This document shows, piece by piece, positions 1-64,000 of a stretch of 64,000 nucleotides of DNA (position 1 is its first letter; each line of letters opens with the position of its first letter). Origin of the DNA: Eledone cirrhosa (Eukaryota); the NCBI GenBank assembly GCA_964016885.1, contig OZ024742.1:281728001-281792000 (forward strand). The letters run 5' to 3'. Position numbers and translations under genes: made by a program. The notes beneath the pieces are model-generated. The model had not been told where the DNA came from. It was given only the letters and a program-made list of their open reading frames with translations, and searched no databases.

Positions 1-540
<540 letters not shown>

Positions 541-557
541 ATATATATATATGTTTG

Positions 558-654
<97 letters not shown>

Positions 655-801
655 ATACTTTGGGAGGGTCATGTTGCCAATAAGAAACACACGCACCAGC
701 TGCGTTCACTTCAATTTATTATAATACATTTATAGATTAGGAATTTATAAATTTCCGGTTGGTTGGTTGGTTCCACAACCAGATGGTTGTTTATATATAT
801 T

Positions 802-845
802 GTCAAAGTTCTTTCGTCACACATTCTGTGACCTCCTCAGTGACT
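802..845 (-). ncRNA. Minimal type I hammerhead ribozyme in family A pLTR
   Basis: Minus reads GUCA CUGAGGA G GUCACA-GAAUG-UGUGAC GAAAG AA CUU^UGAC. Confidence 0.7.
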
Positions 846-1089
846 GGGGATTCTTTTCTTTGTTTGTGTGCCTCTCCTTTGTTCTGTCCTACGCCATTTT
901 GTTTATATGTGTGTGTTGTGTGCTCAGTCTGCGCATGCGCCACATCCGGGTGTCTGTGTGTGTTTATATTCGTTTATTTATTTGTTTATTTACATGTTAC
1001 AGGTTGGTTGTTTGTTCTATGTGCGTGTGTGTTTTCATTTTGTCCTTAATTGTAAGTTGTGATGTTGCTGTTCCACTCATGTTTTCTAT

Positions 1090-1996
1090 TTAATTTTTGT
1101 TGCGATTCTTTTATGTTTATTGCCTCTGTGATTTGTCTAAACATTGCGTCTTTTCTGTGTGTAGATTCTATTTTTATTTCTGTTCTCTAATTTACCCTTA
1201 TGCTCTATTTTAGCATGTTGGTAGAGTACAGATGATTCTTTACTGTCTTGAAGGTCTCGCCAGTGTTCATTTATCCGTTCCCCTACACTACGAGCTGTCT
1301 CACCTATGTACACTATATTTTTTGTCTCTACATTGTCCTTCAGTACATCTTATGCTATATACTACATTTCTAGTTTTACAGTTAATATGGGGGCTTAATT
1401 TACAGATTATACATTTCTCATCTATACAGGGGGTTCTTTGAAAAGGGTATGTCTTGCTAATAAGTGTTTTTACGGAGGTACCTGGTCTTTCTACTATCTT
1501 AATATTGAGTTTATGTTTATCTAGGGCCCTTCTAAATGTGTATGATAATTCACCTCTAGGGGTTGTATCGATGAACATTACACTCTGGTATTTATTGCTA
1601 TCATACCATGAGTTTATTCTAATAGCCTTATTCCTAGTTCTTTCTATTATATTCCAAAATTTGCTCCTATACAAGGGGCAGGTCCCATTTGTGTCATTAT
1701 TTACCATATTTTCCCATTTGGTTCTGGCTCCTCTATACACTCTGATTTTATCTCTCTGATTGTAACCAGAGAACTGCATACAGTGGATGAAGTGTTGTAT
1801 GTGTCTCTCTAGTTCTTCGGGGTTGCACATGCGGGACACGTTTCTCATAACCCGTACCAAATCCGCAATCAGTATGTTGATTTTGGTATGGTATGAAACA
1901 GCTGAGTTTCGGTGGATCAGATATTTGGAAGTCATGGGTTTGGCATAATGAGAATGGAGGATTTGTTTTTTTGTTATTAATGGTATCTAACCAGAG
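1090..1996 (-). pseudogene. PLE ORF C-terminal remnant (RT thumb + GIY-YIG endonuclease), frameshifted
   Basis: ORF 1300..1935 aligns by eye to 48451..49203 (HSHYAKPM..KYLI..NSA, ILIADLVRVMRNVSRMC). NVVYSIRC motif is followed by a frameshift near the YIG position. Confidence 0.85.
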
Positions 1997-2035
1997 CTCT
2001 GGTTAGATACCGAAAAACAAAGAAAAGAATCCCCA

Positions 2036-2088
2036 GTCACTGAAGAGGTCACAGAATGTGTGACGAAAGAACTTTGACAATATATATA
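2036..2088 (+). ncRNA. Minimal type I hammerhead ribozyme in the inverted family A pLTR
   Basis: GUCA CUGAAGA G GUCACA-GAAUG-UGUGAC GAAAG AA CUU^UGAC. Confidence 0.7.
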
Positions 2089-2288
2089 AACAACCATCTG
2101 GTTGTGGAACCAACCAACCAACCGGAAATTTATAAATTCCCAAATTTATAAATTTATTATAATAAATTGAAGTGAAAGCAACTGGTGCGTGTGTTTCTTA
2201 TTGGCAACATGACCCTCCCGACGTATAACAATATCGGTTTCAACACACGTTTTCAGAAAAAGAATCTTGCTAAACAAATTCAGAAACG

Positions 2289-2334
<46 letters not shown>

Positions 2335-2338
<4 letters not shown>

Positions 2339-3672
2339 AAAAATTGAACGGGAACAAAACAGAGAAGCAGTACGAACAAAGGTTTATTAGTATCACGCTT
2401 TTGAGAGTGGGGTGGTGGTGGGGAACGACGTTTCGGGCATAAGCCCTTCTTCAGGTGAAAAGTGTGTGGGAAGAGAGTTCCAAGGGTGTGTGGGAAGAGA
2501 GTTCCAAGGGTGTGTAGGGGAGTGGTGGAGAGACATATAGAAAAAAGGGGTGAGAGGAAACGGTACAAATGAAATTAAATATAAAAGCATAATAAAAATA
2601 AACATGAAGTAAAATAGGTGGTGGAAGGGTGTGGGGCGTGTAGGGGTGGTGGCGCGTGGAGTGGTGAGAGGGAGGCGGGGTGTCCGAGCGGGGAGGGCTG
2701 AAGGTGGTGTGTGTGTGTAGGTGTACGTGTGTGTGTGTGTATGTGAAAGTAAGAGTTGGGGGAAGAACGGGGTTGCATGTTCAGGAAGAGGTCTGTGTGG
2801 AGTGAGGTGTAGGTCGGAGTGTGTGTGCGTGTGTGGATGGGGAGTGGTCAGAGGGGTGGGGTAGAGCATTCCGGAGGCTGAGTGTATAAATATGTGGTGG
2901 TACCCACGTGCGTGTGTGGTCTTTATGCGTGTTGTGGATGTAGGTGGCGTGTGGGAAAAAAAATGTTTTGAGTGTATGTCAGTGGGTGAGTCCTGTAGGT
3001 AGTTCCGTAGAGGATGTGGTGGAATGCTGGGTAATATCCTTGGGATGTGGTGGATTCTAGGGATCGATGGTCAATATGTGTAATCCGTGGTTGGTCGGAA
3101 GAGGGGAGATGTGGAGTGCGCGCGTAACAGGAAGTGGTCAGAGGGTCAAGGCAGAAGGAGGGTTGTGTGTCTGTGTGTGCGGGGAGGTGGTCAGAGATAC
3201 GGGTATAGCAGCAGTGGGGTAGAATGGTAAGTGAAGAAAGTCGGTGTGTCAGTGTGTGCGGAGGTGCGTTGGACAGGGTAGAGGATGGGTACGTGTGAAA
3301 GTTGGAGTGAGGAGGGGGGGTGTATTAGTAGAAGTGTTAGTGTGATGTGTGTGAGAAAGGGTGTGGGTGGAGCGGGGAGAGAAGGGTGTGGGGGCCGGTG
3401 GAGGGAGTGTAGTGTACTGGTGTGTGTGTGCGTGTTTGGATGAGTGTGTGTGTGGTGAAGGGGGTGTTAGTGGGTGTTAGTATACTGGAGGTGGGGAAAG
3501 GGTTGAATGCGGGTGTGAGTGGGGGTCAGTGGTGGTAGGGTGTGTAGAGTGGGTGGTGTAAGTGGGTGTGTGTGTTCGTGTGCGTAGGGTTGGGGGGTGT
3601 TAGTGATGTTAGTTGCGTGTAGAGTGGGTGGTTTAAGTGGGTGTGTGTGTTCGTGTGCGTGGGGTCGGTGGA
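2335..3672 (-). mobile_element. Non-coding PLE 3' UTR/pLTR-like segment (G/T-rich on +) between TA tracts
   Basis: Minus-strand HHR near its 3' end, TA flanks and strong strand skew. No recognisable ORF. Confidence 0.55.
2424..2456 (-). ncRNA. Minimal hammerhead ribozyme (weak stem I)
   Basis: Minus reads AC CUGAAGA A GGGC-UUAU-GCCC GAAAC GUC^GU; palindromic helix III ACGU. Confidence 0.7.
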
Positions 3673-3905
3673 TATATATATATATATATATATGTACATA
3701 TATATTATTTAAATCTTCATGTAGGTTGGCCGTCGATATATATGTGTGTGTGTGTATATATATATACCAAACTCGTCCCATGGACTGAGTGCTCTACCCC
3801 TACGGATATTACTTTCCAGTGTTCTACCTCTATATATATACATATATATATATATACAGGCACACATAAATGCATATACATACACACACACACATGAATA
3901 CATAT

Positions 3906-3974
<69 letters not shown>

Positions 3975-4160
3975 TAAACGGAATAGAAAATGCTGACAAA
4001 TTGTTCACAGTTGAAAAATGGTTTAATTAGGAATAAAATAGCATTACTGATTGTATGGGTTAGTATTCAGTTGTGGTTTTAAGTTTTTAAGTTTTTACCG
4101 GTTGCGCATTTCTAAATGCTTTTCAAAAATAATTTTGAGATAGAGTGTCCGTGCTGTTTG

Positions 4161-4204
<44 letters not shown>

Positions 4205-4563
4205 TGTGTGTATGTGTATGTATATGCATATAAATACATATACATATATACATAGTTTATTTCTATCTCCCTTGTTCTGCTACTGTTCAAATGTGCTCTA
4301 CTAAATAGTTCCATCTTGTTTTGCTTCTTTTATTTCTCTCTTTAAGGCTCTTACACTTTCACTCGCTCTTTCACTCCTCCCCTCTATCAAATATTTCTCA
4401 CTACACCTCACACTCTTAATCTCTGTCTCCTTCGCTCTCAATAGATTTCACATTCTATCTTTCTCTTCCATTCTCAACGATTTGCTACCTCTTTTTAATG
4501 CTCGTCTCTCTCTAATATTACTACTACTCTCTCTTTCTGTTTTATTCTCTCCATTCTTACCTT

Positions 4564-4611
<48 letters not shown>

Positions 4612-4699
4612 ATTTGTATCACCCTTTCTCACTTCCTTCATTCTCTCTTTATTATGCTGCGACTACCAATACTACTACCAAAGCCATCATCACCACAGC

Positions 4700-4930
4700 A
4701 ACATCAACTACTACTACTACTACTACTACTACCGTTACTACTGCTGCTGTTGCTGCTGCTACTGCTGCTTCTACTACTACTGTTATTACTAATACTATTA
4801 ATACTACTACCGCTACTACTACTACTACTACTACTACTACTGCTGCTGCTACTGGTACAACTACTACTACTACTAGTATTACTACTACTACTACTACTGC
4901 TGCTACTACTACTACTACTACTACTACTCT
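4700..4930. repeat. (CTA/CTG)n trinucleotide microsatellite
   Basis: Direct inspection. Confidence 0.95.
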
Positions 4931-5484
4931 CTTGCTCTCGCATTGTAAATCTCGTTACCTATGTATCTTTCTGCCTCTCCAAACATTAATTTAATGTTCA
5001 AAATTCTCTCCTTGCTATATTTATTTTTCATCGTGTCACCCGTCCATGGACTCTTAACTCCTGATGAAATCTTTGGGTCTAAACACAGCGATTAACAAAT
5101 TAACACCAAAGAAAAAATTGTCACCCTTGAAATGATTAAAAGCAAAGATAACCTCAGCAAGATTTGAACTCAGAGATTTGATAGTCAGAAGGAATAGCCT
5201 AATATTCTAACGAGTTTGCCAAATCATCAGACTGTGCGGATACATAAAATAAAGCCATGAATTTATTTAAAACACCATACAAGCTGAGTTCAAATTCTAT
5301 TGAATTTGATGTATGTATATATTTGTTTGATTTTTCATTCCGTGTACGAAGAGAGTATCAAAATATATTTCACATTCCTTTATTAATTTACAGGGTGGCT
5401 CACAAGGTCCACTTATATTTACGTTAATTTAATTTTACATTTTTTTTAGGGATAAATAATTATTTAACAATGTTACGAATGGCA

Positions 5485-6120
5485 ACGTTCCCCGGTAGCT
5501 CTGCCAGGTCAAGGATTTCTGGAAATTATCCATTGGCTCTGGACCGAAAGTGCTCCTAAATAGAATAGCTAGTTGGCGTTCTTCGACATCCAGAGTTTTC
5601 CCAAGGAGGTCATTGTTCTTGGCCTCCACTAACTGTTATAGAACGCCAAGGTGGAGTTTCCACCTATCGCACTGCCTGATTGGCAAAGGTCAGCGAGAGC
5701 TTCAAGACATTCCAGTTTCCAAGCACTCCCTCTCGGTCTCCCCTTGTCCCAGGATTGCAGCTCCGTCAAGGAGATGATCTGGGGAATAAGGTACCTAACG
5801 AAAGGCATCTGTTGATGACATAGCCCCAGCGCATGTCTGTGCATCATTAGCCACGGCATACACAATCCTCCATGTAGCGGGTGTTGACAGCAGATGAATC
5901 GCCTAATAATCAGGGCGCGTTCCTTCCACAAAGAGCAAATGAGCAAACGCTCCAGTGCAGTCAGACGAGACTTAGAACACGGCACGATGGTCAGGCGGTA
6001 GTAGATGACGGACGTGACTTACTCGTTAACCATCTCCACCTGGCTTTTCAGGGATAGCTTTCTCTCGGTCAATGTCTTGGTAAGAGAGGCCAGCCTGCTC
6101 GTCACCTCGTCCAATCTCCC
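5485..6120 (-). mobile_element. Degenerate L1/Tx1-clade LINE ORF2 fragment (post-RT region)
   Basis: Minus translation IYYRLTIVPCSKSRLTALERLLICSLWK...RRFICCQHPLHGGLCMP resembles the L1/Tx1 'LERxLFxFLW...P..GGLG' segment. Confidence 0.6.
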
Positions 6121-6592
6121 TATAACAGTTGTTATTATAAGTGTTACATGCAAAGAATTGCCCAAATTCAACAGATATTACGCAGTTGAGTTATGTTGTT
6201 CTTCATCAGCAGAACCCTACAACGGTCTTCAAGAGAACATTTCGATACACAACGCTAGTCTCGAAAATTCTAGCAATTCCATGCTGTCGTGACACGTCAC
6301 CTCTAAATAAGAGGAAGACCCCTGTTGAGCAAACACCTTTTCTGGATTAAATTTTAAAAATGGAATTCCGCCAAAAAAGTTTTCGACTAGTTTAAAGAAT
6401 TTATTTACAAGGACAGATATGTAAATATAAAATCGAACAACTAACAATAAAGAAATGTTCAACTTACGCAGGGAACATGTCAGCCAAACTCGGAGAAAAT
6501 ATACACTTAGAAATATATATATATAGGGCGGTGCCCCAGCATGGCCTCAGCCGGATGGCTGAAACAGGTAAAAGAGTAAAAGAGTATATATA

Positions 6593-6637
<45 letters not shown>

Positions 6638-6645
6638 CTGTGTGT

Positions 6646-6701
<56 letters not shown>

Positions 6702-9330
6702 GTGCGTGTGTGTGTGTGCGTGCGTGTGTGTGCGTGCGTGTGTGTGTGAAGGGGTTGGGGACCCAGACACTGTGTAGAATCCTGTTGAATTTATTATACT
6801 TACAATTTAAAAATCCAATATTATTATATACATTATAGCGGTGATTCTGCTGAGACATATACATGTTAATTGAACGCTTTGGACCTTCGGTTGATTACAC
6901 AAACAACCGTTTACACATTGTTGAAACCGACGGAAGATCCATCAAGTCTGTTCAATAAGTACTGAATCTGTTCTAAACATTGAATCGGGGCCAACTACCT
7001 CATTGTATATCACTTCTACATAATAACAGGAGATTAAATGAAGTATTTACTGAAATGCTTAGCGATAGAATATACCACCATATCCCCTAACCCACGACAG
7101 TTTAATGATTATTTACGTAGCCGTTCATTCTACCCCACCGCCATTTGTTTGCAGAATTCACTATCTAGAAAACTTGATGTCATCTGTAGGACTTTTATAA
7201 CGTACAAAACATCAGCACGTCTATTCAGACCGCAATGGTAACCGACACCATAGAAGATTCTTCGGCCTTCAAAGAAATTAATGAGAAAATAATGGAAGAG
7301 AAAACGACCAGTAAGGACGACAATAACAGCTATAACTATAATAATAACAACAATTATTTCGCAAATGAGCAGCCGACAATTTTCAGACTGTCGTTTCGAT
7401 TTTGGTACATATACAGCTTTTTGTTTTCTATGCTGAAAAACGCCTAAACTAATGGGAGTTAATTTCATTCTATATAGGAAATTCTACAACGACACAATAG
7501 GCGGTTTCTTCATATAAATTTTACTGCCACTCTCCGTTTAAATACGACTCACACAGTATCAGGTGTTGCCAGGGATGTCTGCTTTATATCATGTTTATGT
7601 GACAGCGCGGTCGTGGCATCAATGAAAATTTGGCTTTTAACACAATTTCTGAACGGTTAATAGACTTTTGGAAGCCATTTTGTTCCTTATATTTCTTTTG
7701 TTTGGTTCGTTGTTTTCTTCTCTGTGTTTTTCATTTTGTGTATTTATTCTATTTTATTTTATTTTTATCTTATTTTTATTGTCTTGTCTTGTTTCTCTTG
7801 CTGAGAGATTGTAAGCTTTGTCTTGTTCGCCATGATTGAATCGTATACGACGTCATTTCCGGCTAGTATGAATAGTTCTCATATAGCAGTAACTGTTATA
7901 GCTGGAATGAACAACACCAAGAAAGAGAGATAGCGATGGAGATAGAGATAACGAAATAGATAGATAGAGAGAGGGGGACAAATATGGAGATAAAGGAAGA
8001 GAAATACAGATGGACAGAGAGACAAAGTGAGAGAGTGTGAAGAAGAAAGATAAATTGAGAAAGAGAGAGGAGGGAAATGTGGTGAATCGGAAAAGTAATG
8101 GTTTTGGTTTAGTGTGCGGGTCAGCTATTGGAATGATGAGTACATTACAGACAGCAATTGAAATGTTAACGACAGCTGAGTGTGAACTTTCCCTCTCGTC
8201 TATAACCAACCACTACCATACCAATAACACTACAACTATCTTTATGCTCCTCCACCTCTACTACTGCCAATAACACGATCTTTTGTTCAACAATCAACGG
8301 AGATTGAAGCAGGTCGCTGAAGGAAAATACCGAAATCAAAGCGGTGAATAACAACAGCAGCAACAATAACAACTTGAAAAAAAGGAAAAGGAAATGTACG
8401 TGATGAGTAAATATATAGTGTGTTGTTAAGAAAATTATTTACAACTGCAGGGAGAATATGGAAGGACCATTCACCTACACACAAGCAAACACTTGAAGAT
8501 TTTTCCCCCTAGCAAAACAAAAGTTGGCCCAGGTGAGAGTCTCTATGTGGTCGTTCAGTTTGTTAGAAATAGCAGTCGAAAATCCTTCAAATACACATTA
8601 GAAAGGAAGAAAATTTTACTTTGCTAGCTATATTCTTACATCCACTACATTCACTACGAATCAAGGGATGGTCATGGTTGGAATGACTTGAAGAGTACTG
8701 GCGTGATGGTAAATAACAGCAGTAATAACAACTGTATAAATTGATATAACACCTTCAAACTGACAGTGAATATAAAGTATGTTGAAGTCTGAGAACTTCT
8801 TTGATCAAAGATCTGCTTGATCATGACTGACCTGGGGCTACAACACAACAGTAACAAGATACACATAGAGATAGAAATTCAAGGAGAATAAAAATTTAAA
8901 CAAATATAAATATATACTGAAGTTGGGCCTAAAAAGTAAAATTTGTCGATGAGTTTTAAGTACTAGTGACTGATATCAGTCAAATAATTAAATAATAGAT
9001 ACACAATAACAAACGATGGTGGATCCACCGCCAGTTATAACGATGATCATTCAGTTGTATGCTAAACTGAACATCCGACTCGAATAACTAATGTAGAAGT
9101 GTATCCCACAAATATGTGCAACATTAACGTAATCCCCGAATCACCGTGATACAATATCTGTCTAACTAGAATTTTGCATTATAAGTAAAATTCATCCAAC
9201 GGGGTTCCACACAGTTCTGTCCATCTACTTTCATTCGAAGTGCTTAAGATCGATAAGAAGCTATGTTTAAGAGATGTGCTCAAACTACCGCTCAGCGGAA
9301 TCGTATGCAATGATGTTATACTACTATGAA

Positions 9331-9522
9331 ATAATTGTTTCTACTTTTGGCACAAGGCCAGCAATTATCCCAGTGTATTACTGGTACTTTATTTTATCGA
9401 ACCCGTAAGGATGAAAGGAAAAATTAAACTCGGCGGGATTTGAACTCAGACCATAAAGGGCCGTAACTCTTTGCTGCAAAGCATGGAGTCCGACCCTCTA
9501 CCGCTACTGCCAATCCACCGCC
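9331..9522 (-). mobile_element. tRNA-derived SINE, family S1
   Basis: A-box-like TGGCAGTAGCGGT, B-box GAGTTCAAATCCC, tail ...GATAAAATAAAAGTACCAGT...GCCAAAAGTAGAAACAATTAT; more than 10 copies in the window. Confidence 0.85.
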
Positions 9523-9639
9523 TATAAATAACATTATTTCATACTACTATGAAATAATGTTATTTATCTTACTGAAATAGATTGGAAATGATAATAAAGT
9601 TAAAGCAATAGAAAACTACAGTTGTTTATACACACACAC

Positions 9640-9746
<107 letters not shown>

Positions 9747-11091
9747 CAAAATTTCCTGGCTTCTCTCCCAGGTCATCAAGCCTCTACTCTCCACCTTCCC
9801 CGGACATGTCAGTAGCTCCGACGAAGTTATACGTAGATTACACCAACTCCAGCCAGAACAACTTAAACTTAATAAATACGCTTTTAGCCTCGACGTTGTC
9901 TCCCTCTACACTACAGTCCCCGCTCACCCAGCTGTCGATTTATTGACGGACCGCGTGGTCGCAGAGAACATCCACTGCTACGGCCTCCACCCGACGGACA
10001 TACACCAACTTTTGTCCTTCACAGTAGACAACACGTACTTCACCTTCCACCACCACACATACAGACAGACAACAGGATTACCCATGGGATCCAGCCTCTC
10101 GGGCCTGCTGGCCATCACTTACATGAACCAGCTAGAATGCCGAGCCCTCAACACCTGCCATTCCCATGCCTTCTTCACCCGATATGTAGATGACATACTC
10201 ATCCTTACATCATCCCGTGAGGAGGCAGAGAAAATATACACAACATTCTCCAGCATGGACGCCAGTATAAAGTTCAGCATGGAACACCCCGATGACCGCG
10301 GATCCCTATCCCTGCTGGACTTCCAACTCAGGGTAACAGAGGAAGGCAACATCCACACCTGCTTCTATAAAAAATCCACCAGCCGGGACCTGTTCATACA
10401 TTTCAGATCGGCCCTCCCACTCGGTGCCAAGTTCGGATACATAAAGAACGAACTGGCACGTATCAAGAACAAATGCACCGACGCCAGAGACCGAGACACA
10501 CACACCACACATTTCCTGGAAGTACTCAAACTGAACGGATACACGACATCCACCACAAACCGTGCCAGAAAGAACAGAGGACACCACACCCGAGGCACTA
10601 ACACTTGCTTCCTGTAGCTCCCACACTTCAGTGAAGAAACAACAACAGCCATCCGCAGAGCCATCAGACGAGAGGGTCTGGATATTCAACTGGCCCATTC
10701 GGGTCCTTCTTTGCGCGGACGGCTGGCTAAGAGACACTCCACCAGACATGACAACTGCTGCAGACTAGCCAACTGCCCCATCAACGACACAGACCTATGC
10801 CACCAGGCTTACGTAGTCTACAGACTAGAGTGTGACAAATGCAACAACTTCTACGTAGGTAGCACCACCAGACCACTCCACATAAGAATAAAAGAACACC
10901 TCAATACTAACGCTTCCTCATTTAAGAAACACCTAGTTAAATGCAAAAACACCGATAAAAACATAACAGTTAGGATAGAAACTAAGGAAAGAAACCTCGG
11001 CAATCTTAGAATCAAGGAAGCACTTATTATAGATAGAACACATCCACCAATCAATAATAGACTAGAGCTCAACACCCAATTTATAACCTGA
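9747..11091 (+). pseudogene. PLE RT-GIY-YIG ORF with one in-frame stop (TAG 10615-10617)
   Basis: ORFs 9622..10617 and 10711..11091 share a frame and the intervening codons are open. The N-terminal IY run is flanking microsatellite. Confidence 0.9.
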
Positions 11092-11493
11092 TAGGGCCTC
11101 TAGCGCCATTTTTACACACCCCACACACACGCACGCGCACACCTCCACTTATTCTCTCTCACACATACACACACAAAACCAGTTCTAACACCAGATAACA
11201 CCTACCCCCCACTTTTACGATTAGACCTATCTTCCCACACTCACACACACACACACACATACCTACACCTTCATGCATTCTCCCACACACATATACAGGC
11301 ACGCATTTAAAATTTAAAAAAACAATACAAAAACAAAAACAAAACATAAACAAACCCCTCTTAAAGGGAGACTACTCTTTATCCACCTAATTTTAATTCT
11401 TTGATATTAAAGTTAGAACAGATACTCTATACTATTTCCGGTCAGCATGGTTTCATTAAAGATATAAACACGCTGGACTGAGACCTTTACTTC

Positions 11494-11528
11494 CCTCCGA
11501 AGAAGAGATATTATCTCGAAAATTAAGG
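11494..11528 (+). ncRNA. Degenerate minimal HHR (U4 to C)
   Basis: CCU CCGAAGA A GAGAUA-U-UAUCUC GAAA AU UA^AGG. Confidence 0.55.
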
Positions 11529-11642
11529 ACATTTAAATAAATTCAAGGTGAAAGACGAATTCACATCAATATCTTTCACTATTGCATTCTTTTTTCTATG
11601 TCCATATCTGCATTGTCTTGGCCTTATTACACATATTCTAAC

Positions 11643-11706
<64 letters not shown>

Positions 11707-11788
11707 GTTATTCCGGGTTGAATCGGAGGTAACCACAGTTAGTAAGGTACTCAATACATAGCAGAGTATAAAAGTTTTAATATAGAAG

Positions 11789-11839
11789 AGATTCTACAGG
11801 ACTAGAACTGTTTCATTCTTTAGAAATCATCAGGAATCT
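11789..11839 (-). ncRNA. Type I HHR, family C pLTR
   Basis: Reverse complement of 15689-15739. Confidence 0.8.
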
Positions 11840-12304
11840 GGGTATCAAAAAATAAAAAATAAAAATGGTATTTATAGGTCTCTACAAGTGGTAGGAGAGG
11901 GTGGGGAGTGGGATGGGTGTAGGTCATTGGTTGATAGAAAAGGGAATTCATTAAAAGCTAATTCTACAAAGCTATAGTTTATTTTTATTTTTATTTATTT
12001 ATGTTTTTAGAGTAACAAGGGCAGACAGAATTCTATAAACAGGTTCCGGATGGCATACCATTCCTTGTCATTAAGTTTCTCTTAAGCTAACAGATGTCTA
12101 TAAGATCAGTGGGGGGTCAGTCATGGTCGATAGAATTAAAGAAAAGGGAGATTCTTTAAAAGCTAAAATCATTAAGGTTCTACTAAGTGACAAAGGTCTA
12201 GAGAATTCTGTAGACAGATTCAAAATACTGAGTGCATATCTTACAATTATCTTCGAACTTCTCTTAAACTAATCAACTATATGCCAAAAATCAACAGACA
12301 CATT

Positions 12305-12433
12305 CACAAAAAAACATACTCACTCACACACTCACGCGCAACCATAAACACACATACACATATACACACATAAAAACACACACACATATATATAAATATA
12401 AATATAAATATATCTATATACATGCATATACAT

Positions 12434-12514
<81 letters not shown>

Positions 12515-12677
12515 CACACACATATATATACACACACACATACATATATATACACACACACACACACACACATATATAAACATATAAATACACTCACACA
12601 CATACATACAAACACAAATATACATGTGTATACATATACACACAAATACACATAGATATATATACATATATATACAG

Positions 12678-12730
<53 letters not shown>

Positions 12731-12834
12731 TATATACATATATATATATATACATATACATATACATACATATATATATATAAAACACATACACACACAT
12801 ATATATATATACATATACACACACATACACACAA

Positions 12835-12870
<36 letters not shown>

Positions 12871-12910
12871 AAACAAATATATACATATACATACACACAC
12901 ATACATACAT

Positions 12911-12961
<51 letters not shown>

Positions 12962-12988
12962 TATATGCACATATATAAGGAAAAAGCA

Positions 12989-13031
<43 letters not shown>

Positions 13032-13040
13032 CATATACAC

Positions 13041-13077
<37 letters not shown>

Positions 13078-13119
13078 TACACCATTCATACATATATTCA
13101 TATATATATACATACACAC

Positions 13120-13213
<94 letters not shown>

Positions 13214-13297
13214 ATATATATACACACACACACACACATATACATACACATATATACACATACATACATATATACACAAATACATACACACATATAT

Positions 13298-13348
<51 letters not shown>

Positions 13349-13419
13349 TATATATATATATACACATAAATATATATATATATATATAAATATATAAAAA
13401 TATACACACACATACATAT

Positions 13420-13486
<67 letters not shown>

Positions 13487-13513
13487 CACATACAAACATA
13501 CATACAAACATAC

Positions 13514-13556
<43 letters not shown>

Positions 13557-13589
13557 CACATACACACACACATACATATACACATATAT

Positions 13590-13632
<43 letters not shown>

Positions 13633-13723
13633 CATATACACACACATATATACACACACACACATATACACATATATATACACACACACACACACACATA
13701 CACATGCATATGTATAAATATAC

Positions 13724-13791
<68 letters not shown>

Positions 13792-13868
13792 ATATATATA
13801 CAAATATACACATACATACACAGACCTATACGTAAATATACACATATACACACTCTCTCTCACGCACA

Positions 13869-13902
<34 letters not shown>

Positions 13903-13903
13903 C

Positions 13904-13954
<51 letters not shown>

Positions 13955-13974
13955 TACATACACACATACACACA

Positions 13975-14063
<89 letters not shown>

Positions 14064-14225
14064 CACATACACACACATACACACATACATACATACATAC
14101 ATACATACACATACACATACATACACATATATACACACACATATACACACAAACATATATATATATATACACATACACATACATATACACACATACAAAC
14201 AGATATATACACATACAAATAAATA
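12305..14225. repeat. Compound (TA)/(CA) microsatellite inside the PLE 3' UTR
   Basis: Inverted homolog at 17595-19530 shares anchor words. Confidence 0.9.
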
Positions 14226-14395
14226 ATTACTCAATAAATATACGCATATACGCAGGCACATAAAAACACCTCTACAGGCAGAAAATGTAGATACGAAAGA
14301 GGTACTCACATAACCATAGTGGCCGTATTTCAGGTTGAGGAGGGGTGGGGGTAGGGTGGGGAGGAGGTATAGGGGCCAATAGGGGGAGGTCTATT

Positions 14396-15666
14396 TTAGC
14401 CATCGGGCTTTAACACCGGCTTAAAGTGTTTGAAAGTTGCAAAGTTCTTGTGCATGCAGTTCGGGCAGTGTTCAGAGAGTTTGTTCAGTAGCGGGCCCTT
14501 GGCGAATAAAATTTCGTAGCTCTCTGAAAAACAAAGGTCGCAGCCCTTGTGTCCTCCGTTGTAAGAGCGCGCTTTCTGGAGTATTTTCCATTTAAGCGTG
14601 AAGAGGGTGGAGTTCCTTTTGAGGTCCCAAACGTAGGAGGCGAGTGTTGTCTGATTTGATTTATCCGGTCTACTGAAGGAGGGGGTATGGGCATACCAAC
14701 GGGTCTTAAAGTTGTTGGAGGTCATGCCGATGTAAGTTTTTTTACAATCCTCGGTGCCTGAGATGACATCGCATTTGTATACGATATCATTTGTGAGGCA
14801 TTTCTTTTCAAGTGGGCATGCTTCCTTATTTAGGCAATTACATAGAGCCCCAGTCCGGGGATTGGTTTCGGGGGTGGTTGGCTTATTTAATTTTTTAGAA
14901 TTGTGGTTGGCTATATTCCTATCTAGGTTAGGTGTGGTGGAGTAAGACAGTCTTATTGTGTTCTTATTAAAGATGGTGTGGTACCTATGTTGTATGGGGA
15001 AGTGTAATTTCAGTAAAGTGAAGAAAATCCTAGCTATCGGAGTAGATACCTCTCTATTGAAGGGAGGGTTGTACCAGCTAATCTGCCTATGTCTATTCCT
15101 CCTCTGCAATCTTGCGGTGGTTTCTAGGTAAGTTATCTTATCTTTAAATCCGCTACGGGCGAGGGCGTCATTGTAGTAGGAGGCAGATGCATTAAAAATA
15201 TCTTTGTTGGCGGAGAGGCCAGATATTCTAATAGAGACGCTTTTTACTAGGTTATCAGTGATGTTTTGGGGGTGGTTTGAATTAACATTAATATATTTAA
15301 GGGACTCGTTAGATTTGTGGTACGGGTAATAGAGGGAAGTATCTAGGTCGAGAGTGACATCTAAGAAGTTGGCCCTAGTCAAATTAGAATCTATAGTTAT
15401 ACTAAATCCTAGGTTAGAGAAGAAAGAGCTTAAGTTTTTCCGAAACCCATCGGTGGTTCTGGGGTTAACCTTATGCAGGGCGAAGAGGCCGTCGTCTCGG
15501 TATAAACCTCCCGTTAGGCCGGTAAAGAGGTTCTTCAGGTTATGTAGGATGTACAGGCCCACAAGGTCGCTTATTTCAGCCGAGTCACTCGCCCCCATGC
15601 TAACGTCAAATGGGTTCTGAGATTTCTTGTTGATCCAGTAAGATCCATCGTGGTATAGAAAGGTCT
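14396..15666 (-). pseudogene. 5'-truncated PLE RT (YRDD) + GIY-YIG ORF, open to the stop
   Basis: 400-aa ORF: FDVSMGASDSAEISDLVGLY, GGLYRDDG, NFLDVTLDL, CPLEKKCL, YIGMT. Confidence 0.92.
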
Positions 15667-15688
15667 TATTTTTTATTTTTTGATACCC

Positions 15689-15739
15689 AGATTCCTGATG
15701 ATTTCTAAAGAATGAAACAGTTCTAGTCCTGTAGAATCT
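15689..15739 (+). ncRNA. Type I HHR, family C pLTR
   Basis: AGAUUC CUGAUGA U UUC-UAAA-GAA U GAA ACAG-UUCUAGUC-CUGU A^GAAUCU. Stem I covaries (GCUUC/GAAGC) in the 25883 copy. Confidence 0.82.
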
Positions 15740-15869
15740 CTTCTATATTAAAACTTTTATACTCTGCTATGTATTGAGTACCTTACTAACTGTGGTTACC
15801 TCCGATTCAACCCGGAATAACGTACATTTTAGCACTCTCTGTGCCCCTTATAACCATCATCAAGAAACC

Positions 15870-17421
15870 ATGCTGACCAAACTCGACCTTGATATTTCCT
15901 TGAAGAACATCCCTATCCCTCCAAGGAAACTATACTTAAAAACACTCATCAGACGTACCGACGAGTTCATCAAGCGAATTAGATGGAGGGCCTTCTTCCT
16001 CGACAACCCTGATGTAGCATCTACCAATGATGAGAAGTTCGGCTTCAAAACGAATAAGACACCACCCACCAACAGCCTACTCCAACCATTTGAAGAAGAC
16101 CTCTTCAAGATGATCAAGGATATTAAATTCCGTAGAGCCACCACACCATTCCAGGCCTACTTAAATGCCGAATTACGGAATATAAAAAAATCCCCTAATC
16201 TTTATGTCTCCTCCGATAAAACCAAATACGTTTATGAGGTAGACCCACAGACCTACAATAAGCTGGCAAAAAATATCATCACGACCACCTACAAAAAGGT
16301 AATAGAGAGGGCACTGACTGAGACAAACGCGGCCGGAAAAGAAATCGCCAAGTCCCTTAAATTACACGACCGAACCGAACCTTTAAGGGTAAAGACCCCG
16401 CACTTTACCCTGAAGGACCATAAGGGAAATTTCCTCAACAAACCATCAGTCAGACTTATCAAACCCACTCGTTCTGACATCGGCTCTATCAGTAAGAAGA
16501 TCCTGGATAGAGTTCTACCATCATTGCGGGCAGCCTCACCACTTCCACTCTGGAGCAGAACATCTGAGGCAATATCATGGTTCCAAAAATTACCCGATAA
16601 ACACCACACTCGCTTCCTGCAACTCGACATAGAAAACTACTATGCCTCTATCTCGGAGACCCTCCTGAAGGACGCAATTAACTTTGCCAGGAATTTTACC
16701 ACCATTACCGATGCTGAGCAAGTTGTTATCCTCCACGCTCGTAAGACCTTTCTATACCACGATGGATCTTACTACTCCGATAGCTAGGATTTTCTTCACT
16801 TTACTGAATTTACACTTCCCCATACAACATAGGTACCACACCATCTTTAATAAGAACACAATAAGACTGTCTTACTCCACCACACCTAACCTAGCTAGGA
16901 ATAAAGCCAACCACAATTCTAAAAAATTAAATAAGCCAACCACCTCCGGAACCAATCCCCGGACTGGCGCTCTATGTAATTGACTAAATAAGGAAGCATG
17001 CCCACTTGAAAACAAATGCCTCACAAATGATATCGTATACAAATGCGATGTCATCTCAGGCACCGAGGATTGCAAAAAAACTTACATCGGCATGACCTCC
17101 AACAACTTTAAGACCCGTTGGTATGCCCATACCCACTCCTTCAGTAGACCGGATAAATCAAATCAGACAACACTCGCCTCCTACGTTTGGGACCTCAAAA
17201 GGAACTCCACCCCCTTCACGCTTAAATGGAAAATACTCCAGAAAGCGCGCTCTTACAACGGAAGACACAAGGGCTGCGAACTTTGTATTTCAGAGAGCTA
17301 CGATTTTTTATTCGCCAAGGGCCCGCTACTGAACAAACTCTCTGAACACTGCCCGAACTGCATGCACAAGAACTTTGCAACTTTCAAACACTTTAAGCCG
17401 GTGTTAAAGCCCGATGGCTAA
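15870..17421 (+). pseudogene. PLE ORF with a ~593-bp deletion that removes the RT catalytic core
   Basis: N-terminal SLKNIPIP..RIRWRAFF, SDKT and QLDIENYY motifs. The junction at 16773/16774 jumps to the linker. A further TGA lies at 16981. Confidence 0.9.
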
Positions 17422-17594
17422 AATAGACCTCCCCCTATTGGCCCCTATACCTCCTCCCAACCCTACCCCCACCCCTCCTCAACCTGAAATACGGCCACTA
17501 TGGTTATGTGAGTACCTCTTTCGTATCTACATTTTCTGCCTGTAGAGGTGTTTTTATGTGCCTGCGTATATGCGTATATTTATTGAGTAATTAT

Positions 17595-19530
<1,936 letters not shown>

Positions 19531-19997
19531 TGAATGTGTCTGTTGATTTTTGGCATATAGTTGATTAGTTTAAGAGAAGTTCGAAGATAATTGTAAGATA
19601 TGCACTCAGTATTTTGAATCTGTCTACAGAATTCTCTAGACCTTTGTCACTTAGTAGAACCTTAATGATTTTAGCTTTTAAAGAATCTCCCTTCTCTTTA
19701 ATTTTTTCGACCATGACTGACCCCCCACTGATCTTATAGACATCTGTTAGCTTAAGAGAAACTTAATGACAAGGAATGGTATGCCATCCGGAACCTGTTT
19801 ATAGAATTCTGTCTGCCCTTGTTACTCTAAAAACATAAATAAATAAAAATAAAAATAAACTATAGCTTTGTAGAATTAGCTTTTAATGAATTCCCTTTTC
19901 TATCAACCAATGACCTACACCCATCCCACTCCCCACCCTCTCCTACCACTTGTAGAGACCTATAAATACCATTTTTATTTTTTATTTTTTGATACCC

Positions 19998-20048
19998 AGA
20001 TTCCTGATGATTTCTAAAGAATGAAACAGTTCTAGTCCTGTAGAATCT
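19998..20048 (+). ncRNA. Type I HHR, family C 3' pLTR
   Basis: Identical to 15689-15739. Confidence 0.82.
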
Positions 20049-20060
20049 CTTCTATATTAA

Positions 20061-20144
<84 letters not shown>

Positions 20145-20179
20145 ATATGTATAGGTATATATATATATATATATATATA

Positions 20180-20362
20180 CTCTATTGATTTTTCGCTGGA
20201 TTTCACTAAATTATGTTGGATAAGTCTATATCCTGATTCATTTTGAATCGAGTTTGAATTATTTTTCCCACATCTTACCTTAACTATTTTCCCATTTTGA
20301 CGCTATAGTCACATATATATTATGGAATACTGTTGGCTTCTTGCTACAATACTTTCTATACC

Positions 20363-20367
<5 letters not shown>
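20180..20367. repeat. TA-flanked dispersed repeat, inverted homolog at 42713-42897
   Basis: Shared ...CCCATTTTGACGCTATAGTCACATAT...ATGGAATACTGTT... Confidence 0.75.
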
Positions 20368-20457
<90 letters not shown>

Positions 20458-21559
20458 AATAGGAAAATAACTTGAAAGGAAGGCATTTTCGGTTCAATAT
20501 TTACTTCAATAGTACAGTATAAAAACTGAAGATTTAACCATTTGCAGACTAGTGATCACGCAACAATTGGAAAGCCAACGGAGGCTTTGTTGTCACTATT
20601 TAATTTAATTCATATTACTACGTTTTTAGTGAAACTTTTGTTCTCAAACAGATTCGCTGTGTTGTACGTATTTTTCGTTGCGCGGATCAAATTCGTTGTT
20701 TTTTTTTTTTGTATCGAAGTGTCATGTCGAGTTGCCTGCGAGATAAGACACGAGAATGCAAGTATATTCCAACATGAACCAATTACTGGCTTTGCCATTT
20801 CTTAATGGTTATTGCAAATGCCGAAATAATAGGAAAATTGACGGCTGTTTGAAGTGAAAATAAGATAAAATTACTATCACTGGGTGTCACATTTAATCTT
20901 AGGATGGATACGTCGCCTCGTTTCTTAGTATCAGTATTTGGCCATGATGGTAGAGATCACGAAGAAGTTGTATCAAAACATGTAGTCGAATTACTAAACC
21001 TATTCTCAGATCAAAGCTGCGTAATATCATATAGATCACACCAAGATTTAATTTCAAATCCTGTGAACAAGTGAAGGATTTCCAGAGTCAAAATGTTTAA
21101 AGTGGGTGCTTACCTAGTACTTAGTTACTTTTGTACAATCATCCAATTCTGTGCCTAATCGGCTACCTCTTCTCTTTTTAAAGTAAAGTTCCATTGTGTT
21201 CTCCCTCACTCTCCCTCTATCACTCTTCTCCCTCCCTCTTCTCTCCTCTCTTTCTCTCTTTATATATATATATATATACACACACTGTAGTAAAAGTTGG
21301 GTAGAAATATCGAGGGGTAAGAGCACCCAGTCCATAGGATGAGTTTAATATAATAATTACAACTGTAACATAAGCAGCTACTTAAATTTCGTTGGGTTCT
21401 GGACCCCCACTCATTCAGCCTGTCATAGGAAAAAGTAAAAATAAAGTTCCTGTTTATGTCACTGTTGTAATTATATATATATAAATGTGTTCTGTTATTA
21501 TTTCTGGCAATAGTATTACAACAATATGACCCTCCAAAAGTATAACTATATATATATAT

Positions 21560-22477
<918 letters not shown>

Positions 22478-22703
22478 CATATATACATTGGTGAATATGT
22501 AGTCTATTGCTTCTAAATTTGAAGACAAATTTTTGGTCATGACGATAATTTGAACTCGCATCGAAGCAATTTGATTTTAATTCGAATTTAATACCACGTG
22601 ATACGTAATAACTCGTAGCTGATGACAACGGCGACAGCAGAAAAGTTATTTTCGGAGACACTTGGACAGACACACACACACACAATTTGAATGCATTATT
22701 TTG

Positions 22704-23650
22704 GGCGGTGGATTGGCAGTATCGGTAGAGGGTTTGACGCCATGCTTTAAAGCATAGTTACGTCCCTTTACGATCTGAGTTCAAATCCCGCCGAGGTTGA
22801 CTTTGCCTTTCATCCTTACGGGTTCGATAAAATAAAGTACCAGTAATGCACTGGGTAATTGCTGGCCTTGTGCCTAAAGTAGAAACAATTATTTTGGCAG
22901 TATCGATAGAGGGTCGGACGCATAGAGTTACGGCCCTTGCCATTCTGAGTTCAAATCCCGCCGAGGTTAACTTTGCCTTTCATCCTTACGGGGTCGATAA
23001 AATAAAGTACCAGAAATGCACTGGGTAATTGCTGGCCTTGTGCCAAAAGTAGAAACAATTATTATAGAATAATATATAAGGCGGTAGATTTGCACAATTA
23101 TAGAATTATTAGGGCGTTGGATAAAATGGCTTGCGGCCTTTAGTTACGACACTTTATGTTCTGTGTTCAAATCCACCAAGGTCAAGTTTGCCTCTAGACT
23201 TTTCGCGATTGATAATATGAAGTAACCTCAGTGTACTGGAGTCGTTCTAATCGACTTTCACTCCCCACAAATTAATGGTTAGAAACATTATTATAGAAAG
23301 GGGCGGTGGATTGGCAGTATCGGTAGAGGGTCGGACACCATGCTTTGACGCATAGAGTTACGGTCCTTGCCATTCTGAGTTTAAATCCCGTCGAGGTTAA
23401 CTTTGCCTTTCAGTCTTACGTGGCCGATAAAATAAAGTACCAGTAATGCACTGAGATAATTGCTGGCCTTGTGCCAAAAGTAGAAACAATTAATATAGAA
23501 TATATAAAGACAATAGACAGGTAGTATCGATAAAGCGTCGGAGAAAGTGCTTTGCAATATTCCTGCAGAGGAAAACTTTGTCTTTTATCGTTCTGAGAAC
23601 TATAAAATAAAGCATCAAATTGCTGGCCTTGTGCTGACATTAAAAAGAAT
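22704..23650 (+). mobile_element. Tandem cluster of 4-5 family S1 SINEs
   Basis: Copies at ~22704-22892, 22895-23063, 23080-23292 (diverged), 23302-23491 and a partial copy at 23515-23650. Confidence 0.85.
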
Positions 23651-23725
23651 TATCATATGGTATATATAATATACATATATATATACACTCACACAAACAC
23701 ACGCGCACACATACATACATGTATA

Positions 23726-23821
<96 letters not shown>

Positions 23822-23930
23822 TAGTATATATATATATATATACATATACATACACATGGATGTATGTGTATATATATATATATATACATATACATATACA
23901 TCGATGTATGTGTGCGCGTGTGTTTGTGCG

Positions 23931-24021
<91 letters not shown>

Positions 24022-24022
<1 letters not shown>

Positions 24023-24506
24023 AGTGTATTGAAGTTCGCTTGAAGCATTGTGGAATAATGAGGTAAATTTCTTTAAGTCGTTTGGAAGCCTCGACAATGC
24101 AAATGGGTAAATCTCCGGGTAACAAGCTCCGGTGGTGGAGAGAGAGATGTAAGTGGGTGTTCGTTGAGATGCGTGGCGTGTATAAGACGTGTAGAGGAAT
24201 GAAGGAAAGACAGACAACCTTTCCGACAGACAACCGTTCCCCCACCCCGTAAAAAAAACCCAGTTGATGGATGTAAATCCGAAATATATAGGGACAATTA
24301 AATCTCTCCCAAGGTAACTCTCTCTCGTGTTGTTATTTTATTTTATCCTTTATGCTCTTTCCTTCATTCCTCTACACGTCTTATACACGCCACGCATCTC
24401 AACGTACACCCACTTACATCTCTCTCTCCACCACCGGAGGTTGTTACCCGGAGATTTACCCATTTGCATTATCGAGGCTTCCAAACGACTTAAAGAAATT
24501 TACCAT
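24022..24506. repeat. Foldback element with ~150-bp inverted arms between TA tracts
   Basis: 24061-24210 is the reverse complement of 24356-24504. Confidence 0.85.
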
Positions 24507-24527
24507 ATATATATATATATATATATA

Positions 24528-25165
24528 TATGTGAAAAAATGGGGAGAAGAATACTGCAGGTTGCACATGGATAACATGTTATAAAATGAGTCCCTCATCA
24601 GTGATTTGCCAACGATCATAGATATTTCATTGCATTAAAAATCATATACCTCACGTTGGTGCAATAATAACTAAATTAAGTTATTAGGACAATTAAAACG
24701 CGTAAAGCGAGTGAGACAAGTAAAAAACAAAGAGGAAAGCTAACCGTAGATAGGAAGGGAACAAGCTACATAGTTATTCTCTTAGCATAAGCTAGGTGAA
24801 TATATGAGCGCTTAGAAAAAAGACCTTTCGAGATGAATCCAAATGTAAGAAAGAAGGAAAATGTATTCGTCGCGAACGGGGTGAAGTGAGAAGGGGAGAA
24901 ACAGTGAGTGAGTGAGTGGAAGTGTGAGGAAGAGTTAACTGACATGACAGAGGGGCGAAAGAAAGTAGGAGAAACAGAGAGAACGAGGGAGCAGTAAGAG
25001 AGAGAGAAAAACAGAATCGCAGTTTAGGTAAATATATGTGAAAAAATGGGGAGAAGAATACTGCAGGTTGCACATGGATAACATGTTATAAAATGAGTCC
25101 CTCATCAGTGATTTGCCAACGATCATAGATATTTCATTGCATTAAAAATCATTATACCTCACGTT
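24528..25165. mobile_element. Non-coding element with ~130-bp terminal direct repeats (period ~507 bp), pLTR/retrozyme-like
   Basis: 24531-24657 is repeated at 25038-25165; inverted homolog at 50113-50330; TA flanks. Confidence 0.65.
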
Positions 25166-25215
25166 ATATATATCACAAAAACAGAGAGTCAGTGTTACGT
25201 CGAATGGAATTTATT

Positions 25216-25313
25216 AGACATATTACAATCGTTTCTCTGGCTACCAGCTCGTGGCCCGATCGATGTGATGATCGAACCTGACTCTGAAAATCCCAAAGTC
25301 CTCAGCTATGTCT
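25216..25313 (-). ncRNA. Type I HHR with a long loop II insert
   Basis: Minus reads AGACAUAG CUGAGGA C UUUGG-[~52 nt]-CCAGA GAAAC GAUU GUA^AUAUGUCU. Confidence 0.65.
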
Positions 25314-25383
25314 TGATTCTACGAAGCAGATTTTCCTAATGTCCTTTTATATCGATATACTTCGCCTGTCGGCTTAGATCCTG

Positions 25384-25550
<167 letters not shown>

Positions 25551-25752
25551 CCATTTGTGGTTGACGTCTTAGAGAAAATAGAACTCAATACTGAAGTAGA
25601 GTTTTAATATTCATTTACTAAGGCTAAATAGTGAGTCATATGTTACTCTGGTGTTCCGCCTGTTTATCAAATGTCATGCGATTTAACAGGGGTATCTCCA
25701 GAGTACAAGTCTCACAATTTAGCTTCAAGAAATAAATATATATATATATATA

Positions 25753-25946
25753 TAAGTTTATCTCGGGTTCAATCGGGGTTAACCACAGTAAGTAAGGTAC
25801 TCAATACAACGCAGAGTATAAGTATTTAATGTAGAAAGGCTTATACAGGACTAGAAGTGTTTCATTCCGGAGAAATCATCAAGCTTCCTGATGATTTCTC
25901 CGGAATGAAACAGTTCTAGTCCCGTAGAAGCCTTTCTACATTAAAT
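25753..25946. mobile_element. Solo fold-back of family C-like pLTR, with HHR at 25883-25931 (+)
   Basis: A minus pLTR piece flips at an AAGCTT site into GCUUC CUGAUGA UUUC UCCG GAAU GAAAC...GUA^GAAGC. Another fragment lies at ~26045-26160. Confidence 0.8.
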
Positions 25947-25970
25947 ATACACACACACACACACACTCAT

Positions 25971-26014
<44 letters not shown>

Positions 26015-26628
26015 TTATTTATAATTGCCTCAATGCATACATATCGAATGAAACAGTTCTAGTCCCATAGAAGTCATGTTCATATAAAATAATATTTCTA
26101 AACTCCACCAACGTATTGAGTACCTTCATTAACCGTGGTCATACCCGATCCCCTTCGAGGTACAAAATTCATTCATCCCAGTTTCGATCCCTCGCCCAAC
26201 TGAAGATCTACCATTCGTAACTAAATGACTCCCATTTCAGGATCGCTGTTCCAGAAAAAATTGACTTAGCAAAATATACAATGCTGACATTTGAAACGAT
26301 TCTAAACCGCTACTTCAAAAACATTCTTTTTTTAAAGTAGAAAAAATTCTATAAAGTCATGTACATATTTTAGAAATCTTTCGTTTCTATGAAAAAACCC
26401 TATGTGAAGTTTTACAGTATAACAAACAAATTCTGGAAAAAAATATCCCTTTTATATTAAATTTTTTCATTAGATTTAATTAACATACTATTCAAAAGTA
26501 TATCATTCTATTAGAGTTAGAAAACATTTATATTCTTTATAGACACACATACATATATTCATGTATACATGTATAGACATACATGTATACGCTTGCAATC
26601 TCTCTCTCTTTCTCTCTCCCTCTATCTA

Positions 26629-26711
<83 letters not shown>

Positions 26712-27056
26712 AAGAGAGAGAGACGTGGAAGCATACATACATACTTAAAAACATACTTTCATACATACATACATACCTACATACATACAAACATGCATGC
26801 TGAATATATACATACATACACACATACATACATATATACATACATGCATACGTACATACATACATATATATATATATATGTATCCATGTGTCTTTCAGCT
26901 AGTCTCTCTCTCCCTCTCTCTATCATTTACTATATTTCTAACTTCATATTAGCTAGGTAGGTTTAATTTCCGTATGGGGTGTTTTATAATGCATCGTTAA
27001 TTGGATACACAAATCCATATATATCCGTGCATGAGCGTGCCCACGTCTATGTGTGC

Positions 27057-27125
<69 letters not shown>

Positions 27126-27456
27126 TGTGTATGTGTGTGTGTGTGTGTGCGTGTGTGCGTGTGTGTAGGAGAGACATAAGTTTCGTGTGGTGCAGTGTAA
27201 CTAGAATGATTATACACTCACCATACAAATTGCTCTTACCACAAATACCTCTCCTACACACACACACAGACACACACACACATGCACACTTATATATATA
27301 TATAATATATAAGATCAAAAGATGGTTTAAAGAGTTCCATGTATTTTAACCATCTTTTGATCTTATATAATATTTATACTCCAGTCCTACAAACTGTAGA
27401 GTGCTACTTATCCGATATCTGCATTGCTTTATTGTACTAAAATAAAACTCACCTCC

Positions 27457-27525
<69 letters not shown>

Positions 27526-27583
27526 TAGATGTATATATATATGTATAGATATGGATGTGTTCGTGTGTATCTATATAAATACT

Positions 27584-28216
<633 letters not shown>

Positions 28217-28275
28217 CATTTAAGTAAGTGCCGTACTAAGAGTGAGAAATGAAATTTCGTTTCATCCTATTTCAA

Positions 28276-28380
<105 letters not shown>

Positions 28381-28388
28381 GTACATAT

Positions 28389-28654
28389 AGTTTTAATATA
28401 GAAGAGCATCTACAGGACTAGAACTGTTTCATTCGTGAGAAATCATCAGGAAGCTGGCTGTCCAAGTAAATGGTAGTATTTATGTATTTCCTTATCTGGT
28501 GGTAGGAGAGGGTGGGGATTGGGATGGGTGTAGGTCATTGGTTGAAGGAAACAGCTCTAGTCCTGTAGAAGCTCTTCTATATTAAAACTTTTATACACTG
28601 CTATGTATCGAGTCCCTTACTTACTGTGGTTACCTCCGATTCAACCCGGAATAA

Positions 28655-28657
<3 letters not shown>
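28389..28657. mobile_element. Solo inverted pair of family C-like pLTR fragments, with HHR at ~28406-28455 (-)
   Basis: 28389-28545 matches 11773-11935; 28548-28657 matches 15714-15821. Confidence 0.8.
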
Positions 28658-28717
<60 letters not shown>

Positions 28718-28721
<4 letters not shown>

Positions 28722-29446
28722 AAAAAGATGAAATCGAAATGCAACTGGAGTCTTATTTTAAAAAATATATATATATTTATTTGGTTCCTTTACCGGTTTC
28801 GCAGTTCTTCTGCTTTTCAAAAATAGAGTTGAGATGGAGGGTCTGTGGTTTTTTTCTCACATCTGGTTGATCTTTGAATGTTACTTGTTTTATATGGAAA
28901 AAAGTGGCTCGAAACGCCAGGTTTTTAGAGAAGTAATTTGATTGGTTGGTCAATAACAGTAAGAAAAAAAATAATAAAAAAAGCCTTCGTGAGACCCCTT
29001 TTTTAAGTAAAAAGTAATTAAAACACTCATATATGAAAAAACAACCTGAGCCCAGCCCCTTCTTTGAAGAACTTTGTAACGCGAACTGGCGCGAAATTTA
29101 TTATTCTTATTGACCAAATGCGGGCGCCAAATTTATTTTACTCTTATTGACCAACCAATCAAATTACTTCTCTAAAAACCTGGCGTTTCGAGCCACTTTT
29201 TTCCATTTAAAACAAGTAACATTCAAAGAACAACCAGATGTGTGAAAAACCACAAACTCTCCATCTCAACTCTACTTTTGAAAAGCAGAAGAACTGCGAA
29301 ACCGGTAAAGGAACCAAATAAATATATATATTTCTTTTTAAATAAGACTCCTGTTGCATTTTCAATTTCATCTTTTTTTCTTTATACTTTCACTCGTGTA
29401 TGACACCTCGGTTATTTTTCATTTTGTAAAAAACCTCACTTTCTAA
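28718..29446. mobile_element. Foldback non-coding element, copy 2 (opposite orientation to 21560-22377)
   Basis: Arms ~28718-28955 and ~29145-29382; spacer motifs are inverted relative to copy 1. Confidence 0.8.
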
Positions 29447-29487
29447 TATATGTATATATATATATATATATGTAAGTATGTTTTGGG

Positions 29488-29559
29488 TGATGTGTTGGTA
29501 TAATGGTAGCACAGTGGTCTGGATAACCAAAGATGTGGGTTCGACTCCCATGTACGTCA
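29488..29559 (+). pseudogene. tRNA-like sequence (pseudo-tRNA or SINE head)
   Basis: A box TGGTATAATGGT, T arm GTGGG-TTCGACT-CCCAT, acceptor-like TGATGTG/TACGTCA, anticodon-like arm TGGT-CTGGATA-ACCA. Confidence 0.55.
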
Positions 29560-30303
29560 ATACTCATCTTTTTCCATTTATCTGAGGGTTCTAAACCCCA
29601 TTATCAGGCTAAAATTTCTTTAGTCAAAAATATGGTGAAAGCTATTCTACTTTCTAATATATATATATATATATATATAATGAGTTGACGGACCCAGCAT
29701 ATTTATCAATTATATATATATACAGAAATATAAATGTATTTGTATATATTTATATATAAGTATATATTTATATATGTATGTATGTATGTATATATATATA
29801 TATTTATATATATATATATACATACATATATATATAAATATGTGTATATACATGTGTACACACACATTCGCACACAAACACACGCACACACAAACACAGA
29901 CGCACGCATACATAAATGCATATATATATATATATGTATGAATGTGTATGTATGTATGTGTGTATGCGTGTGTGTGTGTGTGTGTATTCCTTTCAATTTT
30001 ACTCTCTTATCCTCCGTCATTTTTGTACATTATTCCGTACATTACATTCTTTCATATATTCTGGCATATACCCGTGTGTGTGGGTGGGTGTATGTGTGTG
30101 TGTGTGTGGTTGCGCGCGTGTGCGGGGTGGGGTGGGGGTGCGTGTGTGTGTGTTTATGCGTAACACTAATTAAAGTTTGTTGAAAGTCAATGAATTTTTG
30201 CGGAATGATTTGATGAATCGGTCCGTTAATCAGTTGTTAATTAAGAATCTCTTCTGAAGACGACACAACACACACGCACACACACAACACACACATATGT
30301 ATG

Positions 30304-30353
<50 letters not shown>

Positions 30354-30488
30354 TATATATATGTACATATATATATATATACACTGACACACTCACACAC
30401 AAACACACACACACGCATGTGTATATATATATATATATATATATTCTCGCACACAAATATATAAAGATACATACACATACACTCACAC

Positions 30489-30551
<63 letters not shown>

Positions 30552-30579
30552 TATATATAGTCACACACAACCAGTCACT

Positions 30580-30623
<44 letters not shown>

Positions 30624-30669
30624 CTCGCGCACACAAAAATAAAGATATATACACACACGCATGCGCGCA

Positions 30670-30732
<63 letters not shown>

Positions 30733-31561
30733 CACACAAAAATATTCTTATTATTCACATATATGTACACATGCATACATAAGCTCCCATATCATATGCA
30801 CACATACACGGTGACGTATATTCAGGCATAGAGAATTATATAATATATATTGTTAAGTACTAACTCACCCAACAGACCCGCACATACCCACAAATACTCT
30901 CAGTTGTTGATATACATATTTATAATCATACAAACTCCGTGCCCTTCCACATGCATAGATGCAGACGCAAAGACACACACATTCACACATACATCATACA
31001 TACACACATACATATTTGCATGTATACATACACACACGCATACAACCAAATGCTATAAGGAACATACGTATTGAGAGATATTCGTTAAAATATGCAGAAT
31101 CTCGGTAAGATAATAATAAAACTGCACATACAGTGTGTCCAAAAATAATGTATACACACTTTGATTACCTGTACAGGCAATATTTATTAGAATGCCTGTT
31201 GAAGTGTGTATAAAAATAAGTAAGTGACTTAGTCACTACTTTAAAACTTATAGCGAATAGTCTTCAAAATGTTTTTAATTAAACATACAGTATATTGCCA
31301 AACATACTATACATACATTACATCATCTGTGATTTTATGGTACTGATTGAGTCCAAAGGTTGAGATTTTCCATGACAGCTCACACTTGATCATTCCTCTA
31401 CCTTCGTTTTGTCTAGGGGGATAAAGGGGATCCACAACACAAAACGACGATTGTAATTAAATTAAATATAAGCCATAATCCAGTTCTCTGATAATACATT
31501 TAATACGTTAAGACATTTAATGCTTTTCTGCGCGACTTAACGCCCACCTTGTATTATAATA

Positions 31562-31752
31562 GCGGTGGATTGGCAGTATCGGTAGAGGGTCGGACGTCAT
31601 GCTTTGACGCATAGAGTTACGGCCCTTTCCATTCTGAGTTCAAATCCCGCCGAGGTCAACTTTGCCTTTCATCCTTACGGGTCGATAATATAAAGTACCA
31701 GTAATGTACTTTGTAATTGCTGGCCTTGTGCCAAAAATAGAAACAATTATTA
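31562..31752 (+). mobile_element. Family S1 SINE
   Basis: Near-consensus full copy. Confidence 0.88.
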
Positions 31753-31769
31753 GGCGCATCATGTCTGCT

Positions 31770-32125
31770 GCTTCTTCTTCTTCTTCTTCTTGCTCGGCGT
31801 CAACCCCTAGGTCTCTAGCCAGTTGATTTTCCTCTTAAAATTTGCCCAGCGATTCTTTCTTGAGACACTCTAACGCCATGTCCTTCTTCTTCTTCTCCTC
31901 CTCCTTCTAATGGGTCCTGTCAGAAGCAACCATCTCCAACTGATCCGTCTGGATTCCCAAGCGAGGTCAGCCAAGCTCATAGATGTTATCCAACCATCTT
32001 GCTCTTGTTCTATCCCTGGGTATCCTGCCGGTTGGTTTTGCGCCTAAAATCTGTCCAGCGAATGTTTCCTGAGACATTCTAACCCCATGCCCATAGTATT
32101 GGTGGTGTGATCACACAATTTGAAG
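31770..32125 (-). mobile_element. RTE-like LINE 3' fragment with (GAA)n tail
   Basis: Minus translation YYGHGVRMSQETFAGQILGAKPTGRIPRDRTRARWLDNI resembles the RTE C-terminal 'WxGHVxRM...GxRxRGRPxxRWxD'. Confidence 0.7.
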
Positions 32126-32442
32126 TACTGTATTTTGGTATCCTGTCATTTACCATAGACTCGGGTGTATCCAAGCATTGTAAGTGAATTTCGGTAGATG
32201 GAAACTTTTTTCAACTGTGATTGTAATTGTGTCACACTAAATCTCCTTGAAAATTAAGTTATGAGTACACGGGTCCGTGACATACGTTGATAATTATACT
32301 TTAATTCTCAAGGTGAATGTTCAGTCTATCGAACGAGTGAAAGATCATCGCCGAAATCGCCAGAGAGTCGATTATCATAATCTATATACCTGAAAAGGGT
32401 TAACTTTTCAGAAAAATAATAATTACATTCAGACAGAAACAA

Positions 32443-32620
32443 TAATTGTTTCTACTTTAGGCACAAGGCCAGCAATTACCCAGTGCATTACTGGTACTTT
32501 ATTTTATCGACCCCGTAAGGATGAAAGGCAAAGTCAACCTCGGCGGGATTTGAACTCAGATCGTAAAGGGACGTAACTATGCTGGAAAGCATGGCGTCCG
32601 ACCCTCTACTGATACTGCCA
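32443..32620 (-). mobile_element. Family S1 SINE
   Basis: Reverse complement of the consensus. Confidence 0.88.
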
Positions 32621-32807
32621 TAATAATGATATTACGGAAAGGAATGGATATTTTTCAGATATATATATATACCGTATATACTCGTGAAGGCCTTCCTAAT
32701 GTCAATATCAAACCTCCTCAGCATCAGGGTGTATCGCTGCTTTCACCCTTAACGGGATCTTCTGAAGATCCCGTTAAGGTTGAAAGCAGCGATACTTTAA
32801 TCTGTTA

Positions 32808-32877
<70 letters not shown>

Positions 32878-33267
32878 TAGCTCTGGTCTATCCAAACTAT
32901 TGAGCACTTTGCCACACATTTCGAAGATTGTGTTTCGTTATTTCGTGGGCCGATAATTTCATATATATATATATATATATATAAAATATATATATATATA
33001 TATATATATATGGGATGGGCTTTGATTTTAGTAATTTATTGCGCCCTCTGTAAGTAACTTATGCTAAACCCTTGTAGATATATCTGAAAAATATCCATTC
33101 CTTATATACTCGTATATACTCGGAAAGTGCTTCCTAATGTCAATGAAAACGATGAAAGCAGCAAGGCTCTTTCTTCTAGCTCCCTCTAATATCCTCCTCA
33201 GCATCAGGGTGTAACTGTGGTTGATCTTCCCTCTCTGAAGCCGTTTTGGTTTTCCCTAAGCTTCTTC

Positions 33268-33571
33268 TCCATCCCAGAGCTGTACGGAAGCCTCCCAAAC
33301 GTCAGCTCGGAAGTAGCACAGTGGAGACTTAGGTTAGCTGCACATGTTCACAGACATTTAGAGTTGACACCGCACTCGATGCTCCTCTGGGAGCCCCTAC
33401 ACAGGACACGCTAGAAGAGGGAGACCGAGGTTGACATATGTTGATGCTCTAAGGACAGACACCGGTCTCTTAAGGACGCAGGACATTGCGGAGATGATGA
33501 GCGACAGACACCGCTGGAGCGAACTCGTCCATGGATCTCGGCAATTTTGTACGCCCTAGATAGATAGATAC
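33268..33571 (+). mobile_element. RTE-like LINE 3' fragment ending in (TAGA)n
   Basis: ELYGSLPNVSSEVAQWRLRLAAHVHRH...LLWEP...RGRPRLTYVDAL. Confidence 0.75.
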
Positions 33572-33924
33572 ATACTCGTGGAAATATTGAATTTCTTAGA
33601 TCACGTTTTGATGTTAAATTTTTGGGGTCAAATATTACATGGATACTACTCTTGGGTGGCTTGAAATTTAAGCTAGAATATCCAAAGTACCCTATCAGTA
33701 GCAGAAGCCCAACTGATCTCTAAACGAATAAAAACAAACACACCATAAAGTACCGTAATATTACAGATTGTATGCATCAAAATACAAGTCCTAGTAAATA
33801 ACAAAATCCATAAACAAGGCCACGTAGCTCTTATAATTATTTATACTTTCTCTTTTTTTCGTATTATGACATGTGCAGTTAACGGTAAATGTCCATAGTA
33901 TGGTGTAGAGTTTTTAATCGAGAG

Positions 33925-34258
33925 CAGAGGTTCTCAAAGTGGACGCTATCGCCCCCGAGGGGCATTGGGAAGGTCCAGGGGATGCTGGGGTCTATGGAGT
34001 CGGTAGAGATGATATAATAGTATATTAAATATCAAATGATACATATTATAAATAAATATAGTAAAATAAAAAATATATAATGTTTATTTATACATAGTAT
34101 ACATTATATTATTCATTATATATAAATTAACAATTTTATTTGTTATATATTATTTACAATTTGCATGTAGGCAGGTCTCTCTGGAAATAGGGTTGGGGTG
34201 CTGAGGGTAGTATGTGACCATGAGGGGGTAGATGGCCCAAAAGGTTTGAGAACCTCAG
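33925..34258. mobile_element. hAT (Charlie-like) MITE
   Basis: TIRs CAGAGGTTCTCAAA / TTTGAGAACCTCAG; flanking 8-mers ATCGAGAG and ATCAAGAT match 6/8 (TSD-like). Confidence 0.75.
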
Positions 34259-35139
34259 ATCAAGATATTAATTGAATGTTATTTACGTTTACCCAGGTCA
34301 TGTCATTGTTCGAATTCGGACAGTGGCGTTTGCTATAATTTTATATATCCGACCTGAATATTTCCATTGTACATACATTGCTCATATTTTTATGCATATA
34401 TTTTGTCAAACACGTCTTCATTTTCACTTTTTGTTTGCTGTGTTTTGAACTCTCACATTTTAACTGTAAATTTGTCGCGGGTTTTTACATTAAGCTGCTA
34501 CTTCGACGTCACTGCCGCTTTTCTACGTTTCACCATTCTATCAGCTAGTATTGTGTGTCCATTCAGTTATTAGTTGAATGTTTTAAATACTACGGTATTT
34601 TATACACGTTTTCTCAAAAATCCACACATAAACATGCATACATACACACATTTGAAATCCTCAAATGAATTTTTCCTTGAACTAAACTATATATCTCGTT
34701 GTAGCCAACACCATCCCAAATCACACTGTACCACACCACATAACACCGAACTACACTACATTTCACCACACCACACACCACCACATCCTTAACTCCTAAC
34801 AATAAAAAAAATATACAAATAAAAAGATGGCTATACGTACAGAGAGTGTGAGGAACCTCTCACACATCCATATCTCTACCTACCTTACTTTACTTTAACT
34901 TATCAACTTACCTACCAAAACACCCACCTAAACATCTCCCTATAAATACCTTAGTCTAACTAATTTACTGTCCAACTTTAGGACGTGACGTTTTACTGGA
35001 TATCAACCTGCCAATTTCTCTGACCATCCAATCCTCCCTCACCAGCAGTCGGCACCTTCGCAATAAACACATATATAGAAATACAGGCTCACATTTACAC
35101 ACACACACACATGCACGCACACACATACACGCACGCACG

Positions 35140-35229
<90 letters not shown>

Positions 35230-35414
35230 TGCACGCAAAAACACGCACAAAATCAAACACACTCATTCACATAGAGAAATACACGCACACATACGCACGT
35301 ACAAAAATACATTGCGCCGTCTTAACTCCCCCCCTCTCTCTCTCTCTCTCACTATATATATATATATGTTGGATGTTGGATGTGTATGAGTGTGTGCGTA
35401 TAATTCATACAAAA

Positions 35415-35515
<101 letters not shown>

Positions 35516-35593
35516 TTTATATGTTTATATGCATTATTTAAATCATATATACACACATATATAAATATATGTATATATATATATATATATACA

Positions 35594-35647
<54 letters not shown>

Positions 35648-36322
35648 AGCACACAACACCAACACCACAACCACCAGCCCACATTCATTTACACATGCAG
35701 ACATTACTGCCACCCAAGAACACCAATTACGCTATCATCGTTGAATCAATGCAATAGTCTTTGCGTGATGGCTCAATCTGCTATAAATAACAGGCAAATC
35801 TCCTTCAAGACACCCTTTATATCTTACTATCTTTAAAAGAAATTCTTGAATAAATAAAATAAATACTAGACCATGCTAGTCAGTTCAAAGAAAGGACGTG
35901 TATCTAGACGCACGATCTGCTTAAAATAACAGCTAAATTCCCCTCAAATTACGCCCTAACATTAAATATAGAGGAGACATTGAGTGATATTGCAGTTACT
36001 GTTATTCTTAAAACATCGAGAATATCTCGGATAAAATATCTTGCATTTCATCATAGGTATGTGTGCTCAATCAAGTTTGATTTATGGCTAAACAATCTCA
36101 GCAAGCGCACAACACCACTAACATCAATTACCTCCCTTACTAGTGACACCATTATAACCGCTAACACCAATACAATTACGACCAGCATTATTTTTAGCGT
36201 GAACATCACCGCCACCATTATCACTGCCAACAACACTTTAACACTCTCCTCCATCATTCTACACAAACACACACACATACATGCGCACGCACATATATAC
36301 ATATATAGAAACTACATATACA

Positions 36323-36382
<60 letters not shown>

Positions 36383-37049
36383 TACGTACACATATCCTTA
36401 GACATGCACATCCATTCATACATACACACACTCTTTGGCAAAACATATACATACACTCTACGATTTACTTCAACTCAACCTATTATAAAACGGAATTTTT
36501 GGGAACTAAATTTATATTGAGGGTAATGTTATAGTAGCTTGGTATTGAATGGTGGTAGTATTACGGGTGAGGGTGATAGTAGTGGTGGTAGAGCTGTTGG
36601 TGATGGTGATGGTGGTGCGTTTGAGGATAATATTTTTGTTGATGGTGTTGTTTGTGGTGGTCGTTACTGATTACACAAGAGAGTGTAACGCAGTCTTCGT
36701 TCATTTTATGTGTATATTGTCAATTACGATTTTATTTGATGTATCATATCTACATGCATATACACTTGCGTATAATATCAATATACACACTACACATGCT
36801 AGCAGAAAACCACCCGACGGGTGGTTTTTCTGCTAGTACACATAAAACACAAAATAATTCCGTCACACGTGTGAAAATACACACACAGAGACGTACACAC
36901 TCTCATACAGAGAAACAACGTAAAAACGTCATATACACAAACACACACATACTCGCGCGCACACATGCACGAAAAAATCCAAAGAACTGACAGGCACACA
37001 CACACACACAATCACACAATCACACACTAGTATGCACACATCAATAATA

Positions 37050-37360
37050 TGGTTTCTTATTTAGGCACAAGGCCAGCTTTTTTGGGTGAGGAGGAAGTCG
37101 ATTAAATCGACCCCAGTGCGTGACTGGTACTTTATTTTATCGAGCCTGTAAGGATGAAAGGCAAAGTTAACCTCGACGGGATTTGAACTCAGATCACAAA
37201 CACATCCACACTCTTTTAAGCATAGAGTTACGCCCCTTTACGATCTAAGTTCAAATCCCACCGAGGTTAAATTTGCCTTTCATCCTTACGGGGTCGATAA
37301 AATAAAGTACCAGTAATGCACTGGGGTAAAATTGCTGGCCAAGTGCCAAAAATAAAAACA

Positions 37361-37399
<39 letters not shown>

Positions 37400-37598
37400 G
37401 ATAGGGTGGTACATTGGCAGAATAGGTAGAGCGTTGGGAATCTGCTTTTTCGGTATATAGTTAAGAAGGTTTACGTTCTGAGTTCAAATCTCGCCGAAGT
37501 TAACTTTGCCTTTCATCCTTACGGGGTCGATAAAATAAAGTACCAGTAATACACTGGGATAATTGCTTCTATGTACCAAAAGTAGAAACAATTATTAT
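37050..37598. mobile_element. Cluster of three family S1 SINEs (one minus, two plus)
   Basis: ~37050-37192 (-), ~37215-37365 (+) with (ATT)n tail, ~37403-37598 (+). Confidence 0.82.
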
Positions 37599-38669
37599 CC
37601 AATATCAAGCAAAATATAAAATACTTCGATATGCGATAAACATAACATATACGTAAATTGTAGTGCATTTACATATGGATGTGTGTTTTGGTAGTGTGGA
37701 GAGAAAATATATAATTATTCTAGATGGGGTGCAGCACCATGACACCCCCACCCCACCCCCTGTCACACAGCCTCTGTAGAACACCCCCAGTATCAATAAC
37801 AAAGGTAATTATGAAGGCAAGTACAGATTATGTTCAGCTAGTTGGGTTCTTTAGTTGTTTTGTTAACTGTGCTCTTCATGAAATTACTGATTTTATGGAA
37901 TAGACGGACGTATTTACTTTGTTACGATAAAAAAAAATGCGTCACAAATGAATCTGCAAATGTGCACACCACATGTGTACACGAGTCCCTCTCTCTCCCT
38001 CTCTCTTTCTCTCTCCTTCTCTCTCTCTTTCTTTCTCTCTCTTTCTCCCTTTCTCCCTCTTTGTATATATATATATATATATATGAATGTATGTGTGTGT
38101 GTGTGTGAATATATATTGATATATATGTGTGTGTGTGTGTAAATATATATATATTTATATATGTGTGTGTGTGTGTAAATATATATTTATATATATATAT
38201 GTGTGTGTGTCTGTATGTGCCTGTATATGTGTGCGTGCGTGTAGATAGTTAGATGATGTCAGTATCGTATTTTATCACATCGCAGCATTCAACGAATTAT
38301 CGTGTAATAAGGCTTAAGCACTCCACATTTGGTGTGCCTATCTATGTAAGATCTGACATTACATTGACTGGTACCCTTAATGGTATGTTAATAAATATGA
38401 TAACACGGTTCTAAAATTGCATACTTCAGTTTATTAAATAACGACCGCTATGAACAATTCAGAGCCGTTAGGTGAGAGTTACGTACGTCTAACACTCATC
38501 TGACGTAATTTCATAAAGCAGATATGTAGATTCCGGGACATGAATTGTGGATTGTTCACAATTCGGTCAACATATGTTGAATCACATACGTGTTCACAAT
38601 TTCACCTAGATATCGTAGGTAAATGTCGCTCAAGGCTAAATTAGCTTCTCAGAAATAGTTAGTATATAT

Positions 38670-39150
38670 TCAATAATAAAATGGATGGGACAGAATGCTC
38701 ACGATCGGAATGCCTCTGATCGTATATTTCCTTAATCCAAACTTACTAGGATTTAAGCAACTAGAACAGTTAAAAGAAAAATTCATAATACTCGCCGCCA
38801 CCATCATCAACAATACAAACACGATTACACGTTTCATCACTATTTCTACCATGGTAGTTATATCTTAAAAATTAACTAAAGTAAAGTTCGTATCACTGGA
38901 AATACTGAGCTCCAGATTCTTTTTAAAGGGGTGTATATTTTTCGTAAGTCTATAGATAAACTGGGTGTTAATGTTCCTACGATATCGAATATCATCGTAT
39001 TAAAATACGGAAACAAACGTATAATAGCACCAACTTCAACGGAGTCTTTGACTATCATCCTAACATCAAAAGGGTTTATGTGAGGATTTATTTATCAATA
39101 CAGATTAGTTGCAATATGGGGGCGTAATGATACTTAATCTAGAAATGTAC
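38670..39150 (-). mobile_element. Possible highly decayed PLE pre-RT fragment
   Basis: Minus frames give SDETCNRVCIVD (ADKG..VIMD-like) and PSKFGLRK..IPIVS (YGLPKIHK..RPIVS-like). Weak similarity. Confidence 0.3.
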
Positions 39151-39716
39151 ACTATTGATTTATTGGAAATAGATCGTGGTCAATTAATTAAAGCATGTGA
39201 ATTACTCCATAAAGTTAATGAAGGCGCTTCCTCGATCCTATAATGAATCCTGTCCTTAATGTTCTTGTTAATTATATCAATGTTCGATTGAGTATGCTTC
39301 AAAAGTCTAAGGGAAACATTAATATCAATGTTTAACTTATGATTATTAAATGTAAAACACGACGCCTTAGGGTTAAATGATTTTACACATTCATCAACGA
39401 TTTACTTACTGTATAGTAAGGTAAATATTTTTTTCAGTATTTTAATTTCATTTAATGTAAAAATGGAAGGTTCTTTATATCTGCTAATAATAGAATTCAT
39501 GAAAAACCCGGTGTGATTTTTTTATCTATTTGGTATTGTATCTTAGATACTATAAATGTGTGTATGTGTGTAGCAAGAAATCTAAAGAGATGATCAATAT
39601 AGGCTCACATTACAATTAAGTAAAAGCTTACTCACCACTTGTACAGAGTAAAATCTAATATGTATACTTACACACCCGCACACATGTATACGCATGCGCG
39701 CACACACACACATAAA

Positions 39717-39759
<43 letters not shown>

Positions 39760-39761
39760 GA

Positions 39762-39878
39762 ACGATCGACTTTCGTCAAATCGGACCGAGGAAACAATGT
39801 TTCCGTTGGTCTTTCCAATTGCTAATACTATCTATCGGTCGCAACTCAAGGTAGAAGGAGCGCCGTGAAATAAAGTGA

Positions 39879-39880
<2 letters not shown>
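39762..39880 (-). mobile_element. Family S2 SINE 3' fragment
   Basis: Inverted match to 40530-40641. Confidence 0.7.
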
Positions 39881-39972
<92 letters not shown>

Positions 39973-40436
39973 TGAGCAGTTATAGTTTTATCTATAGTTA
40001 CACTTTCTGTGAAATATACTTCATTCAAGTGTTCATGCTTGCCTTAGTTTTAGTTGTTTTGAATTTTATGTGTAACATAATATACGTAAGTATATTGATA
40101 CATGTACATGCTCATCAACTTTAGACTAATTCCGACATTTTATTGTTATTTCCAATTTAATTTCCTCATTTGTATCTCTGCACTGTTGGTTTATTTGTAA
40201 CAGTTATACCCTTTTTCCTTTTATTAATTACGCTAAATGTTAATTCTTTGCTATTTTCAGAGGGTGTTTTTCATATAAATAACATTTAGCGAAAACATTT
40301 TTTTCTATGTTTTTAGTAAATTTTCTATCCTCCAAAACAACTCTCATTTTCTTGTTCATTTTTTCCTTATAATGTTAATTCTGTATTTGTTGTAATTCTA
40401 GAACAAAGGTATTTATACCCCTTTTATATACACATA

Positions 40437-40660
40437 CGTGGCTGAGTAGTTAGATAATTGGATTCGCAGTCGTGAGGTTGTGAGTTCGATTCCCGGAGCG
40501 GGGATGCGTTATATTCTTGAGCAAGACACTTTATTTCACGTTGCTCCTTCTACCTGGATTTGTGACCGATAGATAGCATTAGCAATTGGAAATACCAATG
40601 GAAACATTGTTTCCTTGGTCCGATTTGACGAAAGTCGATCGACTATAGAACTTCGATTTC
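40437..40660 (+). mobile_element. Family S2 tRNA-derived SINE with a CORE-like domain
   Basis: A box GTGGCTGAGTAGTT, B box GAGTTCGATTCCC, then CTTGAGCAAGACACTT resembling the CORE-SINE CCTTGGGCAAGTCACTT. Confidence 0.75.
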
Positions 40661-40675
40661 ACTAACCTTCCGATC

Positions 40676-40726
<51 letters not shown>

Positions 40727-40792
40727 GAAGAGAGAAGAAACATTTAGATATAATTAGTAATAAAATGTATCATACCTAAACTGTTCCTAAAT

Positions 40793-40880
40793 TCCTCGAC
40801 TACGTAGTTTCGTGGCATAAACAAAAACAATATATCAAAGATATAGAGTCCTTGCGAGGTCTGCCGACTTATCAAGAGGA
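40793..40880 (-). ncRNA. Type I HHR, U3-A8 variant, branched stem II (unit 1)
   Basis: Minus reads UCCUC UUGAUAA GU(C)GGCA-[44 nt]-UGCCAC GAA ACUACGUAGU C^GAGGA. Confidence 0.8.
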
Positions 40881-41383
40881 TACCTCATTTTACTAGTCTC
40901 AAGAACGCGTCTACACGACGTGAGAAAGAATCCCAGAAGGCGGAGGGGGAGATAGTCACGCGATATAACGGTCGAGAAACAGAGCTAAGCCTCTTATAAC
41001 CACGAAAAAAATACCACGGAGGCGGAGGGGGTATTCATATCGAGGCCGTAGAAGAGGTAGTGAAGAAGGCGAGAAGTATGAGTAATGGAAGCTTTCCAGT
41101 TGTCCCCACACTTCAAAGATTGCTCGACCAGAGGGAGTTATTAATACATTTAGAAACACACAGATACATGCGGACACACACATATATACATGAATGCATC
41201 CGCACCCAACTGTGAGTTAAGGGTGCCAACTTCACCGATGTTGCTCAATGAATGACTGGGACAGACCAATTCAATTTGAACCAGACTGAACCAGTATCAG
41301 AGTTAAAAATACATTATGAAGAGAGAAGAAACATTTAGATATAATTAGTAATAAAATGTATCATACCTAAACTGTTCCTAAAT

Positions 41384-41471
41384 TCCTCGACTACGTAGTT
41401 TCGTGGCATAAACAAAAACAATATATCAAAGATATAGAGTCCTTGCGAGGTCTGCCGACTTATCAAGAGGA
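41384..41471 (-). ncRNA. Type I HHR, U3-A8 variant (unit 2)
   Basis: Same as unit 1, offset +591. Confidence 0.8.
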
Positions 41472-41974
41472 TACCTCATTTTACTAGTCTCAAGAACGCG
41501 TCTACACGACGTGAGAAAGAATCCCAGAAGGCGGAGGGGGAGATAGTCACGCGATATAACGGTCGAGAAACAGAGCTAAGCCTCTTATAACCACGAAAAA
41601 AATACCACGGAGGCGGAGGGGGTATTCATATCGAGGCCGTAGAAGAGGTAGTGAAGAAGGCGAGAAGTATGAGTAATGGAAGCTTTCCAGTTGTCCCCAC
41701 ACTTCAAAGATTGCTCGACCAGAGGGAGTTATTAATACATTTAGAAACACACAGATACATGCGGACACACACATATATACATGAATGCATCCGCACCCAA
41801 CTGTGAGTTAAGGGTGCCAACTTCACCGATGTTGCTCAATGAATGACTGGGACAGACCAATTCAATTTGAACCAGACTGAACCAGTATCAGAGTTAAAAA
41901 TACATTATGAAGAGAGAAGAAACATTTAGATATAATTAGTAATAAAATGTATCATACCTAAACTGTTCCTAAAT

Positions 41975-42062
41975 TCCTCGACTACGTAGTTTCGTGGCAT
42001 AAACAAAAACAATATATCAAAGATATAGAGTCCTTGCGAGGTCTGCCGACTTATCAAGAGGA
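41975..42062 (-). ncRNA. Type I HHR, U3-A8 variant (unit 3)
   Basis: Same as unit 1, offset +1182. Confidence 0.8.
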
Positions 42063-43250
42063 TACCTCATTTTACTAGTCTCAAGAACGCGTCTACACGA
42101 CGTGAGAAAGAATCCCAGAAGGCGGAGGGGGAGATAGTCACGCGATATAACGGTCGAGAAACAGAGCTAAGCCTCTTATAACCACGAAAAAAATACCACG
42201 GAGGCGGAGGGGGTATTCATATCGAGGCCGTAGAAGAGGTAGTGAAGAAGGCGAGAAGTATGAGTAATGGAAGCTTTCCAGTTGTCCCCACACTTCAAAG
42301 ATTGCTCGACCAGAGGGAGTTATTAATACATTTAGAAACACACAGATACATGCGGACACACACATATATACATGAATGCATCCGCACCCAACTGTGAGTT
42401 AAGGGTGCCAACTTCACCGATGTTGCTCAATGAATGACTGGGACAGACCAATTCAATTTGAACCAGACTGAACCAGTATCAGAGTTAAAAATACATTATG
42501 AAGAGAGAAGAAACATTTAGATATGTATTTTTAACTCTGATACTGGTTCAGTCTGGTTCAAATTGAATTGGTCTGTCCCAGTCATTCATTGAGCAACATC
42601 GGTGAAGTTGGCACCCTTAACTCACAGTTGGGTGCGGATGCATTCATGTATATATGTGTGTGTCCGCATGTATCTGTGTGTTTCTAAATGTATATATATA
42701 TATATATATATGAAAAGTATAGAAATTGTTGTAGCGAGAAGCTAACAGTATTCCATAACATATATGTGACTATAGCGTCAAAATGGGAAAATAGTTAACA
42801 TAAGATATGGGAAAAATAATTCAGACTCAATTCAAAAGGAATCAGGATATAGATTTATCCAACAGAATTTAGAGAAATCCAGGGAAAAATCAATAGAGCC
42901 TTAACTCATGATAAAACAAATCTAAAGTACTCAACCTTCAATTTGGGACAACTTCAAATGCTCTGTATAGTCTTGAAAAGACTATTTCACGAACACTTTC
43001 AGTGGAGATGGTCACGGTTGGATTTCGTTCGTCAGCAGAGCTCAACATGGTAACCAAGGTCTCACTGGTAATATGCCAAAAAGTGAATTTAAAAGCAGGC
43101 TAGTTTAACATCATGCGTGGTTATTAAAATAAACGCACATGTGGAAAAACAGGGCTGGCGACGTCAGAATGAGACAAATGTTTGTTTACATGAAACAACA
43201 ATCAAAAACATTCCGAAAGAAAAGGAGTTCACCAAAAAGCAATATCATCG

Positions 43251-43326
<76 letters not shown>

Positions 43327-43397
43327 GTGTGTGTGTGTGCGTATGTGTTTGTAAATATATATACGTCTGTATACGTATATGTATGTACGTATACATA

Positions 43398-43432
<35 letters not shown>

Positions 43433-43519
43433 CGAAAGAAGTGTGATAAGGAACCATAACACACAATAGAGCTCGATACTTTGGGTAGTAGAGTGGGTAA
43501 TAAGAAAAGAGTCAAGACA

Positions 43520-43600
43520 CCGACGGCAGAGCTCAAGCCGTTTCGACGGCTATTTCTGGACCAGAAACAGCCGTCGAAATGGCTTGAGCTCTGCCGTCGG
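43520..43600. repeat. Near-perfect hairpin with ~40-bp arms and a 1-nt loop
   Basis: CCGACGGCAGAGCTCAAGCCGTTTCGACGGCTATTTCTGG-A-CCAGAAACAGCCGTCGAAATGGCTTGAGCTCTGCCGTCGG. Confidence 0.9.
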
Positions 43601-43629
43601 GCTCATAACTCTTTACGTATATATATATA

Positions 43630-43732
43630 TGATGAAGTCACATGCGCCGATTGTGCATTGTTGCATAAATGCAGACAGTAGATAGTGTGAGCCCTTTTGT
43701 TGCATTAAGTGTGACCGAAACTCGAGTACGTG
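43630..43732 (+). ncRNA. 5'-truncated HHR with a ~65-nt loop II insert
   Basis: UGAUGA A GUCACAU-[insert]-GUGUGAC C GAA ACUCGAGU A^; palindromic helix III; the stem I 5' strand is lost in the TA tract. Confidence 0.6.
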
Positions 43733-43881
43733 TATATATTTTTGGTACCCATTTACGTGTGTTGTATTGAAGCAAAACACTTTGTCAACTCTGGGATTTT
43801 ACCCCAACTTACCTATTGATTGCGCTGAGATGCAACCGGTAATACCAGGGAAACTTATGCTAGTCCCCCTCAACTTCTTAT

Positions 43882-43969
<88 letters not shown>

Positions 43970-44123
43970 AAGGGAGCATAAGTACCTTTTGTAGTTTTTT
44001 GGAAAGTGCTTGTAATAGCTGAAAGAAATTCATTTCGTAAGGAATGGAGGAATTGAGTTTCTACTCATCTATCTGTCTTTCTGTATATAGCTATGAATAC
44101 ATGCACAAATATACATACACACC

Positions 44124-44236
<113 letters not shown>

Positions 44237-44389
44237 TATAAAGGTTAATGGATATCTTGGCCATTATTCTTATGTCCTTGTAGCTGCTTTTAAGCCTGAA
44301 GTTATCCAATTTGATATGTATACCTGCCGCTGGTGAGATGTATGTTGAACCAAATATACTGGTTCAACGATCGGATTTGATGTAACGTG

Positions 44390-45240
44390 ATCTTATGTAT
44401 ACCTTATCATGTCTGCCCACAGGGATGCAGTCATAGATTCCGAGATACACTTCAGAACCTAGAAGACTTTAATTGCCTTTCGAACACCGGCGAAACTAAT
44501 TTAATCGGATACAGATTGAAGCATTCGAACAACCTTTGCTTTTATGATTCGTTCGCCATGACAAGCATATCGAGATCACACAAACATCTCAAAATTTCTG
44601 CAAAATTTGCTGAAGTTGTATATTAAAGAATGGAGGTTAGTCATTTAACACCTGGACGAAATGGTGGCTCTTGATATCTTCATGCTTCAAAACAATTATT
44701 TTCTGATGAATTAGTTCTCTGCACGCGTCTTCATTACAATTACGCTATTTTAGTCATAGTATACATGAAGGTCCAGATATATGAACAATCTAAATTAAAA
44801 TACGGCGTGAACTTCCACAAACTTCCACTTCGAGAAATGGAAACGCTACTTGGATGATAGCCTTATTCTATGGTAGCATACACTCGACCAACTCAATGAA
44901 TTCAAAAACCTAATTAACAGCATCAATAATCATATCCAATTCACAATGGAATACAGTCAAGACGAAATCCCATTTATAGACATTTTAATCATACAAAGAC
45001 GCAAACATTGAAACTGACATCCACTACAAATCAACAGATCCAAAGCACACGGAGACGAACATTCCGTTTAATCTCGTGAGAAGAATTTGCACAACTGTCT
45101 CAAATTAGGAAACGCGGAATAATAAAGACTCCAAGAATCAAAAGAAATTCTGCCCGAAAGACAGTATCTATCGATATTAATAGATAATAGAATAGTAAGG
45201 GATAAAGCAATAGACATCCAAGAATTACGAAAACCGAAAG
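44390..45240 (+). pseudogene. Decayed PLE RT fragment (family D)
   Basis: WKRYLDDSLILW*, INSINNHIQFTMEYSQDEIPFIDILI, ETDIHYKSTD and NIPFNLVRRICT read across stops and frameshifts. Confidence 0.75.
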
Positions 45241-45409
45241 TTATCCCCGCTGCTTCTGCTGGAGTGCACTAGACGGCACTGGCTGTCAGCCTTACAATAT
45301 TCTTAGCTGATTGAGATTTCAAAATGTATATTTATTAAACATACCGTATATCTTTAGATGTACGAAATTCACATGCATGTATGTATAAAGCTATGCCGAA
45401 GCTAGATTT

Positions 45410-47205
45410 TAAATGTATAAACCCGGCACGCACAGATATGGGACTAGTCAGTAAGGCCATACTTAGAAACATAGTTAAGACCATTAGGACCAAGTCCAAC
45501 CTGCCCCAGTGGGAGAACACCGACTCCGTAATTAAGTGGTTTAACTCCTTAAAATCCAAAAAAGCGAAGTTCACACAGTTTGACATTGTCGATTTTTACC
45601 CGTCGATCTCAGAGACCCTGTTAAACAAAGCGTTGGACTTCGCTACCACTTATACCACCGTCGATGGTTTAGACAAGGAAATCATCGCTCACTGCCGGAA
45701 AACCCTCCTCTTCAACAACGGAGTAGCCTGGGCAAAGAAGTCTAGATCTTCAGACCTGTTCGACGTCTCCATGGGATCGTTTGACAGTGCTGACGTATGC
45801 GACTTGGTTGGCCTATTTATTACGTGTTAGATTCCGGGACTTCCACACGGGAATATACAGTGACGATGGACTGACTTTATCGTGCCATAAAAGTGGTCAC
45901 GACCTCGACCGGTTTAAAAAAGATTTAGCTTCTACCTTCAATGAGTTAGGCCTTAGGATAACAGTAGCCACCAACCTCTCTAGCGTAGATTTCTTAGACA
46001 TTAATTTAGACCTTCGCACACACACACACAGATCCTTCCATAAGCTAAACGAGAAACTTAATTACATTCACAAGGACTCATACCACCCTTCCACTGTTTT
46101 TAGAAACTTCGTTAAGAATATCAGTACTTGAATCTCAAACCTCTCCTCTAATAAGGCTATCTTTGACAGGGCGGCACCCTACTATAACACGGCGTTGGCT
46201 AACAGCGGCTTCTCACAACCTATCACCTACTCTCCCACTAGCAACAACACCATTAAGAAAAGTAAGCGCATGAATAGACAAACTATCTGGTTCTCTCCTC
46301 CCTTATAACTCAACGTTAAAACCAATGTATGAAAAAAATTTCTAGCCCTCTTAGATAGACACATCCCCATAGGTCATAAATACCGCTCCATCTTTAACCG
46401 ACACAAAGTTAAACTAGGATTCTCCTGCGCTCAGAACATGAAGGCCCACATCACCAGCAGCCCTAGGAGCAACACCCAACCAGGATGCTCTTGCCGTAAA
46501 CCTGAAGCTTGCCCCCTTCAACAACTATACAACACACCAGCTGTAATCTATGAAGCTGTGGTCACTTCCAACCGACCAAACGAACCACAAGAGGTCAAAT
46601 CCTATGTGGGCATGGCGGAGGGCCGATTCAAGGAGCGTTTCCTGAACCACCAGTCTACCTTCAGATACCCGGACAGACGTTCATCCACGAAACTCGAGAG
46701 CCACGTATGGTCCCTCAAGGACTCAAGTATAGGGTACTCCATTCAATGGAAAGCCATCACTAAGTCCAAGCCATACGCAAGGGGAAATCCGATGTGTGGC
46801 TTATGCATTGACGAACGAATAACTATCCTAAAGAGATTACGCAATAGTGATTGCCTAAACACGCGAAGTCAATTTTTAACAGGTTGTCCACACGTCACCA
46901 AACATCTATTGCATAACTACAAGGCTCCGGACTGATTCTTTGTAATTTTATTTTTAATTATTTTTAATTTTTTTTATTTTATTTTCAACCAAAAAACTTT
47001 CCGGACTTTCGCAGTTATCTCCCTTACACCCCCCGCACGCAGTCTAGTATTGCCTGTGTGAAGTGACCGAGTTTCTGCGCATGCGCGTTCGTACGGTTGT
47101 CCCTCCTGTTCCTATAACCATGCACATCCCGAGCTGAAGATCCGCGAAGGTGAAACAACTGTTCTCGGTATGGTGAACTAACTGTTGTGTAACCATTTCA
47201 ATATA
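45410..47205 (+). mobile_element. 5'-truncated decayed PLE (family C-related clade) with a 3' HHR
   Basis: FTQFDIVDFYPSIS, FDVSMGSFDSA, IYSDDG, DFLDINLDL; GIY-YIG VIYEAVV..SYVGMAE ending at 46935. Confidence 0.9.
47129..47168 (+). ncRNA. Minimal type I HHR
   Basis: CCGAG CUGAAGA U CC-GCGAA-GG U GAAAC AACU GUU^CUCGG. Confidence 0.8.
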
Positions 47206-47817
47206 TATATACAAATATAAATTAGCGAGAATCGTATTTCGGCTTTGGAAATTAGCGAAAACAACTTCCGAGATGTGTGGCAAGCGCTCAAATATTCTAA
47301 CGAACCAGAGCTACAACATACGTTAAAAGGCCAAACACACTGAGACGATGGTTAAACCATTATCCGCACAGCCATAGAAACGACCAAGTAATTCGGGTCA
47401 AACAAATAAAAAAAATGTGATTGAAAAATTTACCCGGACCCCTGGATGGTTGGTAAAAATCCAGCATTTGGGTTTCTGCGACTCCAAAATCAAGTACTGT
47501 CCGCTTAGACAAATAATGTTAGGCTTCTGGTAAGATGATTGAACAAGGAAGTCACTTTCTCAACAGGCTTTTAGTTCAATTGCCAGGCAAAGGATTGACC
47601 GTTACCAATACCCACGTGGGGCTCGACAAGGGAGGCAACCCTTGTTTTTGGCGGATATTTCAAAATATTAATAAATGAAAAATATTCTCATAATCAAAAT
47701 ATATATTTTATTATACATATTTCAAAGGTACAATGGTTTTTAAGTACGTTTTCATCAGATACAATATATAAGATTGGATATGCGACATACCACTACGGTT
47801 TTGATTATATATATAGT

Positions 47818-48098
47818 AAAATAATAACGGATGGTTACTCCTTCATTACATTTATTGATTGGGTACACACGTTTCGCTATTGATCAGCTCAAGGGTCGAT
47901 CTGTATCAATCTAGCCCGAATCTGTAATCAATGGCTAGTCGGACCTCTGTGGTAGTAATGACAGAACTGCCAGAGGTCCGACGAACCATTGATTACAGAG
48001 TCGGGATAAATTGATACAGATCGAACCTGAGCTGATCAATAGCGAAATGCGCGTCACCAATAAACGTAAGGAAGGGGTAACCATTCATCATTGTTTTA
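47818..48098. repeat. Long imperfect hairpin (~130-bp arms), probably a folded-back pLTR
   Basis: TTTCGCTATTGATCAGCTCA...GTCGGACCTCTG is mirrored by CAGAGGTCCGAC...TGAGCTGATCAATAGCGAAA. Confidence 0.8.
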
Positions 48099-48244
48099 TG
48101 TTATTATACTACCCTCTGTCTAGCTCTACACCTCGATACCCGGGTGAACCTACAGTAACTCCGCGTTACGCTCCCTGGATGTATGTATATAGTTTTGCGA
48201 GGTTTTTGATATGAAATCGTGTATCGAAACAAATATTATTATAT

Positions 48245-50113
48245 TTGGGGAGGATCATATTTGTGTAATAATATTGCCAGAATTAATAAGAGAACACACT
48301 CACTGTTTGGTTGGTTTTCGCTTCTGTATCTTTTATATCAGTTAATTTAATTTATTCGGTCCTCAATGTTACCATTGACTGACCAACGGTCAAAAATACA
48401 GATATAATATAGACACAAACACATATATATAGTCTAACAAAGTTCTTTCGTTGCTTGATGATAGCTCCATAGACCTCATCATGTACTCTCTTTACGTAGA
48501 CGACATCAATATAGTAATAAGGACATCCCCACAAGAGAGTACTAACAAGTTTGATTTAGAACGTAGCACAATGGAAAGCATCCACCAGATAGCTAATTCC
48601 ATACACCAGAGTATAACTGTAACTATCGACTACCCTTCCAAACACCCTAACAATAGACTACCTGTATTAGATACGGAACTCTGGATTAACACTATAGACG
48701 AGAGAGCCCAATTTCTCCACTCACACTACGCTAAACCCATGGCCTGCAAATACCTGATACTCAAAAACTCAGCAATGTCCAGTAGTGCTAAGTTTAATAT
48801 TCTGAGCGCAGACTTGGTACGAGGGATGAAGAACGTGTCCCGCATGTGCGACCCAACAGAAATGGAAAGACACATCCAACACTTCCTCAACCGCATGCAG
48901 TTCTCTGGCTACAACCAAAGAGACAGAATCAGGGTATACGATGGAGCCACGGAGAAGTATAAGACCCTCATAGAACTGGGCATGAAAGGAATTTGCCCAT
49001 TATACAGGAGCAAATCATGGAATAGCTTAGATAGGACAAGACATAAGATAGCGAAAGCCACCTCATGGTACGACAACAAGAGATACCAGAGTGTCTTGTT
49101 CGTGGACGCTACCCCTGGAGGGAAATTAGCTAACCAGTGTAGAAAGGCCCTGAGTAAGACCCACTTAAAGATTAAGGTGGTAGAAATCCAGGAACCACCA
49201 TAAAGTCCCTGATCAGCAAAACCTACCCTTTTAAAAAAAACCACTATACTAATATGTATACTAATGTATTATATGTAAAGTAAACCCTCGGATAAGCTGT
49301 AAAACTAGAAACGTAGTCTATAGCATAAGATGTACAGATGGTACTTGCAGAAACATGACAACAACATACATAGGCGAGACAGTTCGCAGCATAGGTGGGG
49401 GAAACTAAAAGGACGAAAAAAACGGTTCAGTACTATACGAACACGCCAGACAAAAACACAACGGTAACATAGACAACATAGAAATTAGAATAATATCTAA
49501 ACATAGAAATGACCCAGCAGATAGGCAAATCAGAGAAGCCAGCGAAATAGAACTTAGAAGACCAAAGCTAAACAGAAAAATGAATGGAATAACAACAACA
49601 CGCAAACAAACAATACTGACCTAAGAGAAGTATAAATAAACAAATAAATACATACACATGCACAGTAACAACAAACACATATAAACACACACTAGTAAAC
49701 TAAGATAGAATACAATAACCAAAACACAGTCACCCAAACACGAACACACCCACAATCACTATGCACACACGTAAACGCATGCGCAGAGAAGAAGGCAAAA
49801 ATAAATAAATAAATAAATAAATAAATAAACAGATTAAATAAAGATGGCGTAAACATACAATACAACAGAAGGAAACATAATAGCTCCACTGACGATGATG
49901 CAGATGTGCAACGAAAGAACTTTGTTAGACTATATATGTGTTTTTATTTATATTATATCTGTATTTTTTACCGTTGGTCAGTCAATGTTAACATTGAGGA
50001 CCGAATAAATTAAATTAACTGATATAAAAGATACAGAAGCGAAAACCAACCAAACAATAAGTGTGTTCTGTATTAATTCTGGCAATATTATTACACAAAT
50101 ATGACCCTCCCCA
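48245..50113 (+). mobile_element. PLE family A: inverted pLTR, 5'-truncated ORF and pLTR
   Basis: 48245-48454 is the reverse complement of ~49907-50113. ORF with LYVDD and RLPVLDTELW; GIY-YIG NVVYSIRC...YIGET; degenerate HHR at ~49887-49924. Confidence 0.92.
48455..49610 (+). pseudogene. PLE RT (YVDD) + GIY-YIG, frameshifted
   Basis: ORF 48451..49203, then frameshifts through the endonuclease. Confidence 0.88.
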
Positions 50114-50325
50114 AGTTTGCTTTTCCTTCTGTTGTTTACTTGTCTCACTCGCTTTACGCGTTTCGCTTGTCCCAATAGCTTATTTTAGTTATTGCTCGCA
50201 CCAACCTGAGGTGTCTGATTTTTAATGCGATGAAATACCAATGATGGTTGGCAAATCACTGATGAGGGACTAATTTTATAATATGTAATCCATGTGCAAC
50301 CATGCAGTATTCTTCTCCCCTTGTT

Positions 50326-50388
<63 letters not shown>

Positions 50389-50390
<2 letters not shown>

Positions 50391-51820
50391 GGGTGTAACA
50401 GCTAAATTGTCTCTCTCATGAATTCTTTAAAAAATATTTAAATGGACAAACTAATAGATTTGCAGGTTTCAATGTTTCCAGATATGACATATGGCCATAC
50501 TGACACCAGATGTTGCAAGTATCAGTGAAATACCTATTGAGATATTTAGCTAGAAAGAGAACTTGCTGAAATCGATTTGTGCCAGCCTTTTGATGTCTTC
50601 CCAACTGAGCAATGTCGAGCCGGCTAAGATCATCCAGTAACGGTACCAACATTTCTTCTATGGCTTTCATCTTGAAAGTCCATTCGGGAATCATCAAGGT
50701 GAATCTCGGGGTGAAGTATTCAATAAGAAGAGATCAAACTCAATCCATAAGGCGCTTGGCACATGAGAGAGGAGTTTCGGCTATGATAGTTCAAAGACCG
50801 GTGAAAATGAAATCGTGCGTGAGACTTGTGAGGCAACTTGTTACTCTAGGACAAAGGTTAGAAGGTTGGAGAGGGCGAAGATCATCTTGAACAAAGTGAA
50901 GCATAATCCTGGAGTGGTCTTTTACACAGATGAGTAGAATTTCACCAAGATAAGCAGACAAACAGACACAAAAGCCGCGTTCTGGCTTCAGATCCTCACG
51001 AGAGAAACAAAGATGTAAATTTCAAGTGCAAAACCCCTGCAAAATTGATGATTTTTGCATGCGCGGCCAGTGAGGGCAAGAAGATGGCATTGATCATATT
51101 TGAGAAGGCTGAGAGACTGACAGGAGTTTTTTATGTCCAGGGTTTGAAAGGTGTAAAGACCTGGATTCTTTCTGAATATCTTGTGGCAAGGGACGAGGGA
51201 AACCCCAACAAGATTGCTAAAGATTTCAAGTTTATATTCCAGCAAGATGGAGCTCCTTGTCACACGAGTGCAGTGGCTCAAGAATTTCTCAGGGATGAGT
51301 TTGGGGATAGGTTTGGGACCCCCCCCCCTTCCCCTTATCACCTGATTTGAACCCAATAAACTTCAGCATCTGGAATGAATTGGTCAGAGAAGCTTGTGAG
51401 ATGCCCCAAAGTAACCTGCAAACCCTCAAAATCTCCATCCGTAGGACATGGCAGGAAGACATTGATGAGGAAATCATTAAGAAAGATTGTGGTGCAGTCA
51501 GAAAAGGGGTTGAAGAAGTCATTGACAAAAGAATAGGATCTCTGGATGCCTACAGGCTGGATTTCGGCGAGATGGTATCTGGCACTTTGGAATAAAACTT
51601 TAAGCTTCTATTCAACCTTTATTCCAATCATTTATGAGCTCTCAATCCTGAGCTATGGTTAATTATTTATGAACATGTCTAACTTGGAGAGCAATCAACA
51701 TTTTCTTGCTCTAATGGTGTTAGATGGCCCCTGATAATTCCAATAGGTTATCTTTAGTATTCCTGAGCTACAGAAGTTCAAAGTTGAATCTAAAATGTTG
51801 ATAATTTTGCTGGTACACCC

Positions 51821-51822
<2 letters not shown>
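50389..51822 (+). mobile_element. Tc1/mariner-superfamily DNA transposon (probably maT/DD37D-like), decayed
   Basis: TIRs CCGGGTGTAACAGCTAAATTGTC / reverse complement CCGGGTGTACCAGCAAAATTATC; TA flanks; motifs VVFYTDE, FQQDGAPCH and PDLNPINFSIW. Confidence 0.88.
50720..51530 (+). pseudogene. DDD/DDE transposase remnant
   Basis: Fragments in ORFs 50612.., 51045.. and 51347..; stops and frameshifts. Confidence 0.82.
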
Positions 51823-51855
<33 letters not shown>

Positions 51856-51858
51856 ATG

Positions 51859-51959
<101 letters not shown>

Positions 51960-53645
51960 GCTGATTGTGTACCGGGATTGGTTTCGATATCTGTCATAGT
52001 GGTGAGAGAAGTTCCGAATTATATTGTCGTTAGAGTGAAAATTGCTGCACACACACACACTAACAATGTTTTGTCAAATCAAAGTCATGATTCTCACCTG
52101 TACAACACACGCGAACAGAGAGACGACCAATTTCATGTGCACGTCAATTTACAAATACATACACACCCGTAGACAAACAGTCACGCATAGACTGGGACCG
52201 AAATTTCAATCATACATAAACCTATCTCTGTATTGTTGATTTTTTGTATGAAAAATCAAAAACACAATTTCTATTTTATATAGTATGTGTATATATATAT
52301 ATATACACATATATACATATATTTGTGTGTGCGTGTGTGTGTGTGAGAGGGTGTGTGTTTATATAGAGCGGAAGATTGATAAGTGTATCATACACATAAG
52401 TGTATACAGATAAGCATCCATTTTCCCTGTGAATTATAAATATATAGCCATAGGGGTCGATAAAATAAAGTACCAGTAATGTACAAAACAACACTGTAAT
52501 GTAAAAAACAACACTGTTTATATATTATGCTGCTAATACTTGTAAACAATACTTGAAATGCTGGGAATTTTGAAGGATTCCCATTGATGCAATTTATCTA
52601 ACATTATGTCCGACTCTGAACGAACAAATCTGCCATTACCAGTATTTACAACTTCTTCAGTTTTATTTATGAATTAAATATAAATATATTTAGGCTTGCA
52701 GCACATGTTTACATCTTCATGATTACATATACTACGCTAGGGAATTTGCTGCTTCATTTATTGCGGCTGCAACTGTGGCTTCAGTTATGATGATGATGAA
52801 GATAATGATACTGATGATGAGGACCAGGAACAACGATGTACACTGTGACAATATTCCTTCTGAAGCCCGGCTAGGTATGTGTTTGTCAAAGCTTTGCTGA
52901 TGAGGTTCAATAGGATCTAGATATGCCAGGAACTTTGCTTTTGTTTTCGTTTTTCAATCTTATTCTGCTCTTTATCCAGGGAAGGGAAGACATTGCCCAC
53001 ATCCCTTTCAGAAGGTCAGAGAAAGGTTAGAGGGAGTGAGAATAGTCTCTTGAAACCGAAACATGACATACCTTCTTGCAACAGAATGAACTCCGCTAAA
53101 GGCTCTCAAGGGCGAGGTGATGGCCTTAAACTGAGAGACGGATGACATCTACCATCCGAGTATTCAATATACAGTTTGCAATAAGCCCAAATAAATAATG
53201 AAAATCATCTCAGCCGATGTTTTAACAATTTCCCCAATCCCCTACTCCAACCTAATACTTTATTTTATCGATGTCCAGATGATGAAATGTAACGTTAACC
53301 TTAACAGGGTCAAGATTTCATATATAGTCTGGACCTATTACAAATTTAGGTAACCTGCATTTCAGATCTGGCGTGCACCTATTACCCTATTTATATGGGC
53401 ATGGGTCATGTAAGATTTACACAGTAACTTGGTATATGGAGGATTATATAAATTACCATGAATAGGGATAAACGTTGTGTAGTATATTGAATCAGAGTTA
53501 AGATTGAGAGGCTAAACTATAGTTAACTTTACACATGTTGTGTAATTAATATGTAATGTTTCCCTCTAATAGCGTCCCTAAATCCGAATATATTCTACTG
53601 AAGTGTAACACTAAGCACACATACACATACAGACGCACACACACA

Positions 53646-53685
<40 letters not shown>

Positions 53686-53744
53686 CATACACACATACAC
53701 ACATAAACATATATATATATATCTGTGTGTGTGCCTTTGTGTGA

Positions 53745-53804
<60 letters not shown>

Positions 53805-55249
53805 TCATATATACATATACATATATATATATATGAGTTTGTACCATGCTGTTTTCTATACGTGAGTATGTGCATGTGGTTGTTCATTTAACTGTATAAT
53901 TAAATACATCCTGGGCTTTAGCGTAAATATCGAGGATACGTGCTATTACAACAATCATTGCCTCATGTATATGTGTGTGTGTGTGAGTTTGCCTGTATAT
54001 ATGTATATATATATATATATATATATACAAACGTATATATATTGTAAATCAAGATATACATATATATACATATATCTATATATATATATCTCTTATATAT
54101 TTGTATGTTGTGTATATATATACATATATATATATATATATTTATATATACACATACATTTGCGCATTTACGCATTTGCGGCCAGATCGAATTCGCTAGA
54201 GGTGTCCCATTTATAATTCTCAGCCACTCGATTTACGCACATTCGAACAAATTACAAAATTACAAGTGACTCTAATTACATAATTAGTCAACTCGTAATG
54301 CACAATTAGCCTCAACCTAAATGGAATCTACCCTACCCTCCAAAAGATTCTAGCTAACTTTCTTCGAATTATCAGAGAATTGATTCGTTACTTGCACATT
54401 TTTTGTACGACATTACAAGTAATTTATTTTGTATTGCAACAGAAACTGGAGACTTGGTCTGGTCGCTTGCAGGAGCACAGACCTCATTAAAGAGCCAAAT
54501 GATCGCGTTATACCGAGTGAGTGATTAAATGTACCACCTAATTAATCGGGATTTGAACTCAGAATGAAAAGATCCAGAAGAAATTCTGTAATGCATCTGA
54601 ACAAGCCCCTTATTTTGTCGATCGGTAACAGATAAACGGGACTATTGATCCCAGCAGTATCTGAAATTAGACGTGCTGATTTTTGTCACTTTAATTGCCT
54701 TCTGATTTCACCCCATCAAGTTTGCATATTTACATCATTGTTTTGCCAAACTACTATTTCGGGTGTCGTGTAATGTTTATAAATTTGGATAGATTCGGCA
54801 AAAGGTCTGACAGAAACACTTTTTCTTCATGCCAACCCCAACAATCTCAGGACTACGTCGCCAAGTAGGAAAACATTTCTACAGCTTCTGTAACCCGTAC
54901 ATTATCACATATCTAATGATATACACTACATATAATTCTCAAATCCTTTTCAAATAATAAATAATTTGGAATGATTTAGAAATAATTTAACTAATTCTCT
55001 TACTATTAAACTGGTGCGGAAAAAATGACTTAAAAAAAACATGATAAAAGTGGTTTAGATAAATACAGTATCGTAGAACCAGAGGCGATTTCAGGAGATT
55101 TGGTATTAAAAGGGTTAAACAGCATACCGTAGAGCTATCCCGTATCCCAGCCAGAGGATTTAATCTACGCTTCTAAATGTTCACCCCTTTCCTTCTCTCT
55201 CGCTCGCCGTATTTCATATCCTCTTTTCCTGACGTTTCTGTATTTGTAA

Positions 55250-55613
55250 AGGTGCTAGACACGGTCGTCTATCAACTTATCCCAATATCCGCTATCATCC
55301 TATCAGCTCCAATATCTTAAAGATGAAAGAAACGTTTGTTATCAAACAATTTCACCCACTCATTGAGTTCCTCTTCCTCTTAACAAATCACTACTTTAAC
55401 TTTTGGATAAACATATCTATCAAGAACCTCTTTTCTTACATCGCCAATCATTGGTCAATCACACTTGAGTATTTCAATACATAGGCAATATATTTGATCC
55501 CGTATGGCTCAACAAATAAATGACCTTCATATGAGATCTATCCGTCTCAACTCTCTAATGCCGGTAGTTTCCAGTCAAATCATACAATTGCAGCATATGG
55601 ATACGTATCTCTC

Positions 55614-55708
<95 letters not shown>

Positions 55709-55850
55709 CTCTCTCTATCATCTCTGGTGTGTACCAAGATTCGATTATGGCACTACACTTTTCATGATGAACATAAACGACCTCCTTGCTACCATTTTTC
55801 TGCAACTTTCACCTGTATGCAGATAACACTACTCTTCATTATTCCTGAAA
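55250..55850 (+). mobile_element. Old CR1/L2/Jockey-like RT fragment interrupted by a microsatellite
   Basis: SGVYQDSIMA (SGVPQGSVL-like), INDL and LYADNTTL. Confidence 0.6.
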
Positions 55851-58800
55851 TTCCTCACGTAGATATCATCCATATCTAATCTAGATACCAACACACACGA
55901 GCATATATACATTTGGTTTCCTTTGCAAAGGGAAAGTTAAATCATATATCAGAATTTAATATTTCTGATTCTGTTCTTCAATATACCTGATGAATTCTTC
56001 CTAAGCTAAATATAGGAAATCCGTCTTCTGAATGAGGATACGGCAATTCTTTGCTGAATATTCTTTCATATAACCTAAGCATGTTGCATTTGCATGAATG
56101 TAGTGAATGACAATGGAAATGTAATCATCTATAGCAGTGAGTCTTACCAAAAGTGCATCCTATTCATTTGGGAGCATTAGAAAACTCACAGAAGGTACTG
56201 AAAAGAAAATGGTTGGTATTGGCGCCATTGAAGAACAATATAGGATCATGAACGCTAATTAATAGTTGCTCATAAAAGTATCACGTTTAGTGATTTTTAA
56301 TTAAAATGTAAAAGATATCAAAGCTTCTTTGTCAACGTATACACTTTTAACAACTGTACAGTAGGGCGGGAGATTAAGAGGAAAGTTGACTTCGGCAGGA
56401 TTTGATCTTAGAAAGCAGAAACTGAATAAGCACCGCAAGATGCTCTACCTGTCGTTCTACTGATCTGCTTGGTTTTGGTGGAAACGTTTCACTAATATTC
56501 CTGTTGATTGTGTGAATGTAGGTATGTGTGTATATAAGTACATATTTAAGTATGCATTCATATATTTAAATATATGTATGTATGTATTTATGTATGTATT
56601 TATGTGTGTATGTATGTATGCATGCATGTACGTATGTATATATATGCATGCATATGTATGTGTTGTCCTAAGGTAGTTAGTTCTTCATACCTTATAACAT
56701 TATATATTGTTCTAACAAGAACATCATGATTTATAGATAGGTAAAACTCGGATGACATTTTCGAGGTCAAATGCTGATTACATGCAAGTGTCGTTCACAT
56801 AAATGTGTCATAATAGACATTTTTCATCGCATATAAATAACTACGCCATCTTTTTTTATTATAATCATTCGTTATTTTGTAATTATCTCTGACTCTTTTG
56901 TTGCAAAAGCATGATAATAGCAATGCGAAAGTTCTGTAGTAATCACAATTACAAGCAAGTGCTTCACTCACTGTTAATTATTGCACCGTTCTATTGTAGT
57001 TTTACGGTTAACCGTTTTGCTAGCAAATCTCATGAAACCTCCATTTGTTCTCCAACTCAAATCTATTTATTTTGAAGTAATTATATTTATCTAAATTCCA
57101 TTAAAATGTTATGTAAGAACCTTCAAATAGCAGCTTAATAATTAGAAAATTCGTTATCTTACTAAATTCCTTCAAATTCTTCATTATATGAAGTGTTTCT
57201 TTTTTAAGAGAAATATTGTAACACAAGTGTTAAAGTATTTATATTTAACCAAAAACCTTCCATCCTAATGTTGGGGTAGAACCTTTGCTAAACTGTGGTC
57301 CAAACTCATACTAAATGATACGAAAATTAGTTATAATAATAAATCCCTTCAAATTCTTGACCATGTTTAGAATGATTTCAAAATTCTCGTCATTATCTAT
57401 CATTAGGGTATGGCGTTAAAAGAAATAATTATACGTAAAAGTTTGTTACTAGAGTAGCGTTTCTCTTTTAATGGTCAATATTAAGGTTGATCTATCCATT
57501 AGCCTGTAGTGTGGTCGTATTAGATATCAACAAACGGTAAGAGATTCATCACCGCTCCAATAATGCTCCGCAATGTGTTTTCTCCTTTCCTTTAGTCAGG
57601 AGGTAATAATGCACATGACACTTTTCCGGTCCTTCGAAATATGTGCTTGGGAAGAACGGGAAGGTATCAACTAATAGATATGTTTTCAGTTAGGTGTACT
57701 CCACTAAACACATCCATGGGTAGTGTGGGGATGTTAAACCAGTTAAATGCGTAACATGATAGGATTTGAACTCAGAATGCAAGGAACCGGAACAAATGAC
57801 CCAAAACATAATGTCTAACGCTCAAAGGATTTTGTTAATCCATCACTCCAAAGTGGTAATTTATTTATCAACCCAAGATGAATGAAAGGTAAATTTGAAT
57901 TCCACAAGCTGTAAATTCAAAGGTTTTTTGTCTGATGCTATAAGAATTTTGCCAGTTCGTCACCCTTGTAAAATTAATTGATGTATTTGTTTTCGCTGTT
58001 GTTCTTGGGTGATATTATACACCAATCAAAAGCCATCTCGGTAGTTCTTTAGTGTTTTCTTCTTTCCGCCTGCGATAGGGTTTGTTTATATCGGTATTTC
58101 TGTGATATAGCAAACAACAAATAAGACCAGCAATGGAAAATACAATTACTTTGGTCTGATCTGATGATCGACAAACTTTCTTCCGAAGGTAACTATGATC
58201 TTGCAGATGTTAATATCAGTGGATCAGGTCGTGTCACCTCTATAGTCCAGTCAATAATCCAATAGTTTACTTCAAGTAATATTACTGCAGACGTATTGTG
58301 CAACATTATCGTGTAAGAGGAAATCTCCAGCTTCTATATGATTTTTAAGCCCGGTGTAACACAGTTGGATCGCGCCATCTTTATTCACAGAACCGTTATA
58401 TAATATATCTATATATATCAATAACTAGTTATTTGTAGCAAGCTTTGTATAAAACAAGATTGATATTGATGGGAACGTTTTCAGTTCAGAAAGCATTTCC
58501 TCTGTATCCAACTATTAAATAGAAACATTTATTCTGGCCAAATTTCAACAGCATATCACGTTATTATTGTAATATATATATTTCTAGGCACAGTGGATGC
58601 TTCCAGTGTAAATCTGTAGGTCGTTAACAATGAAATGATGGATTACAGTAATGTTTCCTGTTGTTGAAGGCCCTAGCATATAAGTACTCGATTTTCTGAA
58701 AATGAAATGACAAGAGACTCTGGATTTGTATCAAAATAGACAAGAGGACAGTGAGTGTGTTTCTTTCAAAATATTCAATTCGAAAGAAAGATTTATGCCA

Positions 58801-59256
58801 ATAAAATCAATCATTTTTTTCCACTTGATTTGATCAACGGTAAAGGCTGCTAATAATATTAACATGCAAGTGGCTGAGCATTATCCAGACATGTACGACC
58901 CAGTGTTGGTTCAGCGTGACAAATTGTCTAACAAGGCCGGCCTATTGAAGAAAAGTTATAACACATTTTCCCCAGCTATATAGAGGGGAACATGTTCAAG
59001 AACAAAACCAATCACTGATAATCGACCCTGCAACTTTACCCACATATGCAGAATATTCGAACCATTAAGACACACATTCATGTCATTAAGCTATAAATAC
59101 AGAAAATCGTTTGACTACCCCGTTCCATTGCCTATAATTTTCAAATCATTCAGAAAATAATGAAGAATTTGGGAGGATTTAGTAATATTTCTCAATGTTT
59201 ACTCTTTATCTTGGTGTTTGGAACATAACTTAACAAAGTTCGTTGTATAAAATAAT

Positions 59257-59390
59257 AATTGTTTCTACTTTTGGCACAAGGCCAACTGTTTTATCGACCC
59301 CGTAAGGATGAAAGACAAAGTTAACCTGGGCGGGATTTGAACTCAGACCGTAAAGGGCCGTAATTCTCTACCGATACTGCCAATCCACCG
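59257..59390 (-). mobile_element. Family S1 SINE with internal deletions
   Basis: Reverse complement of consensus blocks. Confidence 0.8.
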
Positions 59391-59584
59391 CACTTTGCAT
59401 AAAATAATAATGGAATAATTTTAAATAAATATCAACCTTTAAGTATAGTAGAAATAGAGTTGCTTTTCGACGGTTTGGTATTAAGGGATTATGGCAGCTT
59501 GCTTAAAGCCTTTAACAAATTTCCAGCACGCAATCATCAAGAGTCAATTGACAAGTTCCCAGACCTCATTCACTTAACGAGTGG

Positions 59585-59772
59585 GGTGGAGCTCGTCAAA
59601 TCGAATCCATTGTTCTTTCCAATTGCTGATACTATATATCGGTTGCAAATTTAGATAGAAGGAGCAACATGAAATAAAGTGTCTTGCTCAAGGACATAAC
59701 GCATCACCCGGTCGGGGAATCGAACTCACAATCTCACAATTGCGAATCCAATTTTCTAACCACTCAGTCACA
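59585..59772 (-). mobile_element. Family S2 CORE-like SINE
   Basis: Inverted homolog of 40437-40660. Confidence 0.75.
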
Positions 59773-60263
59773 CAATAGGCCTATAGATATCTACCATATT
59801 GACGTTTCCATTCTCTGTAACAAGATCAGTGCGTGTTGGGAGAAGTCAGTTTCGTATGTCAATACCGACATGGAGAGCCTTTTTCAAAATTAACAGCTCA
59901 CTGACCTTCTGTAGAACCTTAACATCTTGTACCAGTAGCCCGCTATTAAGCAACATTTAGTGGTTTTAGATTTGGTAGTATTCGTACAGCTTTCGGGAAA
60001 TTTTAGGAGATGGTAGTATATGTGTAAAGTATTCAGGTCTAATGGAATTTATTGATAATATTATGTCTGAAGTCCTTCTTTTCATTCCACACCTTACATT
60101 AATCAGGTTTTAAAATTTGTGATGGCGTTTCTTTTGATTTCCTAATATACACTGAGTGGGTTGAAAACAATTTTATAGTAAAGATAATTCGTTGATGCAA
60201 TTAATTAATTGCAATGATTAAATTTATTACTGAAGGTCTTAGGTAGGAATTATTTGGAGTTTC

Positions 60264-60990
<727 letters not shown>

Positions 60991-61197
60991 GGGACTGTTT
61001 TATGACTCTCCTAACATGCATTTCTAGATTCTTCATTCCGTTTTACAGATAACAGATTATAAAGCGTATTGGGCTTGACTGTAATTGCTAGGTTCTAATT
61101 CATATGTTTGTGTGTCAGGGTGTAATGTGTAAGTACGCATGAGAATATGCATACGTATATATATGTATATATTTATATTTATATATATATATATTTT

Positions 61198-61401
<204 letters not shown>

Positions 61402-61599
61402 CAAATCAGACGGAATAACAACCAAGATCTTATTCCATCTCAATTGAATATTTATGATCTGTGTCTTTATCGCCTTCATCTACAAGAATTATATCGCTTT
61501 GATTTACAACCTGGATTTTGATTCCTGCATGATTTGACCTGAATAACGCATTGAGCTTAAGGCCCCTTGTTAAAATATTAGTGGATTTCCTTCCCTTTC

Positions 61600-61651
<52 letters not shown>

Positions 61652-62099
61652 AGATAAGCAGAACAAGTAAAATTCAACCAATTTTTCAAAATAAATCAAA
61701 ATTAATTTAAAATTAAAATTAATTAAAATTAAAAAATATAATATAAATATTTACCTCTTCAGATGGCCCTTACTGTACAGTTTCACTTTGCAAAACATTA
61801 GATATCCTATGGATATTAATGGAAAAACAAAGATCATCAGAGAAGCATTTTCCTTTCCTAGGGTTAAAAACCCAGGAACGATAAAATATATGACCTCTTC
61901 GCCAGCTAACACAGGCCTGAAAGGTCGTAAAAGTGACACGTATGTACGCCGGGCTGAAGTGAAGCGGGAAACCATAGACTTGTTGTCTATAGTTGCTACT
62001 GAAAAAAATAAAATAAAATAAAAATACCAGCTAAATAGAACAACAGATTTGTTCTCTACATAACGGAGAATAATATATATATATAGTTGTTATATACTA

Positions 62100-64000
62100 A
62101 GGTGTATTAGCTTGGCGATAGGTAAATCGGACTTCTTTGTCCGTAGAATGCGTTAGAAGGCCTTCCACTTCGATAGAGGAACACCAACAAACCACCCCAG
62201 GGAGGGAACGCGCGGCATCGAGGGAAAATTCAAATCCAGAAGAAACCCACCGCACAATAAGTACCTGGAGGAATTCGAACATGAAATGACTAACATAGTA
62301 TCCAACCTTAAGTTCAGGAAAAACCCACTCAAGAGAAAGAGCTACCTAAAATACTGAACGGTGATCTAGGAAAACTAAAGAACTCGACCGGCATTCTGGT
62401 GCACGCGGATAAAACGAACAACCTATACGATATGGATACAGTAACCTATGACGACCTGATAATCAGAGAACTTAGAAAAAACTACAAGAAAACTACACAT
62501 GCCAACCTGGATCTAATCATCACGGAGGCCAATAGCGTCATGACTAAACTGGGTATTGAAAATAAAACTGAGCCCTTCCATCCCAGAATTCTGAGGATGT
62601 TATTGAAAGACCACAAATTAGACTTTGAATCGTCAAGATCTGTCAGGCTAATAGCCCCTTCGAAATCGGACATAGGAATCGTGAGTAAAGACATCCTTGA
62701 TAAAATAATCCCCACTTTAGTTAAGAGATCGAAGTTTAAATTATGGTCAAGAATTAGTGAGGTAATTAACTGGTTTGAGAAATCGCAGAATAAGAATAGC
62801 ACTAAGATTATACAGTTCGATATCTCTAACTACTATTCTTCGATCTCTCCAGCTCTTCTAGGTAAGGCCCTTAAATTTTCTAGCTTACACACCGACCTTA
62901 CATCGGAAGAAATTAACATTATTCTCCTAGCAAGGAAAACCTTAATTGAGTTCAACAGAGACTTGTGGACTAGGAGAGACTGGCCGGACAATTTTGACAT
63001 AACCATGGGATCCACGGACTCGGCTCATGTGACGGATCTGGTGGGCTTTTGCATCCTCGACTGTCTTGGAGTGGAAATGATCCAATTGGGAGGTGGGGCT
63101 TACCGTGACGACGTTCTGTTTACTGTGTCGTATCATAATAATAGTATGGTAGAGAGGGTGTGAAAAAAACTAAGAAAATTCTTCAAAAACATAGACTTAA
63201 GTATAGTGTTTGAAGAAAACCTGAAGATAGTTAATTTTCTAGATGTTACACTTAATCTCAATTCAAGACTCTTCCAACCCTACCACAAACCCAACGAGAA
63301 TTTAAATTATGTCAACGCAAAATCGAACCACCCTAGAATAGTCACTAACGGTTTTACAAAAAGCGTCTCTAGTAGAATTTCAGGACTATCTTCCAATGAA
63401 GGTACATTCGATAGGATCTCATATTACTATAATAGCGCCTTGGAACGCGCGGGGCATAGCGAGGGAATCTCATTCAAACGTCCATTAGGTAGTAGTAGCA
63501 ACGATAGCTTAGGGCAAAATAGTGACACTTTAGTTAACAGCAGGCGGGAGGCGAAGGAGGATCAATATAGACTTCATGTTGTATTGCCTCCTAGTCCAAA
63601 TGACGACGGTACCAATGAGAATAACCACCCAGGTATAAACACGGTGTCCGAGCACCGTACAGCCAGCGGCAACTTTAATTATAACCTTAACTGTAGAGCT
63701 GATAAAACAACCGTTGAACGTAAAATAAAACGGAGGTCGGGTAGGAGCAACAGGGATAAATGTAGTAGGCGCATAGTGGATATAACCCCGGCTATCGAGG
63801 GAAATTCCAATAACTGCACGGAGACAATAACCGCTTCGGAGACTTGGGACGATCCCAAACACCACCTGGACACCCCGGGACATCATCGACCCACATGAAG
63901 TTATCAGTTCTAATAGACCTGTAGCAACCAAGGAGGCAGGTAACACTAGTATAGATAAGAAGAACAAGAGGCATCGGACCAGAAAAATCCTGTGGTACAA
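62100..64000 (+). mobile_element. Decayed PLE (family C-related clade), runs off the window end
   Basis: MR*KAF, ADKTNNLY, IQFDISNYYSSIS, FDITMGSTDSA, AYRDD, NFLDVTLNL; ends at RKILWY. Confidence 0.9.

Follow-up and report, generated by a model that had tools for sequence, protein, structure and literature searches.

Our analysis reveals that a 591-bp tandem repeat in the genome of Eledone cirrhosa is, as judged from DNA-level features, a young, ORF-less, dispersed and high-copy hammerhead repeat of the non-LTR retrozyme type, each of whose arrays probably arose in a single copying step from one small RNA. We hold with high confidence that this retrozyme is inserted through twin priming by the machinery of Penelope-like elements (PLEs), and consider a circular monomer to be its probable template. 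The origin of retrozyme and Penelope tandems is debated, with circles (PMC4209133, PMC7229834), uncut RNA in vitro (PMC11167929) and unequal crossover (Li et al. 2026) all put forward in the published texts. Because the family is very young, runs to thousands of copies, obeys a strict two-site rule for its ends and carries molecule-specific variants, this question can be tested by counting, and the value of the family lies in the genomic test it provides of the proposed rolling-circle model.

Array anatomy, hammerhead motif and genomic family

The window analyzed here is a stretch of 64,000 bp. A first-pass annotation of its sequence had described three identical 591-bp units with part of a fourth and an inversion of about 170 bp, all between (TA)n tracts, and this description holds to the base: the 591-bp period is exact and mismatch-free over 40722-42524 (1,803 bp, 3.05 units), and the inverted piece at 42523-42693 is a perfect 171-bp copy overlapping the array by two bases. 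Unit positions (u1-u591) are numbered on the minus strand, with u1 at 41314. The features of the locus are:

40679..40723, no strand: left (TA)n target tract, read in the sequence
40722..42524, minus strand: arm 1, with 3.05 identical units of 591 bp; its RNA-sense 3′ end lies at site A (u2) and its 5′ end at u564
40724..41314, minus strand: reference unit (u1 = 41314, u591 = 40724)
41315..41905 and 41906..42496, minus strand: other arm-1 units, followed by a 28-bp partial unit at 42497..42524
40792..40881, minus strand: hammerhead motif 1, type I, U3-A8 core, palindromic stem III; predicted cut after 40798
41383..41472, minus strand: hammerhead motif 2; predicted cut after 41389
41974..42063, minus strand: hammerhead motif 3; predicted cut after 41980
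40798..41388, minus strand: predicted 591-nt monomer between two cuts; a second would span 41389..41979
41144..41308, minus strand: 165-nt "tail" from site A to site B, with two predicted hairpins; repeated at 41735..41899 and 42326..42490
42523..42693, plus strand: arm 2, covering u1-u171, with its RNA-sense 3′ end at site B and 2 bases of microhomology to arm 1
42691..42711, no strand: right (TA)n target tract, read in the sequence

Every window unit carries, as first annotated, one minus-strand type I hammerhead motif, with cores at 40875, 41466 and 42057. The core, UUGAUAAG, is a U3-A8 variant in place of C3-G8, a covariation that has been reported for PLE ribozymes (PMC4209133), and it is accompanied by a stem I of 4-5 bp, a 54-nt insert in stem II and a palindromic stem III; the predicted cut follows GUC, that is, u517. 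Stem III was computed at 0 kcal/mol on its own (unstable) and at -14.3 kcal/mol as a dimer pairing. The motif was not picked up by a canonical CUGANGA scan, and an Rfam search of the window returned no hammerhead match at the gathering score or at E<=5, so that the motif call rests on the pattern scan and published descriptions. The miRNA-family matches in the same search are just the inverted repeat; a tRNA match at 29489-29559 (plus strand, 43.7 bits) is possibly a SINE head. Invariance of the core across copies is a product of selecting loci by the motif.

The unit has no credible ORF, in line with the initial annotation: the longest ATG-started frame round the unit spans 75 aa, and the RT plus GIY-YIG ORF that marks an autonomous EN+ PLE is absent. 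It is a closed unit without LTR or internal region, with a G+C content below 50% (246/591). When compared with 40 shuffles, the predicted circular fold scores z -7.5 in the hammerhead sense and z -1.2 in the antisense. Changes in the hairpins keep pairing in 98.6% of cells and include five two-sided changes, each in one sequence, among sequences that are related. A helix pairing sites A and B, suggested by the alignment fold, exceeded a probability of 0.5 in only 2 of 16 full monomers and was not adopted.

Several other repeats lie close to the array. Just to its left, 39757-39850 and 40560-40678 form an inverted, TA-flanked pair of another short repeat with a palindrome. A different hammerhead-bearing element (42712-43260, minus strand, core at 43035) adjoins the right TA tract, with related pieces at 20180-20377 and at other loci, and a GC-rich palindrome of about 80 bp sits within a TA-flanked repeat at 43520-43600, similar ones being found in loci L077 and L112.

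Copy number was checked across the 3.0-Gb genome, where the exact hammerhead pattern matches 5,845 times and its control 0 times; shortened forms of the pattern add 19 matches. A DNA search recovered near-identical units on many chromosomes (among the 40 scored out of 696 candidates), and older subfamilies are present at 75-97% identity. We sampled 121 loci, comprising the window, 37 other best matches, 40 of the first 100 pattern matches of one chromosome, 8 short-stem variants and 35 loci picked by single variants; three were left unscored, two falling under the identity filter and one being irregular, and the older loci L058 and L059 stand outside this count. The sampled insertions consist of ORF-less units and arrays, and the proposal of a retrozyme-type non-autonomous element is supported. 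At one locus (L126:1275-5128) the entire two-armed insertion is duplicated 2.55 kb away with the same breakpoints, and it was counted once. The sequence upstream of the old copy L058 is single-copy.

Two further hammerhead repeats came to light during sampling. One is a second ORF-less family of about 320 nt (L159-L167, L172), with a U3-A8 core, tandem and inverted arrangements and two end sites about 30 nt apart. The other is a repeat of about 690 nt (L168:1300-2300, also L130, L053, L041 and L155) with a U3-A8 core, present as TA-flanked partial tandems.

Fixed insertion ends and relation to Penelope-like elements

The RNA-sense 3′ ends of the sampled arms fall at site A (u2-11, 76-85 nt past the predicted cut) or at site B (u167-176), two sites that share the same 8-base AT-rich motif 165 nt apart. 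The TA targeting proposed at first pass is borne out by 175 of 177 A or B ends, which run into TA. Among 62 two-armed loci, 59 combine A with B, none combines A with A or B with B, and three have an end elsewhere; the A+B loci divide into 36 of one orientation and 23 of the other. Single-armed loci (n=56) end at A in 29 cases, at B in 26 and elsewhere in one. The window obeys the two-site rule, with the long arm at A and the 171-bp arm at B. Biochemical work on a purified PLE (PMC11167929) has it cleaving and extending the two strands of the target, with synthesis beginning at two internal positions that delimit the tail. Because the A+B rule matches the PLE tail explained by two such start sites, the "inversion" is most readily understood as a second arm with priming at its own fixed 3′ site, the counterpart of a PLE tail. 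The Penelope-type architecture recognized in the first-pass annotation is thus sustained by 59 of 62 two-armed loci, with the tail at one end only, and what it described as a 5′ inversion is not a passive flip but a second arm with a fixed 3′ end of its own, located 165 nt beyond the first. In one older locus (L059, 77% identity) the alignment places the ends of both arms at A, one of them abutting a Helitron-like end and not TA; its tail was sought upstream and not found.

Arms longer than one unit are common (104/177), reaching up to 7.2 units per arm and 11.25 per locus. The 5′ ends of these longer arms are distributed uniformly round the unit (KS p 0.39 and 0.36), three arms start at the cut site, and arrest near the cut or near site A is not significant (p 0.33 and 0.12). 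In 13 of 43 A+B loci both inverted arms exceed one unit, their lengths being unrelated, and arm joints show short microhomology.

Autonomous PLEs are found in the same genome. One family encodes a 900-aa RT plus GIY-YIG protein, shows a 3,127-bp tandem period and many intact ORFs, and follows the two-site rule at every inverted locus (9/9), the tail here measuring about 45 nt. The window holds a 5′-truncated copy of this family (9747-11640, plus strand), in which the RT is followed by GIY-YIG after an in-frame stop and which ends at its site A in TA. A second family (L079, L080, L084, L088, L090, L101, L108) carries a U3-A8 minimal hammerhead; its first end falls 76-80 nt beyond the cut, its tail is about 62 nt long, and by layout alone it is a candidate partner PLE. 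The RNA-sense 3′ end of window arm 1 lies 76 nt beyond the predicted cut, in accordance with the value of about 75 nt first given; the likeness to autonomous PLEs drawn from it is partial, applying to this one family (76-80 nt) and not to two others (about 120 nt), among them the family with the PLE fragment in the window.

No parent of the unit was found through GIY-YIG loci, hammerhead-pattern relatives or local alignments. Comparison with 40 GIY-YIG loci and 10 autonomous-PLE stretches (about seven families) returned only simple-repeat matches, and no link of the unit to an RT ORF, as contemplated at first, emerged from these 50 stretches. The L079 family, similar in core and spacing, gave no significant alignment (z -0.5 and -0.4). 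Two unassigned hammerhead elements score z of about 5 against one or both unit versions, and no ORF is tied to either.

Template of the arrays

Sample-private variants, scored in 85 loci at sites covered at least twice, occur in all passes in 30 cases (17 of them over both arms), in a single pass in 146 and in some passes in four. A double change at u39-40 of locus L140 is present at one locus genome-wide and in 7/7 passes, four on one arm and three on the other, and six private variants of L140 appear in 7/7 or 8/8 passes; a triple change in L139 likewise maps to one locus genome-wide and occupies 2/2 units. Genome-wide uniqueness was checked for these two variant sets. A genome-unique variant in every unit of both arms is the prediction of one monomer copied over many laps. 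The u379 allele of the window is carried by 3/3 window units and has 19 matches at 17 loci genome-wide; among 15 loci examined, 12 of them with multiple cover, it runs throughout only in the window and in L200 (2/2). The cut site itself (u515-522) is unchanged in 233 passes, which favors a closed circle over repeated jumping, although loci were chosen by exact motif or high identity and the invariance is partly selection. The earlier notion that the array records rolling-circle reverse transcription gains genomic evidence favoring a monomer template, and is not new as an idea: tandem cDNA from circles is the mechanism proposed for retrozymes (Cervera and de la Pena 2020, PMC7229834), and circles are also proposed as template for more-than-unit cDNA in PMC4209133.

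The route we favor, and regard as quite probable, is that a borrowed PLE RT-endonuclease cuts a (TA)n tract and primes at both of the resulting ends, with a single RNA monomer, probably circular, as template. Arrays would be transcribed, and the ribozyme, acting as monomer or as stem-III dimer, would free monomers that a host ligase could close into circles. The PLE enzyme would then cut both (TA)n strands and start a cDNA at each of A and B, and the RT would circle the template for up to seven laps before the two cDNA ends are joined by microhomology and filled in.

An unlikely variant of this route keeps the twin priming and takes as template an uncut linear multimer transcribed from an existing array, uniform because its source is uniform. 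It draws on the one reconstituted PLE, for which the main substrate in vitro was RNA that had not been cut (PMC11167929), and on weak cleavage, which is reported as common (bioRxiv 10.64898/2026.07.22.740005; PMC4209133). Two observations count against the favored route: ribozyme mutants of the reconstituted PLE showed normal insertion (PMC11167929), and 8 of 9 Xenopus retrozyme dimers showed no cleavage in vitro (bioRxiv 10.64898/2026.07.22.740005). Four transversions that each occur in just two passes, one on either arm (L043, L054 and twice in L050), bear on the same question: those of L043 and L054 fit two RTs on one multimer, and all four may stem from conversion, a multimer template or a partly miscoding template base, and count against a pure single-monomer model, which does not predict them. 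Against a multimer, the order of two shared variants differs between the arms of L050, random 5′ truncation would only shorten arrays, yet young arms reach seven units, and genome-unique sets over both arms need a vanished source of at least five uniform units. Against the favored route, a source array missing from the assembly could mimic locus-wide private variants. A template consisting of a cleaved linear monomer, with the RT jumping back to the 3′ end each time it reaches the 5′ end, would impose the same monomer bottleneck and dispense with a ligase; we deem it improbable, given that no indel or extra base is seen at the cut in the 233 passes (partly selected) and that 5′ ends do not pile up there (three arms).

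Amplification in place is more improbable still. Under this satellite model, published by Li et al. 2026 (bioRxiv 10.64898/2026.07.22.740005), a short PLE-derived insertion expands through unequal crossover and gene conversion, and the one-per-arm variants could be conversion tracts; it has to contend with the 13 A+B loci in which both inverted arms exceed one unit at unrelated lengths, with unit-specific changes that have not been homogenized (146 single-pass against 30 all-pass private variants) and with copies nearly identical across chromosomes. Already largely refuted, and of negligible probability, is the reading of the unit as merely the pLTR of an ORF-bearing PLE or as an assembly artefact. 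The family was sampled in part (121 loci), and four public runs carry the unit as collapsed contigs of 620-621 nt, the length of one unit and some 30 bases more that a collapsed tandem would have; the kind of these contigs is unrecorded, and they are uninformative on strand, ends and circles. Since 104 of 177 arms traverse the whole unit and return to their own start without other sequence, the unit is not merely a pLTR, and no similarity was found in the 50 PLE-ORF stretches; unit number differs between loci and alleles are locus-specific, which together with the 5,845 motif matches speaks against an artefact. Both concerns had been raised at first pass.

Beyond a single monomer as template, the substitution pattern hints at inherited RNA editing, and is suggestive only. 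On a substitution tree of 85 loci rooted with one old copy, in which homoplasy inflates counts, A>G changes on the hammerhead strand exceed T>C on internal (25 vs 13, p 5e-4 given composition) and terminal (32 vs 14, p 2e-5) branches; unit-specific changes show no such excess (8 A>G vs 15 T>C). At u547, A>G has 30 matches at 16 loci, against 6 at 6 loci for a neighboring T>C control, and occupies all passes at 5 of 7 multi-pass loci of varied backgrounds, compared with 1/3 and 2/12 for two T>C sites. The assignment to editing is kept tentative because G>A is likewise in excess of C>T (12 vs 7; 21 vs 16), a pattern expected under selection for G-U-tolerant pairing, because of the homoplasy, because the neighbor preference of A>G changes is weak, and because among 100 loci at >=95% identity the private all-pass class contains 7 A>G and 7 T>C (p 0.26). 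A fuller scenario, in which each array preserves a single circular RNA molecule that two RTs, starting from two fixed sites, copied over several laps, with A-to-I edits inherited in every unit and host editing driving family evolution, is possible but doubtful. If true, the genome itself would prove that a Penelope enzyme performs rolling-circle reverse transcription, locus by locus, over thousands of copies.

Comparison with known systems

In LINE-1 twin priming both target strands prime cDNA and the inverted structure is joined by microhomology, as in A+B loci. There, the second start is variable and lies upstream on a linear RNA; in A+B loci its position is constant, either of the arms can be the long one, and the two can both exceed unit length. 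Closer parallels are offered by the EN+ PLE insertions described by Craig et al. 2021 (PMC8557442) and Frangieh et al. 2024 (PMC11167929), with their partial tandems, inverted 5′-truncated arm, two internal start sites, one-sided tail and AT-rich or (TA)n target. Unlike EN+ PLEs, the unit is non-coding and its arms run for many laps. Its tail of 165 nt is unusually long, exceeding the 30-40 bp reported for PLEs, at one end only (PMC8557442), and the approximately 45 and 62 nt of two autonomous families of this genome. Its two start sites have in common an 8-base motif similar to the TA target; homology to the target is lacking for the anole start site described in PMC11167929. Non-autonomous Chlamys elements such as MRC1 (PMC8557442) are comparable as PLE passengers with multicopy head-to-tail insertions; unlike this unit, they resemble their autonomous partners at the 3′ end, and their clade is described there as lacking canonical hammerheads.

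Searches of the open-access literature turned up no retrozyme paper with an A+B count, none that argues from locus-wide private variants and none on inherited editing, and the A+B two-armed anatomy and locus-wide private variants seen here were not met in the retrozyme descriptions compared. With the metazoan non-LTR retrozymes of those descriptions (PMC7229834; bioRxiv 10.64898/2026.07.22.740005) the unit shares ORF-less tandem units with one type I hammerhead each, low GC, a highly paired predicted circle, thousands of copies and the presence of PLEs alongside; it differs in its U3-A8 core, its long stem II and a parent pLTR not found here. At 591 nt it is longer than the 170-400 nt retrozymes of the 2020 paper (PMC7229834), but the initial impression that it is bigger than typical animal retrozymes is overturned by the survey of Li, Clavereau and Pollet 2026, whose units from 31 vertebrates, 3 insects and 1 coral span 51-972 bp (bioRxiv 10.64898/2026.07.22.740005). 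On its DNA-level features, the element joins the known non-LTR retrozymes and brings to them unusually good genomic evidence on mechanism; for reconstitution work it offers a 591-nt substrate whose two start sites are defined.
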